This document shows, one piece after another, positions 1-14,491 of a stretch of 14,491 bases of DNA (position 1 is the stretch's first letter; the number at the start of each line of letters is the position of its first letter). The stretch is from a virus (taxonomy: Duplodnaviria > Heunggongvirae > Uroviricota > Caudoviricetes). The notes beneath the pieces were generated by a model. The model saw only the letters and a list, made by a program, of their open reading frames with translations, made no database searches and was not told the origin of the DNA. The stretch lies in the IMG/VR virus record IMGVR_UViG_2579778989_000010; one strand, written 5' to 3'. The position numbers were made by a program, and so were the translations under genes.

Positions 1-738
1 TCATTCACTCTCTTTCAAACCAGTTTTAACTGTTTGTGGTTTTGGGTAAGGCTGGACTTTGAATAGCTTTGTGTTAAGGCGTTTTCTGGCTCTCTTGTCC
101 AGAAACCGGATGTAACGAAACTGACGGAATTTATGAACACTGGCTCTGTCGATATTAGCCCGCAGATGTTCACCTCGCTGTCCTCCTCGTTTGATTGCAT
201 TCTTGCAAATCTCGTGATACCACTCGCCATCAAGTTCATAGAATGTTGTTTCATGACTGCCTACATAATCAAAATTGCTTGCCTGGTACACGACACCAAG
301 ACAGCCACAACGCTCATCTGCAAACGACTGAACCCACTGCACCTGCGGATAAAGTTGTCTGATTAGTTTGAGCGCGTAACTGATTGCCCTTGATTCGGAG
401 TTTCTCGGCATACAGTCATGCAGCCATAACCGGTTAAGCTCCATATATTCGCGGTTCTGCGTGCCAGTTACGACGCGTGCACCATTGTTTGGATTAAGGG
501 CATAACCCCATTGCATTACGCCAACCAGCTCCCGTTCTGAAAATATGCCCAGATGAAGGTAGGAATTATTTACGAAACGATGGCTGTAATGTTTATTGAC
601 GACGACCAGCCGGGCCAGCCAGCAACTTATTGTCTCAACCCGTAACTCACGGGAGCCATAACCGACGATATTGTCGTTATAGTGAATAAGTTCAGGCGTG
701 CTGATGATACGGGATGTAACTTGCTTTCTGTTCCCCAC
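1..738 (-). CDS. mom: Mom-like DNA modification protein; start uncertain (GTG at 738-736 is one candidate, ORF frame is open up to 933)
   Basis: Long ORF in the other frame overlapping the 3' end of a clear com homologue, as in Mu com-mom; the ~230-245 aa portion downstream of the com stop fits Mom size. Identification is by context rather than recognised Mom motifs. Confidence 0.55.
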
Positions 739-892
739 GACAGGATTTCCTTGTGTATGTGGGGTGCTCTGTGGCGCTCTGAGATGTGATTTGATTGAGG
801 GTTTTACAGCGCGGACATTTAACTTCCAGATAACTGAAGCTGGCTCGTGCCAGTAGCTTGTTACAATGTCGGCACCGTATGTTTCGATACAT
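692..892 (-). CDS. com: Com zinc-finger translational activator of mom
   Basis: Translation [35 protein letters not shown] has the CxxC...CxxC finger and close similarity to Mu Com (IRCKNCNKLL...EIRCPRCK); GGAGG Shine-Dalgarno about 8-10 nt upstream of the ATG at 892; the ORF track's longer form from 937 lacks an RBS. Confidence 0.75.
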
Positions 893-937
893 GGCCGCAT
901 AACCTCCTGCTTTGTTGTTGATATCTTTATCACTCAA

Positions 938-1030
938 TCGATCGACAAAAACGATCGATTTGATTTATTTAATTGATACAACAAATAACACGAAATGTCA
1001 TTAGCGAAAATTTATGAGTTTGATCACTAA
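938..1030. promoter_or_regulatory. AT-rich region upstream of com with three GATC (Dam) sites, two inside a repeated ATCGATCG palindrome; candidate mom/com regulatory region
   Basis: GATC at 940-943, 953-956 and 1022-1025; in Mu, Dam methylation of GATC sites upstream of mom controls repressor binding. No confident -35/-10 pair found. Confidence 0.3.
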
Positions 1031-1148
1031 TTTTAAACGGTGCTGTAACGCATAAGTGCTGAATGATTGTACATTTGAATACCGCAAAGCAAACAAATCA
1101 ACTAATTTATAGAAGTCAATTGGTTAATTGCCAGCGTAAGAGGCTGCT

Positions 1149-1442
1149 ATGGACAATCATGTAACGACGAGAAATCGAAAAATGATTGAAAATGCGGAAA
1201 TCTATAATGATTATTTTTCCGATTATTCAGATGCCTGCAAATACAGTTCGAGTGCGGGAGAGTTCATATGCTTCAACTTTTTTATTAAATCTTATGTTTT
1301 TCCTCCACTGCAAGAAGATGGAGGTGTGCCACCTCCTGAAATCACTTTGCACCGTATAGCCTCCGTCTCAATGATGGAGCAACAGGCTAATGAGCTGTAT
1401 AGCATTCTGGGAACGATTCTACAAAAGCGTGAATCGGACTAA
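1149..1442 (+). CDS. hypothetical protein (97 aa), AT-rich, divergent from com
   Basis: ATG preceded by AAGAGG Shine-Dalgarno about 6 nt upstream; followed by two hairpins; no recognisable domain. Confidence 0.5.
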   Translation: MDNHVTTRNRKMIENAEIYNDYFSDYSDACKYSSSAGEFICFNFFIKSYVFPPLQEDGGVPPPEITLHRIASVSMMEQQANELYSILGTILQKRESD

Positions 1443-1523
1443 TGATACCGGTTCATTTGCCTGCCCGGATGGGGAAGCAGGATTGACTGCTCCATAAGCA
1501 GCTATATTTCTGAATACGAAATA

Positions 1524-1552
1524 CTATCCAGCGATTACATATGGCTGGATAG
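1524..1552. repeat. perfect 9-bp inverted repeat CTATCCAGC-(11 nt)-GCTGGATAG
   Basis: Read directly from sequence; lies between convergent genes; could be an RNA hairpin or a protein-binding palindrome. Confidence 0.5.
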
Positions 1553-1577
1553 CGGCAAAGATGTTTTCATTAGTGTC

Positions 1578-1610
1578 AAACCGGCAGAGGACACCACCGG
1601 TTTGTATTGT
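1578..1610 (+). terminator. hairpin AAACCGG-(12 nt)-CCGGTTT followed by GTATTGT; weak candidate terminator between convergent genes
   Basis: 7-bp stem with a partly T-rich 3' flank on the plus strand; lies 3' of both 1149..1442(+) and 1610..1864(-). Confidence 0.3.
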
Positions 1611-1864
1611 TACATCATGGTACTGTCAGTTCCGGGCTGAGCCGGGTCTGGTTGCTCTGGCTGCGCGTCGGTTTTCGGCTCATTATCAGCATCACTGGCC
1701 GCAACTGCTGGCCCAATAAGTTTTGCCAGCACTTCATCAACGTAAGTGTCGATTTGTGCCTCAAAATCCTTGCGGACCTGCGCTTTCAGCAACTTATTTA
1801 CTTCACCGGAATACAGTGCCTGTTTTACCAGGTCTTCAGTGACGGTGCCTTTAATTTCTGGCAT
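1610..1864 (-). CDS. hypothetical small acidic protein (84 aa)
   Basis: ATG preceded by strong AAGGAGG Shine-Dalgarno; C-terminal half is Asp/Glu/Pro/Gln-rich; no recognisable domain. Confidence 0.55.
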   Translation of the reverse strand: MPEIKGTVTEDLVKQALYSGEVNKLLKAQVRKDFEAQIDTYVDEVLAKLIGPAVAASDADNEPKTDAQPEQPDPAQPGTDSTMM

Positions 1865-1899
1865 GTATATCCTCCTTATGCGGGAATAAAGCCCTGCAA

Positions 1900-2082
1900 T
1901 CAGGGCTGGGTCGGGTCTTTTGGGAGCGGAGTTACCTGCGCTGTTTTACTGAGTTTTTCAGCTGCTGCGTCCTCAATTTTGCGGCGAACATAATTTCTGA
2001 TGGCCTTATAACCACCACTCACCAGATATAACGCACATACTGCCGTGCAGAAATACAATAAAATAAGCTGTAAAAATGTCAT
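1900..2082 (-). CDS. small membrane protein (60 aa): one N-terminal hydrophobic helix and a charged C-terminal tail
   Basis: ATG at 2082 preceded by GGGAGG Shine-Dalgarno about 5 nt upstream (the ORF track's start at 2094 has no RBS); MTFLQLILLYFCTAVCALYLVSGGY is a predicted transmembrane segment. Confidence 0.45.
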   Translation of the reverse strand: MTFLQLILLYFCTAVCALYLVSGGYKAIRNYVRRKIEDAAAEKLSKTAQVTPLPKDPTQP

Positions 2083-2178
2083 TATCCCTCCCAATTATTG
2101 ACATGGTGTTGACACCGGTAATATCTGTTAGGTAAAAAGGTGCACTGCATTTTTTGCTTTGGATATAACGATCTTTTT

Positions 2179-2220
2179 GCCGCCGGTTTCTTGTTTTCCC
2201 TTACCGGCGGCATTTTTTTA
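2179..2220 (+). terminator. intrinsic terminator, plus-strand specific: GCCGCCGGT-(15 nt)-ACCGGCGGC followed by ATTTTTTTA
   Basis: 9-bp GC-rich stem plus a 7-T run on the plus strand; the minus-strand RNA has A's 3' of the stem, so it should not terminate the esterase transcript. Confidence 0.5.
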
Positions 2221-2226
2221 TCCTGC

Positions 2227-4281
2227 TTACGCGTTATTCACTTCCACCACGATACTGTCAATCAGTACCGGGTAAGTCGCATTTTTAGTGATATCGGTCA
2301 CGCGCAACTTGTCTGCCGTAAACGTGCCGACCGGAGACTGCGACAGCATGAATGGTGTCCCGTCCTTACCATCAATGACCGGCGTCACCTCAATACTGTT
2401 GTTACCGGCAAAACGGAAGCCCAGCGTATGCCATTCGTTATTAAATGCGCCGAATGACCCCAGCTTCGTGTTCTGCGCCGTGTTTCCTTTGTGATACATC
2501 ACGTTAAGGTCTGTGGCATCGCTCTGTACGTAGAACGATGCCAGCAGGTTATGACCGGCATTTCCTTCCAGAGTAACCCCTTGCGGCAGGGCAGAAACCG
2601 GCCAGTACAGCGCCAGTGCGTACTGATTAGCCGTAAGCGCGCCATCGAGTTTAAAACGACAACTGACAAGACCACCTTTACCCAGCAGGTCCGCACCATT
2701 ACCAGCATCATGCTCAAGGTACCAGGGGGCTCTTCCTGTTTCCTTGGTCAGTTTCATTGCCTTACCCCCGCTGGCTCCGGCATCATCCACGATTTGAGCC
2801 TTGCCACCTCCGGCAGCCCAACCCTGTGGTGTCAACCGTCCTTCAGACTCAGATGCCCGGTAAGCAAATAGCGTACTCATCGTCGTGGTGTCTGCGGGTG
2901 GCGTGGACGGTTTTGATGGTGTATCAGGTGACGGCTTCTCATCCGGTGGTGTCACGGTCTGCCCGCGCATCAGTTCAGCCGTGCGCCCTGCATGGAGCAT
3001 AATAGCTGAGGCCAGACGGTCTGAAATGACGCCCCTGCGTGCCCATGAGCTGAAATGGCTGTCACGCTGTGTCGAAACAAAACTGCCCTGGGTTCGGGAT
3101 GCTGCACCGTAATACCCGACAGCCACAATATCCGGGTCTTCCGCCGGAGCATTCGTTGGCGTGCTCTGTCCATTCTCATCCGTCAGGAACGGTACAAAGA
3201 AAATTTTCTGTGCTTCCTTGCCTTTGTAGCCACCGTATACTGCCTCATATTTATCGGTGCCAGCGTTTTTCCAGTAATACGTGGTATCACCGCAAATCCA
3301 CGGCACCGTGGTGGCATTTCCACTCACGCACTGCGCAGCAAGCGGAGCCAGGTCAGTTCTGAACTGCTGAACCATGGCCGTGAATAAACTATTATGCTGC
3401 TGGCTTCCTGAGGCAAGGTCTGCCTCTCCCTGCATCCAGACCACAGCCAGAAGTTTGTTTTTCGGGTTTTTCGCCAGCGCGACTTTGGTGCGGCTTACCA
3501 GGTCCTGATACAGAGGTTTACCGGCCCCCCAGCGTGAAGAATCAGCGGAAGCACCGCTGGCCTCACTGAATGAGCCGTCGGCTCCAGTGGTGAATGCTGA
3601 CCCGCCACGACAACAGGGCACCAGAAGTATCCCGGCATTCTGTGGGATATAGGGAAGCAGTTTTTTGGCAATATGCAACCCCTGACCGACAGTCCCGTAC
3701 TGGCCTTTTGCCAGATCAGCTTTCGGGTGGTTTATCCCGCTCATATCCTGAACATCATGCAGGCAGTGGTCTGCCGGAATGATGTCGTTGTATGTACACG
3801 ACGTACCGTTGGGCGTTACCGTACTGCGGCGTGCCAGTTGCTTAATGCGTGGGTCCGGGCGGTCAAACGAATCCGGTAACGGCAGCCCCTCGCCGTAGGC
3901 CATGCCATTTGACTGACCCGCGAGAATGACAACAAAGTAATATTCCGGCTCTGAACTGCTGCCATTCGTGCTACCGGAAGGCCCGGCGTTATCCGGTGCA
4001 TTCCAGTCGGAGGGCGTGAGCGTTCCGGCCACGTCAGATGTGATTGGAATGATGCCAGTCACGCCTGAACTGGTGATTTCTGCACTGGGATTACCGGATA
4101 CCGGCATTACCCATAATGGCTCTTTCGTGCTGAAGCGGATCACGCAGTCTGCGAAGGTGATCCCCCCTTTATTACCCGAAGGGCGGAAAGGGCTTTCAAT
4201 AAATGCCACCGTGCCACCGGCAACCTTGACTGAAAACTCTCCGGGCATGGCGGAGAGCATTTTCCACTTGGAGTCTGACAT
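2227..4281 (-). CDS. SASA/SGNH-family esterase (sialate O-acetylesterase-like; architecture resembles prophage NanS-p), 684 aa
   Basis: SGNH/SASA-like motifs in order: ILAGQSNGMAYG (block I GQSN), VWMQGEAD, RDSHFSSW (candidate DxxH block); N-terminal ~100 aa and C-terminal ~250 aa extra domains; Shine-Dalgarno is weak. Confidence 0.65.
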   Translation of the reverse strand: MSDSKWKMLSAMPGEFSVKVAGGTVAFIESPFRPSGNKGGITFADCVIRFSTKEPLWVMPVSGNPSAEITSSGVTGIIPITSDVAGTLTPSDWNAPDNAGPSGSTNGSSSEPEYYFVVILAGQSNGMAYGEGLPLPDSFDRPDPRIKQLARRSTVTPNGTSCTYNDIIPADHCLHDVQDMSGINHPKADLAKGQYGTVGQGLHIAKKLLPYIPQNAGILLVPCCRGGSAFTTGADGSFSEASGASADSSRWGAGKPLYQDLVSRTKVALAKNPKNKLLAVVWMQGEADLASGSQQHNSLFTAMVQQFRTDLAPLAAQCVSGNATTVPWICGDTTYYWKNAGTDKYEAVYGGYKGKEAQKIFFVPFLTDENGQSTPTNAPAEDPDIVAVGYYGAASRTQGSFVSTQRDSHFSSWARRGVISDRLASAIMLHAGRTAELMRGQTVTPPDEKPSPDTPSKPSTPPADTTTMSTLFAYRASESEGRLTPQGWAAGGGKAQIVDDAGASGGKAMKLTKETGRAPWYLEHDAGNGADLLGKGGLVSCRFKLDGALTANQYALALYWPVSALPQGVTLEGNAGHNLLASFYVQSDATDLNVMYHKGNTAQNTKLGSFGAFNNEWHTLGFRFAGNNSIEVTPVIDGKDGTPFMLSQSPVGTFTADKLRVTDITKNATYPVLIDSIVVEVNNA

Positions 4282-4366
4282 CGTCTTTTCTGCCTGTTTC
4301 TGAATTAAACAGAGTCAGAATAGCGACCGCTGAAAAATATGTGTTTTGCGGAAATTCAAAAAAGCG

Positions 4367-4939
4367 TCACGGTACTTTTGGTGACGGAGCTGGTGAGGCA
4401 GGAAAATAACGATAAAGGGTGGAAAGGCCAATATCAAATATCAGTGCGATTTGTTTACGGGACTCGCCATTAGCCAGCAAACGGGCGATTTGCTCCCGCT
4501 CTTTCTCTGTCAGTTTCTGAGGTCTGCCGCCATGACGCCCCTGAGCACGGGCAGCAGCAAGACCCGCGCGTGTACGTTCAATAATGAGTTCCCGCTCCAT
4601 TTCCGCCAGCGCGCCCATTATATGGAAAAAGAAACGTCCCATGGGAGTGGATGTATCAATATTGTCCGTAATGCTGCGGAAGTTAACGCCGCGTTGCCGG
4701 AGTTCTTCTGTTAAAAGGACAAGGTGCTGCATACTGCGTCCAAGGCGATCCAGTTTCCAGACCAGCAGGGTATCCCCTGGCCGGAGTCGCTTTAATGCGC
4801 GTTTAAGTCCGGGACGCTCCCTTGTCTTACCGCTTATTCTGTCTTCGAAAAACAGCTCACATCCTGCACATTCCAGCGCATTTCTTTGTAGCGCCGTATT
4901 CTGGTCATTTGTTGACACCCTGATATACCCAATCAGCAT
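4367..4939 (-). CDS. gin: Gin/Pin-family serine DNA invertase
   Basis: MLIGYIRVSTNDQNTALQRNAL...VWKLDRLGRSM...MGRFFFHIMGALAEMERELIIERT is near-identical in pattern to Mu Gin / e14 Pin (catalytic Ser in RVST); AAGGAA Shine-Dalgarno and a TATAAT-like hexamer upstream. Confidence 0.9.
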   Translation of the reverse strand: MLIGYIRVSTNDQNTALQRNALECAGCELFFEDRISGKTRERPGLKRALKRLRPGDTLLVWKLDRLGRSMQHLVLLTEELRQRGVNFRSITDNIDTSTPMGRFFFHIMGALAEMERELIIERTRAGLAAARAQGRHGGRPQKLTEKEREQIARLLANGESRKQIALIFDIGLSTLYRYFPASPAPSPKVP

Positions 4940-5004
4940 ACGATTTCCTTATTATAAAAAGCCGGAATTGTCGCATGAGGAATAAAACAGAGTTAATCCT
5001 GGCT

Positions 5005-5030
5005 TTCCTGAAAACCTCGGTTTACGGGAA
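5005..5030. other. gix-like recombination (crossover) site for Gin
   Basis: TTCCTGAAAACCTCGGTTTACGGGAA is an imperfect palindrome whose AAAACCTCGGTTTAC core matches the Mu gix/hix core as I recall it; sits between gin and the S' segment as in Mu. Confidence 0.6.
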
Positions 5031-5378
5031 ACGGTAAACAGGGCGGCGAATGCTCTGCCATCGGACGGCACCGCCGTTGCCGCGAATAGACTCGCCACCC
5101 CAAGAAATATTAATGGGGTTCCCTTTGACGGGACGCAGGACATAAACATCACTTCTGGTATAACACAGCAGGATGCGGATTCCCGATATATCCAGGATAT
5201 CAGGCTGGGAGCAGAGAACAGGCAGGTAATGTACGGTGGGGCATATTACTCTGCGTACGGTAATGTTATGGCAGGCCTGCAGATTGACAGTAAAGTTGAT
5301 GCTTCAAACGATTTTATAGCATTCAGACCCCTGCAAAAATTAGTCGGAGGTACATGGATTACGGTATCTCAGTTATAA
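5031..5378 (+). CDS. tail-fibre variable C-terminal segment (S'-like), start-less; expressible only when fused to a constant S part by inversion
   Basis: Frame is open from just upstream of gix to TAA at 5376-5378 with no upstream start; translation ...AANALPSDGTAVAANRLATPRNINGVPFDGTQDINITSG... resembles tail-fibre repeat regions; followed by a tail-fibre assembly gene. Confidence 0.5.
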   Translation, partial: TVNRAANALPSDGTAVAANRLATPRNINGVPFDGTQDINITSGITQQDADSRYIQDIRLGAENRQVMYGGAYYSAYGNVMAGLQIDSKVDASNDFIAFRPLQKLVGGTWITVSQL

Positions 5379-5429
5379 ATAGTCAGTAAATAATATATTT
5401 TAAAACAGATTTATTTCCAGGAGGATTTT

Positions 5430-5951
5430 ATGGAACTAAAAAATATAACCCGTTATTATCCTGAAAATATGCCATATGGTAATAATGTTCAGTATTTCCA
5501 GAGTGAAGATGGTAAGGATTTCTACGAATCCCTGCCATTATTCACCAAAAAATATAAACTTTGCATAACACCTGACAGCGGCGTTATCTGCTCAATATCA
5601 CAGGACGCCTCGGCGCTGTATCCTGCGGGGTTTTCTGTGGTTGAGGTCGATGAACTCCCTGAAGGCACGGATATTTCAGGAAACTGGAAGTTTGATAATG
5701 GCATAATCTCCCGTATTCCGGTTAACTACGCAAGAAAACTGGAAGCAATGCGCCAGTCATATCTTAATCAGGCATATGAAAAAATTAATGACTGGAGAAC
5801 GGAGCTACAACTGGGCACCATCAGCGATGAAGACAGAGCAGCACTTACCCAATGGATGGCATACATCAGTCAGGTGAAGAAAATGGAACTACCCGCCATT
5901 AAAACAGAAGCTGAATTTAACGCCATTAAATGGCCTGAGCAGCCACAGTAA
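5430..5951 (+). CDS. tail fibre assembly protein (U'/Tfa family)
   Basis: AGGAGG Shine-Dalgarno; 173 aa; LGTISDEDRAALTQWMAYISQVKKM... ending WPEQPQ resembles Mu U/U' and other tail fibre assembly proteins. Confidence 0.8.
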   Translation: MELKNITRYYPENMPYGNNVQYFQSEDGKDFYESLPLFTKKYKLCITPDSGVICSISQDASALYPAGFSVVEVDELPEGTDISGNWKFDNGIISRIPVNYARKLEAMRQSYLNQAYEKINDWRTELQLGTISDEDRAALTQWMAYISQVKKMELPAIKTEAEFNAIKWPEQPQ

Positions 5952-5955
5952 TAAA

Positions 5956-5973
5956 GAAGGCCGGAAGGCCTTC
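5956..5973. terminator. short hairpin GAAGGCC-GGAA-GGCCTTC immediately 3' of U'
   Basis: 7-bp stem read from sequence; no strong T-tract, so terminator function is uncertain. Confidence 0.3.
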
Positions 5974-5982
5974 TGAATATCA

Positions 5983-6231
5983 TTATATACTTGCAGCCGT
6001 CACCCATGCTTCATTTAACAGATACTGCAACGGCCGGTAATACACGCCGCCGACGTTATCTGCCGTATTCTTACCGACATCCTGTACTTTAATTCCGGTA
6101 AGAACATTGCCGCCCCCCAGATTCAGATCCCAGCTTTCCCATGTTCCGGGCATATGTGCGGTCACCGACCCCAGTCTTATGGCGGTTAATGGCGTTTTCC
6201 CCGCCATCAGCGATAAAGCCCTGCCGGTGCA
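5983..6231 (-). pseudogene. start-less open frame of unknown origin, possibly a C-terminal remnant of a late (tail-fibre-related) gene left at the deletion junction
   Basis: Frame open for 82 codons from a stop at 6232-6234 with no upstream partner; overlaps the gemA-like ORF's 3' end in another frame; Gly/Asn/Val-rich like fibre C-termini. Weak. Confidence 0.25.
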
Positions 6232-6481
6232 TCACTTTCCAGATGGCGCGAATTTTGGCGGTCACCGTCCCCGGTTTTAAGGCCCGGTTAACCGGCTTCT
6301 GACGCACTTTAAAACCGCGTTTTTTGAAAACATCCAGCACGCGGGATAACTCATCCGGTGACATATCCCGGCAACTGGGTTTGCCGGTGGCTGCCAGTAG
6401 TACGGATGTGTAGGTCTCATGGTCAAGCTGTAGATCGCGTTTTGCGACATGTATTAAGGTAATCAGGGAAGCGCGATTCAT
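6089..6481 (-). CDS. gemA: GemA/gp16-like early protein (DUF1018-like); C-terminus probably altered by the deletion junction
   Basis: MNRASLITLIHVAKRDLQLD...GKPSCRDMS...KIRAIWKVMHRQGFIADGGENAIN matches the Mu-like gp16 pattern as I recall it; the last ~25 residues lose the expected pattern; GGAGA Shine-Dalgarno. Confidence 0.5.
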   Translation of the reverse strand: MNRASLITLIHVAKRDLQLDHETYTSVLLAATGKPSCRDMSPDELSRVLDVFKKRGFKVRQKPVNRALKPGTVTAKIRAIWKVMHRQGFIADGGENAINRHKTGVGDRTYARNMGKLGSESGGRQCSYRN

Positions 6482-6545
6482 TATCGTGTCTCCGTAACAA
6501 CAGGCGGCATGGCAACGCCGCCCGGATAAAACTAAAGGTATCGAT

Positions 6546-6956
6546 ATGAAAATAGATTACGATGAAGTATTAAGTATTCTCACAACTTTTCAGGATGCTG
6601 AAACACCTTTCCTTACACTACAGGATCTGGGCATGGCTGAGGCAGAAGGAGAGGAAAAGGATAAAAAAGTTTTTCATCTTATGCTTCTCGCTGATAATGG
6701 CTCAATTGTTAATGGTGATATGCAGTCAGAAACACCCAAATATATTGGTTTCTTTTTCCATTCTCTGGGCGTTGGTTTCAGAAACACGCCCATTATGCTT
6801 ACCCAGCAGGGGCATGATTTAGCTAACGCCCTGAGAAAAAAACCAATCCTTGAAAGAATCAAAAAGGAGTTTACAGACGCACCATTTGATCTAATTAAAG
6901 AAGTTACCAAATCAATGTTAACCAGGTTCGTCAAAGAACGTATTGGGATTGACTGA
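6546..6956 (+). CDS. hypothetical protein (136 aa), AT-rich, opposite strand to the early operon
   Basis: ATG with AAAGG Shine-Dalgarno; visibly more AT-rich than flanking genes; divergent from the gemA-like gene; 3' end overlaps the convergent gene 6918..7226 by 39 bp. Confidence 0.5.
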   Translation: MKIDYDEVLSILTTFQDAETPFLTLQDLGMAEAEGEEKDKKVFHLMLLADNGSIVNGDMQSETPKYIGFFFHSLGVGFRNTPIMLTQQGHDLANALRKKPILERIKKEFTDAPFDLIKEVTKSMLTRFVKERIGID

Positions 6957-7226
6957 ACAACTTAATTCAGCCAGTAATCGCAGGGCGGCGACAGCCGCCT
7001 GCTTGTCACTTCTTTTAGCTATTTCCGCAAGAGTATGCACAATCCATAACGGACTTAACGCCACGGCTGAATCCAGAATCATGTCATCCATAATAATTTC
7101 TGGCATATCCCGCTTGTCACATTCTTTATCCATAAAAGAAACGAATTTCTCTGCATCTTCCGGTTTCATGCCTCCGGCGATAAGGATTTTGCGATATTCA
7201 TAAGACGATCTTAATTCAATACTCAT
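6918..7226 (-). CDS. hypothetical protein (102 aa)
   Basis: ATG with AGGTGA Shine-Dalgarno 5 nt upstream, immediately after the TAA of the preceding gene. Confidence 0.5.
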   Translation of the reverse strand: MSIELRSSYEYRKILIAGGMKPEDAEKFVSFMDKECDKRDMPEIIMDDMILDSAVALSPLWIVHTLAEIAKRSDKQAAVAALRLLAELSCSVNPNTFFDEPG

Positions 7227-7241
7227 TATTCACCTGCCTGC

Positions 7242-7592
7242 TTAATCTGTTTCCAGTGCTTTGCTACGGGCTATAGCCTCACATTCAAAAAATACCGACT
7301 CCGGCACGCGCTCTTTTAATTCACGAACAAGGAAATCATTAACGCGTTCATGACGTCTTATATTTCTTTCCTTTTCCTCCTGGCGCAATACAGCAAGGCG
7401 GTATTCAACAGCCCGGCGTTGTTTCTGAAAGACAGCCAGTGCTTTTCTGGCAGCATTACGCCATGCATCATCGCCACATGGTGCGTATTCAAGCTGAAAT
7501 TTAATCTCTTCAATAGTTTCTTTGATTTTTGCCAGCAAGCTAAGACAGTCGCTTATTGTCTCCAGCTTTTCATTATCAATATAACTTCTCAC
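7242..7592 (-). CDS. hypothetical early protein (116 aa from GTG; charged, probably helical)
   Basis: GTG at 7592-7590 overlaps the upstream TGA (GTGA coupling); the ORF track's longer form from 7634 overlaps the upstream gene by 46 bp. Confidence 0.45.
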   Translation of the reverse strand: MRSYIDNEKLETISDCLSLLAKIKETIEEIKFQLEYAPCGDDAWRNAARKALAVFQKQRRAVEYRLAVLRQEEKERNIRRHERVNDFLVRELKERVPESVFFECEAIARSKALETD

Positions 7593-7918
7593 GCATTCAC
7601 CTCCCGTAATTCCGGTAAAGCCGAAATATGACACCAGTGCGTCACCTGTCCGTCTTCATCTTCAAGGCAGGCTCCGGTTTCTTCATCAACAAAAAAGCCT
7701 TCATACCCCATATGGCCGATGCGCAGCTCCTGACGGTGACCATACTGAACAATCAGCACGACAGCCTCCATATCAGGTGGGAAAGCATCATTCAGTGAAT
7801 GCCAGGGATAACCGCGTAAATCCCCGAAATAAACACCGGTCAGCGTTCCGCCACAGAGCGGCATTCCGGCGGCACACACAAGAGGTTCATCTGATTCAAC
7901 AAATAAGGTCGTTATCAT
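7589..7918 (-). CDS. hypothetical early protein (109 aa)
   Basis: ATG overlaps the upstream stop as ATGA; same strand and tight packing as the rest of the operon. Confidence 0.5.
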   Translation of the reverse strand: MITTLFVESDEPLVCAAGMPLCGGTLTGVYFGDLRGYPWHSLNDAFPPDMEAVVLIVQYGHRQELRIGHMGYEGFFVDEETGACLEDEDGQVTHWCHISALPELREVNA

Positions 7919-8466
7919 GGCGTTAACTCCCGTAATACAGCGTCCTCGGCAGTCCGGCGACGGTAATAAACTGCGTGAGCAGAATGTTCAGATATTCCAA
8001 ACTTTTCGCCAATTTCCCGGAATGACAGACGGCGTGGGTAATCGGAATCACGCAGCGCACGTATAAGACGTACATCATCATCAGATATGCGCGTGCCGGG
8101 GCGTAACTCTCCGCACTTTGTTAATCCAGCACCAATCATTCCTGCCCGACATCTGACAGAATCTTTATTACGTCCGAGATATTCTCCCATTTGCTGGCAG
8201 GTCATTGTTCTGGCATTTTTTCGAATAAACTTATCTTCATCAGGTGTAAATCTTGGGTGTTTATATTTCAGTAACTCCGGGTATGAACTGCGCAATACAC
8301 CAGTCCGGTTATATACAGCCCAGACAGTTCTTTTTATTCTGGCAGCAATATCCTTAACCGGGGTGGATGAATAAAGCGCAATCAGTAGCGCATCTTCTTC
8401 AGGTGTCCACGCGCGGACATGAGCGGGTGTACGACCTTTTCGCCCCATGTGTTGTAAAATCATCAT
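7915..8466 (-). CDS. putative DNA-binding protein with two Myb/SANT-like repeats and a C-terminal helix-turn-helix-like segment (183 aa)
   Basis: Repeats WTPEEDALLIALY...VWAVYNR and RFTPDEDKFIRKN...; C-terminal RLSFREIGEKFGISEHSAHAVYYRR; GGGGGTGA Shine-Dalgarno. Confidence 0.5.
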   Translation of the reverse strand: MMILQHMGRKGRTPAHVRAWTPEEDALLIALYSSTPVKDIAARIKRTVWAVYNRTGVLRSSYPELLKYKHPRFTPDEDKFIRKNARTMTCQQMGEYLGRNKDSVRCRAGMIGAGLTKCGELRPGTRISDDDVRLIRALRDSDYPRRLSFREIGEKFGISEHSAHAVYYRRRTAEDAVLRELTP

Positions 8467-8469
8467 ACA

Positions 8470-8985
8470 TCACCCCCTGACTCGCTTTTCGGCAGCATAA
8501 AACTCATCAGACAGAATTTCGGTCATTTTCCGTTTTGCGGAATCATCTTCGCACTGAAGATAAATCACATTGTCAACGCAGAACCAGTTCACGGGACCAT
8601 ACAATATTGCTGAGAAGTCAATACCCAGCCAGAACAACAGGGCATCGGTTCTGGCATACGTGACGGGCGAATATTCACGCCACAGACTGTTCAGTTCATC
8701 AGAGGCAACACGCAGGGCTTTAGGGATACGTGATGTGCGCGGTGTGCAGCTCCAGCCATTCGACGCAGTCGGTTTTCGCCATAAGTCGCGATGAAAAGGA
8801 TATTTGTCCTCCGTAAAACGCAGTCCCTTAAAACAAAAACCACTGATACTGAATTCAAATACCGACCGGCACGCAACATTCAGCACGGCCTCAAGGCGTT
8901 TCGCCTCATCTTTTACCGTCTGGCAGTCCTGCTGGTATTTTTGCCACGCAGCCAGCGCGGAAGGGTTTGATGTTTTAAAGAACAT
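8470..8985 (-). CDS. hypothetical early protein (171 aa)
   Basis: ATG overlaps the upstream TAA (TAATG); GGAGGTG Shine-Dalgarno. Confidence 0.5.
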   Translation of the reverse strand: MFFKTSNPSALAAWQKYQQDCQTVKDEAKRLEAVLNVACRSVFEFSISGFCFKGLRFTEDKYPFHRDLWRKPTASNGWSCTPRTSRIPKALRVASDELNSLWREYSPVTYARTDALLFWLGIDFSAILYGPVNWFCVDNVIYLQCEDDSAKRKMTEILSDEFYAAEKRVRG

Positions 8986-9518
8986 TACGCCACCTCCGCA
9001 GATATCCCGGCAGGCGCTGCTGTCCGGTCAACAATCAGGTAGCGCAGAACACGCGCGGTGATATTCCAGCCGCTTAAACCGCAGATGATGACACCCAGGC
9101 GAATGTCGATATACGCCATCACAAACTGGGGCACGCCTTCTTTCATGGCCTGCTCATCAACTTCAGCCACCACATAAACGGTTTCACAGGTCAGAACGCC
9201 CTGAGCAAATTCCCACGCCATCGACGGAATATCATGCCCCTCAATCCATGGCAGGGATTTTCTGAAGCTGCACCACTGAACATCATCAGCCGCAGATTCC
9301 TGTCTGCATTTGCGACGAATCGGCTGCACCGGGCGGGGACGCGGAATATCATAAAAACCGTTACATTCCGTCAGCACCCCGGCATCAACCGCATCACGCA
9401 GAAAATAAACCATGGAGGATGGCGGCATATTCATTTTTTCAGCCAGTACGCCGCAGGTCAGACGCCCGTAAATACTCAGCCAGTTTTTAACCCCTTCAAG
9501 CACTTTTGCATCAATCAT
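8985..9518 (-). CDS. hypothetical early protein (177 aa)
   Basis: ATG with GGAGGA Shine-Dalgarno; co-oriented and tightly packed. Confidence 0.5.
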   Translation of the reverse strand: MIDAKVLEGVKNWLSIYGRLTCGVLAEKMNMPPSSMVYFLRDAVDAGVLTECNGFYDIPRPRPVQPIRRKCRQESAADDVQWCSFRKSLPWIEGHDIPSMAWEFAQGVLTCETVYVVAEVDEQAMKEGVPQFVMAYIDIRLGVIICGLSGWNITARVLRYLIVDRTAAPAGISAEVA

Positions 9519-9521
9519 GAA

Positions 9522-10064
9522 TTATTCCTCCGTCAGCGCCACATATTCAGAATGTTTAATTTCCTGGCATTCTTCAGGAATACATCCGTTTATTTCCCTG
9601 CCATAAGCGCCCACTTTAAACACCACGCACAGGGCATCACGGGAGAACGAAGGGGTCCACCAGGAGTCCGTGTTAAACATGGAGGGGATTCTCATTACCC
9701 CCAGCTTTTCACAGAGCCAGACAAGGAAATCAGGACGCTTTCTTAACTCGCGTTCAGCGGCTTCAATCATTGCGGCAATCGCCGGTCCTTCAGGGCATGA
9801 CTCATCAGGTCTGGCTATAAAGCACTGTCCGCCACCGATAAAAGCCACATCATCGCGCTTACGCCAGCCCGCAGGCAGAGCACCGGCAAAATAAAACTCA
9901 CTGATTCTGTCCATGGCGAACGGCTTTAAGCGCAATCCGGCAGCGCCTGTATTTTTCAGTAATGTCCGAAGAATACTGTTGCGTAGCGGTAAAACAGCCT
10001 GTTGATATTTGGTGAAATATTTATTTGTCTGCACACGGTCTAATTTGAAATAAAAATATGCCAT
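9522..10064 (-). CDS. hypothetical early protein (180 aa)
   Basis: ATG with AAGGAA Shine-Dalgarno; preceded by an AT-rich ~100 bp spacer after gam. Confidence 0.5.
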   Translation of the reverse strand: MAYFYFKLDRVQTNKYFTKYQQAVLPLRNSILRTLLKNTGAAGLRLKPFAMDRISEFYFAGALPAGWRKRDDVAFIGGGQCFIARPDESCPEGPAIAAMIEAAERELRKRPDFLVWLCEKLGVMRIPSMFNTDSWWTPSFSRDALCVVFKVGAYGREINGCIPEECQEIKHSEYVALTEE

Positions 10065-10161
10065 ATTTCCGATTCCTTATTTTCAGCTTTCAGGCGCAAG
10101 CAGTCCCCTGACGCGAGCGCCATAATTAAAATGAAGTGATATTTAAATAATTAATGCGGTG

Positions 10162-10692
10162 TTATTTATTCAGTCCGGCATCCTGTTCAAAAGGCTCGAC
10201 ATAAAAACTTTCAGCGCCTTTATTCACCTTTATACCGGCAATGCCTTTCACCGCATCCGGCTCCGCCAGGACGGCTTCCTTGTTCACTTCCTCTTTCGTG
10301 CGGATGAATCGCTCAAGCCCCATACGGCGCAGCGTGTCAATCACACCTTCCACATCACGGCTGACGCTGCATGATGGCGTTCCCAGCCGCCATGACACCG
10401 TTCCGGTGGTCAGATTGGCAGTTTTGGTTTTGCCGCCGTTCGTCAGCTCATCACGGTTGGTTTTACACCAGTCCTGAATCCCTTTAAAAAGCACTTTGAT
10501 TTGCTTTTTAAGATTTTCAATCTGCGGCGTATAACGGGCGGTGATTTCTGCCACTTCATCATTCATCGCCGTTTCCAGGCGCAGCGCCTCTCGCTGAATA
10601 TCGCCCAGGGTGCGGATATCGCGGCTGACTTCTTCGCGGGTCTGCGGTGCGGCCTCGGCTACAGCCTTTAATTTTGTAACGCGTTTTGCCAT
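10162..10692 (-). CDS. gam: Gam host-nuclease inhibitor (Mu Gam / Ku-like DNA end-binding protein)
   Basis: RLETAMNDEVAEIT and NRDELTNGGKTKTANLTTGTVSWR...LERFIRTKEEVNKEA closely match my recollection of Mu Gam; 176 aa; AAGGA Shine-Dalgarno. Confidence 0.8.
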   Translation of the reverse strand: MAKRVTKLKAVAEAAPQTREEVSRDIRTLGDIQREALRLETAMNDEVAEITARYTPQIENLKKQIKVLFKGIQDWCKTNRDELTNGGKTKTANLTTGTVSWRLGTPSCSVSRDVEGVIDTLRRMGLERFIRTKEEVNKEAVLAEPDAVKGIAGIKVNKGAESFYVEPFEQDAGLNK

Positions 10693-10703
10693 TTTGTTTT
10701 TCC

Positions 10704-10997
10704 TTATTGCAATGTATCTGGTGCGTTCTGCAAGGAGCGGCGCTCAATGCTGCTTTTCACCCCCAGAGCCTGCATGGAACCCTGAAGTTCATCTGTCAGA
10801 AACTGAATAATTGTGGGGCTGTGATATTTAAGAATTTGCGCATAAACATCACATGGGCCTGTCGGTCTGTTCTCCGTATCACGTTCGATTTTTACAGTGG
10901 CAGTAACCCCCTCCGTGATTTCCTGACTATCATTACCGGCTGGCTTTACTTCATGCATTACGTGGTTAAATTCAAAAATAACGCGTACTTTGCTCAT
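10704..10997 (-). CDS. hypothetical early protein (97 aa from the internal ATG); N-terminal motif shared with the upstream gene
   Basis: ATG at 10997 has AGGGG Shine-Dalgarno; begins MSKVRVIFEFNHVMHEVK, paralleling MSKVVHIIFEYKEHVIHK of the neighbour. Confidence 0.45.
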   Translation of the reverse strand: MSKVRVIFEFNHVMHEVKPAGNDSQEITEGVTATVKIERDTENRPTGPCDVYAQILKYHSPTIIQFLTDELQGSMQALGVKSSIERRSLQNAPDTLQ

Positions 10998-11001
10998 GGA
11001 A

Positions 11002-11274
11002 TTACCCCTGCTGATTAAATTCATTACCGTTAATAACCCCGGAAGCCATGCCCCTGTCTTTCATGAATGCACTGGCTTTCATTGCCACAAGCTCTGCGAA
11101 GTTTCTGCTTTCCGCGAGCATAACCACCCCAAAAATCATGGCGGGGCCATCACCTTTCTGCTTTATCCCCGTTGAACGTATGTCCAGACTTACCCCCATG
11201 CGCACTGTTCCATCAGCGTTTTTATGGATAACGTGCTCCTTATATTCGAAAATAATGTGTACGACTTTACTCAT
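11002..11274 (-). CDS. hypothetical early protein (90 aa); N-terminal motif shared with the downstream gene
   Basis: ATG overlaps the upstream stop (ATGA); similar first ~18 residues to the downstream gene. Confidence 0.45.
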   Translation of the reverse strand: MSKVVHIIFEYKEHVIHKNADGTVRMGVSLDIRSTGIKQKGDGPAMIFGVVMLAESRNFAELVAMKASAFMKDRGMASGVINGNEFNQQG

Positions 11275-11552
11275 CCTCTGGTCCTCGTTCTGTTTGGATA
11301 ACTGACCCGGCGTCTGACCTCACGGCAGAACCGAATCATGGCATTAAAGGCTTCTTCCTCCGTCACCGCTTCCGGTATCCCCGGAACCAGTAACTGCTCC
11401 TGTTCATCACGTCCATGACGCGCCATAACCTCAATCACATGCCGTACCGTGGCAGGCTTTCCGGCAACTATCGGCAATGCACCTTCCGGCAGGACGTAAC
11501 CAAACTCAATAAGACCACTCGACCACGCCCATGCAATGAGATTTTTTTTCAC
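11271..11552 (-). CDS. hypothetical early protein (93 aa), GTG start
   Basis: GTG at 11552 preceded by GGGAGGTG Shine-Dalgarno; adjacent to the upstream stop. Confidence 0.45.
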   Translation of the reverse strand: MKKNLIAWAWSSGLIEFGYVLPEGALPIVAGKPATVRHVIEVMARHGRDEQEQLLVPGIPEAVTEEEAFNAMIRFCREVRRRVSYPNRTRTRG

Positions 11553-11553
11553 C

Positions 11554-11820
11554 TCACACCTCCCAGTAAACCGTGCAGCCGCTGATGCGGGTGGCCTTCA
11601 CACGGCGGCGCAGGCCGTTGGTCTGTATGGTGATTTCAATTTCACCGGTTCCCTGCACGTTGCCTACCGGCGGCGTGGTTTTCAGTGCAAAACGTTGCGG
11701 ATAGCGCTTACTGCGTTCCAGTACCGCACCGGCAAGTTCGGTCAGACGGCGCGCGCTGTTCAGGGAGTCGAATAAATTCATTTTGTTACCGCAGGATTGC
11801 ATATTCATATAACACCTCAT
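11554..11820 (-). CDS. hypothetical early protein (84-88 aa; start at 11820 or at the internal ATG 11808, which has an AGGTG Shine-Dalgarno)
   Basis: ORF directly follows the kil-like gene; start choice ambiguous. Confidence 0.4.
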   Translation of the reverse strand: MRCYMNMQSCGNKMNLFDSLNSARRLTELAGAVLERSKRYPQRFALKTTPPVGNVQGTGEIEITIQTNGLRRRVKATRISGCTVYWEV

Positions 11821-12042
11821 TTAGCTGACTTGTTTCGCACCAACAGAACGGCATATTCCGCTGTAAACTTCTGTCGCACCTTCGCGATCAAGTCCGGCAG
11901 ATATCACCATTCGTGTGCGGTCATTAAATTCAAAAAGTAAATCGCCACATTCTTTATTTTCGGCCAGTGAAATCACCTTCACGTTATCGAAATTAACCAG
12001 GTAAAAGCGTCCGTAAATATCAGGAATATTAAATACCGCCAT
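11821..12042 (-). CDS. kil: Kil-like small early protein (73 aa)
   Basis: Position immediately downstream of B with overlap of the B stop, as for Mu kil; size ~74 aa; ATG 12042 has AGGTG Shine-Dalgarno. Identity by position and size only. Confidence 0.4.
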   Translation of the reverse strand: MAVFNIPDIYGRFYLVNFDNVKVISLAENKECGDLLFEFNDRTRMVISAGLDREGATEVYSGICRSVGAKQVS

Positions 12043-12044
12043 AA

Positions 12045-12977
12045 TCACACCTGTGAGAGTAATTCAGGGTTGGTATAAACCTCTTTAAAGGCCGCATTAA
12101 TATGTTTTTCTGTCAGCGCCGCGCCTTCACCGCTGGCGGTGAGCCACGCCTGGTTAAGCGTATGTGTCAGAACGCGTAACGCTCCCGGCTTTTCAGCGAT
12201 AGCCTGCATGACGGCCAGCTCGGCCTCACCACTGATCCCCCACGCCATGGCAATGGCCAGCACATCCGCCTTTTTGGCCTTGCGAAGTTGTTTTGTACGG
12301 GCAAGACGGCTGAACAGGCGCGATAAATCATCAAAGGCGCGGCGTCCACCTTTAAACAATCCGCGCGGGTTACCAATAAGCACCATCCCGATCCCCGTGG
12401 CGTCCTGAATTGCCCGGAGTTGCTCCAGACCGTCAATACCAAGATGATCCGCCTCATCCACAATCACCAGTCCACGCGTTCCCATCAGGCGACGGCGGAT
12501 GGCGCGGGATAATGCCCCTTTGTTCGCGCGGGTGTAATCAATCCCCAGCGCATCGGCCAGCTCCAGCAGACACTCCGTGACGCTGGAGTGCGCGGGTGAC
12601 AGGGTGATCATCCAGGTGTTTGGTTGCTCCTGGCAGTAATTACGGGCAGTGGCCGTTTTACCCACACCCGGTACGCCCACAATAACGTTAATACAGCCCA
12701 TCAGGCGAACCGCCTGAAACAGTGCGCGCAGCTCCTGGACTGTCTGAGTTTCCACAAACTGCGGCGGTTCCGGCAGTGCGCTTTGTTTATTCCAGTTCTC
12801 ATACCAGGAGCGCAGGGAAGCAGCCACAGCAGCGTTATCGCCTTTATATTTTCCCTTACGGAAAGCCGATAATGTGCCGTCGGAAATTCCCGCCTCTCTG
12901 GCGATGGCATACTGCGTCAGTACGCCGCCATCAATAAGTTCATCAATGGTCTTGATTACATCGTTAATATCGGTCAT
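12045..12977 (-). CDS. B: MuB-like AAA+ ATPase (transposition target-DNA activator) with N-terminal HTH
   Basis: Walker A GVPGVGKT, VIVDEADHLG (Walker B), KPGALRVL, and N-terminal GISDGTLSAFRKGKYKGDN all parallel Mu B; ~310 aa versus 312 in Mu; GAGGTGA Shine-Dalgarno before ATG 12977. Confidence 0.85.
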   Translation of the reverse strand: MTDINDVIKTIDELIDGGVLTQYAIAREAGISDGTLSAFRKGKYKGDNAAVAASLRSWYENWNKQSALPEPPQFVETQTVQELRALFQAVRLMGCINVIVGVPGVGKTATARNYCQEQPNTWMITLSPAHSSVTECLLELADALGIDYTRANKGALSRAIRRRLMGTRGLVIVDEADHLGIDGLEQLRAIQDATGIGMVLIGNPRGLFKGGRRAFDDLSRLFSRLARTKQLRKAKKADVLAIAMAWGISGEAELAVMQAIAEKPGALRVLTHTLNQAWLTASGEGAALTEKHINAAFKEVYTNPELLSQV

Positions 12978-13059
12978 ATTATTCACCTCGCTTGAGACAG
13001 CATTCTCCGAGACTGAAACCTCAAATAACCTGAGTCACCCCTCGGGTTATTTTTTTATT

Positions 13060-14491
13060 TCAGGCCAGCGGATCACTTTCTTTTAATTTCGCTTCGAGCA
13101 ACTGCAATCCCCGCTGGAAATTACGCTCGTATTCTTCATCAGGTTCATCGTCAGCGACCGGTTGCTGAACGGTCACCGTATTACCCACAGGGCGGTATAT
13201 GTTTTCCAGCCAGGGCTCCTGCGGCTTGTGCTCCAGCACGTTGACAACCTCATCCTCGGCATCACGGATTTTTTCCTCTGCGCGTTTACGCATGCCTTTA
13301 AGGCGCTGCTGCTGTTTGTAGTATTCCGCGCTGACAGGGAAGGCTTCGCGTTTATTGCCGTCCCATATCCGAGTAATACAGAAACGGTTTGCCATGATGG
13401 CGAATACCGTGCTGTATGGCACCGGCTACGGCGAAAACATTTTCAGCCAGGTCAAGGCTCCAGCCCACCACAAAGCGCGTGCCACCGTCGATAACAAAGG
13501 TCACTTCCGGTGCGAATGGCCGCCCGTGAACCGGGTGCGCGCATTTCAGCTTCATGCCGTGACCGTCACCAATCCAGACATAATTCACCGGCATTCTGGA
13601 CCAGTCGCGGCGCGTGAATCCCTCAAGCTGACGGTATTCACTGCCAGTTACCCGGCCTTTTTGTTTCACCACTTCCGGCAGTTTCTTCATTGCGCGGCGA
13701 ATGGTGTCATAAGAGGGCATGATATCGAGCATATAAGGCTCATCAGCGTGCCGGTGCTGCCATTCAGCAACAAAATCCTCGTAAGCCTCGGTCATTGGTC
13801 GGCCGTTTGACTGGCGATACTGCGCCAGAAATTCGGGCAGCCAGTTAATATCTTCGGCTTTTATTTCCTGGCGTTTACCCGGTGCCAGTAAAAGCAGGCG
13901 TTCAGCGGCGTTCTGTGCCTTGTTAAAGGCCGCAATCCAGCGTTTCAGCGTGATTTCACTCAACGCGCGGCTGTTTCCCTTTTTGGCGTTCGCCGTCTCA
14001 ACCATTGCCACAATGCGCTCGTCCAGTTGTGATCGTGCCAGGCTGTTAACGAGGAACCGGATAGCCTTAGCGCAACTAAAGCCGGGTTGTTGCGCGATTT
14101 TCAGCACCTCGCTGACGATCGCTATTCGTGCCTCTGCCACTTTACGTTGGTTTTCAGTCAGGGCATTGAGGCGTTCGACCATCAGTTGGGGTGATCCGCG
14201 ATATGCCTCCACCGCATCAACCACGGCAGGTGAGCGTCTGGCCTTTGTCACCACCGGAGCCGGTGATTCATCGGCTTTTTGCGTCATCAGTTGCAGGGCG
14301 TAGCGTTCACGTAATGCCTGCTGCGTCACTTCAGGTAAACAGTCGATGCTGTATTCAGTTGCTTTAGAGCCTGAGCGACGACGGGAACAACAGCTTTTCC
14401 CTTGTACGTAACGTTGTAATGCCTGGCGAATACCTTTTGTTGTAGCAGGCATTCCGGGCGCGCCAATCAGTTCTTTTGCAATGACATACAT
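13060..14491 (-). pseudogene. A: MuA-like DDE transposase, 5' end at or beyond the window edge, disrupted by an internal deletion and frame change near 13340-13430
   Basis: N-terminal 379-aa frame aligns with MuA from the N-terminal DNA-binding region through the first two catalytic Asp regions (NYVWIGDGHG..., FLYYSDMGRQ) and then hits a stop at 13352; a second frame (13060..13422) encodes the MuA C-terminus (EYYKQQQRLK..., PVGNT..., DDEPDEEYE). About 200 residues including the catalytic Glu are absent. Confidence 0.7.

Follow-up and report, generated by a model that had tools for sequence, protein, structure and literature searches.

The two palindromic GATC sites upstream of com are probably the conserved core of a Dam-sensitive OxyR-type operator (approximately positions 941-977) that overlaps a weak core promoter. 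The stretch of DNA analysed here (14,491 nucleotides, hereafter the window) is a Mu-like prophage of the Sp18 type and is defective: this deletion remnant has lost the sole C-family activator of its lineage, and nothing in its sequence shows that the com-mom promoter needs this activator. The control region upstream of com has a well-studied homologue and belongs to a known prophage lineage; its layout is a shorter variant.

The window begins at the stop codon of mom (1-738, minus strand), which encodes a DNA adenine modification enzyme of 245 aa (Pfam Mom PF25680, E 7.8e-78). The protein shares 78% identity with Mu Mom (tblastn), and an identical protein is annotated in RefSeq as WP_000528246.1. 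The gene com (692-892, minus strand) overlaps the start of mom and encodes a zinc-ribbon translational activator of mom of 66 aa (Pfam Zn_ribbon_Com PF10122, E 7.5e-13); in identical E. coli loci its product is annotated as a Com family protein. A Shine-Dalgarno sequence AGGAGG (903-908, minus strand) precedes the com ATG (892) by 10 nt and an out-of-frame ATG (900) by 2 nt; it is unchanged in 12 of 13 distinct relatives. Over its first 2.4 kb the window shows 100% identity to loci of many E. coli genomes, in which a Mu-like prophage terminates with mom and com. In these identical loci, com-mom forms the right end of the prophage and the chromosomal junction lies about 130 bp past the mom stop codon.

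Positions 1-6188 match the right end of the intact relative NZ_OZ547136.1 (blastn; L001 20001-26188), and positions 6182-9526 match the early region from inside gemA onward (blastn; L004 9765-13108). Since the right-end and early-region matches adjoin in the window, about 23 kb have been deleted. The junction (6182-6188) is a 7-bp microhomology, GCGGTTA, and a truncated gemA (gp16; Pfam GemA profile positions 1-87 of 119) is fused to the 3' end of the tail-fibre gene (6089-6481, minus strand). Lost with this segment were the C-family activator and the genes for lysis, head and tail. The gene order of the intact relative is gp16 (gemA), a Mor-family protein (140 aa) and lysozyme, and the sole Mor/C-family gene, which in intact relatives directly follows gemA, lies inside the deleted segment. 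Its product shares 40% identity with Mu C (E 2e-37) versus 28% with Mor and hence is the C ortholog (WP_000852372.1). Searches of the window with Pfam and tblastn returned no Mor/C-family homologue, in agreement with the initial annotation, which had seen no C activator in the window. A tblastn match of Mu Mor at 11940-11827 (E = 0.004) was treated as noise; the ORF has no Pfam match, and its PHROG is one of unknown function. A second internal deletion, of about 0.66 kb, affects the transposase A gene. The same remnant, recognized by the exact fusion ORF, occurs in at least 56 blocks of public assemblies and sits between ppnP and aroM in all six places examined in detail. Across all 14,491 bases, the window and one NCBI assembly share 99.986% identity.

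As com and mom are encoded on the minus strand, the GATC sites at 940-943, 953-956 and 1022-1025 are located upstream of com. The first two lie in the palindromes ATCGATCG (937-944) and CGATCGAT (952-959), 13 bp apart from start to start, and form part of a perfect 9-bp inverted repeat, AATCGATCG-N7-CGATCGATT (936-960), with the spacer ACAAAAA, which holds both conserved Dam sites. The hexamer CGATCG occurs three times in the window, and two of these copies are the ones 13 bp apart. The initial annotation had described three GATCs within about 90 bp upstream of com, two of them in a repeated palindrome around an A-tract, and this description is accurate. The third site (1022-1025) is outside the conserved module, within the spacer of a promoter-like TTTAAA-N17-TAAATT (1037-1009, minus strand), and is confined to window-type upstream haplotypes. 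Homology with the common Sp18-type relatives stops at about position 1001, so the third site does not belong to the conserved element. It was also considered as the counterpart of Mu GATC1 and rejected, since Mu GATC1 aligns with AATT and position 1022 is past the break in Sp18 homology. The third GATC is incidental, and chance is the best reading for it.

GATC is depleted in the window (22 occurrences versus 49.9 expected), as has also been reported for E. coli mobile elements (PMC4659465, PMC6602927). At the window's own density, three or more GATCs in the 256-bp intergenic region have a P of approximately 0.007. With the 22 sites placed uniformly, a 13-bp pair anywhere has P = 0.34 and an 82-bp triple anywhere P = 0.12. 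By count the cluster is only mildly unusual, and because this significance is weak under uniform placement, the case for a function rests on structure and conservation. The uniform-placement values agree with a chance clustering of GATCs in an AT-rich intergenic region, devoid of function. Against this reading, the pair and its spacing are kept upstream of com in many diverged lineages and are absent from com-less Mom loci. In a set of 80 viral contigs with Mom relatives, which has many near-identical members but spans about ten diverged promoter types, 43 of the 46 com-bearing loci have GATC-N9-GATC ahead of com, and the 34 loci that lack com never have it. In 18 Mom-encoding loci from different species, eight such pairs were found in 104.5 kb; six are situated at most 400 bp upstream of the start of the mom match and a seventh at 447 bp. 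Several Mom loci retain the full Mu spacing GATC-N14-GATC-N9-GATC. By its structure and its conservation in diverged relatives the pair stands above chance, and the comparative data effectively refute the chance reading for it, whose probability we regard as next to negligible.

A structural role was also weighed, in which the palindrome acts as a plus-strand terminator for transcription that arrives antisense through mom and com, or as a hairpin in the 5'-UTR of the com mRNA. The terminator scan lists 936-960 on the plus strand with nine pairs, a 7-nt loop and the tail TGATTTATTT, and the hairpin is present in the RNA fold. Its stem, however, contains G-C in only four of the nine pairs, and the fold of the minus-strand RNA 880-970 is ordinary (z = -1.09), with 29 of 200 shuffled sequences folding as well. 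A gathering search with the Rfam families gave no match in the whole window. The relatives are at odds with a hairpin too: in Mu, L010, L011, L177 (with GATCT) and L182-L184 the flanks and the spacer vary and the stem is broken, whereas GATC-N9-GATC is retained. Broken stem complementarity combined with the preservation of both GATCs and of their spacing points to methylation sites within a protein-binding site rather than to a hairpin. An intrinsic terminator was rejected on the grounds of the few G-C pairs, the ordinary fold and the non-conserved stem, and a structural element of either kind is very improbable.

Dam/OxyR control of Mu mom is a textbook case of methylation-dependent repression. 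Region I of the Mu mom promoter contains three GATCs and is bound by OxyR when these are unmethylated. The initial annotation had likened the GATC cluster to this Dam-controlled region and proposed an alignment as a check. In a MAFFT alignment on the com strand, the window sequence AATCGATCGTTTTTGTCGATCGATT falls on Mu AATCGATCGGTAATACAGATCGATT, which comprises GATC2 and GATC3, without gaps. Identity amounts to 19/25 in the core and 24/37 over the whole OxyR-type site, and the 13-bp spacing is kept in both. The likeness to Mu therefore holds for the two palindromic GATCs, homologous to Mu GATC2 (953) and GATC3 (940), and fails for the third, for which AATT stands at the position of GATC1. The operator of agn43 in E. 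coli K-12 (aacGATCaatatctattttatcGATCgtttatatcGATCgataagc) has a core, TATCGATCGTTTATATCGATCGATA, that is identical to the core of the window in 21 of 25 positions. A match to the OxyR tetramer consensus with two half-sites extends over 37 bp (941-977, minus strand) and is the positional homologue of Mu 2157-2193. Scored against the consensus ATAGnTnnnAnCTAT-N7-ATAGnTnnnAnCTAT, window 977-941 reaches 13/20 and shares the highest score among the 28,910 positions of the window, compared with 13/20 for the homologous site of Mu and 14/20 for that of agn43. The GATCs at 953 and 940 form the two ends of the proposed half-site ATCGTTTTTGTCGAT (955-941, minus strand). The upstream half-site (977-963) contains no GATC, and the match of the whole site is only 13/20. 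Binding of OxyR and its sensitivity to methylation are predicted here by similarity to two characterised operators.

The G of GATC3 and the com ATG are 51 nt apart in the window and in Sp18-type relatives versus 78 nt in Mu. The missing segment of about 27 bp carries in Mu the C site TTATgccccAATAA, a poor -35 and the T6 run. Neither a TTAT-N6-ATAA C site nor a T6 run was seen in the sequence upstream of com, and both are also absent in intact relatives. With some 27-30 bp absent between the last GATC and the -10, the operator would be positioned directly over the -35 and spacer of a weak com-mom promoter. A candidate weak -10 region (918-932, minus strand) comprises TG-a-TAAAGA (932-924) and TATCAA (923-918), and TTGTCG (948-943) is a possible -35 that overlaps GATC3. 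All of these promoter candidates near com are weak. In relatives, -10-like hexamers are found 31-42 nt before the com ATG: TAAGAT in Mu, TATACT in L182 and L183, TATAGT in L184, TATAAT in L187 and TATCAT in L170. The candidate -10 stretch is the most variable part among the E. coli haplotypes, with five variants and a 6-nt indel; the common Sp18 haplotype reads GAAAGG/CATCAA at the candidate -10s. We infer both the transcription start and the expression state of com-mom: a start near 911-917 would place the operator at approximately -60 to -24, over the -35 and the spacer, and the GATC pair at approximately -45/-32.

Upstream of the operator lies a conserved block, ATGACATTTCGTGTTATTTGTTGT (978-1001, minus strand), with a weak sigma-70-like ATGACA-N17-TATCAA (1001-973, score 5.0). 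This could be the real promoter, in which case the operator would be found at or downstream of the start, as in agn43; alternatively, the block could hold an activator site. The conservation of the block speaks for this upstream promoter, but it was downgraded because the diverged relatives L182-L184, L187 and L170 have good -10s downstream of the GATC pair.

In the proposed working of the overlapping operator, its core would have been inherited from a common ancestor with Mu. OxyR would bind when both GATCs are unmethylated or hemimethylated and occlude the promoter. Dam methylation of both GATCs would exclude OxyR, and the weak promoter could then fire. Com, encoded first on the shared transcript, would still be needed for the synthesis of Mom by allowing the translation of mom.

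In both the intact relative and Sp18, the promoters of lys, of the protease gene and of the SASA/DUF6645 gene share a late box, CTGAAATTCCGCAAA-N22/23-TAnnnT. A position weight matrix (PWM) was built from six real late boxes, whose own scores are 22-28 bits. The sole clear C-type late promoter remaining in the window, TTGAATTTCCGCAAAAC-N-TATTCT (4317-4359, minus strand), is located upstream of the SASA/DUF6645 gene (2227-4281) and scores 25.7 bits (4359-4343). On the com strand upstream of com, the PWM gave no late box: the best score was -1 bit in the window (range -1 to -3 bits) and -7 bits in Sp18. A match of 11.2 bits at 1074-1090 was set aside; it is on the opposite strand, has an internal spacing shorter by 1 nt and faces the plus-strand ORF 1182-1442. 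The C site of Mu Pmom itself deviates from those of lys, I and P, and given this atypical site the failure of a six-site PWM does not exclude weak binding of C. Read-through from the C-dependent DUF6645 late promoter into com-mom may also occur; on the minus strand between this promoter and com, the terminator scan found one terminator-like site only (1336-1320).

These results bear on the reading in which the GATC pair is the Dam/OxyR region of a strictly C-dependent com-mom operon, and mom of the remnant is silent unless another Mu-like prophage provides C in trans. In Mu, com-mom is a late, C-dependent operon (PMC4461284, PMC3378877). The uniformly weak sigma-70-like candidates near com are as expected of an activator-dependent promoter, the intact lineage possesses the C ortholog described above, and a partial box-like TCGCTAA-N22-TATCAA is present at 1007-973. 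Related elements number up to four per E. coli genome, which makes a supply of C in trans possible. Yet even intact relatives lack the Mu segment with the C site, the -35 and the T6 run, and the late-box scores before com fall far from the range of real late promoters. The Sp18 haplotype has nothing in the register of the partial box, and an operator at approximately -60 to -24 leaves no room for a C dimer at the Mu position. The silence of mom that the initial annotation expected in the absence of C is thus not supported, nor is it disproven: the rule that no transcription occurs without C fits the DUF6645 promoter well and is unproven for com-mom. As a whole, the strictly C-dependent reading is rather unlikely. 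Control by Dam or SeqA without OxyR was considered as well. Methylation might alter the binding of RNA polymerase, for which GATC3 is suitably placed, overlapping the best -35-like hexamer TTGTCG. Alternatively, SeqA might bind the hemimethylated pair after replication, as at promoters of the IS10/Tn5 type, and couple com-mom to replication. Pairs of GATCs with a spacing of about one helical turn are typical substrates of SeqA. Transposase promoters are known to be controlled by hemimethylated GATCs (PMC4659465). But the conserved sequence is longer than the GATCs themselves and agrees with the operators bound by OxyR in Mu and agn43, and a 13-bp pair within a ATAGnTnnnAnCTAT-like half-site is a documented OxyR arrangement, so that we hold control without OxyR to be distinctly improbable.

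In the regulatory regions of com-mom from many diverged prophages, the only element that stays constant is GATC-N9-GATC within an OxyR-type half-site; the activator part of the promoter varies. The operator of the Sp18-type lineage, widespread in E. coli, overlaps the core promoter and is accompanied by no recognisable C site, and hence the Mu rule of "no C, no mom" is not simply transferable. Should mom fire without C, cryptic remnants could modify host DNA, and DNA leaving the host could differ in its sensitivity to restriction; otherwise the remnant holds a toxic gene that stays silent. Either outcome would be a modest extension of known systems. A bolder and unlikely proposal is that Sp18-type mom has been rewired from a C-activated late promoter to a Dam/OxyR switch on the core promoter in the style of agn43 and gtr, with expression of Mom independent of C and possibly phase-variable. 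The late activator would then have no part in the adenine modification of cellular DNA, which may be heterogeneous in lysogens, and this would include a fixed, immobile remnant with com-mom intact and the C, lysis, head and tail genes lost. Sp18 was earlier noted to encode Mom and Com homologues (PMC3299994). Our literature search gave no publication about the mom promoter of the Sp18 type, and the E. coli methylome papers examined contained nothing on a mom locus.

Compared with Mu mom, the element occupies the same place upstream of com-mom, and its match to the OxyR consensus is at the homologous position with an equal score. For Mu, the transcription start was set at L003 2247 from a published Ptin7 fragment (-58 to +20) and an oligonucleotide (PMC3378877, PMC4461284). 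From this start, the dyad of the C site is at -43.5 and GATC1-3 are at -87, -69 and -56. Mu Pmom has the C dyad downstream of its last GATC and ahead of the -10, and a 19-bp spacer that includes the T6 run; neither the dyad nor the run was seen upstream of com in the window. The window also lacks the three-GATC OxyR-protected region of Mu: GATC1 of Mu lies 18 bp upstream of GATC2, whereas the third GATC of the window is 69 bp away from GATC2 on its upstream side, counted start to start, and the sequence there is not homologous. Position, homology to Mu and an OxyR-type site are therefore shared with the Mu region; the three GATCs and the C site with the T6 spacer are not.

The agn43 core ATCGATCGTTTATATCGATCGAT is nearly identical to ATCGATCGTTTTTGTCGATCGAT of the window, with an equal GATC-N9-GATC spacing. 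The agn43 operator is alike also in being situated on the core promoter and start region and not far upstream. It begins at the annotated 5' end of isrC (L036 218), whereas the start in the window is a predicted one. In contrast to the two GATCs and weak promoter candidates of the window, agn43 has three GATCs, and its promoter, TTGTCC-N17-TAGAAT, is strong (score 12). The resemblance is one of sequence and layout and does not extend to a common descent of the genes downstream. In P22 gtr, each OxyR dimer half-site has a GATC pair 13 bp apart, at -110/-97 and -46/-33, and binding of OxyR is abolished by Dam methylation (PMC2909390). The proposed layout of the com-mom promoter resembles the promoter-proximal OxyR site of gtr: with a start near 911, and compared by published positions, the pair of the window at approximately -45/-32 would correspond to the repressing promoter-proximal half-site. 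However, gtr has two alternative OxyR sites, one activating and one repressing, with four GATCs that lead to phase variation, and the window has one pair. Sp18 from E. coli O157:H7 Sakai belongs to the same lineage and shares the gene order, the com-mom module, the invariant palindrome and the short promoter, with a 92% match to the window over 760-1001. It differs in a different divergent gene beside com, a different 14 nt after the palindrome and the lack of the third GATC, and it is a full-length prophage with the C ortholog ECs_4961, whereas the window is a deletion remnant.

A large internal deletion of about 23 kb lies at window positions 6182-6188 (context 5983-6481), with the microhomology GCGGTTA at its junction, and fuses the 3' end of the tail-fibre gene with a gemA that is truncated. 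The C ortholog, the lysis genes and the head and tail genes were lost with it. The invertible G segment was also deprived of its distal inverted repeat, so that Gin (4367-4939) no longer has a complete substrate. The transposase A gene (13060-14491) carries the second internal deletion, about 0.66 kb long and with its junction near 13363-13371, and is broken into two ORFs of 379 and 120 amino acids. The prophage remnant is probably immobile. The early region also differs from the intact relative used for comparison: positions 9527-10046, including the ORF 9522-10064, have no homology to it and represent a module swap.

Public assemblies contain the remnant's fusion ORF, in exactly this form, in at least 56 blocks, and one NCBI assembly, GCA_013071855.1, matches the whole window (1-14491) with 99.986% identity. 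In all six places examined in public assemblies (L029-L034), the remnant is sited between ppnP and aroM. It looks like an element that has become fixed in a lineage of E. coli and has kept com-mom intact.

Sp18-type prophages have in common a late-promoter box, CTGAAATTCCGCAAA-N22/23-TAnnnT, which precedes lys, the protease gene and the SASA/DUF6645 cargo gene. Copies were located at 9019-9054 and 832-867 of L004, a locus of the intact relative, and at 10542, 18460 and 34464 of locus L035. The window retains one intact but orphaned box at 4317-4359 on the minus strand and a weaker copy at 1074-1090 on the plus strand, the latter facing an unannotated ORF (1182-1442).

Upstream of the annotated mom start, the mom frame is without a stop for 65 codons (738-933, minus strand) and reaches an ATG at 900-898 (minus strand), 2 nt past a Shine-Dalgarno sequence. 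Because this frame is open to the ATG, some gene callers yield a Mom of 299 amino acids that overlaps all of com. The corresponding extension comprises 27 codons and no ATG in Sp18 and 10 codons in Mu; as it is not conserved, the extended protein is probably an annotation artefact.

The 14 nt directly after the invariant palindrome (921-935) are hypervariable among E. coli haplotypes and overlap the candidate -10. The window and the homologous positions in L005, L006 and L166-L179 displayed the variants GAGTGATAAAGATAT, GCATGAGAAAGGCAT, TGGTGAGAAAGATAT and AGGCGAGAAAGATAT, plus one with a 6-nt CAACAA insertion. Relaxed or diversifying selection on the promoter strength of a toxic gene could account for this variability. 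Another 13/20 match to the OxyR consensus, located at 2114-2150 upstream of the DUF1378 gene and with a GATC nearby (2170-2173), is probably due to chance. The window as a whole has far fewer GATC sites than expected (22 observed versus 49.9 expected; at least 22 in 200 of 200 shuffles), consistent with the under-representation published for mobile elements of E. coli (PMC4659465, PMC6602927).

Among the 80 viral Mom loci, 34 (L203-L236, viral contigs) lack both com and the GATC pair. Within their upstream regions of about 200 nt, these loci share a G+C-rich conserved leader directly before mom, with the pattern …gggcgccccggaaagttgccgctctccggggc…cacgagcacacc…tattggagt…, which may be an RNA element in place of the Com-dependent control.

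Follow-up and report, generated by a model that had tools for sequence, protein, structure and literature searches.

A predicted EcOnc33-type small-RNA gene opposite an esterase/DUF1378 gene junction in a Mu-like prophage of Escherichia coli

Gene content of the window and its antisense unit

The window, that is the whole stretch of 14,491 nucleotides of viral DNA that was analysed (IMG/VR record IMGVR_UViG_2579778989_000010), is 100% identical to several E. coli chromosomes including JE86-ST05, the RefSeq annotation of which was used for gene order (Table 1). The spacer between the esterase and DUF1378 genes is likewise 100% identical in strains DLI.5a and HH35. A sialate O-acetylesterase gene, the genes for DUF1378 and DUF826 and an antisense small-RNA (sRNA) unit form a cassette that is inserted between a gin-like invertase gene and com/mom. 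Beyond com/mom lie the chromosomal ybfB/rhsC genes, and baseplate and tail genes are found on the opposite side. This order, with tail genes on one side and ybfB/rhsC on the other, identifies the window as the right end of a Mu-like prophage.

Table 1. Coordinates of genes and sRNA features in the window.
Feature	Position	Strand	Source or remark
gin-like invertase	4367-4939	-	RefSeq annotation of JE86-ST05 and Pfam
NanS-p-like sialate O-acetylesterase, 684 aa, SASA + DUF6645	2227-4281	-	Pfam, annotation; stop codon 2227-2229
DUF1378, 60 aa	1900-2082	-	Pfam PF07125 E 9e-32, PHROG 494, WP_000143468.1
DUF826, 84 aa, third cassette gene	1610-1864	-	Pfam PF05696 E 6e-16, PHROG 311
Hypothetical ORF	1149-1442 in ORF list; annotated 1182-1442	+	
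com	692-937		minus-strand order, annotation
mom	1-933		minus-strand order, annotation
Second TTGACA-like hexamer	2098-2103	+	11 bp upstream of -35; sequence and alignments
-35 hexamer TTGACA	2109-2114	+	sRNA promoter; invariant among 11 distinct type-1 alleles
Spacer, 18 nt	2115-2132	+	between -35 and -10
-10 hexamer TAAAAA	2133-2138	+	97% mean pairwise identity, type-1 alleles
Predicted sRNA, ~72-77 nt, EcOnc33 homologue	2144-2220	+	5' end by homology, +/- 2 nt
Intrinsic terminator	2178-2219	+	10-bp stem 2178-2187 / 2203-2212, 15-nt U/C-rich loop, T7 2213-2219

The DUF1378 reading frame runs from an ATG at 2082 to 1900 on the minus strand behind a GGGAGGG Shine-Dalgarno sequence and encodes a single N-terminal hydrophobic (transmembrane) helix followed by a charged tail. 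A 60-aa reading frame with these properties had been proposed in the first-pass annotation and it proved to be real, as judged by the Pfam match and by a protein alignment in which 20 residues spread across helix and tail are invariant among 12 homologues. In Pfam and PHROG the protein is listed as DUF1378 and PHROG 494, of 'unknown function', PADLOC returned no match, NCBIfam gave sub-threshold chance matches only and DUF1378 is mentioned in the literature only in passing. A generic promoter scan of 2083-2226 found no promoter-like site for DUF1378 on the minus strand. At the loci examined the gene always follows the esterase gene. Since no promoter of its own was seen and the hairpin described below does not stop sense transcription, DUF1378 is most simply, and probably, co-transcribed with the esterase gene.

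The sRNA unit lies on the plus strand and its start is divergent from DUF1378. The consensus -35 hexamer, 18-bp spacing and TAAAAA -10 hexamer that had been noted from sequence alone are all present at the positions listed in Table 1. The predicted RNA has a U-rich single-stranded 5' part that carries a candidate seed (CUGCAUUUUUUGCUUUGGAUAUAAC); a U-run then leads into the terminator hairpin, and U7 forms the tail. This build is that of an Hfq-dependent base-pairing sRNA. The 87-nt plus-strand RNA spanning 2140-2226 folds with an energy of -25.2 kcal/mol, compared to -13.8 +/- 2.5 kcal/mol for shuffles (z -4.6), and none of 200 shuffles folded as well. RNA folding, one of the checks proposed in the first-pass annotation, thus bears out its strong terminator at 2179-2220, with the stem beginning at 2178 and the T7 run reaching 2219. 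Read on the minus strand, the hairpin precedes AAAAAGAUCG in place of a U-tract, so the terminator should work on the plus strand only, as had been claimed. A gap of 7 nt separates the T-run from the stop codon of the esterase gene, which is convergent. Neither the sRNA promoter nor its terminator was called by the generic promoter/terminator scan, on account of a -10 hexamer that lacks T6 and a loop longer than 8 nt.

The upstream hexamer at 2098-2103 reads TTGAYA in most EcOnc33-type alleles, TTAATA in one and CGACAT in two. A similar hexamer tandem is also found upstream of PasA and PasC. A peptide encoded by the RNA was considered and rejected; the ATG of EcOnc33 is missing in the window allele, and the plus-strand reading frames 2140-2457 and 2159-2275 run through the terminator.

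Relation to EcOnc33 and to other known small RNAs

The 150-nt spacer between the esterase and DUF1378 genes was used as query against 5426 complete E. coli genomes. The unit was present in 361 of these, and this, together with the conservation of promoter and stem among 11 distinct alleles (see below), argues that segment 2109-2220 of the plus strand is in all likelihood a real, self-contained small-RNA gene, presumably expressed in the strain. A common O157:H7 allele is 81.4% identical to the window spacer over 149/150 nt (E 2e-31). In O157:H7 Sakai it lies in prophage Sp6, where the order ECs_1527 (esterase), spacer, ECs_1528 (DUF1378), ECs_1529 (DUF826) and holin S matches the arrangement of the window.

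An sRNA named EcOnc33 has been assigned to the minus strand of Sp6 with a Rho-independent terminator (Tree et al. 2014, Mol Cell, PMC4104026, Table S2). An Hfq-CRAC (cross-linking) peak was seen for it in five of five datasets, and on Northern blots the RNA ran at ~71 nt (Tree et al. 2014, PMC4104026). The published Northern probe, AAATGTCGTTATATCCAAAGCAAAACATGCAGGAC, corresponds without mismatch to the reverse complement of gtcctgcatgttttgctttggatataacgacattt in the Sakai spacer. CLASH reads, which begin at CCUGCAUG, place EcOnc33 at 1557049-1557138 of an older genome version (Waters et al. 2017, PMC5286369). As the older coordinates are 141 nt lower than the current ones, the EcOnc33 of the CLASH data falls exactly on the esterase/DUF1378 spacer. 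A search of the window with an nhmmer profile of the EcOnc33-type units, hereafter type 1, resulted in a single match at 2097-2232 (E 2e-37). Taken with the Sakai orthology, the probe match and the CLASH position indicate that the window element is an allele of an experimentally detected Hfq-binding sRNA. As judged by sequence comparison, the known prophage sRNA is represented here by a new allele in a vehicle, a Mu-like prophage, that is also new.

Promoter, body and terminator of the two alleles are 81% identical. The terminator stem, the loop core and the predicted size are the same, as is the antisense position between the esterase stop and the DUF1378 start. The window allele differs by substitutions in the 5' end and seed (GUCCUGCAUGUUUU -> GCACUGCAUUUUUU), by a loop that is 6 nt shorter and by its location in a Mu-like prophage, whereas EcOnc33 resides in a lambdoid one. 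A discrete Hfq-bound transcript of ~71 nt was detected for the Sakai orthologue and would be expected of the window allele by orthology; the ~75-nt plus-strand RNA from 2145-2220 that had been predicted from the letters alone is strongly supported by this orthologue.

In the RNase E-CLASH Table EV7, which lists island-encoded sRNA-mRNA hybrids, the term "EcOnc33" is found 80 times (Waters et al., PMC5286369). Among these, the 5' end of EcOnc33, CUGCAUGUUUUGCU, forms a hybrid with the start-codon region of ECs5359 (arcA) that is supported by 5 reads, was replicated and has an FDR of 2.7e-4 (Waters et al., PMC5286369). The window allele carries U for G inside the arcA-pairing stretch (CAUGUUUU -> CAUUUUUU), and the predicted arcA duplex is -22.8 kcal/mol for EcOnc33 compared to -17.5 kcal/mol for the window allele. 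Given the changed pairing stretch and the weaker duplex, the targets of the window allele may differ. Literature searches found EcOnc33 in supplementary tables and no main-text discussion of it, and a search combining nanS-p, small RNA and holin gave no main-text matches.

EPEC E2348/69 encodes the Hfq-dependent antisense sRNAs PasA and PasC in the interval that separates a prophage sialate esterase gene from the holin operon (Pearl Mizrahi et al. 2021, PMC8550237; Zhu, Shabalina & Storz 2026 preprint), with directionality given as '> < >' (PMC8550237 Table S6). According to Zhu et al. (2026 preprint), earlier Northern blots suggested that PasA is processed from a longer transcript. PasA, PasC and the EHEC homologues EcOnc51/52 occupy the same slot as the window element, on the antisense strand right after the sialate esterase gene. 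PasA and PasC are 79-85 nt long and share with the window a TTGACA hexamer, an 18-nt spacer, an A-rich -10 and a GC hairpin with T7 abutting the esterase stop. Their bodies, however, cannot be aligned to that of the window, the alignment being restricted to the promoter region. The window lacks the PasA seed GCCAGCACC, and the PasA/PasC loci examined contain neither DUF1378 nor DUF826. The type-1 nhmmer profile gave no significant match to the PasA/PasC loci (E 0.54 or worse) and accordingly a shared slot and architecture is claimed here, not homology. Membership of the PasA/PasC family by sequence was rejected on both seed and transcribed region, while location and possession of an own terminator agree.

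At gathering thresholds no Rfam family was found anywhere in the window. A permissive search gave a full-length Esr41 (RF02676) match at 2139-2221 on the plus strand, scoring 22.2 bits against a gathering threshold of 102 (E 0.03-0.13), in addition to chance matches to STnc480, SpF51, DnaX and a snoRNA. Esr41 is of similar size and the match is driven by a CAUUUU stretch, a GCCGGC-type terminator and the U-tail, whereas the flanking genes and the seed differ; it was rejected on a score far below threshold and a locus on the SpLE1 island of O157:H7. Covariance models of the anti-sRNAs AgvB and AsxR (RF02702/RF02703) gave no match in 1400-2400, even at E up to 10. The analysis assigns an unannotated 150-bp spacer, by orthology, to the prophage sRNAs that act through Hfq to rewire host regulation, a class already known, and ties EcOnc33 to the slot that PasA and PasC hold behind the sialate esterase gene.

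A constant frame around interchangeable bodies

Conservation of the unit was evaluated in three sets of loci: 33 IMG/VR loci found with the DUF1378 protein, 50 IMG/VR loci found with the type-1 terminator pattern and several annotated prophages and Stx phages. At every DUF1378 locus examined the same antisense frame is present on the strand opposite the esterase and DUF1378 genes. The frame opens 18-26 nt from the DUF1378 ATG with TTGAC[AT] and, after an 18-nt spacer, TAAAAA; these are followed by a body of 70-105 nt and a GC-rich hairpin with T6-8 that ends 5-12 nt from the esterase stop. TTGAC[AT] with the 18-nt spacer occurs in 19 of the 20 antisense units listed, the remaining one (L027) having TTGACG. 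The TAAAAA -10 is also found in types 2-6, and CAGAAA or GAAAAA takes the homologous position in PasA, PasC and EcOnc52. Within this one frame at least six unrelated sRNA bodies, or types, were found. That of the Stx2 phage VT2-Sakai is outside the EcOnc list, and in prophages without DUF1378 (E2348/69 PP2 and PP5, Sakai Sp4) the frame is filled by PasA, PasC or EcOnc52.

Mean pairwise identity was calculated for 11 distinct type-1 alleles. In addition to the promoter hexamers (Table 1), the 5' stem arm was 100% identical and the terminator loop 91%, with an invariant core CTTGTTTTCCCT. Identity was 81% in the sRNA body, 63-81% in DUF1378 coding DNA and 83-91% at the esterase 3' end. Conservation of -35, -10 and stem is thus equal to or higher than that of the flanking coding DNA. 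One IMG/VR Mu-like prophage, L024, is ~100% identical to window 1500-3100 except at 2040-2210, where another sRNA body and the first ~14 DUF1378 codons have been swapped in together. This clean allele swap marks the sRNA as a discrete exchangeable module. No description of the fixed frame, the number of bodies or the allele swap was found in the literature examined. The slot itself has already been recognised for PasA/PasC, and the frame, bodies and allele swap extend existing ideas on prophage sRNA cargo.

All 50 type-1 units in viral contigs adjoin DUF1378, and the esterase gene wherever the contig reaches far enough. Among the loci found with the protein, at least 24 of 33 are Mu-like with Com/Mom matches downstream and three more are similar but end earlier; 5 of 33 are lambdoid and one, L041, has neither marker. 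DUF826 follows DUF1378 in 31 of these 33 loci, no match being found in L040 and L041. The loci found with the terminator pattern are lambdoid in 34 of 50 cases and Mu-like in at least 11. The cassette is normally part of the late operon of lambdoid prophages and is here cargo of a Mu-like prophage. Neither a DUF1378 relative nor a type-1 terminator was found in species-representative genomes, megablast of phage genomes gave no match, and a more distant search yielded two Stx phages with Mu-like inserts, in which DUF1378 alone was matched. Occurrence of the element is restricted to some E. coli strains and the phages of these. The slot, with its constant promoter/terminator frame and swappable bodies, travels with the esterase cassette into Mu-like prophages, which is of use for annotation of sRNA cargo in E. 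coli prophages and for the choice of alleles to test and entails no new mechanism.

These data also bear on whether there is an RNA gene at all. The hairpin could merely shield the esterase gene by stopping plus-strand transcription that arrives from the left, for instance from the hypothetical ORF at 1149-1442, in which case the promoter match would be fortuitous. The annotated form of that ORF (1182-1442) is indeed followed by just a weak terminator-like site at 1487-1501, and the -10 hexamer is non-canonical. Promoter and terminator, however, travel together in lambdoid prophages that lack the plus-strand ORF, the -35 and 18-nt spacing are kept across all types and the Sakai orthologue gives a discrete ~71-nt band, making a terminator without an RNA gene very unlikely.

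Action in trans, action in cis and the toxin-antitoxin reading

The arrangement had been likened in the first-pass annotation to a type I toxin-antitoxin pair, in which DUF1378 would be a membrane-damaging toxin and the plus-strand sRNA an antitoxin that blocks its translation or triggers decay of its mRNA. In tisB/istR-1, zorO/orzO and shoB/ohsC, which are divergent, and in hok/sok, which overlap, a small hydrophobic protein is likewise encoded beside a short, terminator-ended RNA on the opposite strand. DUF1378 is small, with one hydrophobic helix and a strong Shine-Dalgarno sequence, and the sRNA promoter is divergent and 27 nt from its ATG, comparable to zorO/orzO-like layouts. The presence of the sRNA unit at every DUF1378 locus and the joint exchange of sRNA body and first DUF1378 codons in L024 also speak for a pair. 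Analogous sRNA units are also found without DUF1378, PasA, PasC and EcOnc52 filling the same slot, and the linkage may be explained by position alone given that DUF1378 always follows the esterase gene.

The sRNA itself does not overlap the ribosome-binding site or coding sequence of DUF1378. The RNA starts 62 nt upstream of the DUF1378 ATG, so the proposed antisense RNA over the membrane-protein leader leaves both uncovered and overlap in cis would arise only with read-through transcripts. Complementarity was evaluated by comparing the longest complementary run to that of shuffles; duplex energies for long targets were dropped as these were dominated by long loops and uninformative. Five sRNA/DUF1378 pairs were compared in this way; the longest run between sRNA and cognate mRNA was 9-12 nt including G-U pairs, the fraction of shuffles at least as good spanned 0.16-0.94 and cognate pairs were no better than non-cognate ones. 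The duplex prediction that had been proposed as a check therefore does not favour a pair. Nor does DUF1378 match a toxin or defence family in Pfam, PHROG, PADLOC or NCBIfam; its 20 invariant residues extend over both helix and tail, no promoter-like site precedes it in 2083-2226, and ECs1528, the Sakai DUF1378, was not found in the CLASH supplementary files examined. In contrast to the type I systems named above, the sRNA of the window thus neither overlaps the translation start region of DUF1378 nor shows significant complementarity to its mRNA, DUF1378 has no visible promoter and no toxin-family match, and its gene is embedded in a phage operon. The toxin-antitoxin reading is not supported and we regard it as very unlikely; the locus should no longer be treated as a candidate system of this kind, unless cis experiments indicate otherwise.

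The explanation that we favour, and consider likely by analogy with Sakai, is that the window carries an EcOnc33-allele sRNA gene, the RNA of which is most likely produced in the lysogen, associates with Hfq and acts in trans on host mRNAs. A sigma-70 promoter with consensus -35, 18-nt spacer and A-rich -10 would start transcription near 2144-2146, and the GC hairpin and U7 would stop it near 2216-2220, just before the esterase stop, the terminator thereby keeping antisense transcription out of the esterase gene. Hfq would contact the RNA at its U tail and at the U-run that precedes the hairpin, and pairing with host mRNAs may proceed through the unstructured, U-rich 5' part, the arcA start region being one recorded partner of the Sakai orthologue. 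The sequence features, their conservation and the orthology to a detected RNA are established here, and expression in this strain, Hfq dependence, action in trans and targets are inferred. Several observations run against this explanation: the -10 TAAAAA lacks the usual T6 and was not called by the generic scan, PasA may be processed from a longer transcript, the arcA-pairing stretch is altered in the window allele, and the constant adjacency of type-1 units to DUF1378 is compatible with a role in cis.

Such a role, possibly alongside one in trans, could be to guard the operon junction. Leaky expression in the lysogen past the esterase gene into DUF1378 and DUF826 and, in lambdoid prophages, into holin and lysis genes would be limited by transcriptional interference or by RNase III cleavage of a ~75-bp duplex. 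The hairpin lets sense transcription through and DUF1378 shows no promoter of its own, so that transcripts running through from the esterase gene, and complementary to the sRNA over its full length, are expected. The constant distances of promoter and terminator from the DUF1378 ATG and the esterase stop, together with a body that comes in at least six types, fit a function for which position matters more than sequence; DUF1378 is also the neighbour of all 50 type-1 units. Within a type, however, the body is kept (81% identity, invariant loop core) and the orthologue forms hybrids with unlinked mRNAs, which suggests that a sequence-specific trans function is at least present. The Mu-like context, moreover, has no downstream lysis genes to guard. 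We therefore hold the cis guard to be unlikely as the main explanation, next to the preferred trans-acting sRNA.

A somewhat speculative combination of the two, which we also rate as improbable, is that of a fixed expression slot, its promoter adjoining the DUF1378 start and its terminator the esterase stop. The RNA and its convergent transcription would then also act in cis on read-through from esterase to DUF1378 and lysis genes, guarding the membrane protein or the lysis genes in an antitoxin-like manner, and exchange of the body between six or more alleles would redirect the RNA to other host mRNAs. If this were true, the fact that DUF1378 is never found without the unit would be functional and not positional.

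Exchange of the sRNA body, and a conserved terminator loop

A Mu-like prophage locus, L024 (IMG/VR 2609459840_000004), was found to be ~100% identical to the window over 1500-3100 outside positions 2040-2210, and within this patch it carries an unrelated sRNA body together with different first ~14 codons of DUF1378. The predicted sRNA module is exchanged here as an allele swap between conserved flanks. The 5' body is also variable among EcOnc33-type alleles, in contrast to the terminator loop core CTTGTTTTCCCT (window 2188-2202), which is invariant across 11 distinct alleles. Its UUCCCU could pair with Shine-Dalgarno sequences of the AGGGA type, including that of DUF1378, but a loop of this kind is absent from the other sRNA types. 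The best-scoring CLASH hybrid seen for EcOnc33 of E. coli O157:H7 Sakai covers the start codon of arcA, and the window allele differs from Sakai EcOnc33 by a G-to-U change within the arcA-pairing stretch.

Features of the window and of a comparison locus
Feature	Position	Strand	Remarks
com-like ORF	window 692-937	-	Zn_ribbon_Com, E 1e-12
97-aa ORF	window 1149-1442	+	annotated hypothetical, WP_000571916.1; between DUF826 and com
Two TTGACA hexamers	window 2098-2114		11 bp apart
Unannotated unit, Stx2 phages	L096 (phage VT2-Sakai) 2864-3000		between nanS-p and DUF1378-like ORF

Tandem hexamers and other units in the slot

Most type-1 alleles keep the upstream TTGACA hexamer in the form TTGAYA, and the promoters of PasA and PasC, Hfq-dependent sRNAs of EPEC E2348/69, are preceded by a tandem similar to that of the window. 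The upstream hexamer may be a regulator site or UP-like site.

The VT2-Sakai unit follows the same frame as the unit in the window, with TTGACA, 18 nt, TAAAAA, a body of ~75 nt, the hairpin CCGCCAGCG and T8. The list of EcOnc sRNAs for Sp5 does not include it, and it may be regarded as a candidate for an additional sRNA. Prophage PP2 of E2348/69 (L002 2755-3050) carries two antisense units in tandem after the esterase gene, namely PasA and a PasC/EcOnc52-like unit that abuts the stop codon; read-through in this arrangement accounts for the minor PasA species reported at 236 nt.

The cassette and its Mu-like vehicle

The usual place of the esterase-sRNA-DUF1378-DUF826 cassette is the Q-dependent late operon of lambdoid prophages. 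In window 1-4939, beyond which tail genes follow, a Mu-like prophage carries it as cargo, with a gin-like invertase gene on one side and com/mom on the other. The com-like ORF is listed with a TTG start, and part of it lies within the mom ORF; in E. coli JE86-ST05, whose sequence here is identical, the RefSeq annotation marks com as frameshifted. The 97-aa ORF, which some of the Mu-like loci contain and others lack, had no family match in Pfam, PHROG, NCBIfam or PADLOC. The Mu-like context is common to at least 24 of the 33 DUF1378 loci collected from IMG/VR and to the Mu-like insert of Stx2c phage JNE082796.

Follow-up and report, generated by a model that had tools for sequence, protein, structure and literature searches.

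An intact gin gene beside a single gix site in a Mu-like prophage of Escherichia coli: an inversion switch probably orphaned by a microhomology deletion

For inversion, enzymes of the Gin type require two inverted recombination sites together with an enhancer bound by Fis, all on one supercoiled DNA molecule, and a single gix site is therefore inert. The DNA analysed here, a stretch of 14,491 nucleotides from IMG/VR record IMGVR_UViG_2579778989_000010 (hereafter the window), raised the question of whether an apparently intact gin gene still has anything to invert, and what became of the second site. The original prediction had described positions 4940-5951 as an intact gin with one gix-like site, a complete U' and a tail-fibre segment without a start codon, the partner site and the constant part of the fibre gene being absent.

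The window was found to be a Mu-like prophage of E. coli running from the stop codon of mom to the start codon of A, with A, B, gam and gemA at one side and gin, com and mom at the other. Pfam profiles identified the N-terminal domain of MuA, MuB, Gam, Gp11, GemA and Gin, and com and mom, to the left of gin, were annotated on identical loci. The Mu genes B (12045-12986), gam (10162-10692) and gp11 (8985-9518) all lie on the minus strand. The A transposase gene (13352-14491, minus) is truncated to 379 of 696 aa and matched only HTH_Tnp_Mu_1 in Pfam; the intact A gene of the closely related prophage of strain JKHS016 is 2091 bp. Of gemA (Mu gp16 family; the intact gene in JKHS016 is 513 bp), only a 5' fragment is left at 6189-6481 (minus), covering positions 1-87 of the 119 of the Pfam GemA profile. 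The gene continues out of frame into Sv, a variable part of the fibre gene, giving a 130-aa chimeric ORF at 6089-6481 (minus) with ∼97 GemA codons. Between gin and com/mom, the product of a 684-aa gene (2227-4281, minus) combines a sialate O-acetylesterase-like domain (SASA) with DUF6645 at the C-terminus. No Mu gene corresponds to it at this position, and the gene was kept in every context of the prophage family among the matches listed; it may be cargo that serves lysogenic conversion or modifies surface glycans. A search of the phage collection gave no close relative of the gin-fibre module, only Mu-like inserts in two Stx phages that matched the early region.

The gin gene itself lies at 4367-4939 on the minus strand, just outside the range that the original prediction had placed under its name, the rest of which was as described. 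It encodes an intact Gin-family serine DNA invertase of 190 aa with a Resolvase domain (PF00239, 1.6e-51) followed by HTH_7 (PF02796, 4.9e-15). The protein gave a gap-free alignment of 184 aa with Gin of phage Mu (74% identity) and matched PDB entries 4m6f/3uj3 at an E-value of 2.5e-88. The catalytic R8-S10 motif (RVST) was kept, within a YxRVSTxDQ stretch conserved with Mu Gin. Helix 1 of the DNA-binding domain reads EQIARLL, aligned with EQAGRLL of Mu Gin, and thus contains the Q-x-x-R-L motif that is specific to Fis-dependent invertases, in which the Fis-contact residues of Hin are Q151, R154 and L155 (PMC3798978). The domain layout, the size of ∼190 aa, the Fis-contact residues and the 26-bp site were all those of the Gin/Hin/Cin/Pin invertases. 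At the DNA level there were 0 mismatches to gin of JKHS016, whose product is WP_000904914.1; JE86-ST05, FORC_043 and NCCP 13905, that is, all relatives examined, carry a Gin under this accession. The full intactness claimed for gin was therefore borne out by the 190-aa frame, both domains, the catalytic motif and the gap-free alignment.

The expression signals that had been proposed for gin stood only in part. An AAGGA ribosome-binding site was read from the sequence at 4946-4950 (minus), with a perfect TATAAT at 4951-4956 adjoining it. A sigma-70 consensus scan between gix and gin returned no promoter. The TATAAT is without a -35 partner and abuts the ribosome-binding site, and because of the latter it was dropped as a demonstrated promoter; its role is putative and the promoter signal weak. 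The gene is expressed at a low level in Mu lysogens and probably likewise here, and Gin is presumably still made and active. Conservation with Mu is good in the 5' part of gin, which has two 15-mers of the form G-N13-C in common with the Mu gene, at nt 22-36 and 71-85. Invertase genes of this family carry a cis-acting recombinational enhancer with two Fis sites in this part, and from the conservation and the two 15-mers an enhancer may be present here too; the Fis consensus GNNYRNNWNNYRNNC had one match common to both genes, at nt 71-85, and is too degenerate for an enhancer call. A 66-aa ORF at 4952-5152 (minus), which crosses the gix site towards gin antisense to the alternative fibre tip Sv', is probably spurious. 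FORC_043 and NCCP 13905 have counterparts of it, annotated as a hypothetical protein of 65 aa. This ORF spans the crossover, so its sequence would change with the orientation of the segment.

The one gix-like site that had been predicted is present at 5005-5030. It reads TTCCTGAAAACCTCGGTTTACGGGAA, that is, TTCCTGAAAACC-TC-GGTTTACGGGAA, a site of 26 bp in which a 2-bp core is flanked by imperfect inverted half-sites of 12 bp each. It is perfect and unique in the window, where 0 such sites were expected by chance, and both its alignment and its place beside gin identify it as the orthologue of Mu gixR. In the search for further sites, both half-sites were scored against known gix and hix halves (maximum 24, threshold at least 17/24). 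The scan covered the window and a locus (L005) that holds the entire prophage in the same deleted form with its chromosomal flanks (the ppnP side and the aroM-aroL-proC side). One 24/24 site was found in the window and one in the whole of L005, and no second gix was detected in the window, the deleted prophage or the flanks. The next-best site, at 6305-6330 inside gemA, scored 19/24 and has a non-matching GC centre. It was rejected both as a partner and as the cause of a deletion, owing to its wrong core, its distance from the junction described below and its chance-level score, shuffled windows yielding ∼1 site at the threshold; a GC core cannot recombine with a TC core.

The absence of the partner from the window might in principle reflect the limits of the window, which ends at gene boundaries (the mom stop and the A start), with ∼2 kb of prophage end beyond it. 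If the partner gix and the constant fibre part, Sc, were retained there, the segment would still be invertible. This is extremely unlikely, because L005 contains the entire deleted prophage and its flanks with one gix only, because no S- or Sc-like gene was called on the loci with the deleted prophage, and because gixL lies ∼1.3 kb from gixR in all intact relatives, exactly in the deleted interval. A second inverted gix together with a constant S part somewhere in the prophage was what the original prediction had named as evidence against itself; neither was found on L005. The predicted absence of the partner, and with it the lack of an inversion substrate in cis for Gin, was thus upheld over the complete deleted prophage. 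A functional Mu-type switch has two inverted sites on the same DNA, as in the relatives, where they are 1317 bp apart; the window has one.

Next to gixR, the silent alternative C-terminal fibre segment Sv' occupies 5017-5378 on the plus strand, with ∼115 codons and a stop and no start codon of its own. Its frame is open from 4986 to 5378 and the first start codon, an ATG, occurs only at 5229, which agrees with the earlier view that the S'-like segment cannot be expressed. To take this as a defect was not justified: a Mu-type G segment normally has no start codon in its silent half, and inversion in FORC_043 has joined these 115 codons to Sc. The Sc-Sv' fibre of FORC_043 (296 aa) ends in the same residues as Sv' from GLRETVN onwards, with one R/K difference. 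The following gene U' (5430-5951, plus) was found to be complete, as had been stated; it encodes a tail-fibre assembly chaperone of 173 aa (Pfam Caudo_TAP, 4.8e-19) that is 32% identical to Mu U' and is annotated as WP_000421093.1 in the relatives.

Two features of this region had been missed, namely a 3' remnant of Sv at 5983-6188 (minus) and a deletion scar at 6182-6188. The Sv remnant, 206 bp long, comprises 67 C-terminal codons and the stop of the tip that was formerly in the expressed orientation. It is 99.95% identical to JKHS016 up to position 6188-6191, and in translation it equals the C-terminal end of S from JE86-ST05, a protein of 293 aa. A GC-rich terminator-like hairpin (5955-5974) separates the convergent stop codons of U' and Sv. 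A 74-aa chimeric ORF at 5983-6207 (minus) begins with 7 codons of gemA DNA in another frame and continues in frame into the last 67 Sv codons. Both this ORF and that at 6089-6481 were created by the deletion, and both lie downstream of the early operon.

The constant part of the fibre gene was absent as predicted: no S- or Sc-like gene was called on the window or on the deleted-prophage loci, L005 included. Fusion to Sc behind the late promoter was the only route by which Sv' and U' could be expressed, and with its loss both are silent; U' is stranded too, with no late promoter and no Sc upstream. Of the further parts of a functional Mu-type switch, the Sc with its start codon and late promoter went with the ∼23 kb described below, and of the two opposed variable 3' fibre parts Sv' is complete while Sv retains only its last 67 codons.

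The arrangement from which these pieces derive could be read from relatives that are 99.9% identical and keep Sc, gixL and an invertible segment of 1317 bp, measured as the distance between the gix cores. An S gene of 293 aa comes after gp48 (YmfQ family) in JE86-ST05, as in many other genomes. The gixL inside the S gene of JE86-ST05 is TTATCGATAACG-TC-GGTTTACGGGAA, and the next 23 nt are the same as those after gixR. The site falls at the same codons as in Mu S, and over the Sc part the identity to Mu S is 47%. FORC_043 carries the segment in the inverted form: Sc is fused to the Sv' sequence of the window to give the 296-aa fibre, U' follows, and Sv lies beside gixR and gin. Among complete E. 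coli genomes, 18 had the window-like orientation and 6 the inverted one, and DLI.5a, TOE17 and AST46 each carry two copies of the prophage, one per orientation. Prophages encoding the identical Gin protein were found in both orientations. Indirectly, these orientations indicated that the system works when whole and that the phage family has an active switch. When JKHS016/JE86-ST05 are compared with FORC_043, the exchange of arms falls within 37 bp that include the gix centre and is a clean gix-compatible case.

The difference between the nearly identical prophages of NCCP 13905 and FORC_043 was also considered as an inversion at the gix centres. This was discarded, for in-silico inversion at these centres did not give FORC_043. 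The crossover was located ∼125 bp into the inverted repeat, ∼110-136 bp inside the gix sites, in a stretch of ∼21-24 bp (TCCCTTTGACGGGACGCAGGA) common to Sv and Sv', and yields hybrid fibre tips. Going by the sequences, the difference is assigned to homologous recombination or conversion and not to an event at the gix centre. Since this crossover is off the gix core, homologous recombination in the ∼140-bp inverted repeat would also reshuffle the segment. It was also noted that the invertible segment of the intact relatives is asymmetric (loci L001, 10684-11565, and L003, 3489-4952), with the chaperone gene U' after Sv' and no U after Sv; Sv either folds without a dedicated chaperone or uses U' in trans. 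Even the JKHS016 prophage, the best match among complete genomes, has undergone rearrangement (L002 18657-28168): the head and tail block is partly inverted, and the genes for a portal-like DUF935 protein, the tape measure, DNA circularization and the baseplate are truncated. The prophage family thus appears to decay often and in different ways.

Comparison with JKHS016 revealed what separates the window from these relatives. By BLAST the window fell into three collinear blocks of at least 99.8% identity, 1-6191, 6182-13371 and 13363-14491. At the first boundary, base-by-base inspection showed that the Sv side matches JKHS016 up to ...CTTATGGCGGTTA and the gemA side from GCGGTTAATGGCG..., the junction at 6182-6188 being a 7-bp microhomology, GCGGTTA, common to Sv and gemA. 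In strain 102651, the homologues of the two breakpoints are 23.0 kb apart. With an intact relative as the yardstick, the gemA-Sv deletion amounts to ∼23 kb; it took gixL, Sc and most of S, as well as the rest of gemA, mor, the lysis genes and all head and tail genes. The second boundary, a 9-bp overlap of the BLAST segments at 13363-13371, marks a deletion of ∼650 bp inside transposase A. With 379 of 696 aa remaining, the prophage is unable to transpose or replicate. Judged by their sequences, both scars look like the products of slippage or illegitimate recombination, and neither is at a gix site or a Mu end.

Taken together, the window is very probably a decayed, immobile Mu-like prophage whose switch was orphaned by a microhomology deletion. 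In the whole phage, Gin would flip a 1.3-kb G-type segment between gixL, at the Sc/Sv boundary in S, and gixR beside gin, and each inversion would exchange the fibre tip Sv for Sv' plus U'. An illegitimate deletion at the 7-bp microhomology would then have fused gemA to Sv, each broken in its middle, with the loss of ∼23 kb, and a second deletion of ∼650 bp would have inactivated transposase A. Left over are gin, gixR, the silent Sv'-U' cassette and a stump of Sv. With one gix there is nothing for Gin to invert in cis, so that the segment would be permanently fixed and no fibre made.

A deletion made by Gin itself, through gixL and a quasi-gix, was considered, as was one made by Mu transposition. 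Gin-family invertases can use quasi-sites, as known from the Cin literature, and a weak one (19/24, with its GC centre) is indeed present in gemA at 6305-6330. However, neither breakpoint is at a gix: that in Sv lies ∼150 bp into the segment from gixL, and that in gemA is 117 bp off the quasi-site. The junction is instead a plain direct microhomology of 7 bp, and the deletion in A, with its 9-bp overlap, bears the same signature, which again indicates slippage or illegitimate recombination. Mu-promoted deletions begin at a Mu end, and this one does not. Either origin is accordingly judged very unlikely. There is even less to be said for an assembly artefact, a collapsed or chimeric contig. It could have been suspected from the best match among complete E. 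coli genomes, which covers only 82% of window positions 4300-6600, and from an exact-match scan in which the 42-nt junction was absent from a collection of species-representative genomes. Yet the identical junction and the 130-aa ORF recur in at least 24 contigs of independent NCBI, ENA and Logan assemblies at the same chromosomal site, and an overlap of 7 bp is far too short to mislead an assembler, so that the chance of an artefact is practically nil.

These carriers, which were found by means of the chimeric 130-aa GemA-Sv ORF, also bear on the age of the deletion. The ORF occurred in 56 index blocks of public assemblies, and at least 24 contigs contained the identical deleted prophage, from NCBI isolates (e.g. 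GCA_013071855.1 and GCA_024636185.1), gut metagenomes, and ENA and Logan assemblies. In 8/8 places among the matches listed, the architecture was the same and the prophage was inserted between ppnP (yaiE) and aroM. Relative to the window, the carriers differed by 0-7 SNPs per 14.5 kb, with none in 4367-5951 (8 contigs). Recurrence in nearly SNP-free form at one site demonstrated that the deleted prophage is real, clonal and recent. By comparison, the exact Gin protein was found in 5547 index blocks, and 10/10 contexts among the matches listed were full-length prophages; the deletion derivative is a young minority variant. In the carriers (L005 1019-1989 and flanks), a 176-aa gene on the opposite strand stands where Mu has its repressor gene, and the left end carries a Ner-like HTH_35 gene. 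The 99.9% identical prophage of JKHS016 sits at another site, a CP4-44-like region, as expected of a transposing phage.

With all carriers near-identical, an intact gin is what a young deletion would be expected to leave, and this intactness is no evidence of selection; with SNPs nearly absent, there is no power to separate neutral retention from selection. It was nevertheless asked whether the orphan gin could be kept by selection for flipping, in trans, a segment elsewhere, be it in another Mu-like prophage or in e14 or the like. Such action is not without precedent. PinQ and PinR of Qin and Rac invert the P segment of e14, and this flipping blocks phage T2; Fin of Fels-2 inverts the H segment, and PinE inverts the G segment of Mu (PMC12529663). 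Gin here is full length and without a sequence difference from the JKHS016 copy, its EQIARLL carries the Q-x-x-R-L motif, the same RefSeq accession occurs in the other relatives examined, with both orientations among them, and some E. coli strains hold two copies of the prophage family. Against a selected role, however, no sign of selection was seen, the 8 contigs showing 0 variants in 4367-5951, and the sigma-70 scan gave no convincing gin promoter. Retention by such selection is therefore regarded as unlikely, and we infer that gin is intact because the deletion is young.

That Gin acts in trans, at compatible sites in other parts of the genome, had been put forward for this locus and would still be plausible. 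The host sequence covered was the deleted prophage with ∼4 kb of flank, and a compatible gix pair may be present elsewhere in the host, for instance in a second Mu-like prophage as in DLI.5a, TOE17 and AST46. A more elaborate version, in which the 16-kb remnant keeps gin as a trans switch of a fibre segment elsewhere, with a PinQ-like surface or anti-phage function and perhaps together with the SASA/DUF6645 gene and com-mom, is unlikely.

By homology, the module belongs to the Mu G-segment family, without the features of a functional switch, namely two sites, Sc and two tips. The gene order gp47, gp48, S, (U), U', S', gix, gin, com, mom is common to both, Gin and U' are 74% and 32% identical, respectively, gixL falls at the same S codons, and the gix sites share the 12-2-12 design and the TC core. 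Unlike Mu, the window lacks gixL, Sc and most of Sv, and inversion is impossible. The intact relatives also depart from Mu: their segment is 1.3 kb and not 3 kb, their fibre 293-296 aa and not 504 aa, they have one chaperone gene (U', no U), the outer half of their gixL is degenerate (TTATCGATAACG), and the 684-aa SASA/DUF6645 gene and three small genes are found between gin and com.

The locus also resembled known orphan invertases and known defective prophages. As with PinQ and PinR in the Qin and Rac prophages of E. coli K-12, an intact small serine invertase is carried by a defective prophage with no invertible segment adjacent. PinQ and PinR are reported not to invert their neighbouring DNA and were shown to act in trans on the segment of another prophage (PMC12529663), whereas for the window Gin such action is conjectured. 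In addition, the window Gin is a close Gin orthologue in a Mu-like and not a lambdoid remnant, and the loss of its substrate is recent, with a readable scar. With grounded, decaying prophages (e.g. PMC6379469) the window shares internal deletions at microhomologies, a dead mobility gene (A), the absence of every structural gene and clonal descent at one fixed place in the chromosome. It is one more example of a grounded prophage, with nothing of substance different, and fits the known category of orphan invertases.

The orphaned gin is thus the outcome of ordinary prophage decay and not of a new mechanism. The value of the finding is mainly in annotation, as it accounts for the presence, beside Mu early genes, of genes labelled 'recombinase', 'partial phage tail protein' and 'tail fiber assembly protein'. 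It also provides a datable case of the orphaning of an invertase by one microhomology deletion. Beyond annotation and a possible use as a test case, the locus represents the usual decay of a prophage. Orphan invertases were recently shown to control anti-phage phenotypes in trans (PMC12529663), and the closely matched prophages with an intact switch in other strains would make the carriers of the remnant a convenient natural test case.

Follow-up and report, generated by a model that had tools for sequence, protein, structure and literature searches.

The DNA analysed here, hereafter the window, is a stretch of 14,491 bp bounded by the stop codon of mom (position 1) and the start codon of the transposase gene A (position 14491). 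These limits follow from the collinearity of window 1-14491 with positions 16481-1991 of L007, a locus containing the full element, which measures 15.8 kb. On sequence grounds, the window is assigned to a Mu-like (Sp18-type) transposable prophage of Escherichia coli. Pfam searches recovered the expected Mu-like markers, i.e., genes for a MuA-type transposase (truncated) and a MuB ATPase at the left end of the prophage, the early markers Gam, Kil, and GemA, and com-mom at the right end. Table 1 follows the early operon, which is encoded on the minus strand, downward from position 14491. Eight co-oriented open reading frames had been counted between gam and the gemA-like gene in an earlier reading made from the sequence alone; the number is seven, plus one gene of the DUF2513 family on the opposite strand. 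The latter gene is kept in some relatives (the prophages of strains JKHS016 and 102651), and other small open reading frames are found instead in those of TOE17 and DLI.5a.

Table 1. Features of the window, read along the early operon and on to the mom end.
Feature	Position	Strand	Evidence or remark
Transposase gene A (broken), then B	from 14491 downward; A frames 13352-14491 and 13060-13422	-	A: Pfam HTH_Tnp_Mu_1 in window frame; B: Pfam AAA_22 and Phage-MuB_C
Second, separate deletion junction, in A	13366-13367	.	local alignments; Pfam of intact versus window A
Kil-family gene and small frames	after B	-	Pfam Kil_protein
gam	10162-10692	-	Pfam Phage_Mu_Gam
Seven co-oriented frames	between gam and GemA gene	-	include Gp11_C, Gp12 (Pfam Phage_Mu_Gp12), and a Myb/HTH protein
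DUF2513 gene	6546-6956	+	inside early operon, just upstream of GemA gene
GemA (gp16) fusion frame, 130 aa	6089-6481	-	translations; Pfam GemA
Deletion junction, 7-bp microhomology GCGGTTA	6182-6188	.	three-way alignment; BLAST end points 6188 and 6182
S 3' remnant, last 67 codons and stop of variable part Sv	5983-6188	-	no start codon or promoter of its own
GC-rich hairpin, 8-bp stem	5955-5974		terminator-like on minus strand; between convergent S and tail-fibre assembly genes
Tail-fibre assembly gene (U'-like), intact, silent orientation	5430-5951	+	Pfam Caudo_TAP, E=4.8e-19
S'v, alternative tail-fibre C-terminal cassette	5031-5378	+	promoterless and without N-terminus, as in intact relatives
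gin-proximal gix site TTCCTGAAAACCTCGGTTTACGGGAA	5005-5030	.	outer end of the relatives' 86-nt inverted repeat
gin-like serine invertase gene, 190 aa, intact	4367-4939	-	Pfam Resolvase, E=1.6e-51, and HTH_7
SASA carbohydrate-esterase domain and DUF6645 protein, 684 aa	2227-4281	-	between gin and com-mom
com, mom	left end of window		Pfam Zn_ribbon_Com, Mom

Near-identical prophages allow the end of the early operon to be mapped to the nucleotide. By BLAST, window 1638-6188 matches the gin/G-segment/S 3' end of the JKHS016 prophage at 99.98% identity, and window 6182-13371 matches the early region of the same prophage, from inside gp16/GemA, at 99.96%. The match to the tail-fibre gene S (3' end) breaks off at 6188 and that to gp16/GemA at 6182, with codon 226/227 of S and codon 100/101 of gp16/GemA as the end points. 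The seven shared bases, GCGGTTA, occur once at the join and once at either parental break point, the one in gp16/GemA and the one in S; if extended, the microhomology covers 9 of 10 positions, GCGGTTA[A/C]TG. Three-way alignment found no filler bases, and the join has the form of an illegitimate deletion, in which a short direct repeat is present at both break points, one copy is left, and nothing is inserted. In JKHS016, 15,456 bp separate the two joined stretches; in the intact 102651 prophage, the distance is 23,030 bp. As window positions 6188 and 6182 map to positions 7787 and 30811 of the latter prophage (L005), 23,030 bp are missing from the window.

The 102651 prophage (NZ_CP189662.1 3696965-3736500), a complete relative of about 39 kb, shows what was lost. 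After gp16, it carries a Mor-family gene, lysozyme and spanin-like genes, and a TraR/DksA-family gene, followed by DUF2730, Gp27, a 554-aa protein, a DUF935 portal, and a minor head protein. Next come a virion morphogenesis protein, a protease, and the major head protein; then sheath, tube, and tape measure; and finally DNA circularisation and baseplate proteins, S, and the G segment. The missing stretch takes in GemA codons 101-170, the Mor/C-type activator gene, and every lysis, head, tail, and baseplate gene, as well as S codons 1-226 with the left gix site. A feature annotated as ‘tRNA-OTHER’ also lies inside this region in the intact relative, between the virion morphogenesis and minor head protein genes (L005 22563-22650).

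The lysis, head, and tail genes and the Mor/C activator are absent from both the window and the full element and present in the intact relative; therefore, the element is a defective member of the Mu-like prophages. No window reading frame matched Pfam Mor at E<=1, and a tblastn search with the relative's Mor/C protein against the window and the full element with its flanks gave a best E of 0.25. The negative result is valid because the same protein scores E=6.7e-31 against Pfam Mor. The sequence-only reading had anticipated much of this: it placed a deletion junction within 5956-6235, described the whole late module as absent, found no Mor- or C-like gene, and called the prophage defective, without virion genes or a C activator, and the alignments and searches bear it out on each of these points. 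Its assumption that mor and then C should follow the gemA-like gene did not hold. The intact relative has one Mor/C homologue, located directly after gp16 as in other intact relatives, and the nearest counterpart of this protein is Mu C (E=2e-27; 39.7% identity across 97% of the homologue); thus, the family has one C-like activator rather than mor plus C. The position of this gene also disposes of the idea that intact relatives might naturally lack mor/C here.

On the early side of the junction, residues 1-100 of the fusion protein are native GemA, and residues 101-130 result from an out-of-frame read through the S remnant. The Pfam GemA match is confined to residues 19-100 (profile positions 1-87 of 119, E=4.7e-18), in agreement with the earlier observation that the gemA-like frame loses its family pattern near its 3' end. 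On the other side, the translation of 5983-6188 equals, apart from one substitution, the C-terminal end of JKHS016 S, a protein of 293 aa; the suggestion that the 5983-6231 frame might match the C-terminus of a tail-fibre protein was therefore sound, the match being the last 67 codons of S. A U' stop and a hairpin had been reported soon after the gemA-like gene. Both exist, with the tail-fibre assembly gene ending at 5951 and the hairpin directly beyond it, but the S remnant that lies between them and the gemA-like gene had been missed. Terminator scanning and folding gave the hairpin an energy of -17.7 kcal/mol (z=-3.15).

The remainder of the join partner is an invertible G segment. In intact relatives, an 86-nt inverted repeat (93% identity) has one arm beside gin and the other inside S, and its outer ends are 26-bp gix-like sites, TTCCTGAAAACCTCGGTTTACGGGAA beside gin and TTATCGATAACGTCGGTTTACGGGAA in S. 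The site in the window resembles the 26-bp Mu/hix type. In the DLI.5a prophage, the segment is flipped, with an inversion boundary at window 5001-5140, within the gix repeat, and S'v is fused to the constant part of S (Sc), followed by the tail-fibre assembly gene; therefore, the switch works in this family. The relatives' annotation names the assembly gene WP_000421093.1 (tail fiber assembly protein) and their S'v equivalent ‘phage tail protein, missing N-terminus’. The G segment of this family (window 5005-6188; L003, the JKHS016 prophage, 3368-4710; L004, the DLI.5a prophage, 7950-9400) has one tail-fibre assembly gene, paired with S'v. In the orientation seen in the window, Sv has no assembly gene downstream, in contrast to the symmetrical Sv-U / U'-S'v layout of Mu.

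The deletion removed the left gix site and 133 bp of the G interior, leaving about 88% of the G DNA (1184 of about 1343 bp). Hence, the earlier description of an early operon fused to the right half of G was correct as to a fusion into the interior of G and wrong as to the extent retained. Codons 1 to about 160 of S, which make up the constant part, are gone together with the promoter; S'v is whole, and Sv is reduced to its last 67 codons. The 4.55-kb stretch holding gin has a single mismatch to JKHS016, located in the S remnant. The window contains a single gix site: no second one was found in it at up to three mismatches, and no long inverted repeat of the kind seen in intact relatives was found. 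One candidate for a second gix core, AAACCGCGTTTT at 6312-6323, lies in gp16 and was rejected as a chance match (at least two matches in 33 of 200 shuffles). Since inversion requires more than a single gix site, what is left of G is presumably locked despite the intact Gin, and its tail-fibre cassettes would be silent. The orientation is identical in all nine loci of the deleted lineage.

A second lesion, overlooked in the sequence-only reading, affects transposase A. There, 659 bp are lost, with a frameshift after about residue 375 and removal of about residues 376-594, and the Mu-transpos_C domain (residues 533-593 of intact A) falls in the removed region. Because this frameshifting deletion took away the C-terminal half of A, the element is unable to transpose by itself. 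Every contig of the lineage that extends far enough has this lesion, with an identical junction. A 9-bp microhomology that BLAST indicated at this deletion was discarded; gap-free local alignment gives a 2-bp overlap (TA).

The ends of this phage family read 5'-TGTAACCAGGTGAATCA ... CGCCGCGCTATA-3', and in L007 they lie at 764-768 and 16610-16613. The canonical target duplication of Mu is 5 bp, a length that fits none of the four independent insertions for which the flanks were compared (L007, the JMF1 prophage, and the DLI.5a and 102651 prophages). These are instead flanked by direct repeats of 4 bp (TGTC, GTAT, GTAC, and CCCC), and the joined flanks of the element exceed the empty ppnP-aroM site by 4 bp. 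The relatives occupy different loci, which fits transposition.

The distribution of the junction was examined in several collections. Megablast of the window against 5,426 complete E. coli genomes found many prophages that align solely to 6182-14491. A 511-bp query centred on the junction was never spanned by one place in these genomes; its left pieces end at window 6188-6191, and its right pieces begin at 6182. The junction thus occurs in 0 of the 5,426 genomes, and the ppnP-aroM site is empty in 5,424 of them. Exact-pattern scans found no junction in one-genome-per-species contigs or in JGI metagenome contigs. Conversely, the exact 130-aa fusion protein is present in 56 index blocks of a public assembly collection. 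From this index, 24 contigs were examined and eight places fetched, of which two came from NCBI isolate assemblies, three from Logan assemblies of SRA runs, and three from ENA metagenome assemblies (one carrying a human gut label). An identical 71-bp junction was found in nine fetched loci, eight of which are independent assemblies (different sources and assemblers), and each locus has 0-7 substitutions relative to the window. An 11,145-bp IMG/VR contig, collinear with window 1-11145 with two mismatches, was not counted as independent, as it may come from the same genome or lineage as the window.

All junction loci that reach host DNA lie between ppnP and aroM, and no copies were found at other genomic sites. 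None of the junction-bearing contigs has late genes within the element. With the exact join in at least eight independent assemblies, the possibility, raised in the sequence-only reading, that late genes might lie elsewhere in the same prophage with a different join is not borne out. Taken together, the sequences indicate one deletion event, inherited within a lineage that has no complete genome in the collection.

The favoured reading, to which a probability of roughly 93% is assigned, is that the junction is the scar of a single 23,030-bp internal deletion, after which the Mu-like remnant was vertically inherited and continued to decay. In this scenario, an Sp18-type prophage would have inserted between ppnP and aroM in an E. 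coli lineage and would later have lost the whole stretch from gp16/GemA to S at once. Since GCGGTTA is found at both parental sites and kept once, the most likely mechanism appears to be RecA-independent, microhomology-mediated illegitimate recombination, through either replication slippage or end joining. This proposal draws on the 7-bp microhomology and on the absence of IS and gix sequences at the join; by a simple estimate, about 5 in 10,000 random joins would have an overlap of at least 7 bp. It is also possible that the 23 kb were lost in more than one step, as JKHS016, the closest relative, has undergone rearrangement of its own late region.

Several consequences can be drawn for the remnant. 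Virion production is impossible, with the sole Mor/C activator and all lysis, head, tail, and baseplate genes gone. In Mu, transcription of mom requires C. By analogy, C-dependent late promoters, presumably including that of com-mom, would be left without an activator. The early operon would now end in the frame made of GemA(1-100) and 30 foreign residues, and the early transcript probably terminates at the old S terminator hairpin. The remnant is passed on vertically as a fixed, decaying prophage.

Relatives of the window show that loss of late genes is not confined to this lineage. In JMF1 (L001 9861-10784), IS903B adjoins S; in TOE17 (L002 13647-13826), head genes are lost; in DLI.5a (L004 9863-10318), DUF2730 is joined to a tail gene, a lysis-to-tail join; and in JKHS016 (L003 5227-14738), the head-tail block is inverted and truncated. 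All four retain the early region and the gin-to-mom end. With four different lesions, late-region decay is therefore frequent in this family. The same pattern could point to a domesticated mini-Mu-like element, possibly selected or mobilisable by a helper, from which costly lethal late functions were purged. Both ends of the element are intact and flanked by a direct repeat; the repressor, B, kil, gam, gin, the SASA/DUF6645 esterase, and com-mom are retained; the genes kept left of the junction match a relative's exactly; and the lineage is common in public data, as the index blocks attest. If this explanation were true, Sp18-type prophages would repeatedly and independently shed the late region and keep the two end modules, either for a benefit to the host (e.g., superinfection exclusion or surface modification) or because an intact sibling prophage moves them. 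However, all host-reaching copies occupy the same chromosomal site, with no sign of mobilisation; transposase A is frameshifted; and mom and the tail-fibre cassettes lack activator and promoter. Furthermore, the recent date of the deletion (<0.05% divergence from relatives) makes conservation uninformative on selection. Domestication is thus considered unlikely.

Specialised recombination is a still less probable source of the join. The adjacent intact gin might have acted on a pseudo-gix site, an IS element might have been involved, as the IS903B-associated deletion of JMF1 in the same general region could suggest, or the Mu transposase might have carried out intramolecular transposition. For Gin, however, the S-side break point lies 133 bp inside gix-L, and the gp16-side sequence is unlike gix; for an IS element, no IS sequence or added bases are present at the join; and transposase-mediated deletions involve a Mu end, which neither side of the junction is. 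An assembly collapse or chimera, in which the late region is still present in the genome and two repeats were joined by the assembler, has some appeal given the 7-bp overlap and the several related Mu-like prophages in many E. coli (TOE17 has nine matching places), but 7 bp is far too short to collapse an assembly, and this explanation is effectively ruled out because the exact 71-bp junction recurs in eight independent assemblies, in the ppnP/aroM context wherever a contig reaches host DNA and with no late genes in the element.

Defective prophages arising from internal deletion are commonplace, and the present case is ordinary prophage decay that matters little beyond annotation. The defective prophage pool of O157 Sakai offers the basis for comparison with cryptic prophages (PMC2669165): there, too, morphogenesis and regulatory genes are deleted, some accessory genes are kept, and inheritance is vertical at a fixed site. 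Unlike those of the Sakai pool, the element in the window is Mu-like rather than lambdoid, and its scar can be resolved to the single base by comparison with near-identical intact sequence. For annotation, the 15.8-kb element should be recorded as a defective Mu-like prophage remnant that lacks both the activator and the virion genes and has a broken transposase and a locked G segment, and the GemA-like frame should be labelled a fusion artefact. The exact junction, CCCCAGTCTTATGGCGGTTAATGGCGTTTTCCCC, can conveniently serve to recognise the carrier E. coli lineage as a clone, and the locus documents probable microhomology-mediated prophage decay cleanly and at nucleotide resolution. A literature search turned up no account of this remnant.

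The closest known systems are the Sp18-type prophages, and the occurrence of the window's relatives in O157, O103, and O121 genomes suggests that they are of this type. Sp18 of O157:H7 Sakai is a predicted intact, Mu-like prophage whose invertible host-specificity region has genes unlike those of Mu (PMC2669165). With Sp18 and the 102651 prophage, the window's element shares, in the same order and at 94-99.9% identity, the repressor, the ner-like HTH gene, A, B, kil, gam, Gp11/Gp12, and GemA, as well as, beyond GemA, the G segment, gin, DUF6645, com, and mom. It differs from them in lacking the 23,030 bp from the C-like activator through S codon 226 and the 659 bp of A. The phage collection contained no close complete relative, just Mu-like inserts in two Stx phages with 92-93% identity over the early region.

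Phage Mu itself (NC_000929) has the same transposable-phage layout, with GemA, Gam, MuB, com-mom, and a Gin whose tail-fibre switch is flanked by gix sites, but it has almost no nucleotide similarity to the window. Where Mu has mor and C, the window's family has one Mor/C gene; where Mu has U and U', the family has one tail-fibre assembly gene in G; and the flanking direct repeat is apparently 4 bp in the family versus 5 bp in Mu. Further, the window carries cargo between gin and com that is missing from Mu, namely the SASA/DUF6645 gene followed by DUF1378 and DUF826 genes. Part of the SASA/DUF6645 gene (3425-3924) has 76% identity to DNA of P2/P88-type E. coli phages.

Follow-up and report, generated by a model that had tools for sequence, protein, structure and literature searches.

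The plus-strand gene at 6546-6956 of the window (the whole 14,491-nucleotide stretch that was analyzed) is real and under selection; an enterobacterial clade of Mu-like phages has long kept it in one slot, although it is dispensable. Our preferred explanation, which we hold with moderate confidence, is that it is a genuine, translated, and long-resident accessory gene of the DUF2513/YjcQ-like family, i.e. a single-gene cargo that has been kept in one Mu-like slot and acts for the lysogen or prophage. The window covers part of an E. coli/Shigella Mu-like prophage with a minus-strand early operon, and the relevant features of the window are as follows:

14491, minus strand: start of the A gene.
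12045-12986: B gene of the early operon.
10162-10692: Gam gene of the early operon.
6918-7226, minus strand: p102, an early-operon gene for an acidic, all-helical protein of 102 aa that matches phrog_1988 and has the motif DKQAAVAAL.
6980-7002, plus strand, with a T-rich tail at 7003-7016: hairpin GCAGG(G)CGGC-GACA-GCCGCCTGC within the p102 coding sequence.
6918-6956: tail-to-tail overlap of 39 bp between the DUF2513 gene and p102, in exact codon-antisense register.
6546-6956, plus strand: DUF2513-family gene, 136 aa, ATG start, acidic product (pI 5.2) with a predicted winged-helix fold.
6534-6538, plus strand: ribosome-binding site AAAGG, 7 nt before the ATG, as read from the sequence.
6482-6545: spacer of 64 bp between two divergent start codons.
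6501-6524, minus strand: GC-rich hairpin with the core palindrome GGCGGC-ATGGCAAC-GCCGCC at 6503-6522.
6452-6981: variable block, in place of which O157-type Mu-like prophages carry two small minus-strand genes.
6089-6481, minus strand: truncated gemA, diverging from the DUF2513 gene (Pfam GemA, E=4.7e-18).

The surroundings of the gene largely agree with the initial annotation. The DUF2513 gene is the sole plus-strand gene in the minus-strand early region, and all other early genes from the start of A to gemA run in the minus direction, most of them coupled, as had been described; likewise, the plus-strand reading frame with its own ribosome-binding site, its 39-bp overlap with the 3' end of the 102-aa gene, and the palindrome in the spacer are all present at the coordinates listed above. 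Ribosome-binding sites of homologues are comparable (AAGGA, GGAG, and GAGG) and were found in every lineage. The reading frame had also been described as clearly AT-rich, and it does have the lowest GC content (0.387, with a GC3 of 0.343) among the 21 genes scored, the window mean being 0.492, but because the adjoining genes p102 (0.424) and p130 (0.433) are low as well, this is a low-GC patch and not a sharp island. Between related Mu-like lineages, dN/dS for the gene is 0.09-0.21, except for a value of 0.47 in one pair with very few differences, and these ratios indicate that the protein is under constraint by purifying selection. An identical protein is found in 4252 collection blocks, among them Shigella sonnei 53G, and spans thousands of E. 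coli and Shigella sonnei assemblies.

In the window, the gene lies within the remnant of a defective prophage. The gemA-like neighbor named in the initial annotation does diverge from the plus-strand gene but is actually a truncated fusion product: its first ~100 residues are GemA while the remainder is read-through over a deletion junction into unrelated codons, and its translation agrees with the full-length GemA of a second locus (L001) for ~100 aa and then departs. Homology to intact prophages ends at ~6182-6191, and the sequence to the left of this point is that of a Mu-like prophage right end, with genes for tail-fiber assembly, Mom, a Gin-like invertase, and a SASA/DUF6645 protein of 684 aa. 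Because of this junction, mor and the lysis, head, and tail genes are missing. Moreover, ~660 bp of transposase A are missing, and what is left forms two separate ORFs. The prophage also exists in intact form in E. coli and in Shigella sonnei 53G.

A scan of IMG/VR identified 28 loci with DUF2513 homologues, most of them in Mu-like prophages. All fetched loci were pooled and the DUF2513 genes clustered at 80% identity, giving 30 lineages, 12 of which are linked to gemA. The Mu-like homologues (from Escherichia, Salmonella, Edwardsiella, Pantoea, and Kluyvera) are 45-54% identical and occupy the same slot in the same orientation, typically diverging from the gemA start over a spacer of 30-71 bp and converging on the preceding early gene. 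A convergent partner of the p102 family, recognized by the motif DKxAAVAAL, is present in 11 of the 12 gemA-linked lineages, and the twelfth ends at a contig end; hence, the proposed link to the 102-aa gene was borne out as co-occurrence. The two genes overlap by 39 bp in five lineages, by 30 bp in two, and by 18 bp in two, and are separated by a 2-nt gap in one; an Edwardsiella prophage has an architecture identical to that of the window, including the 39-bp overlap. Across the same loci, identity is 44-68% for gemA and 32-38% for p102, and because the divergence of DUF2513 is comparable to that of these two neighbors, the arrangement appears to be old and mostly vertically inherited. In Kluyvera-type prophages, the order is gemA, a p102-like gene, DUF2513 on the opposite strand, a gene for a 119-aa protein, and mor. 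Based on this order, what is constant is not that the gene adjoins gemA but that it is paired with p102 and lies one to two genes ahead of mor, in the distal part of the early operon. The stretch of the early region from B to mor has been described as poorly conserved and of unknown function (PMC8705779).

The gene is, however, optional. Among the best 80 gemA loci, DUF2513 is present at 16 (a count that includes one 19-codon remnant and one truncated copy) and ~80% are without it; accordingly, it is not a core early gene present at most Mu-like phages, and the survey of this position, which the initial annotation had suggested, documents conservation that is clade-wide and not universal. At most of the loci without the gene, gemA is translationally coupled to a same-strand upstream gene, and deletion derivatives also exist (L072 and L073). 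Neither DUF2513 nor p102 was found in Mu, D108, or SfMu-type records, or in any of the isolated Mu-type phages in the phage collection. The idea of an inserted accessory gene, therefore, stands with respect to its optional presence but not with respect to a recent arrival, as slot, orientation, and overlap have been kept at 45-54% identity. Within E. coli, the exact block occurs in six of 5426 complete genomes, and in 219 of the 225 E. coli records the match is confined to the sequence from 6982 rightwards, with 91-94% identity. The comparison of the window with an O157-type prophage (L002) by blastn placed the variable block between flanks that are 89-95% identical to those of O157-type prophages, in which p102 is 80-86% identical and has a different C-terminal tail. 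Because every other p102 lineage carries DUF2513, we infer that the O157 type lost the gene by block replacement.

We next consider what the protein is. The initial annotation had called neither protein recognizable. This does not apply to the plus-strand gene, which has a DUF2513 and a phrog_585 match and a winged-helix model; p102 matches phrog_1988 (E=1.3e-38). An identical RefSeq protein (WP_000687317.1) is named "DUF2513 domain-containing protein", and the match to phrog_585 is full length with E=7e-18, PHROG 585 itself being of unknown function. With Pfam PF10711 (DUF2513), the window protein scores E=6.6e-5 and 23.6 bits, i.e. below the gathering score of 29.6 bits, whereas homologues that are 46-50% identical to it carry a precomputed PF10711 match and close homologues exceed the Pfam threshold. 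Like members of DUF2513, YjcQ (PF09639), and PHROG 585, it is a single domain of ~130-150 aa with a winged-helix core and shares both of their motifs. A full HMMER scan of 1.84 billion representative proteins yielded 114 representative clusters, the members of which are nearly all single-domain proteins of 126-150 aa. Because the DUF2513 family is without known function, membership explains no mechanism, and our literature search returned no functional data for DUF2513, PF10711, YjcQ, or accessory genes of the Mu-like early region. No match was obtained in NCBIfam, to the MarR, PadR, and HxlR sequence families in Pfam and NCBIfam, to PDB sequences at E≤10, or to the defense models of PADLOC-DB 2.0 at E≤1. 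The domain fusions of distant homologues were uninformative.

The AlphaFold2 model of the protein (pLDDT 92.9 and pTM 0.85, from a 45-sequence alignment) predicts a PadR/MarR/TubR-like winged helix with dimerization helices as in MarR and PadR regulators, and the protein is probably dimeric. A Foldseek search with this model returned no match with E≤0.001 among PDB structures and BFVD viral models. We interpret the conserved motifs FHLxLLxENGLI and PIRLTxxGHDFA as counterparts of the recognition-helix end and of the wing in PadR/MarR proteins. The predicted structure differs from PadR subfamily-2, MarR, HxlR, and TubR proteins not only by the lack of a sequence-family match but also in charge and detail: a variable acidic loop takes the place of helix 2 in the helix-turn-helix, the wing has an insertion, and the putative recognition helix is acidic and hydrophobic, with acidic residues in its N-terminal half. 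Because the family as a whole is acidic (median pI 5.3-5.7), the recognition helix is acidic, and helix 2 has given way to an acidic loop, DNA binding by the DUF2513 family is doubtful.

The DUF2513 gene is physically interlocked with p102. The stop codon of p102 is the antisense of Leu125 (TTA) of DUF2513, and in other Mu-like lineages the overlap is always in the same register with the stop codon of the partner being the antisense of a Leu codon, TTA or CTA. The last ~20 residues of p102 differ from those of homologues in phages without DUF2513, and the tails of the partners resemble each other as products of the strand opposite the conserved DUF2513 C-terminus, whose antisense dictates the composition of the p102 tail. 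We also considered that the 39-bp overlap might be wholly a by-product of p102 running into foreign DNA at the junction of a cassette, and rejected this because the overlap and its antisense register recur in lineages that are only 45-54% identical. p102 itself matches no Pfam, NCBIfam, or PADLOC family (the best PADLOC hit is to PDC-S72 with E=0.068), its AlphaFold2 model is poor (pLDDT 52), and its only matches among PDB sequences are weak ones to designed helical repeats. The conserved convergent partnership of p102 and DUF2513 appears to be undescribed so far. We note as a separate matter that adjacency and shared ancestry alone could account for the link between the two genes.

The interlocked arrangement raises the question of whether the two genes form a conflict module, in which DUF2513 would be the lysogen effector (for exclusion, abortive infection, or toxicity), p102 would be an early antidote protecting the phage's own lytic cycle, and the overlap would provide reciprocal transcriptional or antisense control. 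We regard such a module as unlikely. In its favor, besides the co-occurrence of the two genes in the gemA-linked lineages, neither gene is present at 50 gemA loci, the pair shifts as a unit relative to gemA, and the association is asymmetric in that p102 is alone in one derived lineage while no Mu-like phage has DUF2513 without p102; some DUF2513 homologues also lie in defense or toxin neighborhoods. A precedent is the Pseudomonas Mu-like phage Fc02, in which olg1 and gene 10 overlap on opposite strands and both give superinfection exclusion, one of the two being on the repressor strand and expressed in the lysogen while overlapping an early-operon gene on the other strand (PMC9936078). The DUF2513/p102 pair resembles the Fc02 pair in being formed by overlapping opposite-strand genes of a transposable phage; however, the Fc02 pair adjoins the repressor gene and ner rather than the gemA/mor end, and the proteins are unrelated. 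Against the module, neither DUF2513 nor p102 matches a toxin, antitoxin, or defense family in Pfam, NCBIfam, or PADLOC, and DUF2513 is alone in 18 non-Mu lineages, with no p102-like gene beside it even at E≤10, which speaks against toxicity because a toxic effector is not expected to survive without its antidote. Similarly, one locus (L175) retains an intact DUF2513 beside a p102 truncated to 47 aa, linkage of overlapping genes is expected by ancestry alone, and the similarity of the p102 tails is a by-product of antisense coding. The more specific suggestion of a toxin-antitoxin module was not upheld: the genes are convergent and not a co-directional, co-operonic pair as in type II systems, neither protein matched a toxin or antitoxin family, and co-occurrence is not obligate, with p102 occurring without DUF2513 in O157-type prophages and DUF2513 without p102 in the non-Mu lineages.

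MarR- and PadR-type regulators act on divergently transcribed targets, and Mor is the activator of the middle genes. The predicted fold and the divergent layout would fit a divergent local regulator, in which a DUF2513 dimer would bind the inverted repeat in the spacer, repress or tune gemA-mor as well as itself, and keep Mor off in the lysogen. With this reading it would fit that most Mu-like lineages have DUF2513 divergent from gemA over a short spacer and that the gene is always one to two genes upstream of mor, even where gemA has moved. Inverted repeats spaced by 8 nt occur in three spacer types (GGCGGC/GCCGCC, GGCGGT/ACCGCC, and CTCAT/ATGAG), and the pattern GGCGGC-N8-GCCGCC occurs once in the window against 0.04 occurrences expected by chance. 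A separate gem promoter has also been reported for Mu (PMC3820752). Nonetheless, we think this reading quite improbable. The protein is acidic with a degenerate helix-turn-helix, homologues are found where there is no gemA or mor, as in lambda- or P2-like phages and integron cassettes, the promoter scans of both strands of the 6482-6545 spacer were negative, and one lineage (L024) lacks a comparable GC-rich repeat.

In addition, the repeat folds far better as minus-strand than as plus-strand RNA. On the minus strand, 6501-6524 gives a stem of 10 bp and a loop of 4 nt, with UUGUUAC behind it, and is located ~20 nt ahead of the gemA start, and the 64-nt spacer folds with -20.4 kcal/mol (z -2.0), compared with a 6-bp stem and z -0.6 on the plus strand. 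In a Salmonella-type locus (L003), the arms have changed in a compensatory manner to GGCGGT/ACCGCC, and the minus strand reads as a hairpin followed by TCTTTTTTGG with a canonical T-run, directly before the gemA ribosome-binding site; judged from their sequences, the spacer repeats of this locus and of L009 are textbook minus-strand terminators. Because of the better minus-strand fold and the compensatory arms with a terminator in L003, we read the element at 6501-6524 as more probably a feature of the early transcript, i.e. an attenuator or stabilizer ahead of gemA-mor, than an operator. Rfam gave no match in 6000-7700.

Signals for expression of the DUF2513 gene itself were also searched for, using a tool scan and our own relaxed scan (8 of 12 matches). 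Upstream of DUF2513, the scans were negative for sigma-70-like promoters over 300 nt in the window and in five other Mu-like lineages, even when 8 of 12 matches were accepted, and over 1.7 kb in one intact prophage. On the 3' side, the hairpin at 6980-7002 begins 24 nt past the DUF2513 stop codon, encodes DKQAAVAAL of p102, and lies where the variable block ends on the right; the 64-nt stretch 6957-7020 that holds it folds on the plus strand with -17.7 kcal/mol (z -1.75), and the hairpin is below the threshold of the terminator scan. By its sequence, 6980-7016 is a possible weak plus-strand terminator for DUF2513. However, the hairpin is kept in all Mu-like lineages, including those without DUF2513, in which it shows the compensatory synonymous change GGCAGC/GCTGCC and some single-mismatch variants. 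This weakens the case for a dedicated DUF2513 terminator, and because phages without the gene have the hairpin, it may be a mere coding feature of p102.

That the gene was gained recently by horizontal transfer, or is a chance ORF of no use to the phage, is highly improbable: low GC, the rarity of the exact block among complete E. coli genomes, and the lack of a detected promoter would be in its favor, but slot, orientation, and overlap have been kept across five genera, which is sufficient to reject a recent insertion on synteny, and the purifying selection seen in dN/dS, the confidently predicted fold, and a divergence commensurate with that of gemA and p102 contradict it as well.

Outside the Mu-like phages, homologues are more distant (30-38% identical) and have neither gemA nor p102 nearby. 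In Vibrio and Microbulbifer integron cassette arrays, DUF2513 is a single ORF between attC-type repeats. In Yersinia, it lies on the opposite strand within a lambda-like tail module. A P2-like prophage has it in the gap between tail gene S and baseplate gene V, and a lambdoid phage of Klebsiella between terminase and the lysis genes; in a Vibrio P4-like island, it adjoins an AAA_15/21 ATPase and a PAAR toxin, and in Janthinobacterium it follows a VgrG-effector cluster. Canonical terminators are present 3' of the non-Mu copies, and the GC content of DUF2513 is below that of its flanks in 18 of 19 contexts, by 4-11 GC points in nearly all. A Pfam search with a dozen neighboring ORFs at alternative slots gave no match. 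Taken together, the genomic contexts suggest that the DUF2513 family is a self-contained, single-gene mobile cargo of prophages, satellites, and integron cassettes.

Phage morons, or lysogenic-conversion genes, include bor and lom of lambda and old, tin, and fun of P2. The DUF2513 gene resembles these in being optional, AT-rich relative to its flanks, oriented against the flow of the operon, and patchy in its distribution, and the family recurs at classic moron sites. It differs from them in having no recognizable promoter of its own, a terminator that is below threshold, and a long vertical residence in one slot.

Returning to our preferred explanation of an accessory gene serving the lysogen, DUF2513 is probably expressed in the lysogen. 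Because no sigma-70-like promoter was found, we infer this from orientation and conservation only. Specifically, the gene would be transcribed leftward, like the repressor gene, while the early promoter is off, and head-on early transcription would turn it off at induction. Its product would serve the lysogen or prophage by binding nucleic acid or protein; in candidate roles, it may exclude other phages or regulate read-through and expression of the gemA-mor segment, and p102 may be its early-expressed counterpart. We speculate, while regarding it as rather unlikely, that p102 and DUF2513 constitute a switch-coupled two-component device upstream of mor, in which DUF2513 would block early read-through into gemA-mor or exclude phages in the lysogen, and induction together with p102 would silence or neutralize DUF2513. 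If true, such a device would be a new kind of gate between early and middle expression in a transposable phage and would provide a function for a widespread integron and prophage cargo family. More generally, if DUF2513 excludes phages or gates mor, this would assign a function to the whole family and explain the presence of the intact gene in defective prophages; otherwise, DUF2513 is one more accessory gene without an assigned role. In either case, the survey has provided a defined object, i.e. one gene with one constant partner in one slot ahead of the activator of the lytic cascade.

The gem operon (gemA-mor) of Mu lies in the same genomic neighborhood as the DUF2513 slot but differs in that Mu is without DUF2513 and p102. 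Constitutive expression of this operon in lysogens has been reported (Paolozzi and Ghelardini 1992, as cited in PMC3820752), which by analogy suggests that the distal part of the early region can be transcribed as a separate unit.

The prophage in the window is a deletion derivative. Its gemA gene ends after approximately 100 codons and is then fused to the right-end region (window 6089-6191 and 1-6188), in which tail-fibre assembly, a Gin-like invertase, the SASA/DUF6645 gene and Mom are encoded, while approximately 15 kb with mor and the lysis, head and tail genes are absent. The same truncated gemA is present in an IMG/VR contig (L101). Transposase A (window 13060-14491) is approximately 660 bp shorter than the intact copies, with a junction near 13366-13371, and we regard this loss and the split into two ORFs as a second sign of an immobile element. 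The following features of the window are considered here:

13352-14491 and 13060-13422: transposase A, split into two ORFs
2227-4281, minus strand: 684-aa protein, encoded between the invertase and mom, that combines a SASA carbohydrate-esterase domain with DUF6645 at its C-terminus
7242-7634: 130-aa ORF with a GTG start, overlapping the preceding gene (7589-7918) by 46 bp
6980-7002: GC-rich hairpin inside p102, the 102-aa convergent partner of the DUF2513 gene, encoding AAVAAL

At the right end, the SASA/DUF6645 gene may be a further cargo gene or a receptor-modifying gene. Upstream of mom, the stretch at 900-1350 is markedly AT-rich (GC 0.33-0.37), and this is where we would expect the com/mom control region to lie.

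Within the early operon, the RefSeq version of the 130-aa ORF comprises 116 aa and, therefore, translation of this ORF probably begins further in, near 7592. Further along the operon, two Salmonella-type relatives (L003 3932-4000, minus strand, and L009, also minus strand) have a canonical intrinsic terminator on the early-operon strand directly before the gemA ribosome-binding site, and an intact E. coli prophage (L001 7546-7561) has another terminator between gemA and mor. Together, these terminators suggest that, towards its distal end, the early operon is transcribed in an attenuated or segmented manner.

The hairpin inside p102 is also kept in prophages that lack DUF2513 (L002, L054, L049 and L055), in which a G:C pair has become A:T through a compensatory synonymous change; one mismatch is present in some of the variants. 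This pattern is a hint that RNA or DNA structure is under selection or, because the hairpin forms the edge of the variable block (6452-6981), that it marks a recombination hotspot.

In the assembly collection, the exact 136-aa DUF2513 protein is listed for 4252 blocks (for example L172-L179), including Shigella sonnei 53G, and a single genome can carry it in at least two prophage copies (e.g., E. coli AP022811 and GCA_045618685). Among natural decay variants of the gene pair, DUF2513 is reduced to a 19-codon remnant next to an intact p102 (L073 2394-2450) or truncated to 115 aa (L072 2089-2436), and p102 is shortened to 47 aa beside an intact DUF2513 gene (L175 8540-8683). Chromosomal integron arrays of Vibrio, Microbulbifer and one Chromatiaceae genome contain distant DUF2513 homologues (L156 3853-4491, L165, L170 and L163) as single-gene cassettes with attC-like repeats (TAACAAAC...GGCGTTAG) on both sides; two paralogous DUF2513 cassettes are present in L156.

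Follow-up and report, generated by a model that had tools for sequence, protein, structure and literature searches.

What does a small basic protein made of repeated helical units do in the early region of a transposable phage? The question arises at a 183-aa gene in a caudoviral DNA of 14,491 nt (IMG/VR record IMGVR_UViG_2579778989_000010), the whole of which is here called the window. The original prediction had noticed two W/F-TP-EED repeats and a C-terminal HTH-like segment in this early-region protein, and proposed a DNA-binding regulator, or perhaps a host-takeover factor, with tandem Myb/SANT-like repeats. The SANT/Myb-like annotation in RefSeq and the family in PHROGs are already known. 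New here are the description as three modules, the relationship to GcrA and Cbp, the link to Mu gp9, the mosaic pattern of alleles with variable recognition helices, and the recurrent methyltransferase neighbourhood in P2-like prophages.

The locus in a Mu-like prophage

The window comes from a transposable, Mu-like prophage in E. coli, with a series of minus-strand genes from a MuA transposase fragment to a truncated GemA (Table 1). The feature proposed originally coincides exactly with one minus-strand ORF of 183 aa. Between this gene and the truncated GemA are three small genes of unknown function, also on the minus strand. RefSeq holds the identical protein as WP_000973019.1 under the name "SANT/Myb-like DNA-binding domain-containing protein" and calls the same 552-nt CDS in E. 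coli JKHS016, with which the window is 100% identical over 7400-9000. DNA related to this stretch is found in 232 of 5,426 complete E. coli genomes.

Table 1. Positions of the 183-aa gene, its parts and its neighbours in the window
Feature	Position	Strand	Evidence or remark
MuA transposase fragment	13352-14491	-	
MuB	12045-12986	-	
Gam	10162-10692	-	Pfam Phage_Mu_Gam, 7e-42
gp11 homologue	8985-9518	-	Gp11_C 4.6e-40; 67% identical to Mu gp11
gp12 homologue	8470-8985	-	52% identical to Mu gp12
Shine-Dalgarno AGGGGG, 6 nt upstream of the ATG at 8466	8473-8478	-	Read from sequence
CDS, 183 aa, pI 10.0, predicted three-module Myb/GcrA-type HTH protein	7915-8466	-	ORF list, RefSeq, PHROG 323
N-terminal basic tail, aa 1-15, net charge about +3 to +4, predicted disordered	8422-8466	-	AF2 pLDDT below 50
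Module R1, aa 20-59, W20-TPEED, predicted helices 22-32, 37-44, 48-59	8290-8409	-	AF2
Module R2, aa 73-111, F73-TPDED, predicted helices 75-84, 90-97, 101-111	8134-8250	-	AF2
Linker motif K117-C-G119-E/D ('KCGD') between R2 and R3	8107-8118	-	Alignment
Module R3, aa 127-169, diverged third unit, generic three-helix HTH	7960-8088	-	AF2
C-terminal helix, aa 173-181, after R170 and T172	7924-7950	-	AF2, alignment
ATGA overlap of the 183-aa gene's TGA (7915-7917) and the downstream ATG (7916-7918)	7915-7918	-	Sequence, ORFs
Truncated GemA	6089-6481	-	

The 183-aa gene is closely packed between its neighbours. The gp12-like upstream gene ends with a TGA (8470-8472) 3 nt before its ATG, and the gene directly downstream, of 109 aa and PHROG 6925, starts within its stop codon. 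This ATGA stop/start overlap indicates translational coupling of the two genes. By its sequence layout, the 183-aa gene is an internal and apparently coupled cistron of the prophage's long early operon. Compared with the O157:H7 allele it has dN 0.160, dS 0.667 and dN/dS 0.24, which marks it as a constrained coding gene.

Two antisense ORFs on the plus strand within the gene (7917-8066 and 8087-8374) were set aside, being annotated nowhere and opposite a constrained gene. A promoter and terminator scan of 6000-10800 gave signals at or below chance, and Rfam had no match in the whole window. Neither the 183-aa protein nor its neighbours matched the PADLOC defence models, and NCBIfam had no match for the protein.

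The window's prophage is defective, as its identity to intact relatives ends at about position 6182. Near this position the truncated gemA is fused to a tail-fibre fragment. Also present are a tail-fibre assembly gene (5430-5951, plus strand), a Gin-type invertase gene (4367-4939), a gene of a 684-aa SASA-esterase/DUF6645 protein (2227-4281), DUF1378 and DUF826 genes, com and mom. The same late region bears another deletion in strain JMF1, one associated with IS903B.

Three modules and their solved relatives

AF2 with the family alignment predicts three separate three-helix modules with pLDDT of about 81-92. The model does not fix how the modules are oriented towards one another (pTM 0.45), because they sit on flexible linkers. 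It bundles three helices in each module of about 50 aa, helices 2 and 3 forming an HTH, and the modules stand in tandem as in the Myb/SANT fold. Structure prediction and HMM searches had been proposed as checks on the DNA-binding reading. They give a predicted helical-bundle DNA-binding fold and profile matches to Myb, and both favour that reading.

The two W/F-TP-EED repeats are present, one opening R1 and the other R2. Self-alignment of the single 183-aa sequence detects an internal repeat with weak significance (z = 2.8, p about 0.02). When slices of an 18-sequence family alignment are compared by hhalign, R1 matches R2 at 97.6% and E 4e-12. On these slices the two modules are clearly homologous, and they match a broad unit profile with probabilities of 99.1% (R1) and 99.4% (R2).

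The C-terminal HTH-like segment is modelled as a three-helix HTH (helices 129-140, 149-156 and 160-169; pLDDT 81-90), and its first two helices carry DVxLIRxLRD ... LTFREIGEKF. This segment with the preceding linker aligns in register with the broad unit profile (92.6%, E 4.5e-7; 0.6% for the reversed control). The HTH families Sigma70_r4, HTH_AsnC-type, HTH_38, HTH_7 and CENP-B gave R3 sub-threshold matches only. Assignment of R3 to one specific HTH family was rejected, since no Pfam cutoff was passed. From the model and the profiles together, the protein is best described as three predicted tandem units, the third being diverged. The repeats and the HTH of the original prediction stand, but its generic HTH gives way to a third unit and its Myb kinship to a closer one with GcrA.

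The likeness to Myb is nonetheless significant at the profile level. Among 177,635 PDB sequences, a 28-sequence family profile matches c-Myb R2R3 (1h88_C) with E 8.7e-8, and c-Myb R2-R3 lie in register with the phage R1-R2 at a repeat period of about 53 aa. A 47-sequence single-unit profile matches c-Myb at 1.9e-10, TvMyb3 of T. vaginalis at 6e-10, Cbp2 at 4.4e-9 and GcrA at about 1e-6. A phmmer search of PDB with the single 183-aa sequence gave nothing below E 0.087. In Pfam, PF00249 scores 25.2 bits against a gathering cutoff of 24.4, on the single stretch of aa 19-33 only, and PF13921 scores 17.5 bits against 22.9. Across relatives PF00249 scores 24.4 bits in P0023, 16.7 in P0025 and up to 140 in the array proteins.

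Helix 1 opens with W/F-T-x-E-E-D in both the phage protein and Myb, which also share the fold and the IA..L.GR stretch before helix 3. Myb has three spaced tryptophans in each repeat, whereas R1 and R2 keep only the first position (W20 and F73). The second is V37 in R1 and falls at an insertion in R2, and the third is T55 in R1 and A108 in R2. Moreover, the base-contacting residues of Myb are not conserved in the phage protein.

The closest solved relative is bacterial GcrA rather than eukaryotic Myb. GcrA reads m6A-GANTC sites, helix 3 of its DNA-binding domain (DBD) enters the major groove, and its C-terminal domain has a CCCH zinc finger (C-X14-C-X9-C-X2-H) and binds sigma-70 (PMC5887438). 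The phage modules have the features of the GcrA-type N-terminal HTH DNA-binding domain. They were aligned with a GcrA sequence that agrees with the 14 residue identities listed in PMC5887438, and keep its backbone contacts: W3 corresponds to W20/F73, K39 to R54/R107 and T32 to T47. Its base contacts R33, N34, I37, H41 and R42 are conserved at none of the five positions in R1 (V48, W49, Y52, G56, V57) or R2 (K101, D102, R105, G109, M110).

The architectures differ as well. GcrA has one DBD and a zinc-finger domain, whereas the phage protein has three DBD-like modules and no zinc-finger domain. Its only cysteines are C90, C106 and C118, with a spacing unlike that of the GcrA CCCH, and it has no match to PF07750 (GcrA family).

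The closest architectural likeness outside phages is to archaeal Cbp1 and Cbp2. These are small basic proteins of two or three imperfect homeodomain-like HTH repeats with linkers that bind specific DNA repeats (PMC3597662). The phage protein, too, is small and basic and consists solely of linked HTH repeats, and Cbp2 (PDB 2lvs) is matched by the family profile at E 1.4e-5 as well as by the unit profile. However, Cbp1 and Cbp2 are chromosomal and target CRISPR repeats.

Homologues with 73% identity carry the label 'AsnC family protein'. AsnC/Lrp membership was rejected, as R3 scores 19.8 bits against 27 for HTH_AsnC-type, the RAM/ACT-like ligand-binding domain PF01037 has no match and the AF2 model is without a beta-rich domain. 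On profiles and predicted fold, the label is a misnomer for these homologues, and the present analysis corrects this misleading database name.

Distribution, contexts and variation of the family

The protein matches PHROG 323 ('transcriptional regulator, D5-like') with E 5.8e-52 and 178 bits, its aa 5-182 aligning with positions 82-256 of the 319-position profile. T5 D5 was considered as the origin of the 'D5-like' name and dropped, as tblastn searches gave no T5 match. A profile search of 1.84 billion representative proteins gave 8,653 matches at E <= 1e-3, the weaker of which may be generic Myb/HTH proteins, with 1,590 at E <= 1e-10 and 88 at E <= 1e-30. The original prediction took Myb-like repeats to be uncommon in phage early regions. 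That premise fails against the RefSeq name, PHROG 323, these 8,653 proteins and Mu gp9.

The unit also occurs in longer forms. Among 169 proteins retrieved, 46 have two recognisable canonical units, mostly in the three-module form of about 180 aa, and about 120 carry the unit in arrays of 5-13 copies. Fusion partners of some arrays are ResIII/DEAD helicases (P0024, P0114), an HNH_3 endonuclease (P0104), a LAGLIDADG endonuclease (P0120) and DUF2726 (P0164). Cluster-J mycobacteriophages have the units inside a C5-cytosine methylase gene; in Hannaconda gp107, Myb/GcrA-type units directly follow the N-terminal catalytic half of the methylase. A viral structure library holds many similar uncharacterised phage proteins, including several in the jumbo phage Goslar and endonuclease fusions.

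Other relatives in PHROG 323 or akin to it, such as a 'Myb-like domain-containing protein' of Goslar, gp65 of Listeria phage B054 and a G7C-like 'transcriptional regulator', are built from the same unit of 47-53 aa. Many of these tandem-array relatives have 5-13 units or fused enzyme domains, whereas the 183-aa protein stands alone with three modules and a distinctive, conserved KCGD linker and R3. The Myb/GcrA/Cbp-type unit hence appears as a widespread modular phage element, either by itself or fused to nucleases, helicases and methylases.

A relative is also present in phage Mu. When Mu early proteins were searched by hmmsearch, gp9 (E8, NP_050613, 99 aa) matched family profile positions 64-164, namely R2-linker-R3, with 48.2 bits, and it is named as PHROG 323 in the phage record. 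It has two modules and lacks R1, whereas the 183-aa protein has three. Both genes are in the semi-essential early region of a transposable phage, but gp9 sits upstream of gam and the 183-aa gene follows the homologues of gp11 and gp12. The Mu genes at the syntenic place, gp13 and gp14, were considered as homologues and proved unrelated. No paper on the family was found in the literature, Mu gp9 included. A fold and a probable activity can now be proposed for this unstudied gene in the semi-essential early region of Mu and for its three-module relative.

From 19 viral contigs and individual look-ups, the three-module form is found in Mu-like, P2-like and lambdoid-type temperate phages of enterobacteria. 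In the Mu-like prophages, the gene invariably has the gp12 homologue on one side and a changing set of small genes on the other. In the P2-like ones, it belongs to the early operon and lies upstream of gpA, the replication gene. In a lambdoid-type prophage, it is flanked by a Lar restriction-alleviation gene on one side and Ash/pRha antirepressor-like genes on the other. Since none of the neighbours recurs in all three contexts, the protein probably acts independently. The family consists of mobile accessory genes of temperate-phage early regions.

The architecture of about 180 aa and three modules is kept from 100% down to about 33% identity across these phages, and each of the 28 family members examined is basic, with a pI of 9.2-10.3. 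The 28-sequence family alignment shows W20 to be invariant, K117 and G119 are likewise invariant across the family alignments, and R170 and T172 are nearly so. The most conserved parts are R3 helices 1-2 and the KCGD linker, and the whole R2-R3 linker is among the least variable segments. In each module, helix 3 is the most variable element within the family. For R3, its entropy in the 18-sequence alignment is 1.68 bits, compared with 0.32 for helix 1 and 0.16 for helix 2.

The alleles form a mosaic. Between the window and a closely related Mu-like prophage, the 183-aa protein is 73% identical with dS 0.67, whereas the flanking genes of the same pair are 91-97% identical in amino acids with dS 0.11-0.19. 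The gene is far more diverged than every flanking gene, which indicates allele or cassette replacement by recombination.

Candidate roles

With moderate confidence, we regard the protein as a small basic monomeric binder of double-stranded DNA whose three modules read an extended site, encoded by an early-operon cistron and related to the shorter Mu gp9. We infer DNA binding, monomeric multi-module reading and a regulatory role rather than a structural or enzymatic one. In the proposed mechanism, basic linkers connect three tandem Myb/SANT-GcrA-Cbp-type HTH modules in a monomer, and each module would place helix 3 in the DNA major groove like GcrA and the Myb repeats. Their combined site would extend over roughly 15-20 bp. 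Scaffold and backbone-contact positions are kept in the protein, and the recognition helices differ from allele to allele.

Helicases, homing endonucleases and methylases need a DNA-targeting domain. The use of the unit as the non-catalytic portion of such enzymes, namely of homing endonucleases, of helicases and of a methylase, is the strongest indirect evidence for sequence-specific DNA binding. Since the recognition helices vary between alleles, the alleles probably prefer different sequences. If these helices set the specificity, the family could be of use as a natural set of small monomeric multi-module DNA readers. Alternatively, their variability could mean relaxed constraint and non-specific binding.

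The non-specific alternative is that the protein coats DNA, or recognises its structure, and remodels the nucleoid for host takeover or for transposition and replication, with no defined operator. High positive charge throughout the protein, including the linkers and the N-terminal tail, and the poor conservation of the recognition helices would suit this. So would the position of the gene in the semi-essential early region of Mu near Gam and other host-directed functions, and its movement between unrelated phage backbones, which is contrary to a backbone-specific operator. We nevertheless hold it to be unlikely. The relatives that serve as targeting domains of homing endonucleases imply sequence-specific recognition, and GcrA, Myb and Cbp2 are all sequence-specific binders. 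Moreover, the replacement of alleles with a divergent helix 3 resembles diversification of specificity.

A link to DNA methylation is suggested by the company of the P2-like homologues. A D12-class Dam methyltransferase gene is upstream in 8 of the 9 distinct P2-like loci; in one of them (L027) the homologue's start and the methyltransferase stop share 4 nt, and in another (L029) the two reading frames share 22 nt. The gene immediately after the L027 homologue encodes a PAPS-reductase-domain (DndC-like) protein. These neighbours, with the m6A-reading GcrA as the closest solved fold, the units in the Hannaconda methylase gene and the Lar gene upstream in the lambdoid prophage, would fit a protein that senses or directs adenine methylation, or a specificity or control factor of a phage methyltransferase.

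This role is quite unlikely, however. No methyltransferase adjoins the 183-aa gene in the Mu-like context of the window, and Shae_phiSM carries the gene with no Dam match. The P2-like synteny may reflect vertical inheritance in one lineage. Since methylases and anti-restriction genes are generally abundant in phage early accessory regions, the adjacency could plausibly arise by chance, and the five base-contacting residues of GcrA are unconserved in R1 and R2. If the linkage were functional, methylation-dependent regulation of the GcrA kind would extend to enterobacterial phages.

In a bolder form, the protein would be a phage-borne counterpart of GcrA that couples the DNA-methylation state to phage development, either as a reader or as a specificity or control subunit of a methyltransferase. 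This would explain at once the Dam coupling in P2-like prophages, the insertion in the C5-methylase and the allele-like diversification of the recognition helices. We give it a slim chance.

The favoured DNA-reading account leaves one feature uncovered. The most conserved surface, R3 helices 1-2 with the KCGD linker, is not the predicted DNA-reading helix, which may point to a partner or function that is itself conserved. SANT-type domains are able to bind proteins instead of DNA, and the modules could contact a host protein such as sigma-70/RNAP as a SANT-like or polymerase-directed adaptor. The weak whole-chain Foldseek matches are indeed sigma factors, but they are not significant (E > 0.1), and the sigma-interacting CCCH zinc-finger domain of GcrA is absent. 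The charge and the fusion partners indicate DNA, and such an adaptor is very improbable.

Finally, a functionless and decaying remnant, for example a DNA-binding domain left over from a former homing endonuclease or methylase, might be supposed from the related units being domains of larger enzymes and from the defective state of the window's prophage, but the chance of this is close to negligible, as the purifying selection (dN/dS 0.24) and the three-module architecture conserved down to about 33% identity in three phage types contradict it, and the Shine-Dalgarno sequence is intact with apparent translational coupling to the neighbours.

Prophage decay and the retained early region

The prophage in the window is defective. 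Its identity to the intact relatives, the E. coli genome JKHS016 and others, starts only at about 6182, within a region (5983-6481) where the C-terminal fragment of a tail-fibre gene is fused to a truncated gemA. The Pfam GemA match in this truncated ORF covers just 87 of the 119 profile positions. The prophage lacks the whole stretch that runs from mor through the lysis, head and tail genes up to the tail-fibre gene.

Features around the decay junction, in the early operon and between gin and com/mom
Feature	Coordinates	Strand	Remark
97-aa ORF	1149-1442	+	family unannotated; between esterase and com-mom, on the strand opposite to the DUF826 and DUF1378 genes
DUF826 gene	1610-1864	-	small; between esterase and com-mom
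DUF1378 gene	1900-2094	-	small; between esterase and com-mom
SASA-esterase/DUF6645 ORF	2227-4281	-	684 aa; between gin and com/mom
Tail-fibre C-terminal fragment	5983-6207		fused to truncated gemA
gemA ORF, truncated	6089-6481		130 aa vs 170 aa
DUF2513-like gene	6546-6956	+	inside the otherwise unidirectional early operon

The same late region has suffered an independent deletion in E. coli JMF1 (L032 6483-8560), where an IS903B transposase abuts a tail-fibre gene at the deletion boundary and the remnant keeps the early region together with its Myb-like gene. The comparison suggests that the early region and com-mom are repeatedly kept as a remnant.

Accessory genes of the window prophage

The opposite-strand gene in the early operon carries the RefSeq name DUF2513, and its Pfam DUF2513 score is below the threshold (23.6 vs 29.6 bits). 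It and the 6918-7226 gene overlap at their 3′ ends over about 39 nt.

The long ORF between gin and com/mom has a carbohydrate esterase domain of the SASA (sialic-acid-specific acetylesterase) type at its N-terminus and DUF6645 (7e-68) at its C-terminus. In phage Mu this position holds no gene. The ORF may be a moron that modifies surface glycans, or it may encode an enzyme associated with the tail.

Myb-like genes and units in other phages and prophages

The label 'transcriptional regulator, D5-like' is shared by Mu gp9 (L003 5482-5781), Listeria B054 gp65 and PHROG 323, the profile family of the Myb-like protein. Our search for its source found no characterised D5 protein behind the name, and T5 records were absent from the matches of both tblastn searches.

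In two divergent P2-like prophages (L027 6060-8544 and L029 4993-7471), the early operon runs from a D12-class Dam methyltransferase gene through the three-module Myb-like gene and that of a PAPS-reductase-domain (DndC-like) protein to gpA, the first two overlapping by 4 or 22 nt. The three genes upstream of the replication gene look like a compact cassette with a flavour of DNA modification.

In Hannaconda gp107 (L031 2007-3530), a 507-aa mycobacteriophage protein named 'DNA methylase', only aa 4-179 align with the C5 DNA_methylase model of Pfam, to positions 2-172 of its 324. Its Myb/GcrA-like units, at about aa 165-272, occupy roughly the place expected for the target-recognition domain.

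P0024, P0027, P0045, P0048 and other profile-search homologues repeat the 47-aa unit in very long tandem arrays, in which as many as 13 copies were recognised in a single protein. Fusions with helicase, HNH, LAGLIDADG or DUF2726 domains occur in some arrays, and many have in common a conserved domain of about 140 aa at the C-terminus that carries no annotation (motif '...NQNIWDSR.LE.N..G.EP.WL.EKR..D').

Follow-up and report, generated by a model that had tools for sequence, protein, structure and literature searches.

A 659-bp internal deletion in the transposase gene of a Mu-like prophage in Escherichia coli

Prophage decay by deletion is a well-known phenomenon (reviewed in PMC6379469). In grounded prophages, a mobility or replication gene is dead and further genes are deleted. 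Such an element no longer changes its site and passes vertically to descendants, with its cargo and immunity genes kept. The prophage that we describe here resembles them in these respects. Shortened transposases are also known as inhibitors: Tn5 Inh and the P-element KP repressor keep the parts that are needed for DNA binding and multimerisation, lack catalysis, and are proven to be inhibitory. In the transposase of phage Mu (MuA), the catalytic triad is D269/D336/E392. Subdomain I-alpha of MuA acts at the enhancer, I-beta and I-gamma act at the phage ends, and II-alpha is responsible for catalysis, while II-beta and III-alpha are involved in DNA binding and assembly and III-beta in interactions with MuB and ClpX (PMC3362531).

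We analyzed a stretch of 14,491 nucleotides from IMG/VR (IMGVR_UViG_2579778989_000010), which we call the window. The window covers internal sequence of a Mu-like prophage in reverse orientation: on the minus strand, it runs from the ATG of the transposase gene A (14491) to the stop codon of mom (1–3). In contigs from public assemblies that carry this prophage, the genes are in a Mu-type order (repressor, ner, A, B, kil, gam, gemA, mor, late genes, invertase, and com/mom), and the Pfam domains called there are HTH_35 (in ner), Phage-MuB_C, Kil_protein, Phage_Mu_Gam, Phage_Mu_Gp12, GemA, Resolvase, Zn_ribbon_Com, and Mom. The repressor and ner lie upstream of the window and are intact in the carriers. 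Aside from the deletion in A, the early region is 99.9% identical across 8.3 kb to that of a prophage in E. coli JKHS016. Related prophages from eight further genomes (L010–L017) contain Mu tail and baseplate genes. The neighbourhood of ner, A, B, kil, gam, gemA, mor, gin, com, and mom is common to Mu and this family. There are also differences: the repressor of Mu resembles the N-terminus of its A protein, and no such similarity is found here; and Mu duplicates 5 bp of its target, whereas here we found a 4-bp repeat and ends of the form TG...TA.

As the reference for an intact A gene, we used the copy in E. coli JKHS016 (L001:3001-5091; 2,091 bp, 696 aa, 99.8% identity), which is annotated as a single “Mu transposase C-terminal domain-containing protein.” When this protein was compared to sequences from the PDB with phmmer, only retroviral integrase cores were found, and MuA was not reached at E ≤ 0.001. 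We established the relationship to MuA with BLASTP and MAFFT instead. BLASTP aligns the intact relative with MuA from end to end (E = 3e-10), at an identity of about 22–23%, and the intact relative shares MuA’s overall layout, the Mu DNA-binding N-terminus, the Mu-transpos_C barrel, and the equivalents of D269 and D336. Among more similar transposases, that of Yersinia phage vB_YpM_5 (which is placed in the genus Muvirus in its record) is full length and 78% identical, and those from Mannheimia and Pseudomonas are 45% and 32% identical. The closest known prophages are the Mu-like prophages of E. coli and Shigella, a family that is common in E. coli. The A genes of those in 248 complete E. coli genomes, O157:H7 strains among them, are 95–99.8% identical at the DNA level and are full length. 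The extreme C-terminus follows a different pattern: the transposase of vB_YpM_5 (L025:1475-3565) ends in MuA’s own C-terminal peptide (...EYETERDEYLNHSLDILEQNRRKKAI), and the tail of the E. coli family (...EYERNFQRGLQLLEAKLKESDPLA; 13060–13150 in the window) is unrelated to it. Because these tails differ, the part of the protein that contacts MuB and ClpX in Mu is mosaic.

In the intact relative, Pfam identifies HTH_Tnp_Mu_1 (PF02316, residues 6–142), weak matches to the integrase core (residues 324–426), and Mu-transpos_C (PF09299, residues 533–593, E = 2.1e-17). The N-terminal product of the window retains only HTH_Tnp_Mu_1, with a score above the gathering threshold in both proteins (E = 5.7e-7 for the window product and E = 2.2e-6 for the intact relative). 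The C-terminal frame of the window has no Pfam match. Mu-transpos_C is absent from both frames and lies inside the deletion. The D-D-E triad of the intact relative is D309, D375, and E415. In a MAFFT alignment of five sequences (the intact relative, Yersinia vB_YpM_5, Mannheimia 3927AP2, Pseudomonas MP22, and Mu), D309 and D375 fall in invariant columns and align with D269 and D336 of MuA. E392 of MuA is two columns away from E415 in this alignment, which we treated as a local misalignment, and we assigned the Glu from the alignment to integrases instead. In the phmmer results, residues 363–425 align with the core of avian sarcoma virus integrase, with D375 on the Asp of “TDNGS” and E415 on the Glu of “MVERAN.” We take these integrase residues to be D121 and E157. 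Of these three residues, D309 and D375 are still encoded in the window; the DNA for E415 and the rest of the core is absent, and with it the equivalent of MuA’s E392.

An ungapped base-by-base comparison gave the exact limits of the deletion. The window matches nucleotides 1–1126 of the JKHS016 gene with one mismatch and nucleotides 1784–2091 with none, and the only amino acid change in the native part of the protein is P328 versus L. Exactly 659 bp are missing (nucleotides 1127–1785 of the gene), which encode 220 residues (N376–V595). Because 659 = 3 × 219 + 2, the reading frame changes at the junction. The TA at 13366–13367 can be attributed to either side, so there is a 2-bp microhomology. 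The codon for D375 (13369–13367) is the last native codon, and it is followed by ATG GGA CGG CAA TAA (M, G, R, Q, stop). A separate frame, which encodes the MuA-like C-terminus, is open from 13422 to its stop at 13060–13062, and it keeps the last 101 codons of the gene out of frame; the two frames are open simultaneously over 13352–13422. Coordinates of the main features are given in Table 1. The first-pass annotation of this DNA had proposed an internal deletion with a frame change, with an N-terminal frame that reaches the second catalytic Asp and stops at 13352 and with a MuA-like C-terminus in a different frame. All of this agrees with the comparison to the intact gene, and the placements of the Asp and of the stop are exact. 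The loss of “roughly 200 residues” can now be given as 220, and the expected length of the intact protein (~660 aa) should be corrected to 696 aa.

Table 1. Positions of the main features in the window and the basis for each.
Feature	Position	Strand	Basis
Truncated transposase A frame, 379 codons	13355..14491	-	Translation; residues 1–375 are native, followed by frame-shifted MGRQ
Deletion junction in A	13365..13368	-	Ungapped left and right alignments to L001; junction codon table
Premature TAA stop, four codons past the junction	13352..13354	-	Translation
Out-of-frame remnant of the transposase C-terminus (W596–A696 of the intact protein, plus stop)	13060..13365	-	Translation; 0 mismatches to L001
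Intact B gene, 310-aa AAA+ ATPase with Phage-MuB_C	12045..12977	-	Gene calls and Pfam in L002; annotation of L001
Junction of the second deletion, gemA fused to a tail-fibre gene	6182..6188	-	Comparison with L005 (left side) and L011 (right side)

In terms of MuA, the lost stretch corresponds to residues 337 to about 558, which is the second half of II-alpha, including the catalytic Glu, and nearly all of II-beta. The C-terminal tail that remains aligns with about 559–655 of MuA (the III-alpha/III-beta region), and it is out of frame with the core and blocked by the premature stop. The deletion begins one base past the codon for the second catalytic Asp, and its other end coincides with the boundary of the C-terminal domain. 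It shifts the frame, so that translation halts four codons later. The sole product would then be a 379-aa fragment in which the DNA-binding domain is followed by one half of the RNase H-like core. Missing from this fragment would be the Glu, the rest of the core, the beta-barrel domain for target binding, and the C-terminal region, which contacts MuB and ClpX in Mu. The earlier claim that the region of the catalytic Glu had been removed holds, as E415 (which aligns with E157 of Rous sarcoma virus integrase) lies inside the missing DNA. We checked for a full catalytic core in a single frame, and neither frame has one; nor could a single ORF be restored by correcting one base, as 659 bp are absent. 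From the established mechanism of DDE enzymes and mutagenesis of MuA, we infer very safely that the 379-aa product cannot cleave or join DNA, which supports the earlier view that this transposase is very likely inactive. Judging from its sequence, the A gene in the window is the remnant of a MuA-family DDE transposase and not a functional member of that family. Without A, the prophage would be unable to replicate by transposition or to move.

The 659-bp segment encodes core sequence that is conserved in the transposases of Yersinia, Mannheimia, Pseudomonas, and Mu (MAFFT), so the window allele was derived by deletion and not by an insertion in the other genes. We looked for the segment elsewhere in the window, as would be expected after an inversion or a translocation, and the best blastn match was just 17 nt. 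There is no IS element at the deletion. At the breakpoints (4126/4786 of L001), the intact gene has neither direct nor inverted repeats that reach 9 nt. The inverted pair closest to them (I6, 12 nt) is situated 28 nt outside the breakpoint on the left and 48 nt inside that on the right, and the sequences around the two breakpoints are loosely alike (CGGATAATGG versus CGGTATGGG). Microhomology at the junction, which the first-pass annotation had recommended looking for, is limited to the 2-bp TA. At a random junction, a microhomology of at least 2 bp has a probability of about 0.16, so the TA is within chance expectation and says little about how the deletion occurred. The probable cause is illegitimate recombination, or end-joining, that used hardly any homology.

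We found the deletion in 10 of the 10 carrier loci that we fetched (L002–L007 and L018–L021). These loci are from isolate drafts at NCBI, metagenome assemblies at ENA, and Logan assemblies of read runs. The exact 379-aa product is present in 47 blocks of public assemblies. It also occurs on 30 contigs under protein records such as KDA86328.1, a “putative phage transposase” of E. coli 2-011-08_S3_C3; this carrier strain has the assemblies GCA_000713235.1 and GCA_000713355.1. The deletion allele was located solely via an exact-protein index. The 34-mer that spans the junction had no matches in GTDB species-representative genomes or in JGI metagenome contigs, so the allele is rare. We also searched 5,426 complete E. 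coli genomes with megablast. With a 1,592-bp query from the window, the gene was found in 248 of them; each match listed spans 2,240–2,252 bp and is split into two pieces, and the deletion is absent among the matches listed. With the intact gene as the query, at least 233 of the 248 gene-bearing genomes have 80% or more of it at a single place, and each of the 37 listed matches of full or near-full length is one uninterrupted piece. A search of the literature turned up no account of this deletion allele of A. The event is ordinary pseudogenisation and is nothing new in kind, and public databases already contain the protein fragments.

All of the carrier loci that reach the chromosome are in the spacer between aroM and ppnP. 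Loci L002–L007 share the flank sbcDC-araJ-mak-rdgC-ppnP, and L018–L021 contain the other flank, aroM-yaiA-aroL. The site is empty in E. coli Y5 and others. Relative to the empty site in Y5, the element is 15,841 bp, with the 4-bp sequence TGTC repeated directly on either side of it (L018:765-772 and 16606-16613). The insertions in E. coli JMF1 (L008) and in L013 likewise fit a duplication of 4 bp, for three cases examined in all. In nine independent insertions, the termini of the element are TGTAACC... and ...GCGCTATA (that is, TG...TA and not TG...CA). In the remnant, both ends are intact and contain repeated TTTGATACC motifs. The carrier flanks differ by 0–8 SNPs per 10 kb, and by this measure the carriers are one closely related, nearly clonal lineage. 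Near-identical prophages are found at unrelated sites in JKHS016, in JMF1, and in the eight further genomes (L010–L017). By this distribution of sites, the family is otherwise mobile. The 659-bp deletion is confined to the lineage with the aroM-ppnP insertion. With the transposase lost, the element would be inherited vertically at a single site. In summary, the prophage is defective: A is deleted, the region from mor to the tail-fibre gene is gone, the loci that reach the chromosome have the ppnP and/or aroM flank in common, and the carriers are nearly clonal. We conclude that A is very probably a dead pseudogene here, within a Mu-like prophage that is itself grounded and in decay.

We considered whether the true genome might have an intact A gene, with the deletion being an artefact of sequencing or assembly. 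E. coli genomes can have several near-identical Mu-like prophages, in up to four places, and these could confuse assemblers. However, to collapse the gene in this way would require a repeat at the breakpoints, and there is none. Furthermore, the identical 34-nt junction is present in six independently assembled loci from separate projects and assembly methods (L002–L007: two NCBI isolate drafts, two from ENA, and two from Logan), which differ from the window at 0–4 bases over the compared stretch (excepting L005 past its divergence at the second junction, described below). The other four loci (L018–L021), which we located via a truncated GemA protein, show a shortened spacing between ner and B or a gene call of 379 aa. 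We consider an artefact to be hardly credible. The gene might instead be a natural pair of ORFs that is joined by programmed ribosomal frameshifting, as in transposases of the IS3 family, because the N-terminal part of one protein is encoded in one frame and its C-terminal part in another that overlaps it. This is also extremely unlikely, and we rejected it: relatives at 95–99.8% identity have a single continuous ORF of 696 aa, and even if the two frames were fused, the protein would still be 220 residues short, with no E415, no beta-barrel, and an incomplete core. The overlap between the frames is a by-product of a deletion whose length is 3n+2.

A different question is whether the 379-aa DNA-binding fragment has been retained because it is useful. 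It might occupy the phage ends or the enhancer and so block incoming Mu-like phages or silence the remnant. The entire Mu DNA-binding N-terminal domain (PF02316) is kept, the native start is downstream of ner and of the early promoter region, the ORF is unbroken in every carrier that we read, and both ends of the element are intact, repeated motifs included. In its make-up, the fragment is similar to Tn5 Inh and to the P-element KP repressor, which is an analogy only, as nothing here indicates function or selection. However, given how few SNPs separate the carriers, the unbroken ORF is uninformative about selection, and the out-of-frame remnant of the C-terminus is just as free of mutations. 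Among the 250 complete-genome records that matched, we also saw no comparable truncation of independent origin. A protein that ends in half of an RNase H fold would probably be unstable, and the repressor of this prophage, unlike Mu’s, has no similarity to the N-terminus of A. Overall, we think it improbable that the fragment was kept for a purpose. More specifically, the fragment could be made from the early operon and act as a trans-dominant inhibitor of transposition that shields the host lineage from superinfection by phages of the same family; we give this idea, whose support is limited to the intact ORF and the intact DNA-binding domain, equally little credence. A dead pseudogene in a grounded prophage remains our explanation for the locus.

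After the loss of A, a second deletion would have stripped the late genes from the lineage of the window and reduced the prophage to a remnant of 15.8 kb. The second deletion joins gemA (a 130-aa remnant, 6089–6481 on the minus strand) to a 293-aa tail-fibre gene, which is entered at codon 226. The two sides share 7 bp (TAACCGC) at the junction; the probability of this by chance is about 4e-4. The mor gene and the lysis, head, and tail genes were lost with it (roughly 20 kb or more). Beyond the junction, what is left is one tail-fibre-assembly gene, a gin-like invertase, a 684-aa SASA/DUF6645 protein, com, and mom. The truncated GemA is found in 56 blocks of public assemblies. In one carrier locus (L005), A has the deletion and the prophage is at the same chromosomal site, yet gemA continues normally into mor, lysozyme, and Gp27. 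Because this locus has the deletion in A and lacks the second deletion, the transposase was apparently lost first. This order is suggested by one contig from one sample, and L005 could be a chimera of near-identical Mu-like prophages.

The family also includes a sister prophage in rhsD of E. coli JMF1 (L008:11337-12260). There, A is intact, and the late genes were lost independently, beside an insertion of IS903B. Hence, the family has decayed more than once and by differing routes.

The gene for the 684-aa SASA/DUF6645 protein, which resembles carbohydrate esterases, survives in the remnant between the gin-like invertase and com/mom (2227–4281 on the minus strand). Identical copies of this protein are present in 4,464 blocks of public assemblies, and in the places shown they are always within Mu-like prophages. 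This is probably a cargo (moron) gene. As another observation, the window has two bases, 24 nt apart, that are unlike every other carrier locus (11146 and 11170, within an ORF at 11002–11274 on the minus strand). L006 and L021 have tight clusters of their own, with 3–5 differences each. These clusters suggest gene conversion over short tracts, with other Mu-like copies as donors, rather than point mutation.

The deletion in A also changes what lies upstream of B. The start of B is now 374 nt past the premature stop, versus 82 nt past the normal stop. B has its own ribosome-binding site (GAGGTG). The 374 untranslated nucleotides do not have the composition expected for loading of Rho, which is C-rich and G-poor (they are 22% C and 29% G), so we do not predict a strong polar effect on B. 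Some carrier contigs have a gene call in this region: a 111-aa ORF from the ATG at 13395 (13060–13395 on the minus strand), which lacks a convincing Shine-Dalgarno sequence. From its translation, this “hypothetical protein” is merely the out-of-frame tail of the transposase. In newer NCBI annotation (L018), nothing is called between ner and B. As the repressor and ner are intact, immunity may persist.

Several of the deposited assemblies call two genes at this locus, which should instead be annotated as a transposase pseudogene in a defective Mu-like prophage. Because the ends of the element are intact, a related phage could, in principle, mobilise the remnant in trans. Both junctions are resolved to the base, and they could be used as markers for the clone of E. 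coli that has the remnant between aroM and ppnP. The locus is a clean example of the stepwise decay of a prophage, in which the mobility gene was probably lost first and the late genes afterwards.
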